Source: Candidatus Microgenomatus sp. (GTDB taxonomy: Bacteria > Patescibacteriota > Minisyncoccia > UBA6257 > GWB1-50-10). From it: 64,000 bases of DNA. The notes beneath the pieces are model-generated. The model ran no database searches. It saw nothing but the letters and a program-made list of their open reading frames with translations, and was not told where the DNA came from. Below, piece after piece: positions 1 through 64,000 of this stretch; the first letter of the stretch is position 1; every line of letters begins with the position of its first letter. The stretch lies in contig DYGI01000002.1 in NCBI GenBank assembly GCA_020724805.1, positions 23,582-87,581 of the forward strand. The letters run 5' to 3'. Made by a program: the position numbers and the translations under genes.

Positions 1-186
1 AGATATTGGAAACTTATCAAAGAATTCAAAGAAGTGACCGGCATTCCGATGCTTCTCAATACCTCATTCAATCTAAAAGGGGAGCCGATCGTAAACACTC
101 CCGAAGAAGCGTACCACACCTTCATGCGGAGTGGGCTTGATGTGCTGGTGATGGGGAATTATGTAGTCACGAAGCGCGCTACTTAA
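1..186 (+). CDS. Carbamoyltransferase (NodU/CmcH/HypF-like), C-terminal fragment; the 5' end lies outside the window
   Basis: Frame 1 reads RYWKLIKEFKEVTGIPMLLNTSFNLKGEPIVNTPEEAYHTFMRSGLDVLVMGNYVVTKRAT*. The LLNTSFNxKGEPIV...P.EA motif is the conserved C-terminus of this family. Stop TAA at 184-186. Confidence 0.5.
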   Translation, partial: RYWKLIKEFKEVTGIPMLLNTSFNLKGEPIVNTPEEAYHTFMRSGLDVLVMGNYVVTKRAT

Positions 187-1243
187 TGGAAAGCGTGCTG
201 AGTATGAGCGAGTTTGAGAGTATCTGGAACCCCGCGATGGCGGAAACGAGGAGCGCGTCAAAGGCGCCTGCGTCGGCACCGAGGAGCTTAAGTGCCAAGG
301 GAATGAGTATAAGGACGGCTCCCGCCGTAAGCGCGGTTTTGAGCCGGAAGGTCGCGTAGAATTTTCTCACGAACGGGACGTCCTCTTCGAACCGCGTGTG
401 GAGATAAGTCTTGGCGAAGAGTCCTACAAAGAACATCTGAACGCCGACGAGGGGGAAAAGTATTTTCACGGTTGCCGCGTTTAAAAATGTGCCGCCGGCT
501 TCATTCAGCGAAAGCCCGAGCGCTCCGAGCGCGAAGAGAATTCCGCCGGTAACGAAATATACGGAGAGTGGTGCCTGGAGTGCGATGTATTTAAGGTGTG
601 CGAAGCCGTCACGATAAGGCCGTAGTTTCGACGTGCCTCTCCGCGGTCGATACGTGATAGGAACCTCCGCATACGTGAGGCGTTTCTGCTTCGCCTTTAT
701 TAGCATTTCGGTTGCGAATTCCATCCCCGAAGTTTTAAGTGCGAGCGTGTCGTAGGTCGATCTTTTGAGTGCACGGAAACCCGACTGGCTGTCTGAGGTG
801 CGGATGCCGAAGAAAACGAAAAGGAGAAGGTTCAGTACGGGTGTGCCGAAGTAGCGATGGAGAAACGGCATAGCGCCAGGAACTATTGTGCCGTCGAGAC
901 GACTTCCGATCGCGATGTCCGCACGTTCAAGCGCTTTGAGGAGCGAGGGGATGGTGGAGAGGTCGTAGGTGCCGTCGGCATCAGAGTAAATTATTATTTC
1001 GCCGCGGGCGCATGCGATACCTTCACGGAGTGCGGTGCCGTAGCCGTCTTTCCCGTGAGGCACCACCGCGGCGCCGGCTTTCGTCGCTATGGCGGCGGAG
1101 CGGTCGCGTGAAGAATCCGCGACGATAATCTCGCCTTCGATGTGATGCGTTGCGAAGATTGTACGTGCTTCCTCTACGCAGCGTGCCACCGCAGCTTCCT
1201 CGTCGCGGCATGGGAACACGACGGAGACCGCAATTCGCTTCAT
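179..1243 (-). CDS. GT2 polyprenyl-phosphate sugar synthase (GtrB/ArnC/Dpm1-like) with C-terminal TM helices
   Basis: 354 aa. The N-terminal GT-A fold carries DAD/DxD (YSDADGTYD) and DSQSGFRA motifs. About 4 hydrophobic helices follow at the C-terminus. It is divergent from the GT-C gene at 1271. Confidence 0.8.
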   Translation of the reverse strand: MKRIAVSVVFPCRDEEAAVARCVEEARTIFATHHIEGEIIVADSSRDRSAAIATKAGAAVVPHGKDGYGTALREGIACARGEIIIYSDADGTYDLSTIPSLLKALERADIAIGSRLDGTIVPGAMPFLHRYFGTPVLNLLLFVFFGIRTSDSQSGFRALKRSTYDTLALKTSGMEFATEMLIKAKQKRLTYAEVPITYRPRRGTSKLRPYRDGFAHLKYIALQAPLSVYFVTGGILFALGALGLSLNEAGGTFLNAATVKILFPLVGVQMFFVGLFAKTYLHTRFEEDVPFVRKFYATFRLKTALTAGAVLILIPLALKLLGADAGAFDALLVSAIAGFQILSNSLILSTLSIK

Positions 1244-1270
1244 GTAAGTGTAGGGTATAATAAAACGTGA

Positions 1271-3061
1271 ATGGTGTCGATTTTAGTGGGAATTTTGACC
1301 GCGCCCATCCTTTTTTTTCTTCCCGGTTATTTTTGGTCGCTCTCGTTGCCGTGGGTTCGTGGTTTCACCGTGCGCCTTGCGGTGTCGCTTGTGACGAGCG
1401 TGGCACTTGGGGTGCTTTTAAGCTACGGAGCGGCACTCTTCGATATTCCGGTTGGTGCGGCACTTTTCGCTGGATTGCTTTTGACTTCGGCGGGTTTCGG
1501 ATGGACAGTGCGGCGTAGGCTTTTTGAGGCGGTTTCCGAGTGGAGGGAAGTGCCGCGGAGCGAAAAAATGATGGCGGCAGGCCTCGTTTTTCTCTGTGTG
1601 GTGGCGGGAATTTTTGTATCGTTGCCTCATTTCGGTTACCCGTGGCCCGTCCACGGGGACGAGTGGTGGAGTGTGGGTGAGGTGCAAAATCTTTTGGAGG
1701 GGCGGTCACTTGACACTCACCCGTATTTTCTCGACCCGCTCACGAATTACAAACCGGGACTCACCGCGTATCTTTCGGGAATTTTTTCGCTGTGGCGCGT
1801 CGACCCCGTCTCCGCATGGGCCCATCTTCCTGGCGCGAACCTTTTCTTTATCGCGCTCATTTCGTCACTCCTTCTTTTTTCGATAACGCGCGATAAATTA
1901 GTCGCGCTCGCGGTTCCGGTGTTCCTCGCGGCGGTGCGGTCGAACGCGTATATGCTCGGGTGGTGGTTTTTTGTTCCTTCGACATTCGCGTTCCTTTTTA
2001 TTATCCCGCTTGTCGTCACGGTTCCGAGTTGGGCTTCAAACCGGCGCGGCGTCGTCTGGGTGCTTGCGATATTCGGAGCGCTGGCTGCGGTGTATCTTCC
2101 TTTCGCACTTTTTCTTGCGCTCGCATTCGTTCCGCTCTTTTTCTTTTCGCTCCACGGAAACGCGCGAATGATTTTTTCGATTGCGGCGCTCATGTTGTTC
2201 GCCGCGCTCGTGTTCACCGGAGCGGAGCTAAGTCCTTATCGGGAATACTGGCGCCTCTCGTCGCTGTCTGCAGCGGAAGGATGGTTTGCCGCATTCACCA
2301 CCTCATTCTTCGTTCCTATTGATGCGACGGTTCATTTCGCACAGTCTCCTGGAGCGGTGAGCGTCACCGGGTTCGGCTTGCTCGTGTTTGCGCTCGTCGG
2401 CGTATGGAAGACGTGGCGGAGCGATTGGGTGCGCGGTCTCAGGTGGGTATTGCTCGCGGCGGCAATGAATGTGACGTTGGTTATTTTCGGAGGAGTCTCG
2501 TTTTTGCTTTTTCATCAGCGCGCATTCCATCTTTTTGCGGCGATGGCGGCGCTCTGGGCCGTGCTCGGTCTTGCGGTACTCGCGCGCGAATGGTATGGGT
2601 GGGTCACAGAAAAGTGGGGGATGAGGTGGCGACGCACGCTCGTGCTTGTTTTCGCCATACTCACGCTTTCTTTTGTGTTTTTCGGTTACTTTCGGTTGCC
2701 GGCTGGCACCAGTCTCTATTTTCTCGTGAACGAGAACGATCTTGTGGCACTCCGTTGGCTCCGCGGCGAGCCTACGCTCCGCGGGTTAAAGGTAGTGGCG
2801 GATCCCGATGTTGGTACGATAGTGACCCCCCTCACGCGGTTGGTCTCCAAGGTCACTCTTCGGACGGGACAAAATACCTCTTCTGTTATTAACCCCGCGT
2901 CGGGGCGCATCTCGTTTATTGAGAGCACCTGCGAAGAGAAACGGGAATATCTTACGAGGATGGATGCGGATATCGCCTATACGCGTACCTCCCAATCGTG
3001 CCCATTTTTGGAGGAGATATTCAATACGGAAGGGGTATTTATTTACCGTATCAACAAATAA
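1271..3061 (+). CDS. Polytopic membrane glycosyltransferase of GT-C type (PMT_2/ArnT/GT39-like)
   Basis: 596 aa with about 13 TM helices. The first extracytoplasmic loop contains HGDEWW (a DE motif). There is a C-terminal soluble domain of about 100 aa. A -10 TATAAT lies at 1253-1258 in the 27-nt divergent spacer. Confidence 0.45.
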   Translation: MVSILVGILTAPILFFLPGYFWSLSLPWVRGFTVRLAVSLVTSVALGVLLSYGAALFDIPVGAALFAGLLLTSAGFGWTVRRRLFEAVSEWREVPRSEKMMAAGLVFLCVVAGIFVSLPHFGYPWPVHGDEWWSVGEVQNLLEGRSLDTHPYFLDPLTNYKPGLTAYLSGIFSLWRVDPVSAWAHLPGANLFFIALISSLLLFSITRDKLVALAVPVFLAAVRSNAYMLGWWFFVPSTFAFLFIIPLVVTVPSWASNRRGVVWVLAIFGALAAVYLPFALFLALAFVPLFFFSLHGNARMIFSIAALMLFAALVFTGAELSPYREYWRLSSLSAAEGWFAAFTTSFFVPIDATVHFAQSPGAVSVTGFGLLVFALVGVWKTWRSDWVRGLRWVLLAAAMNVTLVIFGGVSFLLFHQRAFHLFAAMAALWAVLGLAVLAREWYGWVTEKWGMRWRRTLVLVFAILTLSFVFFGYFRLPAGTSLYFLVNENDLVALRWLRGEPTLRGLKVVADPDVGTIVTPLTRLVSKVTLRTGQNTSSVINPASGRISFIESTCEEKREYLTRMDADIAYTRTSQSCPFLEEIFNTEGVFIYRINK

Positions 3062-3115
3062 AGGCTTTTCCCCAGCGTACGGCACTTTCCCTAAACTTAG
3101 GTTTGATATAATGGA

Positions 3116-3559
3116 ATGAATCGAATGGAAGCCCCGACTCAAGCGAAATCGTCCCCCTGGCTCCTTATTGTGGGAGCGGTGGTGGTAGCGTTGGTGCTGT
3201 TCTTTGTTTTTTCGGACGGGTGGGGCGATGACACATCGGACAACGGACCGTTTGGCGTTATTGTGGCGCCGACGAATGGCCTCTCAATTGTGGAGATAAA
3301 AGCGGAGGGTGGAAAATTCTTACCGAACGAGATCACGGTGAAGCGTCCCGACCCCGTCATGATTATGTTCACCGCGGTTGATGATAAATACGACATCGGC
3401 TTTGAGGACCCAAAGATAGGATTTGACGTGATTGCGGAAGTTGGTGCGGTGCAGCGATTCGGTTTCGAAACAAGCGACAAAACCCCCGGTTTCTATACCT
3501 TCCACTGCATTGAGTTTTGCCCGAAAGGTGAAATGACGGGGACGTTGAAAATAGAATAA
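3116..3559 (+). CDS. TM-anchored cupredoxin-like protein (degenerate COX2 C-terminal/CuA-like domain)
   Basis: 147 aa with an N-terminal TM helix. The C-terminus reads FHCIEFCPKGEM, resembling the COX2 CuA loop GQCSELCG..H..M. Both His ligands are missing: Tyr sits at the first His position (DDKYDIGF) and Glu at the second. TATAAT at 3107-3112. Confidence 0.5.
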   Translation: MNRMEAPTQAKSSPWLLIVGAVVVALVLFFVFSDGWGDDTSDNGPFGVIVAPTNGLSIVEIKAEGGKFLPNEITVKRPDPVMIMFTAVDDKYDIGFEDPKIGFDVIAEVGAVQRFGFETSDKTPGFYTFHCIEFCPKGEMTGTLKIE

Positions 3560-3572
3560 CCTAATTTCCATC

Positions 3573-6500
3573 ATGAAACGCTTTGCATTGCTGGTCGGGA
3601 TAATCGCCCTCTTCGGGGCGATGGTGATTGCGAGTCCGCTTGATATGGAAGAAGTAAGAGCTGCGGTGTGGGACTGGGTCCCCGGTTCGGAGAGCGGCAT
3701 CTCCGCGACTCCCACTTCGCAGTCCGCCATCAGCGTGAGTTGGGGCGAGGACTATTATTCGACCGGTCCCGAAGACCTCTACCGTTGTTCGGGGAGCGGC
3801 AGTTGTACGCCGACTTATTTTGCGAACGTTTTCCAGAGTTCGAGCTATAACAACACCGGTCTCTCGTGTGGCACTACCTATCGCTACCGTGTCTGCTCCG
3901 ACTACGGTTGTACGAGCATCGCCACCGCATCGACCGACGCTTGTACGCCTGCAACGCCGAGCACACCTTCGGCAAGTGGTACGGGCCAGACGACGATGTC
4001 GGTGACGTGGGGTGCAGTGAGTGGCGCTTCTGGCTACCACGTGTATCGAAACAGCGGCTATATCGGCGCGAGCGGAAGTGCGAGCTACAACGATTCTGGT
4101 TTGAGTTGCGGTACGCAATATGGTTACGGGATCGTGGCGTACGTAACGACGAACGGTCGCACGTATTACTCAGGTACTTCTGCGACAGGATATGGGTCGA
4201 CGAACGCGTGTCCGAGCGTGCCCACTCCGCCTTCCGGAGTCACCGCCACTCCAACCTCACAGACCACGCTCATAGTTGGATGGACCGACAACTCCGGGAA
4301 CGAAACCGGCTTTAAGGTATACAGTGGTGACGGAGTTACGCCGCGGAGCACTACTGGCGCGAATATCACTTCGGTTGAAGAAGGAGGGTTGAGTTGTGCG
4401 ACAAGCTACGACAAATGGGGGGTGAGAGCGTATAACGCGGTCGGGGACTCGAACATCGCATTCAATACCCCCCCGAGTACGCTCGATGCCTGTACGCCCT
4501 CCGCGCCTTCAGCGTTGAGTTGCAGCCCGGCCTCGCAGAGTCAGATCAACTGTTCGTGGACTGATAACTCGAACAATCCCACCACCAACTACGAAACTGG
4601 TTTCCAGGTCGAGCGATGTAGCGGATCGGGGTGTTCGGGCTACTCCCTGGTAGGTTCACCAGGTCAGAACGTCACATCCTTCTCGAGTACGGGACTTGCT
4701 TCAGGTACGCTCTATCGTCACCGTGTGCGGGCTTACGTGAGCACAAACGGGAGAACTTACTACTCTGGTTACACTGCTGTTTCAGACGCAACGACCGATG
4801 CTGCGACTCCCGGCGTTCCGACGAGCGTTTCACAGACTCCGACGGGGCAGGCGACTGTTCAAATAAGTTGGGCGGGCGGTTCGCCTTCGACCCAGACAGG
4901 GTTCCGTGTTACGGATGCGCAAGGCGTGCAGGACTATAATTCTTCGACCTTTAATGCGACCGGACTTTGCAGCACTGCGGGTGCGGCACTCTCATGTGGT
5001 ACCTCGTGCACCGCAGTCAATGTAAGAGCATATGTCGATACGAATGGGCGGCGATACTATTCCAACACAGTTACGCCGACCGCGGTTACGCTGGATGCCT
5101 GTACGCCCGCGACCCCGACCGGAGTGAGTGCAAGCGCAGTAGCCGCAAACCAAGTGAACGTGTCGTGGGGCAATGTGGCGGGAGAAACGGGATATAAAAT
5201 CAGTCGATGTACGGGGAGTAGCTGTTCACCTGCGTCGTACACAACAAAAGCAGTTGATGTAACATCGCACCCTGACGGCAGTCTCTTAGAGAACACAATC
5301 CACCGGTATGCCGTGAGTTCGTATGTATCAACGAACGGGAGGGAATATGAATCAGATCTTTCTACGGTTGCGCAGGCAACCACGCAAGATCTCGCGGTTG
5401 CCATCACTACATACTCCAGCTATGTGAACGCGGCGAACCAGGCGGCGATAGCGGTTTCCGGCACCTGCAGCGGCGGGAGCGGTACGGTGAGTATTTCGAT
5501 AACATCGACCGGTGGCGGAGGACCGGTAACCGCCTCGCCTACTTGTTCCTCCGGTACCTGGTCGGCGGGTTCTCTGAACCTTACGCCGCTTGGCCAAGGA
5601 AATCTGACCTATGCTGCAACACTTACAGTGTCACCGAACACCGCGAACGCGAGTCAGCCGGGCGTGAAAGATGTTACCGCGCCCAGTGTAACTGCGCCGA
5701 CCGACGGAGGCACCTGGACTAATAACACCTCTCTCACTTTCAGCTCAACGCCGAGCGACACGGGCGGCTCTGGTCTCTCCGATTGCACCGGTCAGATAGA
5801 CGTCAACAACACCGACGGCGCCGGCCTCGTGTTCAACGGCTCGGTGGGCACCGATGGTGACCATACGTTTGTGGGAACCTCCGGTAACACTTATTACTAT
5901 CGGGTATCTTGTACTGATAATGCGGGCAACTCGAGCGGATATACCGCGTGGACTAACGGAATCGGTCTCGACACAGGAAACCCCTCGATCACTGGCCCAA
6001 CAGACACTGGCACCTGGACTAATAACACCTCTCTCACTTTCAGCTCGACGCCGAGCGACACGGGCGGCTCTGGTCTCTCCGATTGCACCGGTCAGATAGA
6101 CGTCAACAACACCGACGGCGCCGGCCTCGTGTTCAACGGCTCGGTGGGCACCGATGGTGACCATACTTTCATCGGGACTGAGGGGAATACCTACTATTAT
6201 CGGGTATCTTGTACTGATAATGCGAGCAACTCGAGCGGATATACCGCGTGGACTAATGGGATTGGCATTGATCTTACTGCGCCCGCGTTCAGCTCGAAGA
6301 CCGCCGCATGCGGTAGCTGGCAAAACACGAACTGGGTCTCGACCTTCACCTACACCGATTCGTTCTCGGGCATCGCGTCCGGGAACAACCCCACCTGCAC
6401 TATCTCGACCGATGGGGCGAGCCAGACCTGCAACGTTACTCCGAATGTCTGCGACAACGCGAGTAACTGCAACACGACGCTTATCACGAGTAACACCTGT

Positions 6501-7175
6501 AGCGTCGACAAGACGGCGCCGACCCCTAACCCCTCCACTGGCTCCGCAGCGAGTACCTGTGCGTATGACGCCGCGACTCGCTCTATCACGTGGACCATCA
6601 ATTCTTCCACGGATGTAACTTCCGGTCTGAATAGCTCGGGTTACTCCTTTACAAACGGTTCCACCTGGCAGGCCTCAAACCAGTTGGTGGAATCGGGAGT
6701 TACTACCGCAACAACCACTAAAACGGTAAGAGCACGCGACGTTGCGGACAACCAGACGACTGCGGGTACTATAACCGCCGGTCAAGTCGTATGCATACCG
6801 CCTCCCTCGAGTGCGCCCACATCGCCTTCCGGGTCACTCGACGGTGGGCAAGGGAGCGTGCTTCTGTCGTGGTCTGAAGTTCCAGATGTTTCAGGATATC
6901 TCATCGAGCAAAGCACGGATGGTGGATCGACATGGAATTACCTACCTGATGGTACGATTTCATTAGGGTCGGTTACCACCCATCCGGTTTCGAACTATGA
7001 AAACGAATGTCCTAAGGATTATCTCTATCGCGTGATTGCTTACACGACCGATGCGAGCTCTGATAATGATACGAACTGTCCTGTGGGGCAGCGTGATAAC
7101 CGGAAATGCTCTGCTCCTTCGGCCGCCATTACGGCACAAATTCGCTATTGCACCGGGTTCTTCTTGGGAGAGTAA
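3573..7175 (+). CDS. Giant secreted surface protein with multiple fibronectin-III-like repeats and Ser/Thr/Gly/Asn-rich, Cys-containing segments
   Basis: 1200 aa. Sec signal peptide MKRFALLVGIIALFGAMVIASP. At least 7 repeats of about 95 aa follow the pattern S.SW......GY.VYR....LsC.t.Y.YrV.AY. There are many NxS/T sequons. Two near-identical 100-aa internal repeats are present. No LPXTG, T9SS or TM anchor. Confidence 0.75.
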   Translation: MKRFALLVGIIALFGAMVIASPLDMEEVRAAVWDWVPGSESGISATPTSQSAISVSWGEDYYSTGPEDLYRCSGSGSCTPTYFANVFQSSSYNNTGLSCGTTYRYRVCSDYGCTSIATASTDACTPATPSTPSASGTGQTTMSVTWGAVSGASGYHVYRNSGYIGASGSASYNDSGLSCGTQYGYGIVAYVTTNGRTYYSGTSATGYGSTNACPSVPTPPSGVTATPTSQTTLIVGWTDNSGNETGFKVYSGDGVTPRSTTGANITSVEEGGLSCATSYDKWGVRAYNAVGDSNIAFNTPPSTLDACTPSAPSALSCSPASQSQINCSWTDNSNNPTTNYETGFQVERCSGSGCSGYSLVGSPGQNVTSFSSTGLASGTLYRHRVRAYVSTNGRTYYSGYTAVSDATTDAATPGVPTSVSQTPTGQATVQISWAGGSPSTQTGFRVTDAQGVQDYNSSTFNATGLCSTAGAALSCGTSCTAVNVRAYVDTNGRRYYSNTVTPTAVTLDACTPATPTGVSASAVAANQVNVSWGNVAGETGYKISRCTGSSCSPASYTTKAVDVTSHPDGSLLENTIHRYAVSSYVSTNGREYESDLSTVAQATTQDLAVAITTYSSYVNAANQAAIAVSGTCSGGSGTVSISITSTGGGGPVTASPTCSSGTWSAGSLNLTPLGQGNLTYAATLTVSPNTANASQPGVKDVTAPSVTAPTDGGTWTNNTSLTFSSTPSDTGGSGLSDCTGQIDVNNTDGAGLVFNGSVGTDGDHTFVGTSGNTYYYRVSCTDNAGNSSGYTAWTNGIGLDTGNPSITGPTDTGTWTNNTSLTFSSTPSDTGGSGLSDCTGQIDVNNTDGAGLVFNGSVGTDGDHTFIGTEGNTYYYRVSCTDNASNSSGYTAWTNGIGIDLTAPAFSSKTAACGSWQNTNWVSTFTYTDSFSGIASGNNPTCTISTDGASQTCNVTPNVCDNASNCNTTLITSNTCSVDKTAPTPNPSTGSAASTCAYDAATRSITWTINSSTDVTSGLNSSGYSFTNGSTWQASNQLVESGVTTATTTKTVRARDVADNQTTAGTITAGQVVCIPPPSSAPTSPSGSLDGGQGSVLLSWSEVPDVSGYLIEQSTDGGSTWNYLPDGTISLGSVTTHPVSNYENECPKDYLYRVIAYTTDASSDNDTNCPVGQRDNRKCSAPSAAITAQIRYCTGFFLGE
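5699..6298 (+). repeat. Two tandem 300-bp copies inside the giant ORF (period exactly 300 bp; about 160 bp identical bar 1 mismatch, remainder about 85%)
   Basis: cacctggactaataacacctctctcactttcagctc at 5711 recurs at 6011. The protein units are TWTNNTSLTFSSTPSDTGGSGLSDCTGQIDVNNTDGAGLVFNGSVGTDGDHTF, seen twice. Confidence 0.9.
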
Positions 7176-7188
7176 TCGATAGGGATTT

Positions 7189-7677
7189 ATGGAAAAGAAA
7201 AATATTTTTATAGGTGTAGGAGCGATTTTGGTGATTTTTGGGTTGGTGTGGTGGGGTACACAGATGGATGTTCGGAATACATCACAATCCGGCTCGAACA
7301 ACAACGAGGACGAAGAAGTGATTAATAATCTCCCACTTACCCCCGCGGCAGAGGAAGTTTCATTGCCGCAAAGTGATATACGAGGTGCCGCACTCAAAGT
7401 TTTCAATATAACGATGACAAGGGGGGGGATTGTGCCTTCCTCTATTACGGTGGGCGAAGGGGACCGCGTGCAGTTCAATGTGAAAGCGGAGGATGCTCCC
7501 TATGATTTTGAGTTGGAGGTTCCACACTATAATTTCCGTCTGGACGTTATTGAAGAGGGGGAAACGCGTCCCGTTGGTTTTAATGCTGAATCGATCGGAG
7601 AGTTTTCCTTTGGGTGCAGTCAGTTATGTCCGAATAATATTCGCCTCACCGCCCAACTCATTGTTTTGGATAGGTAG
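7189..7677 (+). CDS. TM-anchored cupredoxin-like protein, paralog of 3116-3559 (degenerate COX2-like)
   Basis: 162 aa with an N-terminal TM helix. Reads FSFGCSQLCPNN (CSELC-like) with no His or Met ligands. Tyr sits at the first His position (EDAPYDFEL). Confidence 0.5.
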   Translation: MEKKNIFIGVGAILVIFGLVWWGTQMDVRNTSQSGSNNNEDEEVINNLPLTPAAEEVSLPQSDIRGAALKVFNITMTRGGIVPSSITVGEGDRVQFNVKAEDAPYDFELEVPHYNFRLDVIEEGETRPVGFNAESIGEFSFGCSQLCPNNIRLTAQLIVLDR

Positions 7678-7720
7678 TAGAAGTAGTATCTTGTAGCTGG
7701 TATTTGGTATCGGAAATATA

Positions 7721-7747
7721 AAAGCCCGAGAATTTTCTCGGGCTTTT
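7721..7747. terminator. Bidirectional intrinsic terminator between the convergent genes 7189-7677(+) and 7774-9450(-)
   Basis: AAAAGCCCGAGAATTTTCTCGGGCTTTT, a GC stem flanked by A/T runs on both strands. Confidence 0.6.
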
Positions 7748-7773
7748 CACTACTAACTACTTACTACCAACTA

Positions 7774-9450
7774 CTACCTAAGCAGGAGCATCTTCTTCGT
7801 CTGGACGAATCCATTCGCCTCCAGCCGATAGAAGTACACTCCGCTCGGCAATCCTGATGCGTCCCACGTGACGCGGTGGGTCCCCCTCTCGAAAACATCC
7901 TCGGCGAGTATCGATACTTCGATGCCAAGAATGCTTGTTACCGAAAGGCGGACACGTTCCCTCGTCGGTATGGCGAACTCGATCGTGGTCGCAGGGTTGA
8001 AGGGGTTCGGGTAGTTCTGTGAAAGCGCGAACGTTTTCGGAACTTCCGTCTCCTCGACCTTTACTACACGATCAACGCGATATTCAGGCGAATCTACGCT
8101 GTCTGTCGCGCCGTGGATATCGGTGGCGACAAGGCGGAACTGGAAGGTATGGTCGTGCAGGGCGTACGGTATCGTTCCCCACACCTCGCTCTTTGTGGAG
8201 TCTACCGAAAGCCACGAGGGACTCTTGGCGGAATCGAGCCTTACCGTGACTGGGTCGCCATCAGTATCAAAGGCGAAGTATGTTCTTTTGAAGAACGTCC
8301 CTCCGTACGTCACGGTGTCGCCAGGAGAATAAAGGAGAATCGGGCTGTGGTTTGCCGGTTTGGAAGAAAGAATGCCTCTATATATTCCCTTCCATGTTCC
8401 GACGTATACCGCCGAGTCCTTCATTACGACCGACTGGACGCTTTCTCCTGGGAGACCTAAGAGCTCCCACGTCGAACCATCATCGGTTGACCGATAGAGA
8501 CCTCCATTGCCCATTTCTTGGCACGAGAAGACACTATTGTCGGCACCGAGAACCAGGCTCCAAACCTTCACGTTCGATTTCACCACGTGCCACGTTGCGC
8601 CGTAGTCAGTCGAGCGGTAGATGTTATTGGTCTTACTAAACGGTGGCTCGCCTGGCGGAGCATTGTACAAGAGTCCGCTAGCAAGAAGGTAGTTGTTTGG
8701 GAGTTTAACAAGTGTGGTAATTGATGCTCCCAGAGTGATTCCACTCGAGGATCGTGTCCAACTATCCCCATTGTCCGTGGAACGGTACACCCCGTTCGGT
8801 AGGAATTCGATTCCTCCTGGTCCTACTGTGATGTATGATGTGTCACCGATGAATGTTAGGGATCTGAACTCTTGCCGGTCGGGACCGTGACCACTATCTC
8901 CTGCGTGGGGATTGTCAGGGATTCCGTTTGTGAGCGTGTCCCACTTTACGCCCCGGTCAGTGGAGCGGAAGAGTCCTCGCTCTGTCGCGAAGAAGAAACC
9001 GCCAGTGCTCGGATTGACGCCAAGCTCAAAGCCCCATCTTGTAGCAGGTAACCCTACGCGAGCGCCACTCATTTTTTCCCACGTGTCGCCATCGTCAGTT
9101 GACCGATGAAGTCCGTAGGGAAAACCCGCTACATAAATGTATCCGGAGTCGTCCACCGCGAAGTTCCACCCCTCGCTGTCATAAAATCCACGACTCGGCC
9201 CCACTTCTACCCATGTTTTACCGTTGTCGCGCGATTCCCAAAGCCCTGATGTGTTGGTGAATGGAATTATGCCTGCAAGGATATGTCCTCGCTTGTTTAC
9301 CATAAGCGCTCTCACATTTATGTCCCAGTTGTTCAGTACCTGCTCGAACGCGATGGTGTCAGTACTCTTTGATAAGCTCTGTCCCTCCGCCACGAAGTGG
9401 GGGACGGACGCGGCGATCAGAATCGCCAAATATTTCGTCATGCGTTTCAT
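7774..9450 (-). CDS. BNR/Asp-box repeat beta-propeller protein (sialidase/Ycf48-like) with a T9SS (Por) C-terminal sorting domain
   Basis: Six SxDxGxTW Asp-boxes (SRDNGKTW, STDDGDTW, STDRGVKW, STDNGDSW, STDYGATW, STDDGSTW). Sec signal peptide. The C-terminus ...ALSQNYPNPFNPATTIEF...GVYFYRLEANGFVQTKKMLLLR matches the T9SS type-A CTD. The ATG at 9450 is preceded by AAAGGAG 8 nt upstream. GC is visibly lower than in neighbouring genes. Confidence 0.8.
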   Translation of the reverse strand: MKRMTKYLAILIAASVPHFVAEGQSLSKSTDTIAFEQVLNNWDINVRALMVNKRGHILAGIIPFTNTSGLWESRDNGKTWVEVGPSRGFYDSEGWNFAVDDSGYIYVAGFPYGLHRSTDDGDTWEKMSGARVGLPATRWGFELGVNPSTGGFFFATERGLFRSTDRGVKWDTLTNGIPDNPHAGDSGHGPDRQEFRSLTFIGDTSYITVGPGGIEFLPNGVYRSTDNGDSWTRSSSGITLGASITTLVKLPNNYLLASGLLYNAPPGEPPFSKTNNIYRSTDYGATWHVVKSNVKVWSLVLGADNSVFSCQEMGNGGLYRSTDDGSTWELLGLPGESVQSVVMKDSAVYVGTWKGIYRGILSSKPANHSPILLYSPGDTVTYGGTFFKRTYFAFDTDGDPVTVRLDSAKSPSWLSVDSTKSEVWGTIPYALHDHTFQFRLVATDIHGATDSVDSPEYRVDRVVKVEETEVPKTFALSQNYPNPFNPATTIEFAIPTRERVRLSVTSILGIEVSILAEDVFERGTHRVTWDASGLPSGVYFYRLEANGFVQTKKMLLLR

Positions 9451-9603
9451 CCCGCACACTCCTTTCCTTCCGTTCAGTTCAGTGATTTGTGATTGTTAAT
9501 ATTGCCCCTGTATTATACCAAATTATACAAAAAAGTCAAATTTTATGCGGGTTTTGGAGGAAATAATGTTTGTGGATAAGTTTTCATGAGAAGATACCAG
9601 AAT

Positions 9604-9712
9604 TTGGTATACTAGGTTTCGAAGAGCAATGAACTTGCCCTTCGCGTGAAGTAAGTGAGGTACTTCGCGCCGCGAGTGAGGGCCGCCTTCGGGCGGCCCT
9701 CGCTGTTTGTTG
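9604..9712 (+). ncRNA. Candidate small RNA of about 90 nt: extended -10 promoter (TGGTATACT, 9604-9612), then a transcript ending in a GC stem with UUCG tetraloop and a U-run (9672-9712)
   Basis: No ORF longer than 6 codons (ATGAACTTGCCCTTCGCGTGA). The terminator is AGTGAGGGCCGCC-TTCG-GGCGGCCCTCGCT followed by GTTTGTTG. The same TGGTATACT box drives the leaderless gene at 12415. Confidence 0.3.
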
Positions 9713-9782
9713 AAATCGTCGCGTGAAACTCATATTGATTTTTACCTACCTCCCACCTCTACCGTCTCGGCAGTCAAAGAAT

Positions 9783-9810
9783 TTGCGATAGCGAGGTGGT
9801 GCGGTATAAT
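9783..9810 (+). promoter_or_regulatory. Sigma-70-type promoter for gene 9860-10186
   Basis: TTGCGA, 16-nt spacer, TATAAT. Downstream are AAGGAGG (9848-9854) and the ATG at 9860. Confidence 0.55.
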
Positions 9811-9859
9811 CACCGCAGAAGGTACGTATTCACATCACTTGCCGACATAAGGAGGTCCC

Positions 9860-10186
9860 ATGGCCACGTTCCATTGCTGGGCCGACCGTGCGTCGCTCAC
9901 CGACAGTGAGCTCACGAGTGACGACCGAGCACGGGGAGCGGTCGCCGCTTGCCCCGAGTGTGGAAGGTTATACGACGAACATGGCAGAGAGCTGGGCGCG
10001 CCCGTTTCTGTATCTGTCACGGTACGCGCCTCATCAGCCCTGCCGTTTTCCGCAGAGGAGGAAAAACCGCGCGTCGAGAAAAAACCGCGCGCGAAGAAAA
10101 TGAACGCTGCGGAACGGAAGAAGATGCTTCTTCAGAAGCGCCTGAGGCTCGAGCAGCGGCACAACCCGTATTTTCCTGGGAGATGA
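9860..10186 (+). CDS. Hypothetical small protein with a CxxC zinc-ribbon-like motif and a Lys/Arg-rich tail
   Basis: 108 aa with strong SD (AAGGAGG, 5 nt before the ATG). Reads CPECGRLYDEHGRE. The C-terminus is basic (KKPRAKKMNAAERKKMLLQKRLRLEQRH). A terminator-like hairpin plus T-run lies at 10196-10245. Confidence 0.5.
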   Translation: MATFHCWADRASLTDSELTSDDRARGAVAACPECGRLYDEHGRELGAPVSVSVTVRASSALPFSAEEEKPRVEKKPRAKKMNAAERKKMLLQKRLRLEQRHNPYFPGR

Positions 10187-10255
10187 TTGCTCATATACCC
10201 CATCCGTATCCGAAAGGATATAGATGGGGTTTTTCTTTTTGGGGGCGGGGAGGAT

Positions 10256-11500
10256 ATGCTGATTCGTATGGACGCGAAAAAACTTTGGAAAAAGATGCCG
10301 GAGACGCCCGGCGTGTACCTCATGCGCGATGCGCGTGGCGTACTCCTTTATATAGGCAAGGCCGCGAACTTGCGCCGAAGGGTGCAAAGCTATTTCACGC
10401 GCCCGCACGATGCGCGCATTTCAAAACTTGTCACGCTCATCAGGAAAATTGACCATAAAAAGACCGAAACAGCGCTTGAGGCGCTCATAGTGGAAGCGGC
10501 GCTCATCAAAAAATTTCAGCCTCCCTACAACGTACAGGAAAAGGACGACACAAGCTTTCTCTACGTTGTTTTTACCAAAGAAAAATTTCCGCGTCTAATA
10601 TTGACCCGCGGCAAGGAGGTACGAAAATCGCGCGGCGACATATTCGGGCCGTTCATCCAAGGGGGGAGCGTGCGCGAGGCGCTCCGCATGCTCCGGCGGA
10701 TTTTCCCGTGGAGCATCCACCCTTCGGCTGAGCTTAGGGCAGGTAAGTGGAAGCGGCCGTGCTTTGAATACGAGCTCGGGCTTTGCCCCGGGACGTGCGT
10801 GGGCGCGGCGGACCCGAAAGAATATGCGGCGAACATCCGCCACCTGAAGCAGCTTTTTCAGGGAAAGAGGAAGGCGATACTTCGCGAACTGGAACGGGCG
10901 ATGAAAGAAGCGGCGAAGCGGGAGGAATTTGAAAAAGCAGCCGTCTATCGGAAGCAGTTATTTGCGTTGAAGCACGTTCAGGATATCGCGCTCATCAAGG
11001 ACAGTGAATTTGCTCTTCCCGGCGTACCGATCAAGGCGTTGCGTATCGAGGGATACGATGTCTCGAACATTTCAGGCACGTCCGCGACTGGCAGTATGGT
11101 GGTGTTCCGGGGCGACCAACCGGCGAAAGACGAATATCGCCTTTTTAAGATTCACTCACTTGATACGCCGAACGACGTGGGGATGCTCCGCGAGATATTG
11201 ACGCGGCGGTTCAAAAACCACTGGCCGTTGCCGGACCTCATTCTGATAGACGGAGGAAAAGGACAGGTGAATGCGGCGCGCGCCGCGATGAAAGACGCAG
11301 GACTTGCGATTCCTATCGTGGGGCTCGCGAAGGGACCAACGCGGAAGCGGACGGATGTGATAGGCCCTTCGACGGGCTCAGGACAGGGGAGATTACCGAA
11401 AGGTGTATCGCTGCGCACGCTCGTGCGCGTACGCGACGAAGCACACCGCTTCGCGAGAAGTTTCCATATTCGTCTGCGCAGTAAACATATATGGAGATAA
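10256..11500 (+). CDS. uvrC: Excinuclease ABC subunit C (UvrC), short form lacking the C-terminal (HhH)2 domain
   Basis: The GIY-YIG N-terminus (MDAKKLWKKMPETPGVYLMRDARGVLLYIGKAANLRRRVQSYF) matches UvrC. UvrB-interaction and RNaseH-like nuclease regions are present. The protein ends at about 415 aa. I moved the start to the ATG at 10256; the ORF-track start at 10187 sits inside a 5' hairpin. Confidence 0.8.
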   Translation: MLIRMDAKKLWKKMPETPGVYLMRDARGVLLYIGKAANLRRRVQSYFTRPHDARISKLVTLIRKIDHKKTETALEALIVEAALIKKFQPPYNVQEKDDTSFLYVVFTKEKFPRLILTRGKEVRKSRGDIFGPFIQGGSVREALRMLRRIFPWSIHPSAELRAGKWKRPCFEYELGLCPGTCVGAADPKEYAANIRHLKQLFQGKRKAILRELERAMKEAAKREEFEKAAVYRKQLFALKHVQDIALIKDSEFALPGVPIKALRIEGYDVSNISGTSATGSMVVFRGDQPAKDEYRLFKIHSLDTPNDVGMLREILTRRFKNHWPLPDLILIDGGKGQVNAARAAMKDAGLAIPIVGLAKGPTRKRTDVIGPSTGSGQGRLPKGVSLRTLVRVRDEAHRFARSFHIRLRSKHIWR

Positions 11501-11504
11501 CAGC

Positions 11505-11534
11505 TTCAATTTGGGCCATATGGCCCAAATTGAA
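11505..11534. terminator. Perfect 30-nt palindrome between convergent genes (uvrC and 11581-11934), putatively a bidirectional terminator
   Basis: TTCAATTTGGGCCAT|ATGGCCCAAATTGAA, where the right half is the exact reverse complement of the left. Confidence 0.45.
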
Positions 11535-11580
11535 ACATGTGGATTGAGCCCTCGGACGCACAACGAAAAACCGCGTATTG

Positions 11581-11934
11581 CTACGCGGCTTCGGAAAGTT
11601 CTTCCGGTCCTGCGGAACGCTCCAAACCGTATTTTTCCTCGGCGCTTCGCGCGGCATCCTTTGCCACGTCGGTGAAATCCTGGAATGCCGCCGAGCAGAA
11701 TTCTATTTCGTCCACAAAGCGCGCAGCAATCTCGCGTGCAAACTCCTCACCTTCCTCGGCCTTCGCGACACCGATTGCGCGGTCGATGAATGCCGCAAGG
11801 TCCTGTTCCACGAGACCTCGCTCGCCGCGGCGGAGTTGTTCCAGATGTTTTTTGGTGAATTCACCAAGAAGCACCGACACGAGCTCTCCCGCTACCTCCT
11901 TCGAGGTTTTCGATTCCGATTCCGGCGCGTGCAT
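11581..11934 (-). CDS. Hypothetical acidic, helical protein
   Basis: Open to 12027 from a GTG. The best start is the ATG at 11934 (MHAPESESK...), with AAGGA 9 nt upstream. Alternative + strand frames translate to low-complexity S/R-rich sequence. Confidence 0.45.
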   Translation of the reverse strand: MHAPESESKTSKEVAGELVSVLLGEFTKKHLEQLRRGERGLVEQDLAAFIDRAIGVAKAEEGEEFAREIAARFVDEIEFCSAAFQDFTDVAKDAARSAEEKYGLERSAGPEELSEAA

Positions 11935-12030
11935 TTGCTCCATTCCTTTCATATCGCCATTTTCATCCCGCGCGTATAAAAAAACAAGCCCGGTACCACC
12001 ACCCTTGTGGTGGTACCGGGCACGCACACA

Positions 12031-12312
12031 TCAGCTCCCATAAAGACGGAATATGCGATTCCGTACGCGTCGCAAGCCGTCTGCACCGTCCTCCTGGTAT
12101 GCTTCGCCGCACTCGGTGCAGAGACCCGGAGTGAGTGCGCTTTCCACGCGTGTGGATGTATGTTCGCGGCAGTAGTCCCGTCCGCAGTTCGTGCACGGAG
12201 CGTCACCGAACTGCTTGTCGAACATGTGGTATTTCTTGCCGATCGTGCATCGCGCCGTACCGACCTTCTCGGGCAGTACGACGACGTCTCGGCTCATAGG
12301 AACATTTCTCAT
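12031..12312 (-). CDS. Hypothetical Cys-rich (zinc-ribbon-like) small protein
   Basis: 93 aa from the ATG at 12312, which has AAGGAGG 5 nt upstream. Six Cys lie in CxxC-like pairs (CTNCGRDYC, CTECG). Confidence 0.5.
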   Translation of the reverse strand: MRNVPMSRDVVVLPEKVGTARCTIGKKYHMFDKQFGDAPCTNCGRDYCREHTSTRVESALTPGLCTECGEAYQEDGADGLRRVRNRIFRLYGS

Positions 12313-12414
12313 GCACACCTCCTTCAATGAGTGAATAAATACTTCTATTCGGAGAATATCGCGTGCGGCAAGCGTTGTAAAGGCGATGAGCGATAGCGTG
12401 GTATACTAACCCTA

Positions 12415-13098
12415 ATGCCACTCTTTCATACGAGCGAACCGGAAAAAACCGCCGCTATTCAAAATCTTTTTGCGGCCAGTACGCCGAGCCCCGCATTCTT
12501 TTTCATGGTAGTCTGCTCCGTAATCGTTGCGGTGCTTGGCGTCCTTATCAACAACATTCCCATCGTTATCGGAAGCATGTTAATTGCACCGCTTCTTTCT
12601 CCGGTGCTTTCTTTTGCGCTTGGCATTGTGATTGCGGACTTTTCCCTTGTGGCGCGTTCCGGACTCATCATTATGCGCTCCATTGTGTTTGCACTGGTGG
12701 GCGCGATTATCGTTTCGTTTCTTTTTGGCGGTCTTGCATTCCCCGCGCTTCTTCTCGCAACCGCCGAGCCTTCCATCGCCTATCTTGTGGTTTCGTTTGT
12801 GGCGGGTGCCGCGGCATCGTTTGCATTCATTAAAGAGCAGCTTTCGGTGACGCTTCCGGGAATCGCCATTGCGGTAACTCTTATCCCGCCGCTTGCGGTA
12901 ACAGGCATCGCGCTTGCGGGACTTGAAATAGAAATTGTAAGCCGCGCATTTCTTCTTTTTCTTGTTAACATGGCGGGTATCGTGTTTGGAAGTATGGTGG
13001 TGTTTGCGCTCGCGAATTTCCACACCAAAAAAGAATTTGCCGCGCGCGAGGTGAAAAAAGAAGAGAAGCAATTAGAGAAAGAAAACGAAAAGAAATGA
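12415..13098 (+). CDS. DUF389-family integral membrane protein
   Basis: 227 aa and multi-TM, with an IGSMLIAPLLSP motif and a Lys/Glu-rich C-terminal tail. It is leaderless: TGGTATACT at 12399-12407, then the ATG 7 nt later. Confidence 0.6.
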   Translation: MPLFHTSEPEKTAAIQNLFAASTPSPAFFFMVVCSVIVAVLGVLINNIPIVIGSMLIAPLLSPVLSFALGIVIADFSLVARSGLIIMRSIVFALVGAIIVSFLFGGLAFPALLLATAEPSIAYLVVSFVAGAAASFAFIKEQLSVTLPGIAIAVTLIPPLAVTGIALAGLEIEIVSRAFLLFLVNMAGIVFGSMVVFALANFHTKKEFAAREVKKEEKQLEKENEKK

Positions 13099-14774
13099 GC
13101 GGTATGCAGGAAGCACTCATTGCCGCGCTTATGGGTGTGGTGAAAGGCGAAGTGGCAGCCGACGAAGCAACGCGTGCGAAATATGCGCGTGATGCGAGTT
13201 TGTTTGAAGTAACCCCTGCGGCTGTTGTGTCGCCGCGCGATGTGGAAGACGTAAAAGCGCTTGTGCGGTACGCGACCGAGCGCGCACAGGCGGGAGAGAA
13301 AATCTCGCTCACCGCGCGGGGCGGCGGAAGCTGTATGAGCGGCGGTCCGCTTACCGAATCGCTCGTGCTCGATTTCACGAAGCACATGAACCGAATTTTC
13401 GAGGTGGGTGACCGCGTGAATGTGACTGGCGGGCCGCCCGAAGGGTACGCGACCGCGGAGCCAGGGTGCTTTTACCGCGATTTCGAGAAAGCGACGCTCG
13501 CCAAAGGCTATCTCATGCCGGCATACCCCGCTTCACGCGAGATGTGCGCCTTGGGTGGCATGGTGGGGAACGATGCCGCAGGGGAGAAGACGTTGAAGTA
13601 CGGCAAGGTACATGACTTTGTGACGAAGTTGAAAGCAGTGCTCGCGGACGGGAACGAATATGAGCTAAAGCCGCTTTCCGCAGCCGAGCTTGCCACAAAA
13701 GAATCACTCGGCACGTTTGAGGGAGAAATATACAAAAAGCTCCACGGGCTTATTGAGACAAACTACGACAAAGTGAAAGCGGCGAAGCCGAATGTCGCGA
13801 AGAACTCCGCCGGGTACAACCTATGGGACGTGTGGGACAGGAAGACGTTCGATATCACCAAGCTTTTTATCGGTTCGCAGGGAACGCTCGGCATCACGAC
13901 CGAAGTTACGTTTCGGCTCATTAAACCCGAAGCTCACTCAGGGATGCTCGTCATTTTTCTTAAAGAGCTCGCGCCCTTAGCCGATATCGTAAACGTCATT
14001 CTCCCTCTGAAGCCCACCAGCGTGGAGTCGTTCGACCGGCATACCTTCCGGCTCGCCCTGAAGCACTTCACCGGTTTTTTCAAACTTTTTGCGAGGAACC
14101 CCTTCTCACTTCTCTTTGCGTTCATCCCCGAAGCGCTCACCGTGCTTTTCAAAGGACTTCCCGCCTTCGTTCTCATGGTGGAGTTCGAGGAAGAGAATCA
14201 AAAGGCCGTTCTTGAAAGGCTCGTTGCTTTGAAACGTGCCCTGCCGCCCTTTCAAGGGACCGTGCGGATACTCCCTTCCGCACGCGCCGCGCGAAAGTTT
14301 TGGATTATCCGGCGGGAAAGTTTCAACCTTCTCCGCCATAAGGTGAAGGGGCTCGGCACCGCGCCCTTCATCGATGATATCGTGGTGCGACCCGAACATC
14401 TTCCGAAATTTCTCCCCGAGCTCTATGCGATACTCGAGCGGTACGGTTTCCTCGCCACCGTGGCGGGGCATGTGGGGGAGGGAAATTTTCATGTGATTCC
14501 CCTCATGAAACTTTCGGACGAAGCGGAACGCGCGAAGATAAAGCCCGCGATGGACGAAGTGTATGCGCTCGTTCTCCGCTATCACGGCTCGATTACCGGC
14601 GAACATAACGACGGATTGGTGCGGAGCCCGTATCTTAAAGACATGTTCGGCGCCGATATTTATGCGCTTTTCGAAGAGGTCAAGCGGATATTCGACCCTC
14701 ACCACATTTTCAACCCGGGAAAGAAAGTTGGTTCGGACATAAACTACGCGCTTCGGCACATGAAGCGGGGATAA
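13095..14774 (+). CDS. FAD-linked oxidase (GlcD/D-lactate dehydrogenase-like FAD-binding oxidoreductase)
   Basis: 559 aa. N-terminal FAD_binding_4 signature (ARGGGSCMSGGPL). Start overlaps the upstream stop (ATGA). Confidence 0.7.
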   Translation: MSGMQEALIAALMGVVKGEVAADEATRAKYARDASLFEVTPAAVVSPRDVEDVKALVRYATERAQAGEKISLTARGGGSCMSGGPLTESLVLDFTKHMNRIFEVGDRVNVTGGPPEGYATAEPGCFYRDFEKATLAKGYLMPAYPASREMCALGGMVGNDAAGEKTLKYGKVHDFVTKLKAVLADGNEYELKPLSAAELATKESLGTFEGEIYKKLHGLIETNYDKVKAAKPNVAKNSAGYNLWDVWDRKTFDITKLFIGSQGTLGITTEVTFRLIKPEAHSGMLVIFLKELAPLADIVNVILPLKPTSVESFDRHTFRLALKHFTGFFKLFARNPFSLLFAFIPEALTVLFKGLPAFVLMVEFEEENQKAVLERLVALKRALPPFQGTVRILPSARAARKFWIIRRESFNLLRHKVKGLGTAPFIDDIVVRPEHLPKFLPELYAILERYGFLATVAGHVGEGNFHVIPLMKLSDEAERAKIKPAMDEVYALVLRYHGSITGEHNDGLVRSPYLKDMFGADIYALFEEVKRIFDPHHIFNPGKKVGSDINYALRHMKRG

Positions 14775-14777
14775 ACG

Positions 14778-17471
14778 ATGAGACGTTGGTACGAAGAAAC
14801 CGTTCCCGCCGTATGGGCCCATACGGGGAGCGCAATGACCGGACTCCCGGAAGAAGAGGCCGCACGGCGGCTCCAGGTGGCGGGGCCCAATGTGTTGCCG
14901 GAGCCGCCTTCGCGCGGCCCCGTTTCCATTTTTATCGACCAGTTTCGGAGCCCGCTCATCTATCTCCTTCTCGTGGCGGGCGCCATCCTCGCATTTCTCG
15001 GTGATTTTACCGATGGCGTGATCGTCGGCGGGGTGCTTCTCATTAATGCGATCATAGGCGCGGTCCAGGAGGGGCGTGCGCAAAACACGCTCCGGGCGCT
15101 CCAAAAATTCGTTGAGACGAAAGCCACCGTCGTGCGCGGAGGGCGCGAGAGGGTCATCCCGGACCGGGATGTCGCGCCGGGCGATGTGGTGGTGCTGACC
15201 GAGGGCGAGAAGGTACCCGCAGACCTTCGTGTGGTCGTAGCGCATGACCTTCGTGCGAACGAGTCCGCATTGACCGGCGAATCGGAGCCGGTCCACAAGA
15301 CGGACGCGGCGCTCGCTCCCCGCGCGAAGGATGCCCTGCCGCTCTCCGCGCAGGAAAATATGGTTTTTCGCGGTACCACCATCGTGGGCGGGAACGGCTT
15401 CGGTGTCGCGGTCGCGACCGGGAGCGATACCGAACTCGGGAAAATATCGGAGGCCATTGTGGGGCTCGATACCGAGATTCCTCTCAAGGGAAACCTTCGC
15501 GTGTTGGCGCGCGTGCTTACGGTCGGCACTATAGTGTTCCTCTTTCTTCTGTTTTTGGTCGGTGTGTTCCTCTACGACTATTCATACGTTCATATGTTCA
15601 CGCTCGGCGTGGCGCTCGCGGTTTCCTTCATCCCCGAGGGGTTGCCGGTGGCGCTCACCCTTATCCTCGCGACTGGCGTGTGGCGCATGGCAAAGCAAAA
15701 CGCGCTTGTGAAAAAACTCCATGCGGTCGAGGCGCTTGGCCAAGCCCGTATCATTGCGGTCGACAAAACCGGCACCCTTACGAGAAACGAGCTCCTCGTG
15801 ACCGAGGTGGTATCGTGCGGAACGAAGTTCCGCATTACCGGAGAAGGATATGAGCCGGTGGGTGCGTTCTTTAACGAAAAAAAGGAAGCTGTGGAGCCTC
15901 TGCGCAATCGCGTGCTCATGCCCGCGCTTCATGCCGCGGCGTTCACCGCGACCGCGCGCCTTTCCTACGACGAAGGTTCGAAACAATGGCGAGTGGGAGG
16001 TGACCCCACCGAGGCGGCTCTCCTGGTGCTTGCAGAAAAAGCTGGGCTCCGCGACGCGGCGTGGGAGGCGGCGCACCCGCTCCTCAATGAGGTGCCGTTC
16101 AGTTACATACATAAGTTTCGTGCGGCGGTGCGGAAAGACGACCGGGGCAAGGACGCGCTTTTTGTGATGGGTGCCCCCGAAGCCGTAATGGCGCGCGCAA
16201 AAACTTTTCTTTCCTCGCCGCGGGTCACCGCGCGTTTCACTGCGGGCGAGCGCGAATCGGCGACCGAAACGCTCCACGCGATGCTCCGGCGCGGACTCCG
16301 TGTCCTTGCGTTCGGGTATTCGACAAGGGTTCCGAAAAAACTTTCTACCGAAACTCTGCCGTCGCTTACTTTCGGGGGCTTCATTGGAATGAAGGATGCT
16401 CTTCGGGCTGAGGTACCCGAAGCATTGCGTCGTGCTGAGGCTGCAGGCATGCGGGTGGTGATGGTAACCGGTGACCACAAGCTCACCGCAGAGACCATCG
16501 CGCGCGAGGCGGGGATTTTAAAAAAGAACGGAAAGGTCCTTACCGGCGAGGATATTGAGACGATGACGAGCGAACAAGTAGCGAACGCGCTCGGAGAGAC
16601 GGATGTATTCGCGCGCGTGACTCCAGCACATAAACTTCGGATTATCGAGGCGTTCCGCGCGCGCGGTGAGATCATCGCGATGACAGGTGACGGCGTGAAC
16701 GACGCGCCGCCTTTGGTGGCGGCCGACCTCGGGGTGGCGATGGGACGTTCGGGCACCGAGGTGGCGAAGGAAGCGGCGGACATCGTACTCCTCGACGACA
16801 ACTTCGGGAGCATCGTTTCTGCGGTGGAAGAAGGGAGAAACATTTATCGCACGCTTCGCAAGGTGCTCCAGTATCTCCTCTCGACGAATATGAGCGAGGT
16901 CTTCCTCATCACCTTTGCCATCTTTGCAGGATTCGCACTTCCACTCGTTCCCTCGCAGATCATCTGGCTCAATTTTGTGACCGACACTTTTCTCGTCGCT
17001 GCGCTTGCGATGGAACCGAAGGAACAAGACCTCCTCACGGGGCCCGCCCGGCGCCCGCGGCGCGCGCTCGTAGATGGGCGGATGGCGGCGGAAAGCGTGA
17101 TAATGGGGCTCTTCATGATGGTTGGGACGTTTCTAGTGTTCTTGCGCTATCTCGAGGGTGGGGATCTCATAAAAGCGCAGACTATGGCACTTACCGTGCT
17201 TGCGGCGTTCCAGTGGTTTCGCGCATGGACCATGCGCTCGGACACGCGTTCACTTGCCACCATCCGGCCCGGCACCAATCCGTTCCTCATCGGGGCAACC
17301 GCGCTCGTGGTGGTATTCCAAATCGCCGTGCTCGAGTTTCCATTTCTGAACGAAGTGTTTCATACCACACCGCTCTCTTTACTCGAGTGGGGAATCGCGC
17401 TTCTCGTCGGTCTCACCGTAGTGGGAGCGGATGAAATCCGCCTTTACCTTCGGCGCCGGTTTGCGTGGTAG
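14778..17471 (+). CDS. P-type cation-transporting ATPase (type IIA/IIIB, Ca2+/Mg2+-like)
   Basis: 897 aa with DKTGTLT phosphorylation motif, MTGDGVNDAP hinge, TGES and 10 TM segments. Confidence 0.9.
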   Translation: MRRWYEETVPAVWAHTGSAMTGLPEEEAARRLQVAGPNVLPEPPSRGPVSIFIDQFRSPLIYLLLVAGAILAFLGDFTDGVIVGGVLLINAIIGAVQEGRAQNTLRALQKFVETKATVVRGGRERVIPDRDVAPGDVVVLTEGEKVPADLRVVVAHDLRANESALTGESEPVHKTDAALAPRAKDALPLSAQENMVFRGTTIVGGNGFGVAVATGSDTELGKISEAIVGLDTEIPLKGNLRVLARVLTVGTIVFLFLLFLVGVFLYDYSYVHMFTLGVALAVSFIPEGLPVALTLILATGVWRMAKQNALVKKLHAVEALGQARIIAVDKTGTLTRNELLVTEVVSCGTKFRITGEGYEPVGAFFNEKKEAVEPLRNRVLMPALHAAAFTATARLSYDEGSKQWRVGGDPTEAALLVLAEKAGLRDAAWEAAHPLLNEVPFSYIHKFRAAVRKDDRGKDALFVMGAPEAVMARAKTFLSSPRVTARFTAGERESATETLHAMLRRGLRVLAFGYSTRVPKKLSTETLPSLTFGGFIGMKDALRAEVPEALRRAEAAGMRVVMVTGDHKLTAETIAREAGILKKNGKVLTGEDIETMTSEQVANALGETDVFARVTPAHKLRIIEAFRARGEIIAMTGDGVNDAPPLVAADLGVAMGRSGTEVAKEAADIVLLDDNFGSIVSAVEEGRNIYRTLRKVLQYLLSTNMSEVFLITFAIFAGFALPLVPSQIIWLNFVTDTFLVAALAMEPKEQDLLTGPARRPRRALVDGRMAAESVIMGLFMMVGTFLVFLRYLEGGDLIKAQTMALTVLAAFQWFRAWTMRSDTRSLATIRPGTNPFLIGATALVVVFQIAVLEFPFLNEVFHTTPLSLLEWGIALLVGLTVVGADEIRLYLRRRFAW

Positions 17472-17524
17472 CGGTCTTATGTTGCGCGCGGGGGAAAATT
17501 TGAGTACCCTAAAAGGCGTCATAA

Positions 17525-18778
17525 TTGCTCAGTATGTCCCGCTCCCGACTTATCGGAATTTTCACCCTCCTCGTTATTGTCTCCGCCGCCGCGGGGGTTT
17601 TTTCGTACGAACCGTGGTGGCAAACACTGAGCTCGTTTCGGCCGTGGTCGCTTGGCCTCGACCTCTCGGGAGGCACCGTGCTTACCTACGCCATCGACCT
17701 CTCAAATGTGGGGAGTGCGGACCGCGCGTCGGTGGTGGAAGGGCTCCGCGACGTCATCGAGCGGAGGGTGAACCTTTTTGGGGTACAGGAGCCTCGCGTA
17801 TATCTCGCGCGGGCGGGGGGCGAAGACCGGCTCGTAGTAGAGCTTGCGGGCACACGCGATGTGACCGCGGCCACGGAAGAGATAGGCGCAACCCCCTTTC
17901 TTGAGTTCCGCGAAGTGCAGGAAATCGTTGAAAACGGCACTACGACGGCGGCGTTCGTCGCAACCCCCCTGAATGGGCGTTATGTGAAAGCCGCGCAGGT
18001 AGGGTTTGGTCAGGCGGGAGTGCGCACGCCGGAGATCTATCTCCAATTCAACGATGAGGGCGCCGCGCTTTTCGAGCAACTCACTGAAGCGAATATCGGG
18101 AAGCCGCTTGGTATTTTCATTGACAACGAACTTCTTGAGGCGCCGACGGTGCAGGGGAAAATCCCCGGCGGGCAGGCGGTCATCACCGGAAGCTATACCT
18201 TGGATGAGGCGCGTGCGTTCGTGGAACGTTTCAACGCCGGCGCGCTTCCCGCGCCCATCACGCTCGTGCACCAGGAGACCATAAATCCGGATTTCGGCGC
18301 GGATTCGCTCACCAAGGCAATATTCGCCGGCGCGCTCGGCACGCTTGTGGTGATGATATTCATGCTTGTGTACTACCACCGCCTCGGCATATATGCGGTC
18401 GCGGCACTCCTTATATACGTGGCGCTCACGCTCGCGGTGTTCAAGCTCGTTCCGGTCACCATGACGCTCGCCGGCATCGCGGGGTTCATTCTTTCTATCG
18501 GCATGGCGGTAGACGCGAACATCCTTGTGTTCGAGCGCATGAAAGAAGAGATACGGAAAGGCGCGGCGCGCACCGCGGCCATGGAAGAAGGTTTCAAGCG
18601 GGCGTGGACCTCCATTCGCGACTCCAACATTTCCACCATGATTACCGCGGTGGTGCTTTACACGTTCACCTCAAGCTTTGTACAAGGATTCGCGCTCGCC
18701 CTCTTCATCGGGGTAGTGATGTCGATGTTCTCCGCTATTACCGTAACGCGGACGCTCATGAGGGTTTTCATCAAATAA
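17525..18778 (+). CDS. secD: Protein translocase subunit SecD
   Basis: 417 aa. N-terminal TM, a periplasmic domain and a C-terminal 6-TM SecD/SecF core. secF follows immediately. Confidence 0.85.
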   Translation: MLSMSRSRLIGIFTLLVIVSAAAGVFSYEPWWQTLSSFRPWSLGLDLSGGTVLTYAIDLSNVGSADRASVVEGLRDVIERRVNLFGVQEPRVYLARAGGEDRLVVELAGTRDVTAATEEIGATPFLEFREVQEIVENGTTTAAFVATPLNGRYVKAAQVGFGQAGVRTPEIYLQFNDEGAALFEQLTEANIGKPLGIFIDNELLEAPTVQGKIPGGQAVITGSYTLDEARAFVERFNAGALPAPITLVHQETINPDFGADSLTKAIFAGALGTLVVMIFMLVYYHRLGIYAVAALLIYVALTLAVFKLVPVTMTLAGIAGFILSIGMAVDANILVFERMKEEIRKGAARTAAMEEGFKRAWTSIRDSNISTMITAVVLYTFTSSFVQGFALALFIGVVMSMFSAITVTRTLMRVFIK

Positions 18779-18779
18779 T

Positions 18780-19673
18780 ATGTTCGAACTCCTTCGCTAT
18801 AAATCATGGTTCCTCGGCTTTTCCGCGATTCTTATGGCGGTGAGCATTGCCGCGGTCGTCGTGTTTGGGCTTACGCCCGGCACAGACCTTCTCGGCGGCA
18901 CGCGGTGGCAGATACGGTTTACCGACGGAAGCGTGGAAACCGCCGCGGTTGTTGAAGCGTTGAAAAGCGCAGGAGCTGAGGCGCACGCCACGGTAAACGA
19001 GGAGGGAATCATCACCATTCGTGTGGGAGCGATCGACGAGCCTCTCCATGCGGCGTACCGCACCGCACTTGCCGAACTCGGCACCCTTGAAGAGCTCAAC
19101 TTTTCGTCGGTCGGACCAACGGTGGGCGCGGAACTTCAGAAGAAAGCGGTGAACGCAATTATCTTCGTGCTCGTCGGCATCTCGCTCTACATTGCCTGGG
19201 CTTTTCGCAAGGTATCGGCGCCGGTGAAATCGTGGAAATACGGCGTGGTAACGCTTATATCGCTTCTTCACGACGTTGTGGTGCCGACCGGACTTCTCGC
19301 GGTGCTTGGCGCGGTGCGCGGAGTTGAGGTGGATACGAATTTCATTGTGGCGCTCCTCGTAGTGATGGGGTTCTCGGTCCATGACACCATCGTGGTATTC
19401 GACCGCATTCGCGAAAATCTTCTCCATGCCCAAGGGAAAGCGGATTTCGGGGGGATAGTGAATCAGAGTGTTCGCGAAACCTTTGCGCGCTCGGTGAATA
19501 CTTCCCTCACTCTCGTGTTGGTGCTCGTCGCGCTCATGGCAGTGGGTCCCGCGTCTCTCTTTTACTTCACGCTCGTCATTCTCGTCGGTACCGTGGTGGG
19601 AACCTATTCTTCCATTTTCGTGGCGAGCCCGCTTCTCTATCTTTCCGGGAGGGGGAAAGGGAAGAGGGATTGA
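18780..19673 (+). CDS. secF: Protein translocase subunit SecF
   Basis: 297 aa with the SecF topology, adjacent to secD. Confidence 0.85.
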   Translation: MFELLRYKSWFLGFSAILMAVSIAAVVVFGLTPGTDLLGGTRWQIRFTDGSVETAAVVEALKSAGAEAHATVNEEGIITIRVGAIDEPLHAAYRTALAELGTLEELNFSSVGPTVGAELQKKAVNAIIFVLVGISLYIAWAFRKVSAPVKSWKYGVVTLISLLHDVVVPTGLLAVLGAVRGVEVDTNFIVALLVVMGFSVHDTIVVFDRIRENLLHAQGKADFGGIVNQSVRETFARSVNTSLTLVLVLVALMAVGPASLFYFTLVILVGTVVGTYSSIFVASPLLYLSGRGKGKRD

Positions 19674-19698
19674 CCCAAAGTAGCGATTATGGTATCGT
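19670..19698 (+). promoter_or_regulatory. Promoter for the leaderless transcript of 19705
   Basis: TTGACC, 17-nt spacer, TGgTATCGT. The ATG at 19705 is 6 nt after the -10. Confidence 0.45.
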
Positions 19699-19704
19699 AG
19701 AACC

Positions 19705-20724
19705 ATGAAATCGATAGACCGACTTTTGGAAGATTGTTTCGCGATGCTTTCCCCCAAGCAGCGCCGTGTTGTGGTTGGGCGGTTTGGCTTGAAAGGAGGC
19801 GCGAAATCAACCCTCCAGGAGATCGGTGATGAGCTTGGGGTGACCCGTGAAAGGGTGCGCCAGATCGAAGCGCAGACGATGAAAAAGCTCTCGCCGATGA
19901 TCCGCGCCGAGGCGGAGTCGCTTATAACGGTGGCGACGCGTCATTTGGGGAGCGTGGGAGGAGTGCGCCGTGACGACAATTTCATGGATGATCTTCGCGA
20001 AACGGTTCTTAAGTCGGACCGGGACGTGAAAAATTTCGCCGAGAAAGTACGCTTTGTGCTTCTCGCGGCGGGAGAGCCGCGCTATGCGCCTGCCACCGAC
20101 GAAATGCATGCCTATTGGGCAACGAACGCGGCGGCGGAAAAAAAGTTCGCGGATTTTGTGAAAAAGGTAACCGATTTCTTCAAGAAAGCGGGCACCAAAA
20201 AGATCGTTGACGAAAAAGCCCACCTCGCGCTCTGCAAAGACATGGTGACGTGCCACTGGCTTTCAATCCCGAAACACATCGGCACGAACGTGTTCGGCGA
20301 CGTGGGGCTCCGCGAATGGGCGGAGATCGAACCGAAAACGGTGCGTGACAAAGCGTACCTCGTGCTCAAAAAGCACGAGAAGCCACTTCACTTTGAGGAC
20401 ATTGCGAAGCACATCGCGAAATACAAGCTTGCCGCGAAGCCCGCGCACGTGCAGACGGTGCACAACGAGCTCATCAAAGACGAACGATTCGTACTCGTGG
20501 GCCGCGGCATCTATGCCTTGGAGGAACATGGATACGAGCGGGGGACGGTGCGCGAGGTCATCGCGAAACTTTTGAAGCGGAACGGACCGATGGACGCAAA
20601 AAGGGTGCTTGCACTCGTGAACGAGCAGCGTTTTCTGAAGCAGAACACGGTGCTTCTTGCGCTCCAAAACCGCAAGTATTTCAACCGCTTGGACGATGGG
20701 CGGTACCGCGTAAAAGAAGCGTAA
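19705..20724 (+). CDS. Sigma-70 region-4 HTH protein with a C-terminal HARE-HTH-like (RNAP delta N-terminal-like) winged helix
   Basis: 339 aa. The N-terminus ...KSTLQEIGDELGVTRERVRQIEAQTMKKL matches sigma-70 region 4. The C-terminus has a ...FVLVGRGIYALEE... motif typical of HARE-HTH. There are no sigma regions 2 or 3. Confidence 0.55.
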   Translation: MKSIDRLLEDCFAMLSPKQRRVVVGRFGLKGGAKSTLQEIGDELGVTRERVRQIEAQTMKKLSPMIRAEAESLITVATRHLGSVGGVRRDDNFMDDLRETVLKSDRDVKNFAEKVRFVLLAAGEPRYAPATDEMHAYWATNAAAEKKFADFVKKVTDFFKKAGTKKIVDEKAHLALCKDMVTCHWLSIPKHIGTNVFGDVGLREWAEIEPKTVRDKAYLVLKKHEKPLHFEDIAKHIAKYKLAAKPAHVQTVHNELIKDERFVLVGRGIYALEEHGYERGTVREVIAKLLKRNGPMDAKRVLALVNEQRFLKQNTVLLALQNRKYFNRLDDGRYRVKEA

Positions 20725-20800
20725 GGAAAAGCTCCGACCGCATCGGGGCTTTTTTGTTGGGCGCGGCGGTCCGATTGGGGTACAATAGAGGTACTTTACG

Positions 20801-22192
20801 ATGTTGAAGGAGGTGTTGAACCACATCACGGAATTTTTCTCCGAATTCTTCAAAAAAGAAGAGGTGTGGATGCTGCTTCTCTTTGTGGGGCTCGGAGTAT
20901 GGGTTATCTATGCGTTTTTCGAGACGATATGGGAGATACTCAGGAATTTCTTCCTCTACGCCTGGCCCCTTCTCCTCTTCTTCGTGTTGCTCGGAATATT
21001 CGAGTCGCTGTGGCTTTTTGTGCGCCAGGAGCGCTTCAAGGAGAAGGATGAATTCGTGCTCCTTGAGCTCAAAATCCCGCGTGAGGTGAAAAAAAGCCCG
21101 CAAGGTATGGAAGAAGTGCTCGCCGCGATGCATTCACTTCGGAATTCTCCCGGAACGTTCAAGGAAAAATATATTGATGGCGAGGTGCCGCGGTGGTTTT
21201 CGCTGGAGCTTGTGAGCATTGGAGGCGTGGTGCGGTTTTTTGTGCGCGTGAATACAAAACAGCGCCGCGTGGTGGAAGCGGCGTTCTATTCCTATTACCC
21301 GGACATTGTGGTCGAGGAGGTGGAGGACTACATCGGCATGTTTCCCAAAAGCGGCGACGAGATGAAGGAGCGGCGGATGAAAATGTGGGGGACCGAACTC
21401 GTGCTCGCGAAGGATGCGGCATACCCGATAAAAACGTACGACAAGTTCGAGAACATCGCGGAGGAAAAGCAATTCGACCCCATTTCCACGTTTCTTGAGA
21501 TTTTAGGAAGAGTACCGAGCGGCGAAGTGGTAGGAATCCAAATACTCATCGCGCCGGCGCCGGGAGATTGGCAAGAGGAGTTCGAAGAACTTTTGAACGA
21601 GCTCAAAACGCCAAAAACCATTTCCGTGGAAGAGGACGAAGGAAGCAAGGAGCTTACGGTGGCGCGCTCTCCTGGACACACCGACGTGTTGAAAGCGGTG
21701 GAAGAAAATTTCTCAAAACCCGCGTTCCAAACGCTCATACGGCTCATGTATATCGCGCCCGAAGATTCGTTTGCGAAAGGGCCTCCGGCACATGGCGCGC
21801 TCGGCGCATTCAGCCAATTCACCGCGCTCGACCTGAACAGTTTTAGGCCCAACAAACTTATGACGACGAAGGCCGACGTATGGTCGAAGCCGTATGTGGC
21901 GCCGAAGGTCCGCCTTTCATATCGGGAACAACGCCTTCTTTGGAATTACCGCAGGCGTGAAGTGCCCCCCGAAACATGGATGGGGAAGTTTATGACGTCA
22001 TTTCTCTATCACTGGAATTTCGGTTCGACGCGATTTCTTATGACCACCAAAGGGATTGCGACTCTGTTCCACCCGCCGACCGCGGTGGTTTTGACAGTCC
22101 CACACGTGAAGCGCACCGAGAGCCGCCGCGCCAGCCCTCCCGCAGGTCTCGCCATTTTCGGCGAGGAGGAGGAACTAGGACGTTTCAACTAG
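20801..22192 (+). CDS. Hypothetical membrane protein (2 N-terminal TM helices plus an about 390-aa soluble domain)
   Basis: 463 aa. An upstream GGGGTACAATAGAG -10-like box at 20779-20792 matches the motif before 43738. First gene of a 3-gene module. Confidence 0.6.
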   Translation: MLKEVLNHITEFFSEFFKKEEVWMLLLFVGLGVWVIYAFFETIWEILRNFFLYAWPLLLFFVLLGIFESLWLFVRQERFKEKDEFVLLELKIPREVKKSPQGMEEVLAAMHSLRNSPGTFKEKYIDGEVPRWFSLELVSIGGVVRFFVRVNTKQRRVVEAAFYSYYPDIVVEEVEDYIGMFPKSGDEMKERRMKMWGTELVLAKDAAYPIKTYDKFENIAEEKQFDPISTFLEILGRVPSGEVVGIQILIAPAPGDWQEEFEELLNELKTPKTISVEEDEGSKELTVARSPGHTDVLKAVEENFSKPAFQTLIRLMYIAPEDSFAKGPPAHGALGAFSQFTALDLNSFRPNKLMTTKADVWSKPYVAPKVRLSYREQRLLWNYRRREVPPETWMGKFMTSFLYHWNFGSTRFLMTTKGIATLFHPPTAVVLTVPHVKRTESRRASPPAGLAIFGEEEELGRFN

Positions 22193-22199
22193 CATTTTC

Positions 22200-22736
22200 A
22201 TGCCAAACATTCTCGCGCCGATCGAAAATCTGGTAACTTCCGTCATTGAATTCCCTTGGATGGACATGCTCATTGCGGTTCGGATATTCTTCATATTCTT
22301 CGATGTGGTGCTACTCCTCGTGCTTTTTTGGCTGTTCACGGAGGCGTATGAGCTGCGTCCCCATTTTTTACGACGTGCTTCCGAAGCGGCGCGCGTGCCC
22401 GTGCTCGACCAAGAAAAGTTTTCCGCGCGATGGGCGCGGATTGTGGAAAAAGCATTCCAATCGCCGCCTCAATCGCTGGTGCTTGGCGTCATCGAAGCCG
22501 ATAAATGCGTGGATGACGCGCTCAAAGGGTTGGGACTGGAAGGAGAGCATATGGCGGATCGACTCGAGCAGATTCGTGCGGAAGATTATCCTTCTCTCGA
22601 TCGACTTTGGCGCGCGCATCGGGTGCGGAACGAATTGGTGCATACCCCCGATTTCGGCATCGACGCCGAGGACGCCAAAGATATCCTTGCCATCTACGAA
22701 AAGTTTCTCAAGGAGCTCGGCGCCCTTCCTTCATAG
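22200..22736 (+). CDS. Small single-TM protein with a C-terminal helical domain carrying a HEPN-like Rx4H motif
   Basis: 178 aa. TM at about residues 22-45. Reads ...LWRAHRVRNELVHTPDFG... Confidence 0.5.
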   Translation: MPNILAPIENLVTSVIEFPWMDMLIAVRIFFIFFDVVLLLVLFWLFTEAYELRPHFLRRASEAARVPVLDQEKFSARWARIVEKAFQSPPQSLVLGVIEADKCVDDALKGLGLEGEHMADRLEQIRAEDYPSLDRLWRAHRVRNELVHTPDFGIDAEDAKDILAIYEKFLKELGALPS

Positions 22737-22742
22737 CCGATT

Positions 22743-24074
22743 ATGATACGCGCGGGGAGGATACAAATCATAAAATATGCCCCGCCGCCACCTGAGCTCC
22801 CCATGCTCGGGAAGGCGCGGCCCGAGGATTGTTCATTTATCGGCCGCACCAACTATGTTACGGGTATCGAGGAAAAGAAGTTCGTGTTCGGATTGAAGCG
22901 CCACGACCGGCGCCACCACGTGTATCTCATAGGGAAAAGCGGCATTGGGAAGACAAAAATGCTCGAGCTTCTCGTGCGACAGGATATTGCACACGGGTAT
23001 GGGGTAGCGGTGGTGGACGCCCAGGGCGATCTTGTGGATTCACTCATCGATTTTATCCCCGAAGAAAGGGTTGCGGACGTATGCGTGTTCGACCCGTCCG
23101 ATACCGAGCACCCGCTCGCGTGGAATCCACTCTCGGGAGTTCCGGCGGAGTTCAAGCATTCACTCACCCAGAGTTTTATTGAGGTGATGGAAAAGGAATT
23201 CGGCACCCACTGGAATCCTCGCATCGAGCACCTCTTTCGTTTTGTGTGCCTCGCGCTTCTCGACTATCCTCACGCCACCATGCGCGGGATGATATTGCTT
23301 CTCACTGATGCCGCATATCGCGAAGAAGTGAAGAAGCATGTCAAAGACGATATCGTGCGGAAATTCTTTACCAACGAATTCGAGGGATGGGTGCGGCAAT
23401 ACGAGAGCGATGCCATCGTTCCTTTAGTGAACAAACTGGCGCAATTCGTGCTCCACCCGCTCCTTCGGACCGTGTTCGAGCGCGAGGAGCATAAAGTGGA
23501 TGTGGGCGCGATAATGGAACGCGGGGGCATTTTTCTCGCCAATCTTGCGCGGGGGAAGCTGGGAGACCAGAACGCGAATTTTCTCGGCGCGCTTCTTATC
23601 GCGAAAATGAAGCAGGCAGGTATGGCGCGCGCAAACCTTTCCGAATCGGCGAAAAAAGATTTCTATCTCTACCTCGATGAATTCCACGGGTGTGCGACCG
23701 AGACTTTTGAAAACCTCCTTTCCGAGGCGCGCAAGTTCGGGATGTGTCTTACGCTTTGCCACCAGTATTTGGAGCAGCTCGCCCCTCGACTGCAGGCCGC
23801 CATTCTCGGCAATGTGGGGACCATCATTGTATTTCGGGCGAGTGGAGAAGATGCGGCACGCCTTGAGGTGGAAATGAACCCCGTGTTCAAAGCGAAAGAT
23901 ATGATAAATCTCGGCACGCAGGAGTTTTACATCAAAATGACGATCGACGGAGAAACCAATGACCCGTTTTCCGCGGAAACGCTCAAGGTGCTTCCCTCAC
24001 CGCGGGGTTCGTTTCGTTCCCACGTAATCGCGGCGTCGCGCGCTCGATACGCCGCTAAGGTTTCGTCGTCCTAA
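22743..24074 (+). CDS. P-loop ATPase of the TraD/TraG/VirD4-HerA/FtsK (AAA-like, DUF87-type) clade; coupling-protein-like, without TM segments
   Basis: 443 aa. Walker A is HVYLIGKSGIGKTKM. ...VVDAQGDL...FDPSDTEHPLAWNPL is a TrwB/VirD4-like nucleotide-binding stretch. Walker B is YLYLDEFHG, followed by ARKFGMCLTLCHQYLEQL. Confidence 0.6.
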   Translation: MIRAGRIQIIKYAPPPPELPMLGKARPEDCSFIGRTNYVTGIEEKKFVFGLKRHDRRHHVYLIGKSGIGKTKMLELLVRQDIAHGYGVAVVDAQGDLVDSLIDFIPEERVADVCVFDPSDTEHPLAWNPLSGVPAEFKHSLTQSFIEVMEKEFGTHWNPRIEHLFRFVCLALLDYPHATMRGMILLLTDAAYREEVKKHVKDDIVRKFFTNEFEGWVRQYESDAIVPLVNKLAQFVLHPLLRTVFEREEHKVDVGAIMERGGIFLANLARGKLGDQNANFLGALLIAKMKQAGMARANLSESAKKDFYLYLDEFHGCATETFENLLSEARKFGMCLTLCHQYLEQLAPRLQAAILGNVGTIIVFRASGEDAARLEVEMNPVFKAKDMINLGTQEFYIKMTIDGETNDPFSAETLKVLPSPRGSFRSHVIAASRARYAAKVSSS

Positions 24075-24092
24075 TCGGGTATAATGTGACCG

Positions 24093-25553
24093 ATGACAGA
24101 GTCGAAGAACAGAAAAAGAATCTCCGATATCGTACCCCGTCGAAAGACCGCCGGTCGTCCGGAGATGAGGGATCGCAAGGAAGAAGTGGTAACCACGTCG
24201 AAGCCTACGAAACGTGTGGCGAAAAAAACGCCGCCACCCCCAAAAGCAGAGCCCGTGAAGGCTATAGAAAAGGCGGAAGAACCGGATTTTTTTTCGGTCA
24301 CGGTGAGCGAAACCCGCATTGATGCGGGCGCCCCCCCTATTTTTACAGGAGCTTCGGAAGAAAGTGCTGCTTATTATGAAGAGGAGGCACCCAAGGTGGT
24401 GCGCCATCGGAAGTTTCGCCGGATGCCCCGCGTGGCCCTCGTGATTCTTGCGGTGCTTGTGGCGGGGGGCGTAGGAGCATGGTTCCTGCTTCCCAAAGCG
24501 GTGGTGGCGCTCACGATGAAAAAATATCCGACGGAGTTTTCGAAGACCATCGTGGTCGCCGCAGACCGCACTTCAATTAATGTACCCGGCGCACTCGTAA
24601 TTCCCGGTGAGGCTCTGGAAGCGCGTGCAAACCTCACGCTCCCATTCACCGCGGAAGCAACCGAGACGGTTTCCGCGAAAGCCACGGGAATTCTTACGGT
24701 GTACAACTCGTATAGCTCGGCGCCACAAGCGCTTGTGCGGAATACCCGTTTTGAATCTCCCGACAAAAAAATATTCCGATTGGAGAGACAGGTGACCGTG
24801 CCCGGCGCAAAAGTGGAGGGAGGCAAGGTGACGCCATCGTCCATCGAAGTGACGGTAGTGGCGGAAGAAGCGGGAGAATCTTACAATCTTCCCCCGTCAT
24901 CGGGATGGCGTATTCCCGGATTCGCCGGAGGTCCGCGGTATGAAGGATTTTATGCGGAAGCGAAGCAGGGGATGAAGGGAGGATTCACCGGAGAACGCGC
25001 CAAACCTTCTGTGGCCGAACTCGCCAATGCGCGGGCAGAACTTATCGATGCGCTCACCGACGCCCTGGAAAGCCAGTTTCTCATCATTCTTTCTGATAGA
25101 TTCACCGCACTCCCGGGAAGCAGACGCATTACACTTGTGGCAGAAAAAGTGGAAGCGGACGCTGAAAACACCCACACTTTTCATCTGTTCGGTGAAGCGG
25201 TGATGAAACAGATAGTATTTGAAGAACCGACGCTCAAAGACGCACTCATCAACGAAGCGAGCCGCGCACTTCCAAAAGAGCTTGCGGCGAAGGAATTTTC
25301 CTACGCCCTCGGCACTTCCACAGTGGATTTCGCGAAAAATACGCTTACAATCCCCGCGCAAGGGAAAGGAGTGTTCACTGAACCTTTTGATGTGGATGCA
25401 TTCCGCGCGGCAATGGCGGGGAAGGAAGAAGCCGAACTCAAAGCGGCGGTGTTCGCCATTCCCGGCGTGGAAGTCGCGACCGTGTCGCTCTCGCCGTTCT
25501 TCGTGCGCTCGGTACCAGAAAATATAGAAAAGATAGAAGTGACGGTGGAATAG
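24093..25553 (+). CDS. Hypothetical bitopic membrane protein (basic Lys/Pro-rich N-terminal tail, one TM, about 350-aa extracytoplasmic domain)
   Basis: 486 aa. The TM is RVALVILAVLVAGGVGAWFLL. Leaderless: TATAAT at 24080-24085, then the ATG at 24093. Confidence 0.5.
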   Translation: MTESKNRKRISDIVPRRKTAGRPEMRDRKEEVVTTSKPTKRVAKKTPPPPKAEPVKAIEKAEEPDFFSVTVSETRIDAGAPPIFTGASEESAAYYEEEAPKVVRHRKFRRMPRVALVILAVLVAGGVGAWFLLPKAVVALTMKKYPTEFSKTIVVAADRTSINVPGALVIPGEALEARANLTLPFTAEATETVSAKATGILTVYNSYSSAPQALVRNTRFESPDKKIFRLERQVTVPGAKVEGGKVTPSSIEVTVVAEEAGESYNLPPSSGWRIPGFAGGPRYEGFYAEAKQGMKGGFTGERAKPSVAELANARAELIDALTDALESQFLIILSDRFTALPGSRRITLVAEKVEADAENTHTFHLFGEAVMKQIVFEEPTLKDALINEASRALPKELAAKEFSYALGTSTVDFAKNTLTIPAQGKGVFTEPFDVDAFRAAMAGKEEAELKAAVFAIPGVEVATVSLSPFFVRSVPENIEKIEVTVE

Positions 25554-25737
25554 CGAAGATTTTCCACCTCGCTCAAAATTCTCCGTGGGCTGAAATTCTC
25601 CTCGCTCACTCGCTCCTCGCCACCCTTGCTCGCCCTTACCGGCGGGGGTCCTGTCTCGGCACGCGGTTCGCTCGGGAATTTCCACGCGCCCTACGAACAC
25701 ATTCGCTCGTTGGAGAATCTTCTTCCTTTTTTGTAGA

Positions 25738-25777
25738 TAAAAAAAATTGGCCAGACACCCGAAATGGATGCCTGGCC
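25738..25777 (-). terminator. Intrinsic terminator for the minus-strand gene 25815-26192
   Basis: On the minus strand the GGCCAG...CTGGCC hairpin is followed by AATTTTTTTTAT. Confidence 0.4.
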
Positions 25778-25814
25778 GTGTACCGATGAATCTTTCTCTC
25801 AGCGGTCCTGGAGG

Positions 25815-26192
25815 CTAGCAGCGACGTGATATGAGCTGCGTACTGCCCCTGGACCGGACGCCCGTGATCTCGATGGCCGAATTCGCGTTGACCGTGGTAA
25901 TAGCGGCATTGTCGATGAGAGCCAAGTGCTCGTTCCGAACGAGGAGCGATGCGCTCACGATGGTCGCGGCAATCGGACCGGCACGTGCCACGGGTTGTCC
26001 GATGGCGGTCTCTTTCGTCAGGTCGACGGTCGCTTGATCCGAGTATTCCATAGGGGAGGCGCGATCCATCGCGGGCATGTTCTTGCCGACGACGAGGGCC
26101 GAGGCTTCGACGGGGACCATGGCGAGCAAACCGGTCATGAGCACGATGGCCATGATCGGAGCGCGGATGAGCCGGGCGAGAAAGGTCTTCAT
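25815..26192 (-). CDS. Small secreted or exported hypothetical protein
   Basis: 125 aa from the ATG at 26192, which has AAGGAGG 4 nt upstream. Signal peptide is MKTFLARLIRAPIMAIVLMTGLLAMVPVEASA. The ORF-track start at 26315 is an upstream in-frame extension. Confidence 0.55.
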   Translation of the reverse strand: MKTFLARLIRAPIMAIVLMTGLLAMVPVEASALVVGKNMPAMDRASPMEYSDQATVDLTKETAIGQPVARAGPIAATIVSASLLVRNEHLALIDNAAITTVNANSAIEITGVRSRGSTQLISRRC

Positions 26193-26308
26193 ACGACCTC
26201 CTTTTGAAAAGAGATGAGAGAAAGGGTGAAAGAACATTGTCCCACACACCGGAACAATAGAAGGAGCGTACCACACCTTTTTCTGAAGGGCAAATAGGAG
26301 TCCGGTTG

Positions 26309-26337
26309 TTGACACTCTCTGCCATTTTCCTTATATT
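26309..26337 (+). promoter_or_regulatory. Sigma-70 promoter of the infA-rpmJ-rpsM... operon
   Basis: TTGACA, 17 nt, TATATT. Confidence 0.55.
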
Positions 26338-26360
26338 GGAACGGCACCTACACGAGCTGA

Positions 26361-26582
26361 ATGGCCGACGAAACACGTACGATACGGATGGAAGGGGTCG
26401 TCGAGGAGACGCTCCCGGGGCTTACGTTCCGGGTAGTGCTCAAAGAGAAGGGGACGAATGTCCTCGCTCACCTCGGCGGCAAAATGAAGATAAACCGTAT
26501 CCGCGTGATTCCCGGTGATACGGTGGTGGTGGAGATGAGCCCTATCGATCTCACGCGGGGGCGCATCGTGCGAAGACTTTAA
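26361..26582 (+). CDS. infA: Translation initiation factor IF-1
   Basis: 73 aa. S1-like OB fold: ...[55 protein letters not shown]. Confidence 0.95.
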
Positions 26583-26599
26583 GATGGCTTTTTTTATTT

Positions 26600-26713
26600 A
26601 TGAAAGTTCACGCCTCAGTGAAAAAAATCTGTCAAAAATGCAAAATCGTCCGCCGCAAAGGACGGGTGTATGTCATTTGCATCACGAAGAAACATAAACA
26701 GCGCCAAGGATAA
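26600..26713 (+). CDS. rpmJ: 50S ribosomal protein L36
   Basis: [37 protein letters not shown] (37 aa). The ORF track omits it because it is under 60 aa. It sits in the canonical infA-rpmJ-rpsM position. Confidence 0.9.
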
Positions 26714-26718
26714 ATCAT

Positions 26719-27102
26719 ATGCGTGTTGCGGGAGTAAACATTCCAGATGAAAAGAAAGTAACCATCGCCCTCACCTATCTCTACGGGATAGGTCGTGCGC
26801 GCGCCGTGGAAATAGTGACGACCGCGAAAGTTTCACCCGAAAAGCGCGCGAAGGAACTTTCACTGGAAGAGGTGAATCGCATCCAGTCCGCAATCGAGAA
26901 AACCACGAAGATCGAGGGAGAATTGCGTCAGGTGGTGAAGCAAAACATCGCGCGTCTCAAGGACATCAAGGCCTATCGTGGCGTTCGTCACCTTCGGAAA
27001 CTTCCCGTGCGTGGTCAGCGCACCAAGACGAACTCGCGTACCGTGCGAGGCAACGTGAGAAAGACCGCAGGAAGCGGCAAGCGTAAGGTGGAACTCAAAT
27101 AA
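26719..27102 (+). CDS. rpsM: 30S ribosomal protein S13
   Basis: MRVAGVNIPDEKKVTIALTYLYGIGRARA... plus gene order. Confidence 0.95.
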   Translation: MRVAGVNIPDEKKVTIALTYLYGIGRARAVEIVTTAKVSPEKRAKELSLEEVNRIQSAIEKTTKIEGELRQVVKQNIARLKDIKAYRGVRHLRKLPVRGQRTKTNSRTVRGNVRKTAGSGKRKVELK

Positions 27103-27103
27103 T

Positions 27104-27556
27104 ATGGGAAAGAAAAAAGTTGCGGCAAAAAGCGAGGCAGAGCTCGTGAAGGAATCAGAAGCGGTGGAAGCCACCGCGGCGAAAGAAGCCGCGAAAAGCG
27201 TTTCCACGCGTGTCGCGCATGGGCGCATCTACGTGAATGCTTCGTACAATAACACTATGATTACCGTGACGGATGACCAAGGGGGCGTGGTGACGTGGAT
27301 GTCTTCGGGCTCCATCGGATTTTCGGGACCCAAGAAGGCAACGCCTTTCGCCGCGTCCAAGGTGGCTGAGGCCATCGCGGAGAAGGTGAAGAAATCGGGA
27401 CCCGTGAATGTCGAAATATTTGTGCGCGGCATCGGCAAGGGAAGAGACTCCGCCATTCGCACTCTCGCCGCAAAAGGATTCACCGTGGAGTCGGTAAAGG
27501 ATATCACTCCTATCCCGCACAACGGACCGCGCCCGCGGAAGACGCGAAGGGTATAA
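27104..27556 (+). CDS. rpsK: 30S ribosomal protein S11
   Basis: ...RVAHGRIYVNASYNNTMITVTDDQGGVVTWMSSGSIGFSGPKKATPFAA... Confidence 0.95.
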   Translation: MGKKKVAAKSEAELVKESEAVEATAAKEAAKSVSTRVAHGRIYVNASYNNTMITVTDDQGGVVTWMSSGSIGFSGPKKATPFAASKVAEAIAEKVKKSGPVNVEIFVRGIGKGRDSAIRTLAAKGFTVESVKDITPIPHNGPRPRKTRRV

Positions 27557-27565
27557 TACATTGCC

Positions 27566-28171
27566 ATGGCAGTCATACACGCAAAAGAAAAAAAGGAACG
27601 TTCGCTCGGCGCAAAACTTTTTTTGAAAGGTGATCGTTGTAATTCGCCGAAGTGCGTTACCGTGCGGCGACCAGAGCGACCCGGACAGCACAAAGATGCG
27701 CGGCGCCAGCTCTCCGAATATGGACGGCAGCTCCAAGAGAAGCAGCGCATCCAAGTGTATTTCGGGCTTACGAACCGCCAAATGGAAAAATATTTTTCCG
27801 CCGATTCGCCTATCGCTATCGCAAACGCGCTTGAGCGTCGTTTGGACCACGCGGTGTTCGCGCTCGGGCTTGCAAAATCCCCGCGTATTGCCCGCCAACT
27901 CATCTCACATGGCCACATCGTGGTAAATGGGAGGAAGGTCACTACCGCATCCTATGAGGTTCGCGTGGGAGACCTAATTGCGATTCGCCCCGAATCGAGG
28001 ACGAGCAAGCTTTTTGAGGGGCTCGGCGCGCGCCTCAAAGAGTACTCGTGCCCGGGGTGGTTTGCGCTCGATGCGGAAAAATTCGAGGGAAAATGCGTGA
28101 AACTTCCGAGCGAAGACGACCACCAGTTCCCATTCGAAATTTCGCTCGCGAGCCAGTTCTACGACCGATAA
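27566..28171 (+). CDS. rpsD: 30S ribosomal protein S4
   Basis: 201 aa. N-terminal Zn-ribbon-like region and an S4 domain (...[23 protein letters not shown]...). Confidence 0.95.
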
Positions 28172-28214
28172 TATTGATTCATTCGGGGAAAGTTGGTACT
28201 ATAAGAACCGCGTT

Positions 28215-28976
28215 ATGAAATACTCACACCTCAGCGACACCATTTCTATAAAGACCGTTTCCGAGAAAGGGAATGTGGGCGTATTCCATATGGAAGGCCT
28301 GTACACCGGATACGGCCACACGCTCGGTACCGCGTTCCGCCGGACGCTTCTTTCTTCGCTTCCCGGCGCGGCAATCACCCAAATAAAGATAAAAGGAGTG
28401 GACCATGAATTTTCCACCGTTCCCGGCATGCTTGAGGACATAGTGGAATTTACCCTGAACTTGAAAAAAGTTCGGTTTCATTTCTTTGCGGACGAACCAC
28501 AGGTCCTCACCCTCAAGGTGAAGGGCGAACGTGTGGTGACCTCCGCGGATATCGAGGCGACCACGCTTGCAAAAGTGGTGAATCCCAACCTCCACCTCGC
28601 GACCCTTACGAAAAAAACCGCCGAGCTTGATATGGAGCTCACCGTTGAAAAGGGCTTGGGGTATGTGCCCGCGGAGGCGCGTCGCCTTGAGCGGCTCCCG
28701 GTAGGAACTGTGGTGCTCGACGCGATTTTTTCGCCTGTGGTCAGAGTGGCCGCAACGGTAGAGAACATGCGCGTAGGGGACCGTACCGACTTCAACCGTC
28801 TCATTTTGGAAGTGGAGACCGACGGCTCCATCTCTCCTTCCGAAGCGCTCCATAAAGCAGGGAATATTCTTAAGGATCACTTTGAAAAAACAGCCGCAGT
28901 CGAGGTAAAGCCGCTCGCGGAAGCACCCAGTGAAGAGAAGCGCGAAACGAAGCGGAAGAAAGTAACGAAGGAGTAA
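28215..28976 (+). CDS. rpoA: DNA-directed RNA polymerase alpha subunit, N-terminal domain only (no alpha-CTD)
   Basis: 253 aa. The alpha-NTD dimerisation and assembly fold is present. The protein ends in a Lys/Glu-rich tail, and rplQ starts 3 nt later. Confidence 0.9.
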   Translation: MKYSHLSDTISIKTVSEKGNVGVFHMEGLYTGYGHTLGTAFRRTLLSSLPGAAITQIKIKGVDHEFSTVPGMLEDIVEFTLNLKKVRFHFFADEPQVLTLKVKGERVVTSADIEATTLAKVVNPNLHLATLTKKTAELDMELTVEKGLGYVPAEARRLERLPVGTVVLDAIFSPVVRVAATVENMRVGDRTDFNRLILEVETDGSISPSEALHKAGNILKDHFEKTAAVEVKPLAEAPSEEKRETKRKKVTKE

Positions 28977-28978
28977 CC

Positions 28979-29329
28979 GTGCGGCACGCGAACAAGGGAA
29001 GAAAATTCGGCCGCGAGCGAGGGCAGCGTCGCGCGTTCCTTCGGAATCTCGCGGGGCAGCTTATCACCCGTGAGCGTATCACGACCACCGAAGCACGGGC
29101 GAAGGAGCTCCGCATGGTGGTGGAAAGGCTTGTGACGTACGGGAAAAAACAGAATGTGGCGGCGTTGCGCATGCTTGTGCAGAAATTGCCGAAAGCGGCG
29201 GCGTACAAGGCGTACCACGAGCTTGGGCCGCGCTACGCATCCCGTGCCGGCGGATACACGCGCGTGATAAAACAGGCTCGTGCGCGGAAAACCGACGGCG
29301 CGAAAATGGCGGTCATTGAATTTGTATAA
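28979..29329 (+). CDS. rplQ: 50S ribosomal protein L17
   Basis: MRHANKGRKFGRERGQRRAFLRNLAGQLITRERITTTEARAKELR... Confidence 0.95.
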   Translation: MRHANKGRKFGRERGQRRAFLRNLAGQLITRERITTTEARAKELRMVVERLVTYGKKQNVAALRMLVQKLPKAAAYKAYHELGPRYASRAGGYTRVIKQARARKTDGAKMAVIEFV

Positions 29330-29341
29330 TCACCAATCGCT

Positions 29342-29683
29342 ATGGAACACGAAATCGACGCAAAAGGAAAACGATTGGGGCGGATAGCCTCCGAGATTGC
29401 GGGCATTCTCCAAGGGAAACACTCGACCGCGTATGAGCCGCGGCTTGAGGGAAATGACCGCGTGAGGGTGAAAAACATCGACAAGCTTGCGCTCTCCGAG
29501 CGAAAGCAAACCGGCAAATTCTACTATCGTCACACGGGACCTCTCGGTCACTTGAAGGTTCGTTCGCTGAAGGATGTGTATGCAAAAAACCCTGCGTGGG
29601 TTTTGCGAAACGCGGTGCGCCTCATGCTTCCGAAGAATAAGCTGCTTGCCCGCCGGATGAAGAGACTTACCATCACCTCATAA
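29342..29683 (+). CDS. rplM: 50S ribosomal protein L13 (short form)
   Basis: 113 aa, reading ...AKGKRLGRIASEIAGILQGKH...YYRHTGPLGHLK... Confidence 0.9.
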   Translation: MEHEIDAKGKRLGRIASEIAGILQGKHSTAYEPRLEGNDRVRVKNIDKLALSERKQTGKFYYRHTGPLGHLKVRSLKDVYAKNPAWVLRNAVRLMLPKNKLLARRMKRLTITS

Positions 29684-29688
29684 CTTTT

Positions 29689-30135
29689 ATGACCATGCTC
29701 AAAAAAACCAACCCCGCAAAACCGTCGCGCCCCGCGCACAAGGAAGGCCGGTACGTCGCCGCGATAGGACGCCGCAAAACAGCCGTGGCGCGCACTCGCG
29801 TGGTTGCGGGAGGGAAAGGCATTTCGATTACGGTGAACGGGAAGGATTTTAAGAAATATTTCCCGCTTAAGAAGCTTCAAACGACGGTTACGGCGCCCTT
29901 TTTGGCGGTATCCATGAAGGACGCGGAGGTTGCTGCGCGTGCGATGGGGGGAGGTGTGCGCGCCCAGGCGGAGGCGGTTCGCCTCGCAATCGCGCGTGCG
30001 CTCGTCACCATCGACGCCGCAAATCGACCTAGATTGAAAACGCTCGGGTTTTTGAAGCGCGACCCACGCATGGTGGAGCGCAAGAAACCGGGACTTCGGA
30101 AAGCGCGAAGGCCTCAGCAATGGAGAAAGAGGTAG
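29689..30135 (+). CDS. rpsI: 30S ribosomal protein S9
   Basis: 148 aa: ...GRRKTAVARTRVVAGGKGISITVNGK...RPQQWRKR. Confidence 0.9.
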   Translation: MTMLKKTNPAKPSRPAHKEGRYVAAIGRRKTAVARTRVVAGGKGISITVNGKDFKKYFPLKKLQTTVTAPFLAVSMKDAEVAARAMGGGVRAQAEAVRLAIARALVTIDAANRPRLKTLGFLKRDPRMVERKKPGLRKARRPQQWRKR

Positions 30136-30197
30136 TTTTCTAAAGCCCCACTATATGTGGGGCTTTCCATTGTTGGGATAGAAAGGGTCGGGGAGCG

Positions 30198-31535
30198 TTA
30201 TTCCTCGAATGAGAGCGCCATTAACTCTCCGCTCTCATGGAGCACGTATGCGGTGAACCCGGTGAACGCGAACTCTTTCACGCGGTGTGCGAGCGTCACA
30301 TGGTTTTGCTCCCCGTGAAATCCAAGTTCCGCGGCGATAAGCTCGTTTCCTGCGAGGAAGAAAAGATAACGGGGAAGCGAGGAATTCCACGCGAGCGCGT
30401 GAGGAGGCGCGCCTCCTTCCCATAGAAGAAAAGTGGTTGCCTGAGGCACGAGTCTATCTCCCGTGTAGTGGTCAAGAAAATAGAGGGAGATTTTTCCCTC
30501 ACGTGCGTACGCTACCCGTGCGCCTCCGGGGGAGAGCGAAAATTCGGTCACGCGGTCGGCAATTACCACGCGGCTTCCGCTCGCGCGATAGTATGCGGTA
30601 AGCTCTCCTTCCGCAGTAAGGAACACCAATTTATCGCCTCCCGCGGTACTTTCCATACGGGCGATGGCTCCCGATGCAAATGGCGCGGTAGCCACGGTTT
30701 TGAACACCAAGTCCACCGCCGTAAGCGATCCGTCGGCTCCGAGAAGCAACACTTCGGAATCGTTCCATGCGACACGAGCCACCTGTTCGATGGTGGCGAG
30801 GCGTTCGAGGGAAATGCGCCTGGTGTCGAGCGCGTAGAGAGAAGTTTCGGTTACGATGAGAAATTTTCCTGCGCTGAAAGGATGGGGACGGATATCTATC
30901 AACGGAACGATGCCGGGAAGATCGAGCTCACGCTCCTTGAGCGAGTGAAAGAGTGTGGAAAGGTTGAGTGTGGAACTCTCAGCATCTTTACCTACGAGAT
31001 AGACAGTCCCTTCGGTGCGCGTGATGAGCGTAGCGGCATCATCCGAGGCATAGGCGATTGCGGCGCCCCGCATAAACGTGCCGTCCAGCGACAAAGTTCC
31101 ATCCAAGGAGCGAATCACAGGGATTCCCGCGGAAAGAGCGAATGAATCAACGCGGGGAGTTATTGCGGTAGTGCTTGCCGTGACTGGCCAGAGAAATATA
31201 TCGGTGGCACGCGTTACGATACCTCGGGTCACCGGAAGAGACGCACGCCAAGGTATTCGACCCTCGGCTTCGGCGCGCACTTCGTACGTGTTGGGAGAAA
31301 GATTTTTTATGAGCGTGCCCCCGGAGAGAATGCCGGGATTTTCAGTGACCCGGGCGCCGTTCAGGAATAGATCAGCGGCACGCGGAATCGTGGCGACAAA
31401 AAGAGAACCGGTACGAAGCACCGCGCCACCCGTGCCTACCGTGACCCCGAGCGCGATGCTTACCGCCACAACCCCCCCCACAATGAAAAGTGCGACGAGC
31501 GAATAGAACACTATGCGTCTGGTGGTGGTATGCAC
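30198..31535 (-). CDS. Hypothetical membrane-anchored protein with a PEGA-like domain and a predicted beta-rich repeat region
   Basis: 445 aa. N-terminal TM, then IPRAADLFLNGARV...GTLIKNLSPNTYEV (PEGA-like). Confidence 0.5.
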   Translation of the reverse strand: MHTTTRRIVFYSLVALFIVGGVVAVSIALGVTVGTGGAVLRTGSLFVATIPRAADLFLNGARVTENPGILSGGTLIKNLSPNTYEVRAEAEGRIPWRASLPVTRGIVTRATDIFLWPVTASTTAITPRVDSFALSAGIPVIRSLDGTLSLDGTFMRGAAIAYASDDAATLITRTEGTVYLVGKDAESSTLNLSTLFHSLKERELDLPGIVPLIDIRPHPFSAGKFLIVTETSLYALDTRRISLERLATIEQVARVAWNDSEVLLLGADGSLTAVDLVFKTVATAPFASGAIARMESTAGGDKLVFLTAEGELTAYYRASGSRVVIADRVTEFSLSPGGARVAYAREGKISLYFLDHYTGDRLVPQATTFLLWEGGAPPHALAWNSSLPRYLFFLAGNELIAAELGFHGEQNHVTLAHRVKEFAFTGFTAYVLHESGELMALSFEE

Positions 31536-31584
31536 CTCATCACCCTATCCCAACGGTTTGAATTTTTGAAGGGCGGAGGGTAGC

Positions 31585-32604
31585 ATGAAGACGATTATGT
31601 TCATCCGGAAGATCGGTATCGACCTAGGCACTACGAACACCGTGGTATTCCATCCCGACAAAGGTATCGTAATCAACGAGCCGACGGTGGTGGCACTTCG
31701 GAAGCCCGGCGAAGAAGTATTGGCGGTCGGCGCGGAAGCGAAGGAAATGGTGGGACGTACGCCGGACGATATTGTGACCTACCGCCCATTGAAGGATGGC
31801 GTCATCGCGGAATATTACATTACCCGTTCGATGCTGAAATATTTCATCGCAAAGGGTATTGGCGCGTGGAATCTCATTCGTCCCGAAGTGGTAATTTCCG
31901 TTCCCGCGGGCATCACATCCACCGAGTATCGCGCGGTGATGAACGCCGCGCGCGAAGCGGGCGCCAAAGAGGTTTATCTTGTGAAAGAGCCGCTCCTTGC
32001 CTCACTCGGGGCCGGCATTCCCATACATTCAGCCGAGGGGAACATGATAGTAAATATCGGTGGCGGGACTACCGAAGTGGCGGTCATTTCTTTGGGGGGC
32101 ATCGTGACGTGGGAGAGTCTGCGGGTCGCGGGAAACCGCTTTGATATGGCCATCACGGATTTCATAAGAAAAAAGTATGGTCTTGCGGTGGGAGAAACGA
32201 GTGCCGAGAACATCAAAATAGGGATAGGTACCGCAGTGCCGAATCGGAACCGGCTTGAGATGAAGGTACGGGGGCGCGACCTCCGTTCCGGGCTCCCTCG
32301 CGATCTCGTGGTCAATTCGAACGAGATGGCAGAGGCGATAAACCCCCACCTTGTGGAAATTGCGAACGCCATTCAGGCGGTGTTCAACGTGACGCCTCCG
32401 GAACTTGCCGCCGACATCATGGAAAAGGGGATAATCCTTTCCGGAGGTTCCTCGCAGCTCCGCGATCTCCCCGAGTTTCTTCGGCGCACACTCGGTGTTT
32501 CCGCCTACCTTGCGGAAGACGCCATTCTTTGCGTCGCGAAAGGCACCGCTACCATTTTAGGTCATCTTGATGTCTACAAACGTACGCTCCTCCATCGCCG
32601 ATAG
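31585..32604 (+). CDS. mreB: Rod shape-determining actin homolog MreB
   Basis: 339 aa: [13 protein letters not shown]...; actin/Hsp70 fold motifs. Confidence 0.9.
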   Translation: MKTIMFIRKIGIDLGTTNTVVFHPDKGIVINEPTVVALRKPGEEVLAVGAEAKEMVGRTPDDIVTYRPLKDGVIAEYYITRSMLKYFIAKGIGAWNLIRPEVVISVPAGITSTEYRAVMNAAREAGAKEVYLVKEPLLASLGAGIPIHSAEGNMIVNIGGGTTEVAVISLGGIVTWESLRVAGNRFDMAITDFIRKKYGLAVGETSAENIKIGIGTAVPNRNRLEMKVRGRDLRSGLPRDLVVNSNEMAEAINPHLVEIANAIQAVFNVTPPELAADIMEKGIILSGGSSQLRDLPEFLRRTLGVSAYLAEDAILCVAKGTATILGHLDVYKRTLLHRR

Positions 32605-33382
32605 TGTATTTCTCGGACATGAAGCACATGTCCGCGATTTCACGCGACTTGCCGCAGAAAATCTTCTCGGGCATGCGTATTGTTTCTTTGGAGATGAAGG
32701 AGTAGGGAAATTCCGTTTTGCGCGCGCATTCGCTCATTTTCTCGAACGGGGGCAATGGAATACCAACGATGCCGCAATACTTTCGGATGTGTTGGTCATC
32801 GAATGTGGCGCCGAAGAAACCTCGGTGGGAGTCGACGTGGTACGCGCGGTGCGTAAGTTTCTCGCGGAAACTCCATTTCATTCTCCGCGGCGCACGGTCA
32901 TCGTAAGGGATGCCGAACTTCTTACGTGGGAAGCGGAGAGCGCGTTCCTGAAAATCATGGAGGAACCACCTTCACACGCACTTATTCTTATGACGGTGCG
33001 AACTCCCGAATCGCTCTTTCCGCCCCTTGTGAGCCGTATGGCAAAGGTTCATTTTGCGCGGCTCGCGCGAAAAACTCTGACGGAAACATTAGTACATGAG
33101 TTCAAGGTGCCTTTGCGCGAAGCATCTGCAGTCTCTTCTCGCTCGTTCGGCCGCGTGGGATATGCGCTCCGTCTTGTTGCGGAAAAGAAAAAAGCCTCGA
33201 AGAAAAGCGATAAAACGCTCGCGCAGGAACTTGAATCGCTCATACTTGCACGGTGGGAGAAGGGAGTGAAGGGAGAGGCGCGCGCGCTCGCGTTCCTCCT
33301 CGCCCGCTTTGAGGCGGCGTCCCGCTTCAATTTGAATCCTCGCCTCCAATCGAAGGCGATTTCGTATATGATATCCGGGTGA
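32567..33382 (+). CDS. DNA polymerase III delta-prime-like clamp-loader subunit with degenerate P-loop (HolB-like)
   Basis: 271 aa. GDEGVGKF is a degenerate Walker A. Reads ...VLVIECGAEE... ...TVIVRDAELLTWEAESAFLKIMEEPP. Confidence 0.55.
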   Translation: MMSTNVRSSIADSVFLGHEAHVRDFTRLAAENLLGHAYCFFGDEGVGKFRFARAFAHFLERGQWNTNDAAILSDVLVIECGAEETSVGVDVVRAVRKFLAETPFHSPRRTVIVRDAELLTWEAESAFLKIMEEPPSHALILMTVRTPESLFPPLVSRMAKVHFARLARKTLTETLVHEFKVPLREASAVSSRSFGRVGYALRLVAEKKKASKKSDKTLAQELESLILARWEKGVKGEARALAFLLARFEAASRFNLNPRLQSKAISYMISG

Positions 33383-33933
33383 CCATGGACATTCTTCAAG
33401 ATTTTAAAAACGTGCTCGCAAAGCTTTTGGACGAGGTAAAAACCGCGCTCGCAGGCGTTCGCACCAATCGGCCGAATACCGGACTGGTGGAAGACCTCAA
33501 AGTGAGCCACTACGGAGGAACCTTTCCCGTAAAGCAATTGGGATCCGTGGGCGTGATGCCGCCGCGGGAGATACGGATTGAGGTGTGGGATGCAAGCGCG
33601 GTGCCGGCGGTGGCCAAAGCCATAGAGACCTCTGCTCTTGGTCTCACCGCGAATACGGAAGGAAACGTCATCCGCATCTTTCTGCCGGAACTTTCCGATG
33701 AGCGCCGCAAAGAGCTGACGAAATATATAGGGACCGTGGCCGAGGAACACCGCATAAAAGTGCGCCATGCACGCGATGAAGCGAACAAGCGCGTTCAAAA
33801 AGCGTTTGACGGAGGCGAACTCACCGAAGATCAAAAGTTCCGCACGAAGGAAGATATCCAAAAAGCGACCGATGGCTGGAACGAAGCGGTGGACGCGCTC
33901 GTGGAGAAAAAGGAAGAGGAGATACGCGCATGA
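33379..33933 (+). CDS. frr: Ribosome recycling factor
   Basis: 184 aa: ...AGVRTNRPNTGLVEDLKV..YGG..PVKQLGSV.... Confidence 0.9.
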   Translation: MTMDILQDFKNVLAKLLDEVKTALAGVRTNRPNTGLVEDLKVSHYGGTFPVKQLGSVGVMPPREIRIEVWDASAVPAVAKAIETSALGLTANTEGNVIRIFLPELSDERRKELTKYIGTVAEEHRIKVRHARDEANKRVQKAFDGGELTEDQKFRTKEDIQKATDGWNEAVDALVEKKEEEIRA

Positions 33934-35000
33934 CCGTACTTCTTGTCATCATCGCACTCTCACTTCTCGTGCTCATCCATGAGCTCGGACATTTTGCGGC
34001 GGCAAAACTATTCGGCATACGCGTCGATGAGTTCGGATTCGGGTTTCCTCCCAAAGTGCTTTCGTGGATGAAGGGCGAGACGAGGTATAGCATAAACCTT
34101 CTGCCGTTCGGGGGGTTTGTTCGTATTTTCGGCGAGGACACCGCACCTCCTGCCGGCGATCCCGATGCGCGGCGCGCGTTCGTAACGAAATCCGTAGGCG
34201 CACGCGCGGTGGTGATAGGCGGTGGCGTGGTAATGAATTTCCTTGCGGGATGGCTTTTGCTTTCGGTGGTTTTCATGCTCGGTTCGGCATCGCATCTGGG
34301 GATTTCCCATGTGGCGCCCGGTTCTCCTGCGGAAATGGCGGGACTTGTCGAAGGCGATCTGGTGCTTCGCGCCGCGAACCCGCTCGAGAGCCAGATGCCT
34401 CTTACGGACCCAATTTCACTCGACGCATTTGTGGAGCTTGTGAATACCACCGCTTCGGATGGGGTGCCGGTTATGCTTACCGTGCTTCGGAGCGGTGACG
34501 AACTCTCATTTGAGATAGTAGGGCGTGCGGTGCCGCCCGAGGGAGAAGGAGCGCTCGGTATCGCGCTTTTTGATACCGGGATGCCCCGCGAGGGTTTCTT
34601 TGAAAGTTTTGTAAAGGGCGCCGAAGCGACATTAGAGCTCGTGAAAGCGATTCTCGTCGGCCTTGCGGAATTTTTCATTGGACTTTTCACGGAAGCCGAC
34701 ACGTTCCAGGCGGTTACCGGACCGGTGGGCGTGGTTGCGGTGGTGGCGGGGAGCGTGTCGTTCGGCGTTGCGCCCTTTTTGAATCTTATGGCGCTCATCT
34801 CTCTCCACCTTGCGCTCCTCAATTTCCTTCCGCTTCCCGCGTTGGATGGGGGACGACTTTTCTTCCTGGTGGTCGAAGCGCTCAAAGGTTCCCCGGTCTC
34901 GCGGAAAATAGAGCGCGCCACCCACGCGGTAGGATTTGCGCTTCTCCTGCTCCTTATGGTGGTGGTTACGGTACGTGACATCGGTCGGCTCATCCCCTAG
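33930..35000 (+). CDS. rseP: Site-2 (RIP) zinc metalloprotease RseP-like
   Basis: 356 aa. HELGHF zinc motif in the N-terminal TM helix, a PDZ-like insert, and an LDGG motif near the C-terminus. Confidence 0.85.
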   Translation: MTVLLVIIALSLLVLIHELGHFAAAKLFGIRVDEFGFGFPPKVLSWMKGETRYSINLLPFGGFVRIFGEDTAPPAGDPDARRAFVTKSVGARAVVIGGGVVMNFLAGWLLLSVVFMLGSASHLGISHVAPGSPAEMAGLVEGDLVLRAANPLESQMPLTDPISLDAFVELVNTTASDGVPVMLTVLRSGDELSFEIVGRAVPPEGEGALGIALFDTGMPREGFFESFVKGAEATLELVKAILVGLAEFFIGLFTEADTFQAVTGPVGVVAVVAGSVSFGVAPFLNLMALISLHLALLNFLPLPALDGGRLFFLVVEALKGSPVSRKIERATHAVGFALLLLLMVVVTVRDIGRLIP

Positions 35001-35001
35001 G

Positions 35002-36267
35002 ATGGTGAAAGAGCGTTCCTCTATGAGACAATCAACCCTTTTTCTTAAAACCCAACGTGAGTTTCCCAAGGATGAAGCGGCGGTGAACGCAAAGTTGCTT
35101 ATCCGAGGGAACTTCATCCACAAACTTATGGCGGGCGTCTACACGATGTTGCCGCTCGGGTTTCGCGTACGCGAGAAGGTTATCGCCATTATTCGTGATG
35201 AGATGGATATGCTCGGTGCCGAGATGCTCATGCCGGCGCTCCATCCGCGCGCGACGTGGGATGCGACGGGACGGTGGGAGGGAATGCAAAAGGTGATGTA
35301 TCAGTTCAAGGACCATGGTGGTCGCGATGTGGGGCTTGGGCCTACGCACGAGGAGGTCATTGCGGAGGTTGCAAAACAGATAATTTCCTCATATCAGGAC
35401 CTCCCGAAGGCCATCTACCAGATACAGACGAAGTTCAGGGACGAAGAAAGGCCAAAATCAGGACTCCTTCGCGGGCGGGAGTTTACCATGAAGGATCTTT
35501 ACAGTTTTCACGCGGACACCGCGTCGCTCGAGCAATACTACGAGCGGGTAAAAGATGCCTACCACGCCGTATTCAAGCGGATGGGCCTTATGGCCCATCT
35601 CACGGAGGCTTCAGGGGGCGATTTCTCCAAATATTCTCATGAGTTTATGGTGGAGGCGGACGCGGGCGAAGATAAAGTGCTTTTGTGCCGTCTCTGTGGA
35701 TTCGCGCGGAATGCGGAGATAGCCGAAGAAAAGAAGGGCAAATGTACGAAGTGCGGCGAAGGCATGCTCGAGAATATCAACGGTATCGAAGTGGGGAACA
35801 TTTTCAAACTCGGCACGCGCTTCTCGGAACCCGTGGGGCTTGTGTTCAAAGATAAAGACGGCGAGACGCACCCGGTCATCATGGCCTCTTACGGTATCGG
35901 GGTGGAACGACTTATCGGCACAATCGCGGAAACGCACCACGACGACAAAGGATTGATGTGGCCGGAAGCGGTAGCGCCCTTCATGGTCCACCTGCTCCGC
36001 GTGGGCGCCGAGGATGATGGACTTACGAAGTTCGCGGACAAGGTTTACGATGATCTCGTGAAGAAAGGAATCGAGGTGCTCTATGACGATCGGCCGGGCG
36101 TGAGCGCGGGCGAGAAATTCGCCGACGCCGATCTCATCGGTATTCCGTGGCGCGTGGTCGTTTCGGAGCGTACCCACGCATCGGAAAAAGTGGAAGTGAA
36201 GAGGAGGGGGGAGAATGATGCAAAGCTCGTGACTCCTTCGGCGCTCGCGGCGCTGGTGAACGCATAA
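35002..36267 (+). CDS. proS: Prolyl-tRNA synthetase (class II)
   Basis: About 421 aa from the ATG at 35002, directly after the rseP stop. Class-II motifs FRDEERPKSGLLRGREFTMKDLYSFH and a C-terminal anticodon-binding domain. The ORF-track start at 34936 overlaps rseP. Confidence 0.85.
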   Translation: MVKERSSMRQSTLFLKTQREFPKDEAAVNAKLLIRGNFIHKLMAGVYTMLPLGFRVREKVIAIIRDEMDMLGAEMLMPALHPRATWDATGRWEGMQKVMYQFKDHGGRDVGLGPTHEEVIAEVAKQIISSYQDLPKAIYQIQTKFRDEERPKSGLLRGREFTMKDLYSFHADTASLEQYYERVKDAYHAVFKRMGLMAHLTEASGGDFSKYSHEFMVEADAGEDKVLLCRLCGFARNAEIAEEKKGKCTKCGEGMLENINGIEVGNIFKLGTRFSEPVGLVFKDKDGETHPVIMASYGIGVERLIGTIAETHHDDKGLMWPEAVAPFMVHLLRVGAEDDGLTKFADKVYDDLVKKGIEVLYDDRPGVSAGEKFADADLIGIPWRVVVSERTHASEKVEVKRRGENDAKLVTPSALAALVNA

Positions 36268-36271
36268 ACTT

Positions 36272-37303
36272 ATGGCATTCCATTTCAAAAAAGTGCTCGG
36301 CATAGATCTCGGTACAGATACCACTCAGGTATATCTGAAAGGGGTTGGCCTTGTGGTCAACGAGCCTTCGATCGTGGCGTTCAATAATCGGACGAATCGC
36401 GTGGTCGCAGTGGGAAACGAGGCGAAGAAGATGCTTGCGCGAACTCCCGCCCATATCACCGCGCTTCGCCCGGTGACGCACGGAATCATCGCCGATTTCG
36501 ATATGGCGCGTGAAATGCTCGAGCGGTTTCTGAAACGCGAAAAACTTCCGTGGTCATGGGCGACCGAAGCGGTGGTCTCCGTTCCCACCAACCTGACCGA
36601 AGTGGAGCGGAAGTCGGTAGAAGACCTTCTCCGCGAGGTGGGGGCTTCCCCGGTACACCTCATCGAGCAGCCGCTTGCCGCGGCATTCGGCATCCGCTTG
36701 GCGGTCGACGAACCGACTGCATTTCTCATTATCGATGTGGGGGCGGGTACCACCGATGCGGCCATTCTTTCTTTGAACGGCATCGTGGTGTCACGTCGTC
36801 TCAAGATAGGCGGTGACTATCTAAACGCGGAGATCGTGCGGGGCATGCGGGAAGAGTTCAAGCTTGCGGTGGGAGAACCTACCGCGGAAGAGATAAAACT
36901 CGCGGTGGGATCGGTAATCGCAAACGGGGAGCGTTTGGAAGTGGTGGTGCGCGGGCGTGATGTGGCAAGCGGGCTCCCGCGTGAAGTAGCGGTGAAGGAT
37001 AACCACGTGCGTGCGTGGCTTCTTCGACCCGTGCGTGCGATTGTGGACGCCTTAAAAGACATGATAGAAACGGCGCCTCCCGAGCTTGCGGGCGACATCT
37101 ATAAAAATGGGATGTATCTGTGCGGAGGCACTGCGCTCCTTCGTGGCATCGGGGACCTCCTTGCGAAAGAGATCGGGGTTCGGGTGATGTTGGTCGAAGA
37201 TCCCTTAACCTGCGTGGTGCGCGGCGTCGGTGTGGTGGCGGAAAACATTCCAGCGCACGCCCACCTCGTGAATAACTTTCCGGGGCCTAAGATCAAGGAT
37301 TAG
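36272..37303 (+). CDS. mreB: MreB paralog (actin-like; MreB/Mbl family)
   Basis: 343 aa: LGIDLGTDTTQVYL..., followed directly by mreC-mreD-pbp2. Confidence 0.85.
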   Translation: MAFHFKKVLGIDLGTDTTQVYLKGVGLVVNEPSIVAFNNRTNRVVAVGNEAKKMLARTPAHITALRPVTHGIIADFDMAREMLERFLKREKLPWSWATEAVVSVPTNLTEVERKSVEDLLREVGASPVHLIEQPLAAAFGIRLAVDEPTAFLIIDVGAGTTDAAILSLNGIVVSRRLKIGGDYLNAEIVRGMREEFKLAVGEPTAEEIKLAVGSVIANGERLEVVVRGRDVASGLPREVAVKDNHVRAWLLRPVRAIVDALKDMIETAPPELAGDIYKNGMYLCGGTALLRGIGDLLAKEIGVRVMLVEDPLTCVVRGVGVVAENIPAHAHLVNNFPGPKIKD

Positions 37304-37309
37304 TACGAC

Positions 37310-38002
37310 ATGAGGTCATTGAAAACGGTCATCGGTGCTTTCGTGGCGCTGCTACTTGTTGTTTTTGCGGTGTGGTTTCAAGGGGATATTTTTCAGGGTA
37401 TCCGCCGTGCCGCTATTTCTTTCGCGGGTCTTTTCGCAGAGTCCTCATATGAAGAAGTGATACGCCTTCGCACCGAAGTGGAAGCGCTTCGCGCCGAAAG
37501 GGCCACGCTTCTTGAAGCGGGGATTCCTCCGTTTTCCGAGGATTTGCGGCGTATTCCGGTCTATTCGCGATATCCGTACGGCGCGGAAGGGATTCTCACC
37601 ATTGCGGGCGGTGAAAATGAGGGGATACGGACGGGGGCGCCGGTGCTCGCCACTCCCGGAACGTTGCTCGGAAAAGTAACCAAAGTGGAACGTTCGCGGA
37701 GCGAGGTAATGACGATATGGAGCCCCGCGTGGCGCTCGAGCGTGGGTTTCGAAGGGGTTGGCACAAAAGCGCTGCTTGAGGGAGGTGAATCGCCCCTCCT
37801 TACCCTTATCCCTCGCGGGAAGGAATCTTCGGCGGGAACGCGCGTGGTCAATGTCGACCCTTCATTCCCTTACGGACTTTTTCTTGGCGCACTTGGAGAG
37901 GCTGATGAAGATAACGAAGATCCGTGGCTCACTGCCACACTTCAGGTGCCTTATGGAGAATCCGACCTTCGCGAGGTGCTGGTACTGGTGAATTTTCCCT
38001 AA
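37310..38002 (+). CDS. mreC: Rod shape-determining protein MreC
   Basis: 230 aa. N-terminal TM, coiled-coil, beta domain. Sits in the mreB-mreC-mreD position. Confidence 0.75.
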   Translation: MRSLKTVIGAFVALLLVVFAVWFQGDIFQGIRRAAISFAGLFAESSYEEVIRLRTEVEALRAERATLLEAGIPPFSEDLRRIPVYSRYPYGAEGILTIAGGENEGIRTGAPVLATPGTLLGKVTKVERSRSEVMTIWSPAWRSSVGFEGVGTKALLEGGESPLLTLIPRGKESSAGTRVVNVDPSFPYGLFLGALGEADEDNEDPWLTATLQVPYGESDLREVLVLVNFP

Positions 38003-38008
38003 TTCGAT

Positions 38009-38488
38009 ATGCCATTTGCGCACATCCATTACTTTGCATTCGCGACCGCGGCGCTCGCACTCGCTTTTGTGGGCGAACTTTCGGGCGCATTCCGTATCGG
38101 CGCGGCGGGCGTATTTTTTCCGCTTATCATCATTTTTCTCGCGGGATTTTTTGGCCCGCGGTGGTTCGCGGGGTTTCTCGCATTTTTTCTTCTTATACTC
38201 TCGTTTTTTGTCGCACCGTTTTGGGTTCTTGAAGTGGGAGGAGTGACCCTCATCGCACTTCTTCTTCTTTTTGTCCATCCATTTCTCACCGGAAATAGGT
38301 TCACCGACTTTCTCGCGCTTCTTTCGATAGCGACGGTCATCGTGGCGGTGGGCGGCGGTGCGGTGCGCGGAGGAGTTGCTTCCGTGGGGACTTTGGCGCT
38401 CATCGTGCTCATGAACGGGGCCGCAGGAGCGCTGTTTTTTTTGATTTTGGAGCGTTTTATTTCTGAGAGACGATATTTCTCACCATGA
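38009..38488 (+). CDS. mreD: Rod shape-determining protein MreD
   Basis: 159 aa polytopic membrane protein following mreC. Confidence 0.65.
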   Translation: MPFAHIHYFAFATAALALAFVGELSGAFRIGAAGVFFPLIIIFLAGFFGPRWFAGFLAFFLLILSFFVAPFWVLEVGGVTLIALLLLFVHPFLTGNRFTDFLALLSIATVIVAVGGGAVRGGVASVGTLALIVLMNGAAGALFFLILERFISERRYFSP

Positions 38489-40353
38489 CGCGCACTCCAT
38501 TCGGCATTGAAGACGTGCTTGCGGACCGCGCGGTCGAAGACACCCTTCTTGAAGTTCCGCTCGAAACAAAAGTGTTCCGCGTGGTTTTTGGTATGAGTGT
38601 TGCGATTGTGCTCGCGGTGGTGTTCCAAATTCTCAATCTCGCGGTCAATGAACATGAACGATATGCGGCGCGCGCCGAGGCGAATGTGAGCGATATTCGC
38701 GTGGAACCGGCGCCGCGCGGCATTATTCGCGATCGTTTCGGGAATGCGCTTGTCTCGAACGTCCCCTCGTGGAGCGCGGTGTTGGTGCCCCGCGATCTTC
38801 CCGCAGACTCGGATGCGCGAAACGCAACATTCGCGCGAATCGCCGAACTTCTCGGCGAGGACTCCGCCGCGCTCGAAGCGCGCATCGCCGCGAAGGATTG
38901 GAGCGTGTCTGACCGCCTGGTGCTTTCCGATTCTCTCACGCAGGAGGCCCTTCTTGCCCTTTCCACCGAGTCTATTCCTGGCGTCCGCGCGGAGCGTTCC
39001 TTTGAACGTGTTCATGCCGATCCGTTCGCGTACGCGCACCTCGTGGGATATACCGGAAGAGTGGGGAGCGCTGACCTTGCGGATAATCCATCGCTTCATC
39101 CGGAAAGTGTGATAGGGCGTGCCGGCATTGAGGCGGCGTATGACGAGTTCCTTCGCGGAAAGGAGGGGCGCACGGTGACCTTTTGGAACGCGAGAGGCGA
39201 AGAGCAGGGGGATGCGCAATATGAAGCGCCGCTCGCGGGAGCCGAGGTACGCACGTTTATTGACGGCGAGTTTCAGGAATTCGTCTATGAACGTTTTACC
39301 CGCGCACTTCGGGAATTGGGGAGGGTTTCGGGAGCCGTGGTTGCGCTTGATCCTCGCTCAGGAGAAGTGAAATCTCTTGTGTCCATTCCCAGTTTTGAAT
39401 CGACCAACGTCGCGCGGTATCTTTCGGCGTCGCACGATCCTCTTTTCAATCGAGTGTTCCAGGGCGCTTACAACCCGGGCTCGACCATCAAGCCGCTTGT
39501 GGGCACCGCGGCGCTCACGGAAGGTGTGGTGACTCCCGAGACGAGCATTTATTCCGCAGGTTTCATAGAAATTCCCAATCCATACGATCCGTCGCGCCCC
39601 AGCCGGTTTTTGGACAATGCGGCGCACGGGTGGGTGAATATTCGGTCCGCGCTCGCCCGCTCGTCGAACATTTATTTTTACGAAGTAGCCGGAGGATTCG
39701 AGGACCAACTTGGTATAGGCATCGAGAAATTAAAGCAATGGTGGGAACGTTTTGGACTTGGACGCACGACCGGCATTGATCTTCCCGGCGAGCGCGCGGG
39801 ATTTCTCCCTGACCCCGAGTGGAAAGAAAATGCGCGCGGTGAACCGTGGCGCGTCGGTGACACCTACAACGTTGCGATAGGACAAGGAGACCTTCTCGTA
39901 ACCCCCCTCGGACTTTTGAACTATGTGGCATCCATCGCGAACGGCGGGACGTTATGGAAACCGCGCGTAGCGCGCTCGGTGGTGGAAGGAAATGCGGTGC
40001 GTTTTACCAATGAACCCGAGGTGCTTGCGGACATCTCCGGCATTATTGCGGGCGCACTCCCGGAGATACGGGAAGGAATGCGGGATGTGGCGCGAAAAGA
40101 TTATGGGACCGCGCGGTCGCTTTCCGAGCTCCCGTTTCCTGTGGCGGCGAAGACCGGTACTGCCCAGGTGGAAGGGAATACCAAATTGAACGCTTTCTTC
40201 GTGGGGTATGCACCGGCCGATGAGCCCGAGCTTGCGATTTTGGTCCTTGTAGAGGATGCCAAGGAGGGTAGTCTGAACACGGTGCCAGTAGCACGGGACA
40301 TTTTCCTGTGGTACTATAACGAGCGAATCAAAAACGCCCCCCTCATTCCCTGA
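38485..40353 (+). CDS. mrdA: Penicillin-binding protein 2 (elongasome D,D-transpeptidase)
   Basis: 622 aa: STIKP (SxxK), SSN, KTGTAQ; N-terminal TM anchor. Follows mreBCD. Confidence 0.9.
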   Translation: MTRTPFGIEDVLADRAVEDTLLEVPLETKVFRVVFGMSVAIVLAVVFQILNLAVNEHERYAARAEANVSDIRVEPAPRGIIRDRFGNALVSNVPSWSAVLVPRDLPADSDARNATFARIAELLGEDSAALEARIAAKDWSVSDRLVLSDSLTQEALLALSTESIPGVRAERSFERVHADPFAYAHLVGYTGRVGSADLADNPSLHPESVIGRAGIEAAYDEFLRGKEGRTVTFWNARGEEQGDAQYEAPLAGAEVRTFIDGEFQEFVYERFTRALRELGRVSGAVVALDPRSGEVKSLVSIPSFESTNVARYLSASHDPLFNRVFQGAYNPGSTIKPLVGTAALTEGVVTPETSIYSAGFIEIPNPYDPSRPSRFLDNAAHGWVNIRSALARSSNIYFYEVAGGFEDQLGIGIEKLKQWWERFGLGRTTGIDLPGERAGFLPDPEWKENARGEPWRVGDTYNVAIGQGDLLVTPLGLLNYVASIANGGTLWKPRVARSVVEGNAVRFTNEPEVLADISGIIAGALPEIREGMRDVARKDYGTARSLSELPFPVAAKTGTAQVEGNTKLNAFFVGYAPADEPELAILVLVEDAKEGSLNTVPVARDIFLWYYNERIKNAPLIP

Positions 40354-40359
40354 ACATCC

Positions 40360-40830
40360 ATGCTAAGCCACGCCTATCTTACCCAGGAGCGACATGACGA
40401 GATCGTTCGTGAGGTACATAAACTGAAAACGGAAGAACGGAAAAAGGTTGCGGAACGGTTGAAGAACGCCAAGGACCTCGGAGATCTCTCCGAGAATTTT
40501 GATTACCATGAGGCGCGCGAGGAGCAGTCACGTCTCGAAGCGCGCATCCATGAACTCGAAGAGATACTGCGGAATTCAGTCATCATCAAAAAGGCGAGCG
40601 GCAACTCTACGGTGCGTATCGGAGGGCGAGTCGCGGTGACGCGCCCCGGCGAGGGACTCGGGGAAACGAGCTTCACCATTGTGGGCTCTTCCGAAGCGGA
40701 GCCCGCGGAAGGTTTTATCTCGAACGAATCACCCTTGGGCCGCGCGCTCCTCGGGAAAAAGGTGGGGGATACCGTGACCGTGCCCACGCCAAAGGGGACG
40801 AGCACTTATCAGATTGTAAGGATAGAATAA
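40360..40830 (+). CDS. greA: Transcription elongation factor GreA
   Basis: 156 aa: coiled-coil N-terminus (...LGDLSENFDYHEAREEQ...) and a C-terminal FKBP-like domain. Confidence 0.9.
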   Translation: MLSHAYLTQERHDEIVREVHKLKTEERKKVAERLKNAKDLGDLSENFDYHEAREEQSRLEARIHELEEILRNSVIIKKASGNSTVRIGGRVAVTRPGEGLGETSFTIVGSSEAEPAEGFISNESPLGRALLGKKVGDTVTVPTPKGTSTYQIVRIE

Positions 40831-40970
40831 GGATATGAATCCCGTTAGAAGCAACGTAGTTTGCGCAGTGGTAATATGAAAATGTGTGTAAAAGGTTTTA
40901 TTTGCCGGATAAAGCCGTTTGCTACGGGTGCGCACGGAGGCGCACCCTACTTCTAACGGGATGAAGGAGG
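40831..40970 (+). promoter_or_regulatory. Inverted-repeat leader element overlapping the lysS start codon. The arms are GGATATGAATCCCGTTAGAAG ... CTTCTAACGGGATGAAGGAGG. It contains a 14-codon uORF (40835-40879, MNPVRSNVVCAVVI).
   Basis: A perfect 13-bp stem (40839-40851 with 40950-40962) pairs the A and U of the lysS AUG. An internal GC hairpin is GGGTGCGCACGGAGGCGCACCC. The same arms recur at hrcA (45995-46084). The 12-bp IR is flanked by a 5-bp direct repeat, ATGAA. Confidence 0.5.
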
Positions 40971-42400
40971 AACTGATACGAGAACGCGCCAGGAAGCGAG
41001 AGCGGTATGCACGCGAGGCCGATCCCTATCCCGCGCGTGTCGGACGCGACGAAAGCATCGCGGAGACACTCGCCTCTTTTTCAAAAAAGCGTGCGGGCGC
41101 CCGCACACTTGCGGGTCGCGTTACCGCGCTTCGAGACCAAGGGAAGATAGTGTTTGCAAATCTTACCGACGCGACCGGCACCATTCAGTTGGTGTTGGAA
41201 GAAGGGACTACAAAACCATTCGCACTTCTTAAGGAGACGATGGACATAGGGGATTTCGTAGAGGCGAAAGGGAAGCTCACGACCACGAAACGCGGCACGA
41301 AAAGTCTCGCGGTTGCGAACGCGCGCATTATCGCAAAAAGCATGCGCCCGCTTCCCGTGCATTGGTACGGGCTTTCGGATGTGGAAACGCGGCTCCGAAA
41401 ACGCTACCTCGATCTCCTTACGCATCCGGAAACGCACGCGATGTTCTTGAAGAAGGAGCGTTTTTGGGATTCGGTGAGAAATACGCTCAAAAAGGAAGGG
41501 TTCCATGAGGTTGAGACCGGAGTGTTGGAAGCGGTGCCGGGAGGAGCCGATGCGGAACCTTTTGTCACTCACCATAACGCATTGGACATGGATTTTTATC
41601 TCCGCATTTCACTCGAACTTCCCTTGAAACGTCTCCTGGTCGGAGGCTTCGAAAAAGTGTTCGAGATAGGGCGCGTGTTCCGAAACGAAGGTATTGACCG
41701 CGAACATCTCCAGGATTACACGGCGATGGAGTGCTATGCCGCATATTGGGACGAGGAGCGCATGATGAAATTTGTCGAGGCTCTTTATAAGCAGGTAGTG
41801 AAGGACACGACCGGAGGTTCCACGACAACCTATGGGGGTGTGACATTGAAATGGGGAGGGAAATGGAAGCGTGTGGATTACTTTGAAGCGTTCAAAAAAG
41901 ATGCGGGCACGGACCTTACGAAAGTGACCGACGCCGAACTTCGCATGAAGGCGAAGGAGCTCGGATGTTCCGTGGAAGCCGGCGCCAGCCGCGGCCGCCT
42001 CATTGACGCGATATATAAGAAAACCGTACGACCGAAACTCATACAACCATGTTTTCTCGTGGGGCATCCGAAGGAAGTTTCGCCTCTCGCAAAGGACGAT
42101 CCGAAGCGTGCCGGACGCGTGCTCCGCTTCCAGCCGATGGCGGCCGGAAGCGAGATGGGGAACGGTTGGGCGGAGCTGAACGACCCGAAAGAACAGCGTG
42201 CGCGGTTCGAAGAGCAGGAAAGAGCGCGTGCGGCAGGAGATAAGGAAGCACAACGGCTTGATGAGGACTTCATCGAGGCGCTCGAATACGGCATGCCTCC
42301 TGCAGCGGGTTTTGGACTTTCCGAGCGCGTGTTCGCGGTTTTGATGGATAAGCCCATGCGCGAAACCACGCTTTTCCCCCTTATGAAAAGCGAAGAATAA
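40961..42400 (+). CDS. lysS: Lysyl-tRNA synthetase, class II
   Basis: About 479 aa from the ATG at 40961 (MKEELIRERARKRERY...DPYP). Has an N-terminal OB anticodon-binding domain and class II motifs. Confidence 0.9.
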   Translation: MKEELIRERARKRERYAREADPYPARVGRDESIAETLASFSKKRAGARTLAGRVTALRDQGKIVFANLTDATGTIQLVLEEGTTKPFALLKETMDIGDFVEAKGKLTTTKRGTKSLAVANARIIAKSMRPLPVHWYGLSDVETRLRKRYLDLLTHPETHAMFLKKERFWDSVRNTLKKEGFHEVETGVLEAVPGGADAEPFVTHHNALDMDFYLRISLELPLKRLLVGGFEKVFEIGRVFRNEGIDREHLQDYTAMECYAAYWDEERMMKFVEALYKQVVKDTTGGSTTTYGGVTLKWGGKWKRVDYFEAFKKDAGTDLTKVTDAELRMKAKELGCSVEAGASRGRLIDAIYKKTVRPKLIQPCFLVGHPKEVSPLAKDDPKRAGRVLRFQPMAAGSEMGNGWAELNDPKEQRARFEEQERARAAGDKEAQRLDEDFIEALEYGMPPAAGFGLSERVFAVLMDKPMRETTLFPLMKSEE

Positions 42401-42411
42401 TAACTATAACC

Positions 42412-43668
42412 ATGATTGACGTTCAATTTTTACGGGAAAAAACCGAAGACGCGAAAAAAGCGCTCGCGCGGAAAAGGATCGACCCCAAAGCGGTAGACAA
42501 GTTTCTTCGTGTGGACCAGAACTGGCGGACCAAACGTGCGGCACTGGATGCGCTCCAAGCGGAGCAAAAAACGGTATCCAAAACGCTTGCCGGCGCAAGG
42601 ACGGAGGAGATGCTTTCGAAGGCTCAGATACTCAAAGATCGCATTACCGAAGTTGCGGAATCACTCGCGGATGTGGAGAAAAAACGGGCGACACTGCTTG
42701 AGGAATTTCCCAATCCTCCATTTAGCGACGTGCCCGAAGGGCCTGACGCATCAGGGAATCGCGTGCTTCGCGAAGTGGGAAAGAAAACGGAGTTCGATTT
42801 TGAACCGAAGGATTATCTTACGCTCGCGGAATCGTTGAATCTTATCGACATCAAACGCGCCGCGCGCGTGGCGGGGAGCCGTTTCGGGTATCTTATGGGC
42901 GACGCGGCTCTTCTTGAGTTCGCGCTGGTGCGTCTCGCGATGGATACGCTCACCGAACACGGTTTCATACCGGTGGTTCCTCCCGTCATGATACGTCCCG
43001 AGGTATACACCGGTATGGGGCGCCTTGCCGCGGACCAAAAGGAAGAACGTTACTATTTTCCCAAGGACGATCTCTACCTCGTAGGAAGTGCGGAGCACAC
43101 CATCGGCCCGATCCATATGGATGAAACGCTCGACGAATCGGCGATTCCGCGCCGCTACGTGGGGTTTTCCACATGTTTCCGACGTGAAGCGGGGAGTTAT
43201 GGCAAGGACACGAAGGGTATTTTAAGGGTTCACCAATTCGACAAAGTCGAGATGTTCGCGTTCGCCGACCCTGCGCTCTCCGAGAAAGAGCACCGCTTTC
43301 TCGTGGACCGGCAGGAGGAACTTATGCAGAAGTTGGAACTTCCGTATCGCGTGGTCGAAGTATGCGCCGGCGATATGGGATGGACCGACGCACGTCAATT
43401 CGATATTGAAACATGGATCCCCAGCGAACGCTCCTACCGGGAAACACAGTCATGCTCGAACACCACCGATTTTCAGGCGCGCGGAATAAACGTGAAGGTG
43501 AAGAGGAAAGACGGCGAGAAAACATATGCACATATGTTGAATGCGACCGCGTTCGCGATAGGGAGGACGCTTATTGCGCTCATTGAGAACCATCAGACGA
43601 AGAAGGGGACGGTGAAGGTGCCAAAAGCGCTTCAGGAGTATCTTGGAAAGAAGGAAATCGGCAGTTGA
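42412..43668 (+). CDS. serS: Seryl-tRNA synthetase
   Basis: 418 aa: N-terminal coiled-coil arm and a class II core (...FRREAGSYGKDTKGILRVHQFDKVE...). Confidence 0.9.
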   Translation: MIDVQFLREKTEDAKKALARKRIDPKAVDKFLRVDQNWRTKRAALDALQAEQKTVSKTLAGARTEEMLSKAQILKDRITEVAESLADVEKKRATLLEEFPNPPFSDVPEGPDASGNRVLREVGKKTEFDFEPKDYLTLAESLNLIDIKRAARVAGSRFGYLMGDAALLEFALVRLAMDTLTEHGFIPVVPPVMIRPEVYTGMGRLAADQKEERYYFPKDDLYLVGSAEHTIGPIHMDETLDESAIPRRYVGFSTCFRREAGSYGKDTKGILRVHQFDKVEMFAFADPALSEKEHRFLVDRQEELMQKLELPYRVVEVCAGDMGWTDARQFDIETWIPSERSYRETQSCSNTTDFQARGINVKVKRKDGEKTYAHMLNATAFAIGRTLIALIENHQTKKGTVKVPKALQEYLGKKEIGS

Positions 43669-43737
43669 TGCCTATTCGTGTCGACTGGGCGCACGCGCGC
43701 ATATCGCGTGTGTTTTGTTTTGGGTACAATAGAGACA

Positions 43738-44325
43738 ATGCGTGGTTTGGTAATGAAAATTTTTTGGCTCGCGGCGGCAGGGACACTCCTCTACGGAGGG
43801 TTCGTGGCGTACGAGCGGTGGTGGGACGGAGATTGGTCTTTGGTGAAAAATCGAGTACTCTCGTTCGTTGGAGAGAACACTGCAGAAATTCAGGAACAGG
43901 CGCTGGAAAAAGGGAATGAGGTATTGGAGAATGTGAAGAAAGAAGCAACCGAACAAGCGAAGACTACCATCTCCTCGTTTATTGGGGGAGTTATAGAATC
44001 TCTGGGGGAGTCCATCGCGCATTATGGAGAATCGGTGGCGGGAGCGCCTGCGGTGGTGGATATCCCCGCCGCACGCGGGCCGTCGTTTGCGACTCCTCCG
44101 CCTCCCGTTGCGGTGTCTGCGCGCGCGGGTGAGCCGCTCACGTTCGTGGTGAATGAAGCGGGCCAATACACGGTGACGTGGGGAGATAATGCCACGAGCG
44201 AAGGAGAGGTGAAGGAGGGGGAGAATGTGCTCCTTGAACATACGTGGACCGCGCCGGGTGATTACGTGGTTATCCTTTCCACTGTTTCACATACCGAAAC
44301 ATTTCCCATCCGTATCTACGAGTAA
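43738..44325 (+). CDS. Hypothetical membrane-anchored protein
   Basis: About 195 aa from the ATG at 43738 (MRGLVMKIFWLAAAGTLLYGGF...). GGGTACAATAGAG at 43722-43734 places the -10 seven nt before this ATG, so the transcript is leaderless. The ORF-track start at 43678 would lie upstream of that promoter. Confidence 0.5.
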   Translation: MRGLVMKIFWLAAAGTLLYGGFVAYERWWDGDWSLVKNRVLSFVGENTAEIQEQALEKGNEVLENVKKEATEQAKTTISSFIGGVIESLGESIAHYGESVAGAPAVVDIPAARGPSFATPPPPVAVSARAGEPLTFVVNEAGQYTVTWGDNATSEGEVKEGENVLLEHTWTAPGDYVVILSTVSHTETFPIRIYE

Positions 44326-44328
44326 TCT

Positions 44329-45135
44329 ATGGCGCGCTTTTCCGAACAACATGAAATATTAAGGGGTTCGCGCACGCGCGCGCGGAAGCGCTTTGTGTTG
44401 AAACTCGTGCTTTGGTGGGGCGCGGGGCTTGTGGTGGCGGGAGGAATAGGATATGCACTTTTCACCACCGGTGCGCTTGTGGTGCAGGAAGTGAAAATCG
44501 AGGGAGTGCAACTCGCGGATCACGGGAAAGTGAGAATGGAAATCGTGCGTGCGGCATCGTTTCCTCCTCGCGCATGGCTTGGAGAGCACGCTACGCTTTT
44601 CTGGCTCTTCCTCAATCCCTCCGAAGAATTTTTGTCGGCATTCCCGATGTTCCGGGAGGTAACCGTTCGCGTGGACTTGTTTTCTCGCGTGGTGACCATT
44701 CGCGCGGAGGAGAGGGAACTCTACGGCGTGTGGTGTCTCTCGGGCGGAAGCTGCTATGCATTCGATCGGGAGGGGGTAGTGTTCGGAAAGGCGCCCGCGA
44801 CTTCTGGAACGCTTGTGACGAAAGTGATGGATGCGCGCGACGGCACATTTTCGCCAGGAAACGTAGTGCTCGCGGACCCCTTATGGCGGGAACGACTCCT
44901 CGGCACACTTGAGGTCATTCATGAGGTGCGTCTCACTCCACGCGTCATCATGGTGCGCGAAGATATGCTTCGCGAATGGGAAGTGGCACTGGTTGAAGGG
45001 CCTACATTGAAATTCTCGTTCGATTTTATACCGGAAAGACTCGAAGACGCGCTCACTTCGCTTTCCCGCCGCGGCGATTTCCGCGCGCTTACCTACTTGG
45101 ATTTCCGCGTTCCTGACCGTCTCTATTACAAGTAG
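44329..45135 (+). CDS. Cell division protein FtsQ/DivIB-like (TM plus POTRA)
   Basis: 268 aa. Basic N-terminus, one TM, then ...VVQEVKIEGVQL... in a POTRA-like domain. Confidence 0.5.
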   Translation: MARFSEQHEILRGSRTRARKRFVLKLVLWWGAGLVVAGGIGYALFTTGALVVQEVKIEGVQLADHGKVRMEIVRAASFPPRAWLGEHATLFWLFLNPSEEFLSAFPMFREVTVRVDLFSRVVTIRAEERELYGVWCLSGGSCYAFDREGVVFGKAPATSGTLVTKVMDARDGTFSPGNVVLADPLWRERLLGTLEVIHEVRLTPRVIMVREDMLREWEVALVEGPTLKFSFDFIPERLEDALTSLSRRGDFRALTYLDFRVPDRLYYK

Positions 45136-45145
45136 TTTTGTTAGA

Positions 45146-45958
45146 ATGAAGGTAATGAACCGCCGCTCCGGTTTCACCCTCATCGAACTTATCATCTACA
45201 TGGCGATTTTCGGAGTTTCCGCCGTGTTTTTGGTTTCCATTTTGACCTCGGTGACGCGTACGCAGGTGCGCCAAGCTTCGGGAAATGAAGTAAACCAGCA
45301 GCTTTCGTTCGTTTCGAACACCATTCAACGTCTGGTGCGGAGTGCCTCTCAAGTTTCAAACGAAGCGGGAGTGGCTTCGACCACGCTCGTGCTTCGCATG
45401 GCCTCGTCTACCGTTGACCCGACCTATATCTATGTGGATGCGTCTTCCACCGCCATCTATCTCCAGGAAGCAACTTCTACGCCCATACGTCTCACCGACG
45501 ACAAAGTTACGGTGGCGAATTTTTCTGTGACGAAGCAGGAACCGGCCGGCGGTCTTGCGGTGGTACATGTGGACCTTACTTTGGAATACAACACCACTTC
45601 CGATCAATCGAAAGCGTCACGGGCATGGAGCGGGGCGATTGCGCGCATCTCCGCCGCCACCTTCGATTCGGGAATCTTTCCGAACTCAAGTGCCGCTCTA
45701 GACCTTGGGAGCGCTTCACTCCAATGGCGTGATGCATTTTTTTCGAATAGCGTGACCATCGGTACGAACGGCGAGCTTGGGGTAGGGGGGAGTCCTTCTA
45801 CTAACCCTACGACGAAGATTTACATCACGAACGGCGACGTCGGTTTCTCGTCGAGCACCTACGGCGTCCTCCTCATGTCTCCTGGAGGCACCTGTTTCCG
45901 TCTCACCGTGACCAATAGCGGCGCGCTTGCTACATCCACACAAACCTGTCCGAATTAG
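45146..45958 (+). CDS. Type IV pilin/pseudopilin with class III (prepilin) signal
   Basis: 270 aa: MKVMNRRSG|FTLIELIIYMAIFGVSAVFL..., with the prepilin peptidase site at G|F and E5. Confidence 0.8.
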   Translation: MKVMNRRSGFTLIELIIYMAIFGVSAVFLVSILTSVTRTQVRQASGNEVNQQLSFVSNTIQRLVRSASQVSNEAGVASTTLVLRMASSTVDPTYIYVDASSTAIYLQEATSTPIRLTDDKVTVANFSVTKQEPAGGLAVVHVDLTLEYNTTSDQSKASRAWSGAIARISAATFDSGIFPNSSAALDLGSASLQWRDAFFSNSVTIGTNGELGVGGSPSTNPTTKIYITNGDVGFSSSTYGVLLMSPGGTCFRLTVTNSGALATSTQTCPN

Positions 45959-45990
45959 CACTTGACACTGTTGGGTGCTAACACTATCCT
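45954..45990 (+). promoter_or_regulatory. CIRCE-like HrcA operator overlapping a sigma-70 promoter
   Basis: TTAGCACCT-N10-GGGTGCTAA at 45954-45981 (8/9 and 8/9 to CIRCE, spacer 1 nt longer than canonical). TTGACA at 45962-45967, 17 nt, then TATCCT at 45985-45990. Confidence 0.6.
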
Positions 45991-45994
45991 TTGA

Positions 45995-46084
45995 GGATAT
46001 GAATCCCGTTAGAAGTAGCCGCGCCAGCGGTCCCAGAGGGACTCGTGACTTTGTTACGAGCGCGACTTCTAATGGGATGAAGGA
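45995..46084 (+). promoter_or_regulatory. Second copy of the inverted-repeat leader element: GGATATGAATCCCGTTAGAAG ... CTTCTAATGGGATGAAGGA
   Basis: 13-bp stem with one G.U wobble (C to T). The MNPVRS ORF starts at 45999 and runs in frame into hrcA. ATGAA direct repeats are present. Confidence 0.5.
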
Positions 46085-46745
46085 ACGCACCCGTGCCATT
46101 CTTGAAACGGCGGTCCGCGATTTCATCGAGGAAGGCCGCCCCATCACGTCGGAATATCTTTACGAGAGGTACGATTTCGGCATAAAGCCCGCCATGATAC
46201 GGTGGGAGTTGCAGGAGCTTGCCGATGGGGGTTATTTCAATCAATTACGCCCTTCGGGAGGAAGGTTTCCCACGCGGAAGGCGTACGCGGCGTACGTGGC
46301 GAGCATTGAAAGTCAGGACGGGCGCGCAAAATCTCCGCGGAGGGTAAGAGCAAGTTCTCCGGAAAAACTTCCAAAAGAAATCGCCGACGAATTGGGAGTG
46401 ATGGGAGCGGGGTACGACCCGCGCCGTGGAGTGTTCCGCGAATGTGGCCTTACCAATCTTATTGAAGATCTCGATTTGGAGGGCCACGAAGAACTCCTTG
46501 CGGTGGTGCGCGATATCGAACGACTGGAAGAGCGGTTTGTGGAACGGCTCAATGTGTGGGAAGGAGATGAAGGTCCCTGGCCGAAAGTGTTTGTTGGAGA
46601 AACACCACTTACGAAAACCAAACTTCTTTCGGTGTTGGTGGGGCGAACCGGAAGCGCGCGTGATCCCTTCTTCATACTTGCGGTGGGACCTCTCCGAATG
46701 GATTACGAAAAGTCGCTCGCGCTGTTTCGTTCACTTGAGGAATGA
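46077..46745 (+). CDS. hrcA: Heat-inducible transcription repressor HrcA (short form; an upstream in-frame start at 45999 is possible)
   Basis: N-terminal winged HTH ...ELADGGYFNQLRPSGGRFPTRKAYAAYV... Operon context hrcA-grpE-dnaK-dnaJ with CIRCE upstream. Confidence 0.75.
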   Translation: MKERTRAILETAVRDFIEEGRPITSEYLYERYDFGIKPAMIRWELQELADGGYFNQLRPSGGRFPTRKAYAAYVASIESQDGRAKSPRRVRASSPEKLPKEIADELGVMGAGYDPRRGVFRECGLTNLIEDLDLEGHEELLAVVRDIERLEERFVERLNVWEGDEGPWPKVFVGETPLTKTKLLSVLVGRTGSARDPFFILAVGPLRMDYEKSLALFRSLEE

Positions 46746-47236
46746 TTATGAGTGAAGAACAAAAACCGAAAAAAACCGTAGAAGAGCTGGAAACCGCGCT
46801 CGCCGCGTGCGAAAAGATGCGCGACGAATACCTGGATGGATGGAAGCGCGCGAAAGCCGATTTTGTGAACTATCAGAAGGATGAGGCGGCGCGTGCGGAA
46901 ACGCTTGCGAAGTTCGCCAATGAGGTCATCCTTTCAGATCTTCTCCATGTGCTCGACAGTTTTGACCTCGGTCTTGCTACTGTGGACGAAAAAGACCCCG
47001 CGCGCAAAGGAATGGAGCTTATCCGCGGTCAACTTGAAGAGGCACTCCGCCGGCATGGCGTGGAACGCGTGCAGGTGAAGCCGGGAGACGCGTTTGACCC
47101 TGCGCGGCATGAAGCGGTAGGGGAAGCGGTTTCGGGCGTACCGCCGGGCGCGATTGCCGAAGAGATGGGGGCAGGTTATCTGCTCCACGGCAAGTTGGTC
47201 AGGCCGGTACGGGTGAAGCTCTCAAAAGGTCAGTAA
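46742..47236 (+). CDS. grpE: Nucleotide exchange factor GrpE
   Basis: 164 aa: ...[20 protein letters not shown]... Confidence 0.9.
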
Positions 47237-47258
47237 AGGAACAATATCAAACAAAACT

Positions 47259-49145
47259 ATGGCAAAAATTTTAGGAATAGATCTTGGCACCACGAACTCC
47301 GCAATGGCAGTAATGGAAGGCGGCACTCCCCGCGTGCTCGAAAATCATGAAGGGAACCGGACCACTCCTTCCATTGTGGCAGTCTCGAAATCGGGCGAAC
47401 GACTGGTAGGTACCACCGCGAAGCGGCAGGCAGTAGTGAATCCGAAGAACACTATTTTTTCCGTGAAGCGGCTCATCGGGCGTCCGTGGAAAGACCCCGA
47501 AGTGGCGCATGATCAGGCATGGTTTCCGTTTCCCATCAAGGAGTCCTCTTCGCATGGAGTGGAAATCGTGATGGGGGAGCGCGGGTACAAACCCGAGGAA
47601 ATTTCCGCGATGGTGCTCCAAAAACTTAAAGCGGACGCGGAAGCGAAGCTTGGAGAAAAAATAGAAGAAGCGGTCATCACCGTGCCGGCATACTTCGACG
47701 ACAGTCAGCGGCAGGCAACCAAGAATGCGGGGGAAATCGCGGGGTTCAAAGTGCGCCGCATCTTGAACGAACCGACCGCGGCGGCATTGGCATACGGGCT
47801 CGACAAACAGAAGAATGAGCAAATCGTGGTTTACGATTTCGGTGGAGGCACGTTCGACATCTCCGTATTGGAAGTGGGTGACAACACGGTGGAGGTGAAG
47901 GCCACGGGTGGTGACACGCACCTGGGCGGCGACGATTTCGACAAGAAGATAATCGAATATCTCGTGGCTGAATATAAGAAACAAGAAGGGGTAGACCTCG
48001 GGAAAGACCCGCTCGCACTCCAGCGGCTGAAGGAATCGGCAGAGCGGGCAAAACATGAGCTTTCGACCGCGGCGGAAACGGAGATAAATCTCCCGTATAT
48101 TACGTCGGGTTCCGATGGGCCTAAGCATTTTGTGATGAAGCTTTCGCGGGCAAAACTTGAAGAACTCGTGCGCCCCGAAGTGGAACGCTCCATCGCGCTC
48201 GTAAAAGAAGCGGTGACCGCGGCGGCGCCAAAAGGGGCCGGCATGAAACTTTCAGATATCGACGAAGTGGTGCTCGTGGGAGGCCAGACGCGGATGCCTC
48301 TTATCCAGGAGGAGGTGAAAAAACTGTTTGGGAAGGAACCCCACAAAGGGATTAATCCTGACGAAGTGGTGGCGGTGGGCGCCGCGGTTCAGGCGGGCAT
48401 TCTCCAAGGAGATGTGAAAGACATACTTCTCCTTGATGTAACGCCCCTTACGCTTGCAATCGAAACGCTCGGCGGAGTGGCGACCCCGATGATACCGAAG
48501 AATACCACGGTGCCGACCGCAAAGACGCAGGTCTTTTCGACCGCCGCGGACAATCAGACCTCGGTGGAGATACATATAAGCCAAGGGGAACGGCCGATGA
48601 CGGCGGACAATAAAACGCTTGCACGCTTCATTCTTGACGGCATTCCGCCCGCGCCGCGTGGCGTACCGCAGGTGGAAGTAACGTTCGATATCGATGCGAA
48701 CGGCATTTTAACCGTGAGCGCGAAAGATAAGGCAACAGGGAAGGCACAGTCGGTGAAGATAGAAGCGTCCACCGCGCTCTCAAAGGACGAGATAGAAAAA
48801 CTCAAGAAAGAGGCGGAACTTCACGCTACCGAGGACGCAAAGAAGCGTGAGCTTATCGATGTGCGAAATCAGGCGGAATCGCTCCTTTATGTCGCGGAGA
48901 AATCGCTCAAAGATGCGGGCGATAAGATTTCCGAGGATATCAAGAAGGCGGTGACGGAAAAAACGGATGCACTGAAAGCGGTAAAGGATGGCGAGGACCA
49001 AGACGCGATTAAAGCGAAGACGCAGGAGCTTTCCACGGAGCTGCAAAAAATCGGCGAGGCACTCTACAAGAATCAAACCCCTCCGCCGGCCGAGGGAACG
49101 CCACCCAGTTCCGAAGGTTCACCCGAGACGCCCCCGCAGGGTTGA
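47259..49145 (+). CDS. dnaK: Chaperone DnaK (Hsp70)
   Basis: 628 aa: [10 protein letters not shown]..., DLGGGTFD, and so on. Confidence 0.97.
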
Positions 49146-49167
49146 AATCAGGTAAAATAAAAGCATC

Positions 49168-50217
49168 ATGTTAAATCACGTGAACGTGGTGAGCCAGTCC
49201 AAAGATGAAGAGCGGGACCGGCTCTGGAAGGTTGCGGTGCTCGCGGTCGTGGGACTCGCGGGTAATCTCCTCGCGATATCGGCCCTGAAAACTTTCCTCG
49301 CGACCGCCACCTCCGAACTTCTTTTTGTCATCGCGGGTGCGGCCTTCATCGGGATTACCGTGTTCGTGCTCCAAGCGCTTTTTGTGAAATCGCCCCTCCT
49401 TTTGCGTCTGGTGGTGCTCATAGAAACCTTGATACCCCTTACACTTTTCTTTGAGCATCTCTCCTCGGGACAATCATGGGTGCTTTGGGGGGCCGCGGCG
49501 CTCTTTTTCTTTTTTGCGAACATGGGGTCGGTGCGGGGAGTGCACCAGGCAGCCGGAAACATCTCCATCCGTTTTTTTGACATCGCGCGTACGGTAATTC
49601 CCAAGGTTCTTACCGGGATGCTCATTTTTATGATTGCGCTCGTATACCTCACGTATTTTTCGTGGGGGACGCTGAATGATGCGGTAGGAAGAAGGTTTGT
49701 GAACCAAGTGCTTACGTCCGCGGAGCCCGCCGTCCGTCTGTACTTTTCTCGCACTTCGGTGGACATGACCGTGGGCGAGTTTCTTACCGAGGTGGTTCGG
49801 TCCGAATTGCAAACTGGGGGAGGCTCAGCGTGGAACCTGGTGGCGGACGAGGGCGATATTTCCATATTCAATCAACTTCCCGTGCCGCAACGGGACGCTA
49901 TCATCGCGAACGTGGCGGAAGGGCTGCGCACACATACGCTCGAGCCTATCTTTGGACCCATCGATGCAGACGAACCTATCCGTGACACCGTCTATCGTAT
50001 TTTGGAACAGCGTCTTTCGTCGCTTTCCCCATCGCAGTACGAAACATTTACCATTGGAGGAGTGATATTGATATTCCTTGCAATCAAAGGGTTCCTTTCG
50101 TTGTTTCACTGGCTCATTGCCGCGCTCGCGTACGTCATTTTCAAACTGCTCATGGCGCTCGGGTTCGCCCGCGTAGGGCTTGCAACCCAGTCGCGCGAGT
50201 TTGCGGTGCTTACCTGA
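49168..50217 (+). CDS. Hypothetical polytopic membrane protein inserted between dnaK and dnaJ
   Basis: 349 aa with about 8 TM helices and no recognisable motif. Confidence 0.5.
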
Positions 50218-50224
50218 AGCGGAT

Positions 50225-51325
50225 ATGGCGAAGGATTATTACAAAGTACTCGGAGTGGCGCGCGGCGCTACCGAGGAAGAGATAAAAAAAGCATATCGAA
50301 AGCTTGCGCATGCGCACCATCCCGATAAGGCGGGAGGCTCTGAGGCGAAGTTCAAGGAGGTGAACGAAGCCTACCAAGTGCTCGGCAACAAAGAAAAGCG
50401 GGCGCAATACGACCGTTTCGGGCAGGTTTTTGAAGGAGGTGCAGGACCGCAAGGCAATCCATTCGCCGGCTTCGGCGGGTTTGGAGGTTTCGAGCAGAGC
50501 GGGTTTCGTGTGAACATGGAGGACCTCGGCGACCTCGGCGAGGTTTTTGAAGGAATGTTCGGTGGAGGGTTCGGCGGCGGACGACGCGAAACCTACAAGC
50601 GCGGTTCGGACGTGGAAGTGGTTGCCGAACTTTCGATGGACGAAGCGTTCCACGGCGTGGCGCGCACCATACGGTTTACCACCGCGGTGATTTGCACGAA
50701 GTGTAAGGGTATCGGATACGACAAAGCGAAGGGAATGACGCAATGTGGTACATGCAAAGGTAAAGGCGAGGTGCGCGAGGCGCGCCGTACGTTCTTTGGA
50801 AACTTCACGCAGGTGCGCTCGTGCCCCACATGTAAGGGACGTGGCGAAACGCCGAATGAAGAGTGCAAACTGTGCGGCGGTTCCGGTCGCGTAACCGGCA
50901 CGCGCGAGGTGAAGATAGATATCGCACCGGGCGTAGAAGACGGGCAGGTCATTCAGGTTGCTGGCATGGGCGAGGCGGGCGAACAAGGCGCTTCGGCCGG
51001 AGACCTTTACGTTATTGTGCGCGTGAAGCCGCACGTTGCGTTCGAGAGGAAAAAATCCGACCTTTTCACCTCGCTTGAGGTGAAGCTCACCGACTTGGCA
51101 CTTGGAAAAACGCTTGAGGTTATCGGCGTGGATCAGGAGCGCATCAAAGTCGACGTGCCCGCCGGATACGATATCCACGCGCCCTTGAAGGTTTCGGGGA
51201 AGGGGATGCCGCGCTTCGGCTCCTTCGGCCGCGGCGACCTTTACCTTACGCTCCGCGTAAAGACGCCGAAAAAACTCTCCGCAAAAGCGAAGAAGTTACT
51301 AGAGGAACTCGAGGGAGAGTTCTGA
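50225..51325 (+). CDS. dnaJ: Chaperone DnaJ
   Basis: J-domain [11 protein letters not shown]...HPDK, a G/F-rich region and four CxxCxGxG zinc motifs. I moved the start to the ATG at 50225. Confidence 0.93.
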
Positions 51326-51473
51326 ATTGACGAACGCCTAGAATTCGGTATTATTGAGGTGTCCGTAGACAGCAGGTGGGGAATACCCATAAATCCTGCC
51401 GAGGGAACGCCAATTTCGGCGTGTACCACTACGGCTCAAAGGTCGTGGTGTTTCTTTTAAAGAAACGAGCCAA
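51326..51473 (+). promoter_or_regulatory. Untranslated leader of rplJ-rplL (putative L10 autoregulatory leader)
   Basis: A 148-nt structured gap upstream of rplJ. The position is consistent with the L10 leader, but no motif was verified. Confidence 0.25.
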
Positions 51474-51965
51474 ATGAAAACAAAAGCACAAAAGAAAGAG
51501 CAGATAGAAAGCGGTGTGAAGGGGATGGCGAAGAGCGAAACCCTGGTCCTCGCGGATTTCACCGGCGTGCCTACGAAGGAACTGAATGCGTTCCGGAAAA
51601 CGCTTCGCGGAATGGGAGCGGCGTTCACAGTGGTGAAGAAACGACTCTTTAAGCTGATGCTTAAAGAGCAGGGGATAGATTTCGACCCAAAGACCTTGGA
51701 TGGTCAGCTCGGGGTCGTATTCTCGCCGAAGGACCTCGTGGAGACCGCGGGCGTGACCTATAAATTTTCGAAGGGTAAGGAAGCGTTCAAGATATTGGGC
51801 GGCTTCAATTTGAAAGATAAACAATTCCTCGAAGGTGTGGATGTGGTGCGCTATGGCGCGCTCCCGCCGCGGGAAGTTCTGTTGGGCCAGCTCGTGGGCA
51901 TGCTTACGGTTCCTATCCGGCAATTCATGACCGTGTTGAACGAAAAAGCGAAAAAGTCGAATTAA
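51474..51965 (+). CDS. rplJ: 50S ribosomal protein L10
   Basis: 163 aa, followed by rplL. Confidence 0.9.
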
Positions 51966-51975
51966 AACTATTACC

Positions 51976-52341
51976 ATGGAAAAATACAACGACATCATCG
52001 AGAAGGTTGAGAAACTTACCGTGCTCGAACTCTCCGAGCTCGTGAAGGCGCTCGAAGAGAAGTTTGGCGTGTCGGCGGCCGCGATGGCGGTTGCGGGTGC
52101 AGGTGCGGGCGCGGCAGCGGCGGAGGAAAAGACCGCATGGAACGTCATCTTGAAGTCGGGCGGCGAACAAAAAATAAACGTCATCAAGGTGGTGAAGGAA
52201 GCGACGGGTCTTGGCCTCAAAGAGGCGAAGGACATCGTGGACGGCGCTCCGAAGCCGGTGAAAGAAGGTCTGAAAAAAGAAGAGGCGGAAGAGTTGAAGA
52301 AAAAACTCGAAGAGGCCGGCGCAACGGTCGAGCTCCAATAG
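51976..52341 (+). CDS. rplL: 50S ribosomal protein L7/L12
   Basis: 121 aa with an Ala-rich hinge. The C-terminal domain reads ...[28 protein letters not shown]... Confidence 0.95.
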
Positions 52342-52360
52342 TAAAATTTCCGCATTCACA

Positions 52361-52389
52361 AAACGCCCCGAAACGGGGCGTTTTTGTTT
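52361..52389 (+). terminator. Rho-independent terminator after rplL
   Basis: AACGCCCCG-AAAC-GGGGCGTT followed by TTTGTTT. Confidence 0.7.
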
Positions 52390-52453
52390 GACGGGGGAAG
52401 TTGGGAGTGATACATCTAGTATTAGATCAAGAACATCATAGGAGACAAATAGT

Positions 52454-52867
52454 ATGGAAACGCTTCTAGAGCGCACCAAAGTGCGGAAAGGCATACTCCG
52501 CAGCACCATTGTGGAAGCCATCCAGGGAAGCCGCTCGAGTGGTTGTTCGGTGAACAGCATCATAGACGAACTCACAAGGAACGATGAAATGGAGCATACA
52601 TTCAATCGTGCTATCGTCGAGGTTCTCGTGGATGAATTGTGCTCAGAGGGGCTTGTGGAACGGAGCAATCGTGTCGTTCGTTGGAATCATGGGCGATTGC
52701 TTTGTGGGAAACCGGATGCGCCGAACGATCTTCCACTCGAGGAAGCCAAGAAAAATCCTACGAAGTGTCTGTGCTGTGGCACGAGGATGAGGATTGTTCT
52801 TGCGGAAAGCGCTTCTATGCAGATGCTCGGTGTATACACTCTTATCTGCGACTACTGTTCCGGGTAG
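52454..52867 (+). CDS. Hypothetical protein (N-terminal wHTH-like, C-terminal CxxC...CxxC zinc ribbon), lower GC
   Basis: 137 aa. SD is GGAG, 9 nt upstream. Reads CLCCGTRM...CDYC. The region 52400-52900 is visibly AT-richer. Lies next to tRNA-Val. Confidence 0.45.
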   Translation: METLLERTKVRKGILRSTIVEAIQGSRSSGCSVNSIIDELTRNDEMEHTFNRAIVEVLVDELCSEGLVERSNRVVRWNHGRLLCGKPDAPNDLPLEEAKKNPTKCLCCGTRMRIVLAESASMQMLGVYTLICDYCSG

Positions 52868-52938
52868 ACCCTATCATTCGGAAACGGCGCTGGATTGCCA
52901 AATCCACGCCGTTTTGTTTTACTGGAATCAGGATTTTT

Positions 52939-53010
52939 GCGCGTTTAGCTCAGTGGTAGAGCGCTTCGTTCACATCGAAGAGGTCGCTGGTTCGATCCCA
53001 GCAACGCGCA
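52939..53010 (+). tRNA. tRNA-Val (anticodon CAC)
   Basis: GCGCGTT acceptor, D arm TAGCTCAGTGGTAGAGC, anticodon loop TTCACAT, T arm GCTGGTTCGATCCCAGC, acceptor AACGCGC plus A. No encoded CCA. Confidence 0.9.
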
Positions 53011-53016
53011 CTGCGT

Positions 53017-53433
53017 ATGGAACGATTCTTTTCACGTATACTCCCACAATACGAAACCTCCCTTATCCAAGCACTTCGCATTGCGCTCGGTGTCATTTTC
53101 GTGTGGTTCGGAGTTTTGAAAATATTCGGCTACAATCCCGTGTACGAGATCATTCACGCGAGCTTTCCTTGGTTTGCGGAAGGGATTGGACTCGTCGTAC
53201 TCGGCGTGATCGAAGTTCTCATTGGCGTTGGTCTTTTTATTAACCTTGTTCCGCGAGCGGTACATGCGGCACTTCTATTCCATCTCCTCGGCACGCTCAC
53301 GGTGTTCGTCTCAGGACCCGAGGTAATGTTCCAGCCGTTCTTTCCTATCCTCACGCTTGCGGGTGAGTTTGTGTTTAAGAATATAGTGCTTGCGCTCTCG
53401 GGACTCGTAGTTCTCGGGCATCGAAAGACGTAG
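53017..53433 (+). CDS. Small integral membrane protein (DoxX/DUF417-like)
   Basis: 138 aa with 4 TM helices. Confidence 0.5.
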   Translation: MERFFSRILPQYETSLIQALRIALGVIFVWFGVLKIFGYNPVYEIIHASFPWFAEGIGLVVLGVIEVLIGVGLFINLVPRAVHAALLFHLLGTLTVFVSGPEVMFQPFFPILTLAGEFVFKNIVLALSGLVVLGHRKT

Positions 53434-53640
53434 AGGTCATTGGTGTACCTCGTTCAAAGTCGCGCTCGCGATGGAATCGCGAGTCTCTCCAGGACCGCTG
53501 GCGCGGCTACTTTAAACGGGGTGAACAAGATGTTGATAACTTCACGCTGAGAATTTACGAAGTGTAGGTAAATAAAGAACTTTTTTACCACGCCCCACAT
53601 TAGGGCGTGGTGTTTGTTGGTGTTGAGGAAGGGAGCGATA

Positions 53641-53709
53641 TGATATACTAGTGGCACGAAGTGGGGAATTGTGGATAAAGGTGTGGATAAGGCCTAATTC
53701 TGGGGATAA
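53641..53709 (+). promoter_or_regulatory. mraZ promoter (extended -10 TGaTATACT at 53641-53649) followed by direct repeats that are candidate MraZ operators
   Basis: GTGG lies at 53651, 53661 and 53671, an exact 10-bp phase. Three G(T/G)GGATAAG repeats follow; two of them are perfect TGTGGATAA, which is also the DnaA-box sequence. Confidence 0.45.
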
Positions 53710-53715
53710 GTACCT

Positions 53716-54147
53716 ATGTTTCTAGGAGAATACAAACACTCATTGGATCCGAAGGGGCGCTTGGCGCTTCCCGCGAAATTCCGCGCGAAGCTGAAAGAGG
53801 GCGCCATTATCACGCGCGGTTTGGACCGTTGTCTTTTTGTGTTTGGAAAAACCGAATGGGAAAAACTTGCGGAAAAACTTGCGGCGCTTCCTTTGGCGCA
53901 GGCGAACTCGCGCGCATTTTCGCGACTTATGCTCGCGGGAGCATCCGATGTAGAGCTTGATGGGCAAGGGCGCATTTTAGTTCCTGATTATTTAAGAGAA
54001 TACGCCGGACTTTCGAAAACCGCGATTATTGCGGGGGTGATGAACCGACTCGAAGTCTGGGACGAGAAATCTTGGACTCAATACAAATCGCGGACGGAGT
54101 CCGCTTCCGATGATATCGCCGAGCAATTAGGGGCGCTCGGAATATAG
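53716..54147 (+). CDS. mraZ: Transcriptional regulator MraZ
   Basis: 143 aa: MFLGEYKHSLDPKGRLALPAKFR..., two SpoVT/AbrB-like halves. Confidence 0.9.
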   Translation: MFLGEYKHSLDPKGRLALPAKFRAKLKEGAIITRGLDRCLFVFGKTEWEKLAEKLAALPLAQANSRAFSRLMLAGASDVELDGQGRILVPDYLREYAGLSKTAIIAGVMNRLEVWDEKSWTQYKSRTESASDDIAEQLGALGI

Positions 54148-54160
54148 AAAGGTCGATGCG

Positions 54161-55030
54161 ATGCATGCCCCTGTACTTTTAGACGAAGTCATTAAGGCGC
54201 TCGATCTCCATGAAGGAGATTTCGCGGTAGACGGAACGTTGGGAGGAGGCGGACACGCGAAAGCGATGCTCCGCGCGATAGGGAGGCGAGGACGTTTGCT
54301 GGGAATCGATCGTGATGTTCATGCGCTCGCGAGAGCGCGTGAAACGCTCGAGGAACTCCGGAACGTAATTTTGATACAGGATTCGTATGCCGAGCTTCCC
54401 GCGATTCTTGCCCGCGAAAAACTACCGAAGGCGGACGCGCTTCTCCTTGATCTTGGACTTTCGTCCGACCAACTTGAGGCGAGCGGACGAGGATTCAGTT
54501 TTCAGCGTGATGAACCTTTGGACATGCGCTTTGACACGCGCGAAGGAGAAACTGCCGCAGCATTCATTGCGAAGGCAACGGTCGCGGAACTCACGCGCGC
54601 GTTTCGAGAATATGGAGAAGAGCGCAGCGCCGAAAAGTTTGCGCGTGCCATTGTGGATGCGCGGAGGAGGGAGCCCATCCGGACAAGCGGCATGCTCGCA
54701 CGCATTGTTGAGCGTGCGGCCGGCGGGCGCGGTCGCATACATCCCGCCACAAAAGTGTTCATGGCGCTTCGCATTGCGGTGAATCGCGAACTTGACCAAC
54801 TTCGCACGCTCATCCCTTCGTTGCGGCGGGTGGTGAAGCCCGGCGGTCGTGTAGCGGTCATCACGTTTCATTCAGTGGAAGACCGCGTGGTGAAGGAAGG
54901 GTTCCGCGCGCTCGCAAAAGAAGGCGCTGCGACCATTCTCACCAAACACGTGATAAGGCCCACTCGCGCCGAAGTGCTCGCAAACCCCCGAAGCCGTTCC
55001 GCAAAGCTCCGTTCCATACAAATACTATGA
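54161..55030 (+). CDS. rsmH: 16S rRNA (cytosine1402-N4)-methyltransferase RsmH (MraW)
   Basis: 289 aa: ...DGTLGGGGHA... SAM motif. Follows mraZ. Confidence 0.9.
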   Translation: MHAPVLLDEVIKALDLHEGDFAVDGTLGGGGHAKAMLRAIGRRGRLLGIDRDVHALARARETLEELRNVILIQDSYAELPAILAREKLPKADALLLDLGLSSDQLEASGRGFSFQRDEPLDMRFDTREGETAAAFIAKATVAELTRAFREYGEERSAEKFARAIVDARRREPIRTSGMLARIVERAAGGRGRIHPATKVFMALRIAVNRELDQLRTLIPSLRRVVKPGGRVAVITFHSVEDRVVKEGFRALAKEGAATILTKHVIRPTRAEVLANPRSRSAKLRSIQIL

Positions 55031-55338
55031 CCATCATCAAACCTCACAAAAATTTCGCATTGAAGCATTTTTTCATCTCACTTTTCGCACTTCTTGCCGT
55101 AGGAGGAGGGTTTTACATACTTGAATACAACAGTTTAGCCTCCGAGCGTTATGAGGTAAGCGAGTTGAAGCAGGCGGTGGAGCGGGCGCGGGAGGTGAAT
55201 GCGGACCTTAAAAATGCGCTCTACGAGAAGCTTGACCCTTCCAAATTGAAGCCTCTTGCGGCAGCCAGCGGACTTACCATCGACCGGAATCCTGAATATC
55301 TGACATTTTCCTCATGGCGGTCCGTTTCTTCCTACTAA
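55027..55338 (+). CDS. ftsL: Cell division protein FtsL-like
   Basis: 103 aa with a TM and coiled coil, between rsmH and ftsI. Confidence 0.6.
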   Translation: MTIIKPHKNFALKHFFISLFALLAVGGGFYILEYNSLASERYEVSELKQAVERAREVNADLKNALYEKLDPSKLKPLAAASGLTIDRNPEYLTFSSWRSVSSY

Positions 55339-56900
55339 ATTTTTGCTTTGCGCTTCTTTTTGCGCTCCTTGGCTTTAACCTTTATCAGCTCCAAATAGAT
55401 CAAGGCGCGGTTTATTTTGAACGTGCGGAAGCGCTTTCCGCGGCGCGCGAGGAACATTCGCTCAAGCGGGGGCGTATTTTTGTGATGAACCGTGGCGGCG
55501 CGGAAATACCCGTGGCGCAGAATAAAAGTGCGCCGGCAGTATTCGCGAGCCCCAAAAGCATCGAGGACGATAAGGAAGCTGCGGCATTTGTCGCGCCGCT
55601 TCTCGGTATGTCCGTATCGGCGCTTGAGGCCTCTTTTGCAAATAAAAAAAATCAATATCTCCTTCTCACCGACGAGGTTTCCGATGAACTTATTGCCGCG
55701 CTCCGAGACGCACCTAAAGGTATTTACATGGATGAGAAAGAATTTCGCTTCTACCCGCACGAGAGGTTTGCGGCGAATCTTTTGGGGTTTGTAGGGATGA
55801 ATGCGACCACACAAAAACCAAAAGGTCTTTATGGTGTGGAAAAATATTTCGATGCCGCGCTCGCGGAAGAAAAAGACGTAAAACTTTCCATCGATTGGGG
55901 CGTGCAGGGAGAAGTCGAGGACGTGCTCTCGAACTTAATAAACGACTATGGCGCAACCGGAGGCACGATTATCGTGATGGACCCGAAAACCGGAAAACTT
56001 CTTGCGCTCGCGTCGAAGCCGGATTTTGATCCGAACCGATATAAGGAATTTCCTGTGGCGAATTTTATGAACCCGGCATTCGCGTATCAATACGAGCCGG
56101 GATCCGTGATGAAGGCGATCACCATGGCCGCCGCTATCGATGCGGGTGCGGTGACGCCCACCACTATGTACACGGATTACGGATATGTGACGCGCAACAG
56201 CCGCACCATCCGCAATTTCGAGCCAAAGCCATATGGAAAAGTGACTATGACAAACGTCATCGAGCGTTCCATAAATACCGGAAGCGTATTTGCGGCGGAA
56301 GCGCTCGGGCGCGGAAAATTCACCGAATATATGGAACGCTTCGGGTTTGGTTCGCCGACGAACATTGGCGCGTCCGACGAAGTGGCGGGAAGTCTGAAAA
56401 ACCTTACCAAATCCGATTCGAAGGCAATCGACCTCGCTACCGCGTCGTTCGGGCAGGGCACCGCGGTGACACCACTTCAATTAATCACCGCCTATGCGGC
56501 GCTTGCGAACGGAGGAGTACGTATGACTCCCTCGTTTCTTGCGGACGATGCGCCACGGGAAGCGGGGCGCGCAGTTTCAAAAGAAGCCGCGGAGAAGGTG
56601 CTTTCCATGCTTGAATCGGCGGTAAATGTGAATAAGGTGGCGGTCATCCCGAACTATCGGATGGGCGGAAAAACCGGGACGGCGCTCATCCCTGAGGCGG
56701 GTGGATATTCCGAAGAACTTATCCATACGTTCGTGGGAGTGGCGCCGATTTCCGATCCCCGGTTTGTGGTCCTCGCGAAACTGGATAAGCCGCAGGTGGG
56801 AGAGCTTGCAGGTATCACGGTGGTTCCGGCAGTGCGTGAGCTTATGACATCGCTTCTCACGCGCTACCGCGTGCCGCCGGACAACCTCTCGGTGGAATAA
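55314..56900 (+). CDS. ftsI: Peptidoglycan D,D-transpeptidase FtsI (PBP3-like)
   Basis: 528 aa: SVMK (SxxK), SIN (SxN), KTGTA; TM anchor. Confidence 0.85.
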   Translation: MAVRFFLLNFCFALLFALLGFNLYQLQIDQGAVYFERAEALSAAREEHSLKRGRIFVMNRGGAEIPVAQNKSAPAVFASPKSIEDDKEAAAFVAPLLGMSVSALEASFANKKNQYLLLTDEVSDELIAALRDAPKGIYMDEKEFRFYPHERFAANLLGFVGMNATTQKPKGLYGVEKYFDAALAEEKDVKLSIDWGVQGEVEDVLSNLINDYGATGGTIIVMDPKTGKLLALASKPDFDPNRYKEFPVANFMNPAFAYQYEPGSVMKAITMAAAIDAGAVTPTTMYTDYGYVTRNSRTIRNFEPKPYGKVTMTNVIERSINTGSVFAAEALGRGKFTEYMERFGFGSPTNIGASDEVAGSLKNLTKSDSKAIDLATASFGQGTAVTPLQLITAYAALANGGVRMTPSFLADDAPREAGRAVSKEAAEKVLSMLESAVNVNKVAVIPNYRMGGKTGTALIPEAGGYSEELIHTFVGVAPISDPRFVVLAKLDKPQVGELAGITVVPAVRELMTSLLTRYRVPPDNLSVE

Positions 56901-56905
56901 GCGAG

Positions 56906-58240
56906 GTGTGGTACTCTTCGGATATGAAAGAGCTTCTCCTCAAATTACTGATGTGGAAGTTGGAACTCCTCGCGCGCCTTACGGTGCGGCGATATGCTCC
57001 GGGTATTGTGGCGGTGACGGGAAGCGTGGGGAAAACCTCGACCAAGGAAGCGCTTCGCGCGGTCTTGGGGCACAAATATCGGGCGCGCGCCGCGGCAAAG
57101 AGTTTCAATAACGAGCTAGGGGTGCCGCTCACCATCGTGAGCGCTGCGGAGCGAAGCGGCGGCCCGTTCTTTTGGTTTATGACGCTTTGGCGCGCGTGCG
57201 TGCAACTTATCGTTCGAAACCGGAATTATCCCGAGGTGTTGATACTCGAGTATGCCATCGACCGTCCGGGGGATATGACCAATCTTATCCGCATCGCGGC
57301 GCCCGACGTCGCGGTGATGACCGCGATGGGCGACGTGCCCGTGCATGTGGAGTTTTTCTCGGGACCGGAGGCGGTACTCCATGAAAAGGCAAAAATTGTA
57401 AAGGCGCTCCCGGACGATGGGTTTGCGGTATTGAATGCCGACGATCCGAAAGTGGCGGGAGTGGCCGACCTTTCCCGCGGCCACGTCATCACCTACGGGT
57501 TCAACGATGGTGCGGATGTGCGAATTTCCAATTTCAAAAGCGAACTCGAAGGTTCACACGCTTCCGTCCATTTCAAAATAAGCCATAACGGCACGGTGGT
57601 GCCGGTTCGAATGAAGGATGTATTGGGGAAGGCGGATGTATACGCGGCAGCGGCCGCTGCCGCCGCGGGAATCGCGTTCGGAATGAATTTGGTGGACATT
57701 GCGGCGGGATTGGAATCCTATGTGCCGCCGCCGGGACGATTCCGCGTGCTCCCCGGTCTTCGTGAAACTTTACTTATCGATTCTACGTACAATGCGTCAC
57801 CGCTCGCGATGGCCGAAGCGCTTGAAACCTTGCGGGGAGTGAAGGCATCTCGAAAAATTGTGGTAGTGGGGGATATGTTGGAGCTTGGGAAATTCACCGT
57901 TCCGGCGCACGAGGAATTGGGAAAAATGATTACAAAATCAGGCGACCTTTTGATCGCGGTCGGGCATCGCGCGAAATTTGCGGCGGAAGCTGCGCTCGCA
58001 GCAGGGATGTCAAAATTAAGGGTACATTCCTTTCTCGCGCTCGCCGATGCGGCACGTTATCTCGAAGCGACCATGAAGCCGAAAGACCTCGTGCTGTTCA
58101 AGGCATCTCAGGGAGTGCGTCTTGAACGCGTTTTGAAGCGATTCATCGCGGAACCGTCGCGGGTTGGGGAGTTTCTCGTACGTCAGGAACCAAAATGGCT
58201 CAAAGAAAAGGGCTTGTATGATGAGGGAGAGTTAGAGTAA
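56906..58240 (+). CDS. murF: UDP-MurNAc-tripeptide--D-Ala-D-Ala ligase MurF
   Basis: 444 aa: VTGSVGKTSTKE P-loop, and NNELGVPLT typical of MurF. Confidence 0.8.
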   Translation: MWYSSDMKELLLKLLMWKLELLARLTVRRYAPGIVAVTGSVGKTSTKEALRAVLGHKYRARAAAKSFNNELGVPLTIVSAAERSGGPFFWFMTLWRACVQLIVRNRNYPEVLILEYAIDRPGDMTNLIRIAAPDVAVMTAMGDVPVHVEFFSGPEAVLHEKAKIVKALPDDGFAVLNADDPKVAGVADLSRGHVITYGFNDGADVRISNFKSELEGSHASVHFKISHNGTVVPVRMKDVLGKADVYAAAAAAAAGIAFGMNLVDIAAGLESYVPPPGRFRVLPGLRETLLIDSTYNASPLAMAEALETLRGVKASRKIVVVGDMLELGKFTVPAHEELGKMITKSGDLLIAVGHRAKFAAEAALAAGMSKLRVHSFLALADAARYLEATMKPKDLVLFKASQGVRLERVLKRFIAEPSRVGEFLVRQEPKWLKEKGLYDEGELE

Positions 58241-58252
58241 TTTATTGTAGAC

Positions 58253-58324
58253 GGCCCCATCGTCTAGTGGTCAGGACACGTGGTTCTCATCCACGAAACA
58301 GGAGTTCGATTCTCCTTGGGGCTA
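58253..58324 (+). tRNA. tRNA-Glu (anticodon CUC)
   Basis: GGCCCCA acceptor with a G1.U72 wobble, anticodon loop TTCTCAT, T arm AGGAGTTCGATTCTCCT, discriminator A. Confidence 0.85.
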
Positions 58325-58325
58325 C

Positions 58326-58973
58326 ATGGAATCGCTCATTCAAACTATCGCGCCGCTCGTAGAAACCTACGGAGTATTGGGCGTGTTTTTTTTGTCGCTC
58401 ATTGAAGAGATCGTGGCGCCGGTACCTTCTTCGCTTGCGCTTATGGCGGCAGGATTTTTTCTCATCCCGCAGGGCGTTTCGTTCAGCGAAGTCGCCATTC
58501 CCGCGCTTCTCGAGGTCATCTTGCCCGCGGCATTCGGTCTCACTTTAGGCTCGCTTTTCGTCTATTCCGTCGCATACCTTGGCGGAAAACCGCTCGTGGT
58601 GAGATGGGGAAAGCTTTTTGGAGTCACGTGGGAAAAGCTGGAGCGTGCCGAGGCGCGTTTTACCTCAGGGCGCGCGGACGAGGTCATTATTTTTGGTCTA
58701 CGTGCGGTTCCGGTAACGCCGAACTTTCTCATTTCCGCTATCTGTGGCCTTGTGCGCTATCCGGTGAAGGAATTCATCGCACTCACGTTTTTTGGAGGCG
58801 TGGTGCGCGCCATTCTCATGGGTTTTTTGGGGTGGTCCGTTGGGGCTGCGTACGTTCAATATGCGGAACAGTTGAGCAGCCTTTCCAACCTTATTGCAAT
58901 CGCTATCACGGCAATTTTCCTCATCGCCGCTCTCCTTTTCCTCCTTCGCAGATTTCTACGTCTGGAGGCCTGA
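58326..58973 (+). CDS. DedA/TVP38-family membrane protein
   Basis: 215 aa, DedA-like. Confidence 0.7.
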   Translation: MESLIQTIAPLVETYGVLGVFFLSLIEEIVAPVPSSLALMAAGFFLIPQGVSFSEVAIPALLEVILPAAFGLTLGSLFVYSVAYLGGKPLVVRWGKLFGVTWEKLERAEARFTSGRADEVIIFGLRAVPVTPNFLISAICGLVRYPVKEFIALTFFGGVVRAILMGFLGWSVGAAYVQYAEQLSSLSNLIAIAITAIFLIAALLFLLRRFLRLEA

Positions 58974-59046
58974 AAAAGTGAGCAAAAAAGAGGATTTTTT
59001 GGCACTTTCCCTACTGGATTTTCGCACCGTTTTTTGATAGAATTGA

Positions 59047-61008
<1,962 letters not shown>

Positions 61009-61050
61009 AAGTTGACGACATGCGCATATTCTTGGTTTAATAGCGAGGTT

Positions 61051-61236
61051 ATGGCAAATCGCATTACCACATTTCTTCAGGAATCAAAGCAGGAGCTCAT
61101 GCGAGTGAACTGGCCGACGAAGGACGAAACCAAGCGTTATACGCTTTTTGTCATCGCCTTTTCGATTGCGTTCGCGCTTTTCCTCGGCATCATCGATTAC
61201 GGTTTCCTGAACGCGCTTGAATATTTTATCCAATAA
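61051..61236 (+). CDS. secE: Preprotein translocase subunit SecE
   Basis: MANRITTFLQESKQELMRVNWPTKDET... plus one TM. Precedes nusG. Confidence 0.8.
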   Translation: MANRITTFLQESKQELMRVNWPTKDETKRYTLFVIAFSIAFALFLGIIDYGFLNALEYFIQ

Positions 61237-61239
61237 CCA

Positions 61240-61812
61240 ATGACGGCATCACGCCCAAAACAAAAAGAATCCATTGCGGAAAAGCCCGTGCGGCGCTGGT
61301 ACGCCGTGCACACGTACTCCGGGTACGAGGATGCGGTGGCGCGTTATCTTAAGCAACGGGTGGAGTCGCTTCTGATGAGCGACAAAATATTCGACGTGGT
61401 AGTGCCGAAAGAGGTGAAAATAAAAGTGCGCGCCGGAAAGCGCTACACCATCGAGGAAAAAATCTATCCGGGCTACGTGCTTGTGGATATGATATTAGAC
61501 CACGATTCCTGGGCGGTAGTGCGGAATACTCCGCGCGTCACCGGATTTGTTGGCACCGATCCTGCGGTTCCCGCGCCGCTTTCAGAGGCCGAGGTGAAAG
61601 AGCTTTTAGGGCGAATGGGCGGAGAGGAAACGAGGTTCAAGGTTGATATCAAAGTGGACGATCTTGTGCGCATAATGGACGGGCCGTTCAAGGACCAGGA
61701 AGGGAAGGTGTCCGAGGTGGACGAGGCGCACGGTAAGGTGAAGGTGCTTGTGCCTATTTTCGGACGTGATACACTCTTGGAGCTCGATTCGCTGCAGGTA
61801 CAGAAGGTTTAA
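61240..61812 (+). CDS. nusG: Transcription termination/antitermination factor NusG
   Basis: 190 aa: NGN domain ([13 protein letters not shown]) and KOW (...[19 protein letters not shown]...). Confidence 0.93.
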
Positions 61813-61817
61813 ACATC

Positions 61818-62243
61818 ATGGCAAAAGCAGTCAAAACAGTATTGAAACTTCAGCTTCCGGCAGGGGCGGCCAACCCCGCGCCTCCTGTGGGCACCGCGCT
61901 TGGTCCCCATGGCGTGAACATCGCGGAGTTTTGCAAGCAGTTCAACGACGCCACGAAGGAAATGACGGGCGATGTGGTTCCTGCGGAGATTACCATCTAC
62001 GAGGACCGTTCGTTCACGTTCAAATTAAAAACGCCGCCCGCCTCAGCGCTCCTCAAAAAAGCGGCTGGCATCGAAAAAGGCTCCGGAAACGCACTGAAGC
62101 AAAAAGTGGGCAAAGTAACCAAGGCGGACGTGAGAAAGATCGCCGAGCGGAAGATGGTGGACTTCAACACCGAGGATGTGGATGCCGCGATGAAGATGGT
62201 AGAAGGTACCGCTCGCAATATGGGGATCGAGGTAACCGACTAA
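61818..62243 (+). CDS. rplK: 50S ribosomal protein L11
   Basis: 141 aa: ...[34 protein letters not shown].... Confidence 0.95.
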
Positions 62244-62245
62244 CA

Positions 62246-62275
62246 AAAAGCTCCTCGCAGAGGAGCTTTTTTGTT
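62246..62275. terminator. Intrinsic terminator after rplK
   Basis: AAAAAGCTCCTC-GCAG-AGGAGCTTTTTTGTT. Confidence 0.7.
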
Positions 62276-62278
62276 GGT

Positions 62279-62734
62279 ATGATGGTTCCAATGTCTGATG
62301 AGGAGAGAAAATTTGGGGTAGGAGTAGGCGCGCTCATATTGGAAGGCAACAAAGTGCTTCTTGGCCTCAGAAACCCAGACCCGAAGAAAGCTAAAAGTGC
62401 ATTGCACGGAGAGGGCACATGGACTATGCCGGGAGGGAAGCTGCATTTTGGAGAGGGCCTCGAAGCGTGTGTGAAGCGGGAAGTGGAAGAAGAAACCGGT
62501 ATCCGTGTCCGTTCAGTGGCACTCGTGAGTGTCGCAAACAGTATCGCGGGAAATTCTCACTTTGTGACGATAGGATTTCTTGTGAAGGAGTGGGACGGTG
62601 AACTGAGAACGATGGAACCTGAGGAGATAGTGGAATGGCGATGGTTTGATCTTGATGAACTTCCGTCGGCCGTGTTCCCGCCATCGTCGAAAGTGTTGGA
62701 AAATTATCGAAGAGGAATTATTTTCAGCGAGTGA
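62279..62734 (+). CDS. NUDIX hydrolase
   Basis: About 151 aa. Nudix box GGKLHFGEGLEACVKREVEEETG. Only the 3' third of ORF 61748-62734 is genuine. Confidence 0.8.
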   Translation: MMVPMSDEERKFGVGVGALILEGNKVLLGLRNPDPKKAKSALHGEGTWTMPGGKLHFGEGLEACVKREVEEETGIRVRSVALVSVANSIAGNSHFVTIGFLVKEWDGELRTMEPEEIVEWRWFDLDELPSAVFPPSSKVLENYRRGIIFSE

Positions 62735-64000
62735 TGTATATCCCGACGATTGGTCTTGAGATACATGCGGAACTTCGGACAAAAACGAAGATGTTCTGTG
62801 CGTGCCCGAATGAGCCGGACGCAAAAGAGCCGAACGTGAATACGTGCCCCGTTTGTTTGGGGCACCCCGGTACCCTTCCAATGGCGAACGAAGAGGCGAT
62901 AAAGAAAGTGCTTAAAGTCGGGTTGGCACTTGGCGGGAAGCTCGCGACCCATTCCCATTTCGATAGAAAAAGTTATTTTTATCCCGATCTCCCGAAGGGA
63001 TACCAAATTTCACAGTATGAAGAACCGCTCGTCACGGGAGGGATGTTGAAGGATATTCGCATCACCCGCATACATCTTGAGGAAGATACCGCGAGACTTT
63101 TGCATGAAGGCGGTTCCTCGGAGGATTCCTCGAGACGACCAGCGGGTACGCTGGTTGACTTTAACCGGGCGGGTGCGCCGCTCATGGAGCTTGTCACGGA
63201 GCCCGACGTGAAAACAGCAGACGAAGCAGTGGCGTTTGCGCGAGAGCTCCAGCGCATTTTGCGGTACGTAGGCGCTTCGGACGCGGATATGGAGAAGGGA
63301 CATATGAGAGTGGAGGCAAACATCTCTATTGCAAAAGAGGGCGAAGGTTTTGGCACTAAAGTTGAGGTAAAAAATTTGAACTCGTTTCGCGCGGTTTCGG
63401 GAGCCATTCGCTACGAACTTGAACGACAGGAAAAACTATTGCGTGCAGGAAAGAAAGTAGCGCAGGAAACGCGCGGGTGGAACGATAAAACAGGCGAGAC
63501 CGAGAGCCAGCGCTCAAAGGAATCCGCGCATGACTACCGCTATTTTCCGGAGCCGGACCTTCCTCCGCTCGATCTTGCCGCGTGGGATATCGATACGTTA
63601 AAACGGGAACTTCCCGAGCTCCCGGAAGCGAAACGAATTCGTTTTGCGGCGGAATTTAGCCTTGCGCCTGAGCAGACGGAGTTTTTCATTGATGAGCCAA
63701 CGCATGCCGAATTTTTCGAAGCGACGGCGTCGGAATTCAAAGCACGCCGTGCGGGGGGCAATTATGCACTTCTTGTGAATTACTTCACAAGCGACCTTCA
63801 AGGTCTTCTCAAAGAGCAAGGGATTTCCTTGTCGGAATCGAAAATAACGCCGGAACATTTTGCGCATTTTGTGGCACTCGTGGATGAAGGGAAGCTTTCG
63901 AGTCGGCTCGCAAAAGATCTTTTGCGGGAAATGTTCATAACGGGCGAAGACCCTGAGGTTTTAATGGCAAAAAGCGGCAAGCGACTCATCGGCGACGCCA
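62734..64000 (+). CDS. gatB: Asp-tRNA(Asn)/Glu-tRNA(Gln) amidotransferase subunit B, 5' part; the 3' end lies outside the window
   Basis: Not in the ORF track because there is no stop in the window. MYIPTIGLEIHAELRTKTKMFCAC...SHFDRKSYFYPDLPKGYQISQY...YRYFPEPDLPP matches GatB throughout. The ATG overlaps the NUDIX stop (TGATG). Confidence 0.9.
   Translation, partial: MYIPTIGLEIHAELRTKTKMFCACPNEPDAKEPNVNTCPVCLGHPGTLPMANEEAIKKVLKVGLALGGKLATHSHFDRKSYFYPDLPKGYQISQYEEPLVTGGMLKDIRITRIHLEEDTARLLHEGGSSEDSSRRPAGTLVDFNRAGAPLMELVTEPDVKTADEAVAFARELQRILRYVGASDADMEKGHMRVEANISIAKEGEGFGTKVEVKNLNSFRAVSGAIRYELERQEKLLRAGKKVAQETRGWNDKTGETESQRSKESAHDYRYFPEPDLPPLDLAAWDIDTLKRELPELPEAKRIRFAAEFSLAPEQTEFFIDEPTHAEFFEATASEFKARRAGGNYALLVNYFTSDLQGLLKEQGISLSESKITPEHFAHFVALVDEGKLSSRLAKDLLREMFITGEDPEVLMAKSGKRLIGDA

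Follow-up and report, generated by a model that had tools for sequence, protein, structure and literature searches.

A probable MITE-like element family of Patescibacteria, apparently undescribed, found on gene start codons

The window analysed here, a 64,000-nucleotide stretch of a Candidatus Microgenomatus genome, carries two short inserts on the start codons of lysS and hrcA. Both are bounded by the 12-nt inverted repeats TCCCGTTAGAAG and CTTCTAAYGGGA with TGAA on either side, which bears out the near-identical ends described in an earlier, sequence-only reading of this DNA. Copy 1 (40840-40961, plus strand, 122 nt) lies before lysS and consists of a 12-nt 5′ arm TCCCGTTAGAAG (40840-40851), a 98-nt interior and a 3′ arm CTTCTAACGGGA (40950-40961), whose terminal A doubles as the first base of the lysS start codon. 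The original lysS ATG (40835-40837) overlaps the left TGAA (40836-40839), and a regenerated ATG (40961-40963) overlaps the right TGAA (40962-40965), all on the plus strand; the Pfam domains of LysS match the ORF beginning at 40961. Two small plus-strand ORFs precede the gene. uORF1 (40835-40879), encoding MNPVRSNVVCAVVI, begins on the original ATG and ends at a TGA stop that overlaps the next ATG (ATGA), while the 26-codon uORF2 (40876-40956) stops at the TAA in the 3′ arm, 4 nt 5′ of the lysS ATG.

Copy 2 (46004-46077, plus strand, 74 nt) lies before hrcA, with a 12-nt 5′ arm (46004-46015), a 50-nt 'type-2' interior containing three small hairpins, and a 3′ arm CTTCTAATGGGA (46066-46077) carrying a single C>T change. 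Here, too, the original plus-strand ATG (45999-46001) overlaps the left TGAA (46000-46003) and the regenerated ATG (46077-46079) overlaps the right TGAA (46078-46081). HrcA orthologues begin MKERTR, supporting the regenerated ATG as the start. This copy is without a stop codon and in frame with hrcA, and the resulting ORF (45999-46745, plus strand) adds 26 N-terminal residues, MNPVRSSRASGPRGTRDFVTSATSNG, to the 222-aa HrcA; the extended protein (P0001, 248 aa) is the one annotated in the source assembly. The small ORFs noted earlier before lysS and into HrcA read as described. The hrcA promoter (45962-45990, plus strand; TTGACA at 45962-45967, 17-nt spacer, TATCCT at 45985-45990) is overlapped by a CIRCE operator, TTAGCACTT-N9-GGGTGCTAA (45955-45981, plus strand), and only about 8 nt separate the -10 box from the first ATG. 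This region is kept in all relatives compared.

Within the window, the repeat 12-mer occurs four times with at most one mismatch, against 0.21 ± 0.46 expected (0 of 100 shuffles gave four), and the four matches form two inverted pairs. A third, decayed copy is intergenic, on the minus strand at 53448-53521, with arms CCCCGTTTAAAG and CTTTGAACGAGG. The lysS and hrcA interiors are unrelated to each other, as had been stated, but that of hrcA is not unique: the interior of the third copy is 81% identical to it, its third hairpin bearing compensatory changes, and close relatives of this interior are present in other metagenomes. On folding, a long-range stem is predicted for each of the two start-codon copies, at -54.3 kcal/mol for lysS (z = -5.6) and -41.1 kcal/mol for hrcA (z = -4.8); both stems take in the A and U of the downstream gene's AUG, in keeping with the stem proposed from the letters.

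Orthologous loci in relatives supply the empty sites that the sequence-only reading had suggested seeking. Four Brennerbacteria-like relatives (L126, L156, L157 and L158) lack the insert at lysS and read taa-NNNN-ATGAAAGAGG/ATGAAGGAAG, with a single ATGAA 4 nt past the greA stop. Five relatives (L156, L157, L158, L160 and L162) lack it at hrcA, including the closest, L162, whose HrcA is 87% identical. Other alleles are filled differently. The L126 hrcA site holds an element with another 94-nt interior and compensatory changes in its arms, and that of L161 holds a type-2 element that has decayed and points the other way, with the gene intact. The insertions are polymorphic among close relatives.

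Further copies, also suggested earlier, proved abundant. A single metagenome scan by arm pattern matched at least 120 contigs and yielded at least 98 complete elements, whereas in viral contigs, which served as a negative control, 27 of 27 matches were single arms. The element is defined by its 12-bp terminal inverted repeats, TCCCGTTAGAAG ... CTTCTAACGGGA; interior length is free (8-261 nt among the 98 listed complete elements), and the interiors share almost nothing from copy to copy. Each insertion leaves a 4-bp target duplication, most commonly of TGAA. Identical 4-bp flanks border 60 of the 98 listed elements (56 TGAA/TGAA and four with other identical 4-mers), and flank pairs covary as 4-bp duplications (TGAA, TGGA, TTGA, TTAA, TGCA, CAGG). 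In L117, one element is nested within another copy and flanked by CAGG/CAGG; this shows that the duplication is 4 bp and that the right-hand ATGAA takes its A from the end of the element, which replaces the 5-bp ATGAA duplication first assumed. The 12-mer GGATATGAAGGA does not hold as the target either: the one base conserved family-wide is the A that precedes TGAA, and the closest relative with an empty site already has GAT in front of its ATG. The search pattern T[GT][AC]A fixed one flank of most sampled elements, so target preference is measured only in part. The same interior was seen in both orientations, and the type-2 copies (hrcA, L029, L087 and L088) are in-frame additions of 25-41 codons, open in both orientations.

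Empty orthologous sites, further copies, duplicated flanks and the nested insertion together indicate that the element is mobile, and they bear out the suggestion that it is a MITE-like insertion with target duplication at gene starts. The family appears widespread in Patescibacteria (CPR, Parcubacteria-type), with taxonomy checked for the window lineage and one other contig. It is apparently undescribed, and neither Rfam nor the literature gave a match. No transposase or autonomous partner was found, and about 0.87 Mb of element-bearing contigs held no arm pairs 0.4-3 kb apart; the single arms examined lay within ordinary genes or were chance matches.

Some 80% of listed copies are placed on a start codon (A|TGAA), rebuilding the ATG directly before an intact coding sequence: in 82 of the 98 listed elements the last A of the element and the duplicated TG form the ATG of an ORF of at least 60 aa. 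All ten downstream proteins tested match Pfam families, nine of them from residues 1-6 at profile positions 1-4; in the tenth, a pyrophosphatase, the match runs from residue 17 at profile position 1. The downstream proteins as a whole are mutually unrelated and of diverse housekeeping function, and the genes behind the arms include MurG, RuvC, L22, L24, S15, DnaA, SHMT and RNase III. Among elements not picked by the search pattern, 11 of 15 are on a start codon, L126 among the 15; the L126, L161 and two window copies, none of which was found via the arm pattern, are all so placed (4/4). By comparison, 2.3% of TGAA sites overall are at start codons; when just start-codon and intergenic sites are counted, the share is 10.6%. 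The element is read as a MITE variant specialised on start codons, through active targeting or preferential survival.

In the 3′ repeat, the two frames not continuous with the gene are closed by TAA and TGA. The uORF from the original ATG runs without a stop across the entire interior in 28 of 62 elements. Shuffles give 10.9 ± 2.8 (maximum 20 of 500), reverse-complementing the interiors gives 13, and the two remaining frames give 15 and 9. A simple relay model works in 34 of 59 elements and fails in 25, where shuffles reach 16.3 ± 3.4 successes (maximum 28) and reverse-complemented interiors 16; the lysS uORF2 scores as a 'TAA-arm' outcome with one hop. Openness so far above the controls suggests termination-reinitiation or in-frame fusion, and the earlier remark on small ORFs was a good lead in that translation through the element appears to matter. 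We consider it probable that this is a non-autonomous MITE-like family on start codons whose host genes are made through translational relay or fusion.

As the statistics suggest, ribosomes would still initiate at the upstream ATG, the original one, and carry translation on into the element, which would melt the hairpin. The frame would set the outcome: a stop at the TAA of the 3′ repeat, 4 nt 5′ of the new ATG; a stop at the TGA overlapping the new ATG (ATGA); or direct read-through into the gene. Given these three outcomes, the gene product would arise either through termination-reinitiation or as a protein with an extended N terminus. For lysS this may amount to a two-step relay, from uORF1 through the ATGA overlap to uORF2 and then across TAA-CGGG-ATG, whereas hrcA would be the in-frame case, with 26 extra residues read straight into HrcA. 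Insertions in essential genes that are incapable of relay or fusion would presumably be lost. Those that persist may be tolerable because these genomes make little use of Shine-Dalgarno sequences and have leaders that are short or missing. SD-like motifs lie upstream of only 9-15% of genes on the element-bearing contigs, and the anti-SD motif is absent from about half of Parcubacteria 16S rRNAs (PMC9297842). A hairpin of -41 to -54 kcal/mol beginning 4 nt past the upstream AUG should impede initiation there, unless translation is coupled to transcription or the transcript undergoes processing. A -10-like box often lies 3-10 nt 5′ of the ATG in these genomes.

Processing may instead be the whole explanation: the element would be mobile, but RNase III or another nuclease would cut the hairpin and leave a near-leaderless mRNA just before the regenerated AUG, making the uORF irrelevant. 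RNase III, which cuts the hairpins of Correia-element inverted repeats in Neisseria, has a gene in these genomes too (L037); the stems pair perfectly for 13-20 bp or longer, and rare SD use with closely spaced -10-like boxes would suit such transcripts. We nevertheless regard this as unlikely, since it leaves unexplained both the open uORF frame (28 of 62 against about 11 expected) and the frame- and orientation-specificity of the enrichment, and a 13-bp stem is short for RNase III.

The failure to find a transposase, the wealth of hairpins, the GTT and AAC triplets in the arms and the strongly biased target choice would suit a mover other than a cut-and-paste DDE transposase, such as a site-specific recombinase that acts at a short core, a cassette site like those of integrons, or a single-strand hairpin transposase of the IS200/IS605 or REP/RAYT kind. 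True 4-bp duplications with covarying flanks imply a staggered cut, however, and IS200/IS605 elements give no duplication; the repeats are terminal rather than subterminal, the GTT/AAC order is reversed relative to attC sites, and one interior occurs in both orientations, all of which make such a mover quite improbable. Among DDE enzymes, the IS1380 family and piggyBac-type transposases produce 4-5-bp duplications (TTAA for piggyBac) and have short repeats starting CC(C). The present family resembles this general description in duplication size and short terminal repeats, but its termini are T-CCC...GGG-A and its main target is TGAA.

Programmed bypass, in which a ribosome with initiator tRNA hops from the first AUGAA over the hairpin to the second, is suggested by identical take-off and landing sites around a stable hairpin. 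The byp elements of Magnusiomyces mitochondria are likewise short mobile inserts between matching codons and, like the insert in T4 gene 60, form hairpins in translated regions. Yet no stop codon directly follows the take-off site, selection for uORFs open up to the arm stops fits read-through and reinitiation rather than hopping, and at a first codon, where the present elements lie, a nascent-peptide signal is impossible; we give this reading very little credence. That the inserts are a conserved cis-regulatory leader (an RNA thermometer or leader-peptide attenuator) hiding the starts of stress genes such as lysS and hrcA, the other proposal made from the sequence, can hardly be sustained despite the strong predicted stem over the AUG and the place of hrcA at the head of a heat-shock operon with CIRCE just 5′, as it is contradicted by the empty lysS and hrcA sites of the closest relatives, and the same arms precede unrelated housekeeping genes, flanks are duplicated, one copy is nested in another, the L161 arms have decayed beside an intact hrcA, and sense-strand arm mismatches within the 12 nt across the family (3 G.U vs 10 A.C) remove the conserved-structure argument drawn from the G.U wobble of the hrcA copy.

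As a mobile element that persists in mRNA, the family has partial parallels elsewhere. Eukaryotic algae and fungi have introner-type DNA transposons whose target duplication finishes a splice site; here, similarly, an element end and the duplicated target recreate a neutralising signal (A + TG = ATG), although splicing removes the cost of introners whereas the present element stays in the mRNA and is apparently neutralised by translation. Rickettsia palindromic elements (RPE) are palindromic selfish DNA surviving in essential genes by translatability, a feature shared by the in-frame type-2 copies. They differ in lying inside coding regions, where they become internal peptide segments not bound to start codons, and in having no defined 4-bp duplication and no stop-and-restart cassette.

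A further likeness is to bacterial MITEs (Correia CREE/NEMIS of Neisseria, RUP, ERIC), which are short, non-coding and multicopy, with terminal inverted repeats, target-site duplications, presence or absence at orthologous sites, co-transcription with neighbours and RNA hairpins. Correia elements, in contrast, duplicate TA, have 26-bp repeats and are intergenic. To our knowledge, no MITE has been reported on start codons or as rebuilding an ATG. The phrase 'start codon' is absent from a 2024 review of prokaryotic MITEs (PMC10969869). Conservation in the present family is limited to 12 bp and the interiors are almost unrelated, unlike in MITEs; they are highly diverse even inside one genome, a pattern that a MITE burst would not usually leave.

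The start codons of lysS and hrcA each carry a short putative mobile element bounded by 12-bp inverted arms, and both loci, re-read in sequence, have the leader anatomy that had been claimed for them. Before lysS (40840-40961, + strand) the order is greA-TAA-GGAT-ATGAA, TCCCGTTAGAAG, 98 nt of interior, CTTCTAACGGGA and then TGAAGGAGG. Before hrcA (46004-46077, + strand) it is GAGGAT-ATGAA, TCCCGTTAGAAG, 50 nt, CTTCTAATGGGA and then TGAAGGAAC. A decayed third copy, with arms CCCCGTTTAAAG and CTTTGAACGAGG, lies on the - strand at 53448-53521, where a DoxX-like gene and mraZ flank it. A repeat finder matched the hrcA interior to 53457-53520 on the opposite strand at 81%, and the third hairpin of this copy carries compensatory changes. 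The presence of a decayed paralogue indicates that interiors are not unique and that arms are able to decay. With at most one mismatch the arm 12-mer occurs four times in the window against 0.21 expected, a count reached in none of 100 shuffles; allowing up to four mismatches per arm, the search for further window copies yielded no more than it did in shuffled sequence.

The gene order around the window copies is GreA, LysS, SerS, three unassigned genes, HrcA, GrpE and DnaK; one of the three unassigned genes encodes an N-terminal methylation motif like that of type IV pilins. In a Brennerbacteria relative (L159, JACPEK010000006.1), positions 2750-4090 hold genes for a reverse transcriptase (RVT_1) and the accessory protein bAvd between serS and a pilin-like gene, a pair that typifies diversity-generating retroelements; no counterpart of these genes exists at that position in the window. 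The source assembly calls lysS at 490 aa and hrcA in an extended form of 248 aa, compared with a 222-aa HrcA. Within 45955-45990 (+ strand) a CIRCE operator (TTAGCACTT-N9-GGGTGCTAA) and the hrcA promoter TTGACA-17-TATCCT overlap, an arrangement shared by every relative inspected. Since only about 8 nt separate the -10 box from the first ATG, hrcA is probably transcribed with little or no leader. GGAT precedes both window insertions (45994-46007 and 40830-40843) and, with the start of the 5' arm, gives GGAT-ATGA-ATCC, a possible 4-bp mini-hairpin whose loop would hold the upstream AUG. At hrcA the GAT is ancestral, as seen in L162, the closest relative retrieved, and the GGAT match between the lysS and hrcA loci is not general in the family.

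Orthologous loci, retrieved via LysS and HrcA, provide the empty alleles expected of an insertion. At lysS, element-free starts are found in four comparison loci: L126 (taaAAGC-ATGAAAGAGG), L156 (taaAGGT-ATGAAAGAGG), L157 (taaGGGT-ATGAAAGAAG) and L158 (taaAGAC-ATGAAGGAAG). At hrcA there are five, in L156, L157, L158, L160 and L162; the last, whose HrcA is 87% identical, reads ...GGATGAT-ATGAAGGAACG. One sample, SRR5011273, contains both the filled allele (L003) and the empty L162. The flanking 4-mer is present once at empty orthologous sites. Multiple copies are combined with presence and absence at orthologous lysS and hrcA sites, as in MITEs. The hrcA site of L126 is filled by another element (94-nt interior, arms TCCCGTTAGAGA and TCTCTAACGGGA), and that of L161 by a decayed element of the hrcA type, in opposite orientation and still in frame. 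These different elements among relatives imply three or more separate insertions at the hrcA start codon within a single small clade.

The family is represented in many metagenome contigs. A metagenome collection was scanned with the pattern T[GT][AC]A + TCCCGTTAGAAG, whose two degenerate positions are there because either arm had to match one pattern. At least 120 contigs matched, and arm pairing left at least 98 complete elements, so that the further copies looked for do exist. Their interiors span 8-261 nt and the whole elements 32-285 nt; the contigs bearing them range from 32% to 57% G+C. All fall within the usual MITE size (under about 500 bp, no transposase gene), and their internal ORFs are short upstream ORFs only. 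Like the terminal inverted repeats of MITEs, the 12-bp arms TCCCGTTAGAAG and CTTCTAACGGGA can form Watson-Crick pairs at 97% of positions, as counted in 82 elements chosen for near-exact arms. The interiors, claimed to be unrelated between lysS and hrcA, are unrelated to each other almost throughout the family, but sub-families are present and the hrcA interior has relatives: besides the 81% copy at 53448-53521, it recurs almost unchanged in L024, L028, L029, L071, L087 and L088, in both orientations relative to the flanks. A second sub-family, with interior CCGCGGTCGC...GACCGCGACCTG, was seen in one orientation only. Up to three copies occur within 9-14 kb in L016, L088, L101 and L121. Taxonomic placement, covering two lineages, gave Candidatus Brennerbacteria and Jorgensenbacteria as the nearest named relatives of the window lineage, and Patescibacteria and Parcubacteria as those of a 36% G+C element contig.

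Identical 4-mers flank 60 of 98 elements (TGAA in 56; TTAA, TGCA, TTGA and CAGG in one each), the scan pattern itself constraining one flank of most sampled elements. Fifteen elements lying outside that pattern include TGAA/TGAA, TGGA/TGGA, TTGA/TTGA and CAGG/CAGG flanks. In L117 one element is nested within another, between CAGG and CAGG, from which it follows that the duplication is 4 bp and that the terminal T and A belong to the element. The target-site duplication proposed for a MITE-like insertion is therefore borne out, but at 4 bp and not 5. Tandem or abutting elements occur in L077 (2610-2833) and L046 (1-225), where the left flank is the 3' arm of another element (TTTCTAACGGGATGAA meeting TCCC...); their arrangement suggests repeated insertion at the regenerated ATGAA. 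Three Logan assemblies of the same organism begin at the hrcA element, L003 exactly on its 5' arm and L004 and L005 within it, which indicates that the element breaks short-read assemblies as a dispersed repeat does.

Insertion is concentrated at start codons. In 82 of the 98 complete elements, the ATG regenerated from the element's last A and the duplicated TG is the start of an ORF of 60 aa or more. The downstream proteins, most of them named from sequence, are diverse and unrelated: FtsH, SecE, SecG, L22, L24, S5, S15, PNPase, pyrophosphatase, MurG, FtsW, pyruvate kinase, RNase III, trigger factor, DnaA, RuvC, SHMT and ProRS. All ten that were tested have Pfam matches, which begin at residues 1-6 on profile positions 1-4 in nine and at residue 17 on profile position 1 in the pyrophosphatase. 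Matches that start at the beginning of the protein indicate that the regenerated ATG marks the native N-terminus. Among elements outside the search pattern, 11 of 15 are at gene starts (L126 being one of the 15), as are all four found without the arm pattern (L126, L161 and the two window copies). In L102 (4429-4518), a TGGA/TGGA element lies at a gene whose upstream start is TTG, replaced by the regenerated ATG. In L037 (1090-1242), an element sits on the start codon of the gene for RNase III itself, a candidate processor of element hairpins.

Start-codon TGAA sites make up 2.3% of all TGAA and 10.6% of start-codon plus intergenic sites in the same contigs, in a rough census with crude gene models; on these figures, plain loss of intragenic insertions does not explain some 80% at start codons. 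Targeting of start sites, or the loss of most other insertions as well, would be needed. The base 5' of the left TGAA is A in 82%, with no conservation further upstream. The proposed homing to start sites stands as a location, but the extended motif GGATATGAAGGA is not general in the family and is partly ancestral in the lineage. A preference for leaderless genes was likewise set aside, enrichment of a -10-like box being weak (40% vs 30%).

The ends of the element may explain how such insertions are tolerated. Written as C-TTC-TAA-CGG-G-ATG-AA, the 3' arm supplies in one frame a TAA 4 nt before the regenerated ATG and in another a TGA that overlaps this start as ATGA, and the third frame enters the gene. 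No stop interrupts the 5' arm when it is read from the original ATG (MNPVRS). As claimed, the MNPVRS ORF of hrcA runs in frame into HrcA, a fusion of 26 codons, and that of lysS stops before the gene: uORF1 (40835-40879) passes through an ATGA overlap to uORF2 (40876-40956), which closes on the TAA of the arm. In L126 a 41-codon ORF spans the whole element and stops at the ATGA overlap.

Across the family, the upstream ORF stays open through the whole interior in 28 of 62 elements, compared with 10.9 ± 2.8 in shuffled interiors (maximum 20 in 500 shuffles), 13 when the interiors are reverse-complemented, and 15 and 9 when the two remaining frames are read. A relay from the original ATG into the gene, with restart permitted between -7 and +10 nt relative to any internal stop, succeeds in 34 of 59: through the TAA of the arm in 23, the overlapping TGA in five, in-frame fusion in five, and reading past the regenerated ATG in another frame in one. 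Shuffles gave 16.3 ± 3.4 (maximum 28) and reverse-complemented interiors 16. The simple relay fails in the other 25 of 59. These statistics assume that the elements are independent; most interiors cannot be aligned with one another, yet sub-families exist.

In the mechanism that we propose, ribosomes would initiate at the original site, and termination-reinitiation or fusion would then maintain gene expression. In essential genes, survival would be limited to insertions whose orientation and frame permit the hand-over, which would account for the sub-family seen in one orientation. SD-like motifs precede 9% of element-carrying genes and 15% of control genes, and a -10-like box is frequent 3-10 nt before the ATG in these genomes. 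An anti-SD motif is found in only 48% of Parcubacteria 16S rRNAs (PMC9297842). Against the relay, a very stable predicted hairpin begins 4 nt past the first AUG and should impede initiation; co-transcriptional ribosome loading or RNA processing might remove this obstacle.

Judged by its anatomy, the element has the structure that defines a MITE, apart from an autonomous partner, which was not found. A search of about 0.87 Mb of element-bearing contigs found no autonomous IS that shares its terminal repeats, and neither arm pairs 0.4-3 kb apart nor ORFs beside single exact arms (L098, L108, L013 and L018) revealed a transposase; beside those single arms lie ordinary genes or phage-like sequence. 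We classify the element from sequence as a putative MITE family specialised on start codons, with an end repeat that would double as a translational hand-over signal.

The main alternative, also raised in the sequence-only reading, is a start-codon-sequestering leader or RNA thermometer shared by lysS and hrcA. The folds on which it drew are indeed predicted: -54.3 kcal/mol for the lysS element (z = -5.6) and -41.1 kcal/mol for the hrcA element (z = -4.8), and in both the long closing stem reaches into the gene's AUG, pairing its A and U. However, a conserved cis-regulatory leader is contradicted by the empty lysS and hrcA sites of the closest relatives and by the unrelated genes downstream. 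The C-to-T change in the hrcA arm, kept as a G.U wobble, had been taken as a sign of conserved structure, but arm mismatches across the family comprise 3 G.U vs 10 A.C on the sense strand, which speaks against RNA-level selection on the stem. The occurrence of the same interior in both orientations also argues against an RNA-specific structure. No described RNA family had been recognised, and in agreement Rfam (release 15) at gathering score returned none at either window copy or at the elements of 20 other loci; at relaxed E-values the element at the lysS locus stayed unmatched. ARAGORN found no tRNA-like gene at the window elements. In L079, Rfam matches the alphaproteobacterial sRNA family Atu_C6/EcpR1 at 306-418 (82.3 bits, E = 5.7e-10), just upstream of def-fmt, and the same contig has an element at 105-221. 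Either this contig is not from a Patescibacterium, or a GC-rich hairpin region cross-matches the model.

Other mobile or recombining elements do not fit. IS200/IS605-type and REP/RAYT elements have no target duplication, carry subterminal hairpins and insert beside a fixed tetra- or pentanucleotide, whereas the present element has true 4-bp duplications of varying sequence and terminal repeats. Integron attC sites have RYYYAAC 5' and GTTRRRY 3' and lie at the 3' end of gene cassettes; here the arms show these triplets in reverse order, GTT 5' and AAC 3', and the element sits on core-gene start codons. A bypass of the T4 gene 60 type is disfavoured because the upstream ORFs are selected for reading through. 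Carriage by phage is unsupported: the same arm pattern gave 27 matches in viral contigs, all single arms with no paired element, a picture of chance matches. Xer and CRISPR readings are ruled out by sequence anatomy.

A full-text literature search returned nothing relevant on the arm sequences, MITEs at start codons, CPR repeats, CPR leaderless translation or TGAA duplications, and the phrase 'start codon' is absent from a 2024 review of prokaryotic MITEs (PMC10969869). A wider reading of the MITE family is offered tentatively, as one we doubt slightly more than we believe: a transposon family specialised for start sites in compact, SD-poor Patescibacteria, with an end repeat serving as a three-frame stop-and-restart cassette and with start codons actively found. 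The cassette would consist of the TAA, the TGA and the terminal A completing ATG, together with a mirror-image arm that has no stop in the ATG frame, and would make insertion on the start codon of an essential gene translationally almost silent. Active finding, as opposed to mere survival, might exploit the open promoter complexes or initiation complexes of near-leaderless genes. As by-products, core proteins would gain N-terminal extensions and their mRNAs 5' hairpins.

The family would be the first known case of prokaryotic transposons that live on start codons, and a mobile element whose ends encode translational signals that hide the insertion, a parallel to the introner transposons of eukaryotes, which supply splice sites. 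It explains many odd CPR gene calls, both N-terminal extensions beginning MNPVRS and mis-called starts (lysS at 490 aa, hrcA at 248 aa), as well as assembly breaks at element sites (L003, L004 and L005). The family further provides a natural probe of translation start in bacteria largely without Shine-Dalgarno pairing, and a polymorphic marker set for CPR population genetics. A transposase, if found, would be of practical interest for its apparent start-codon preference.

Several minor observations accompany these results. The MurG gene is 376 aa in L078 and L110; database relatives of the L078 MurG N-terminus (P0115-P0234) are 54-158 aa in all 120 listed, some on contigs of about 100 kb, and these short forms are possibly split genes, other insertions or fragmentary gene calls. 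In the window, 5691-5965 and 5991-6265 are direct copies of one 275-nt unit, 91% identical and spaced by 300 nt; the unit probably encodes a protein domain that is repeated. An L10 leader (Rfam) lies upstream of rplJ-rplL at 51345-51466, scoring 48.8 bits against a gathering score of 44, and the window tRNAs are tRNA-Val (52939-53011) and tRNA-Glu (58253-58325).
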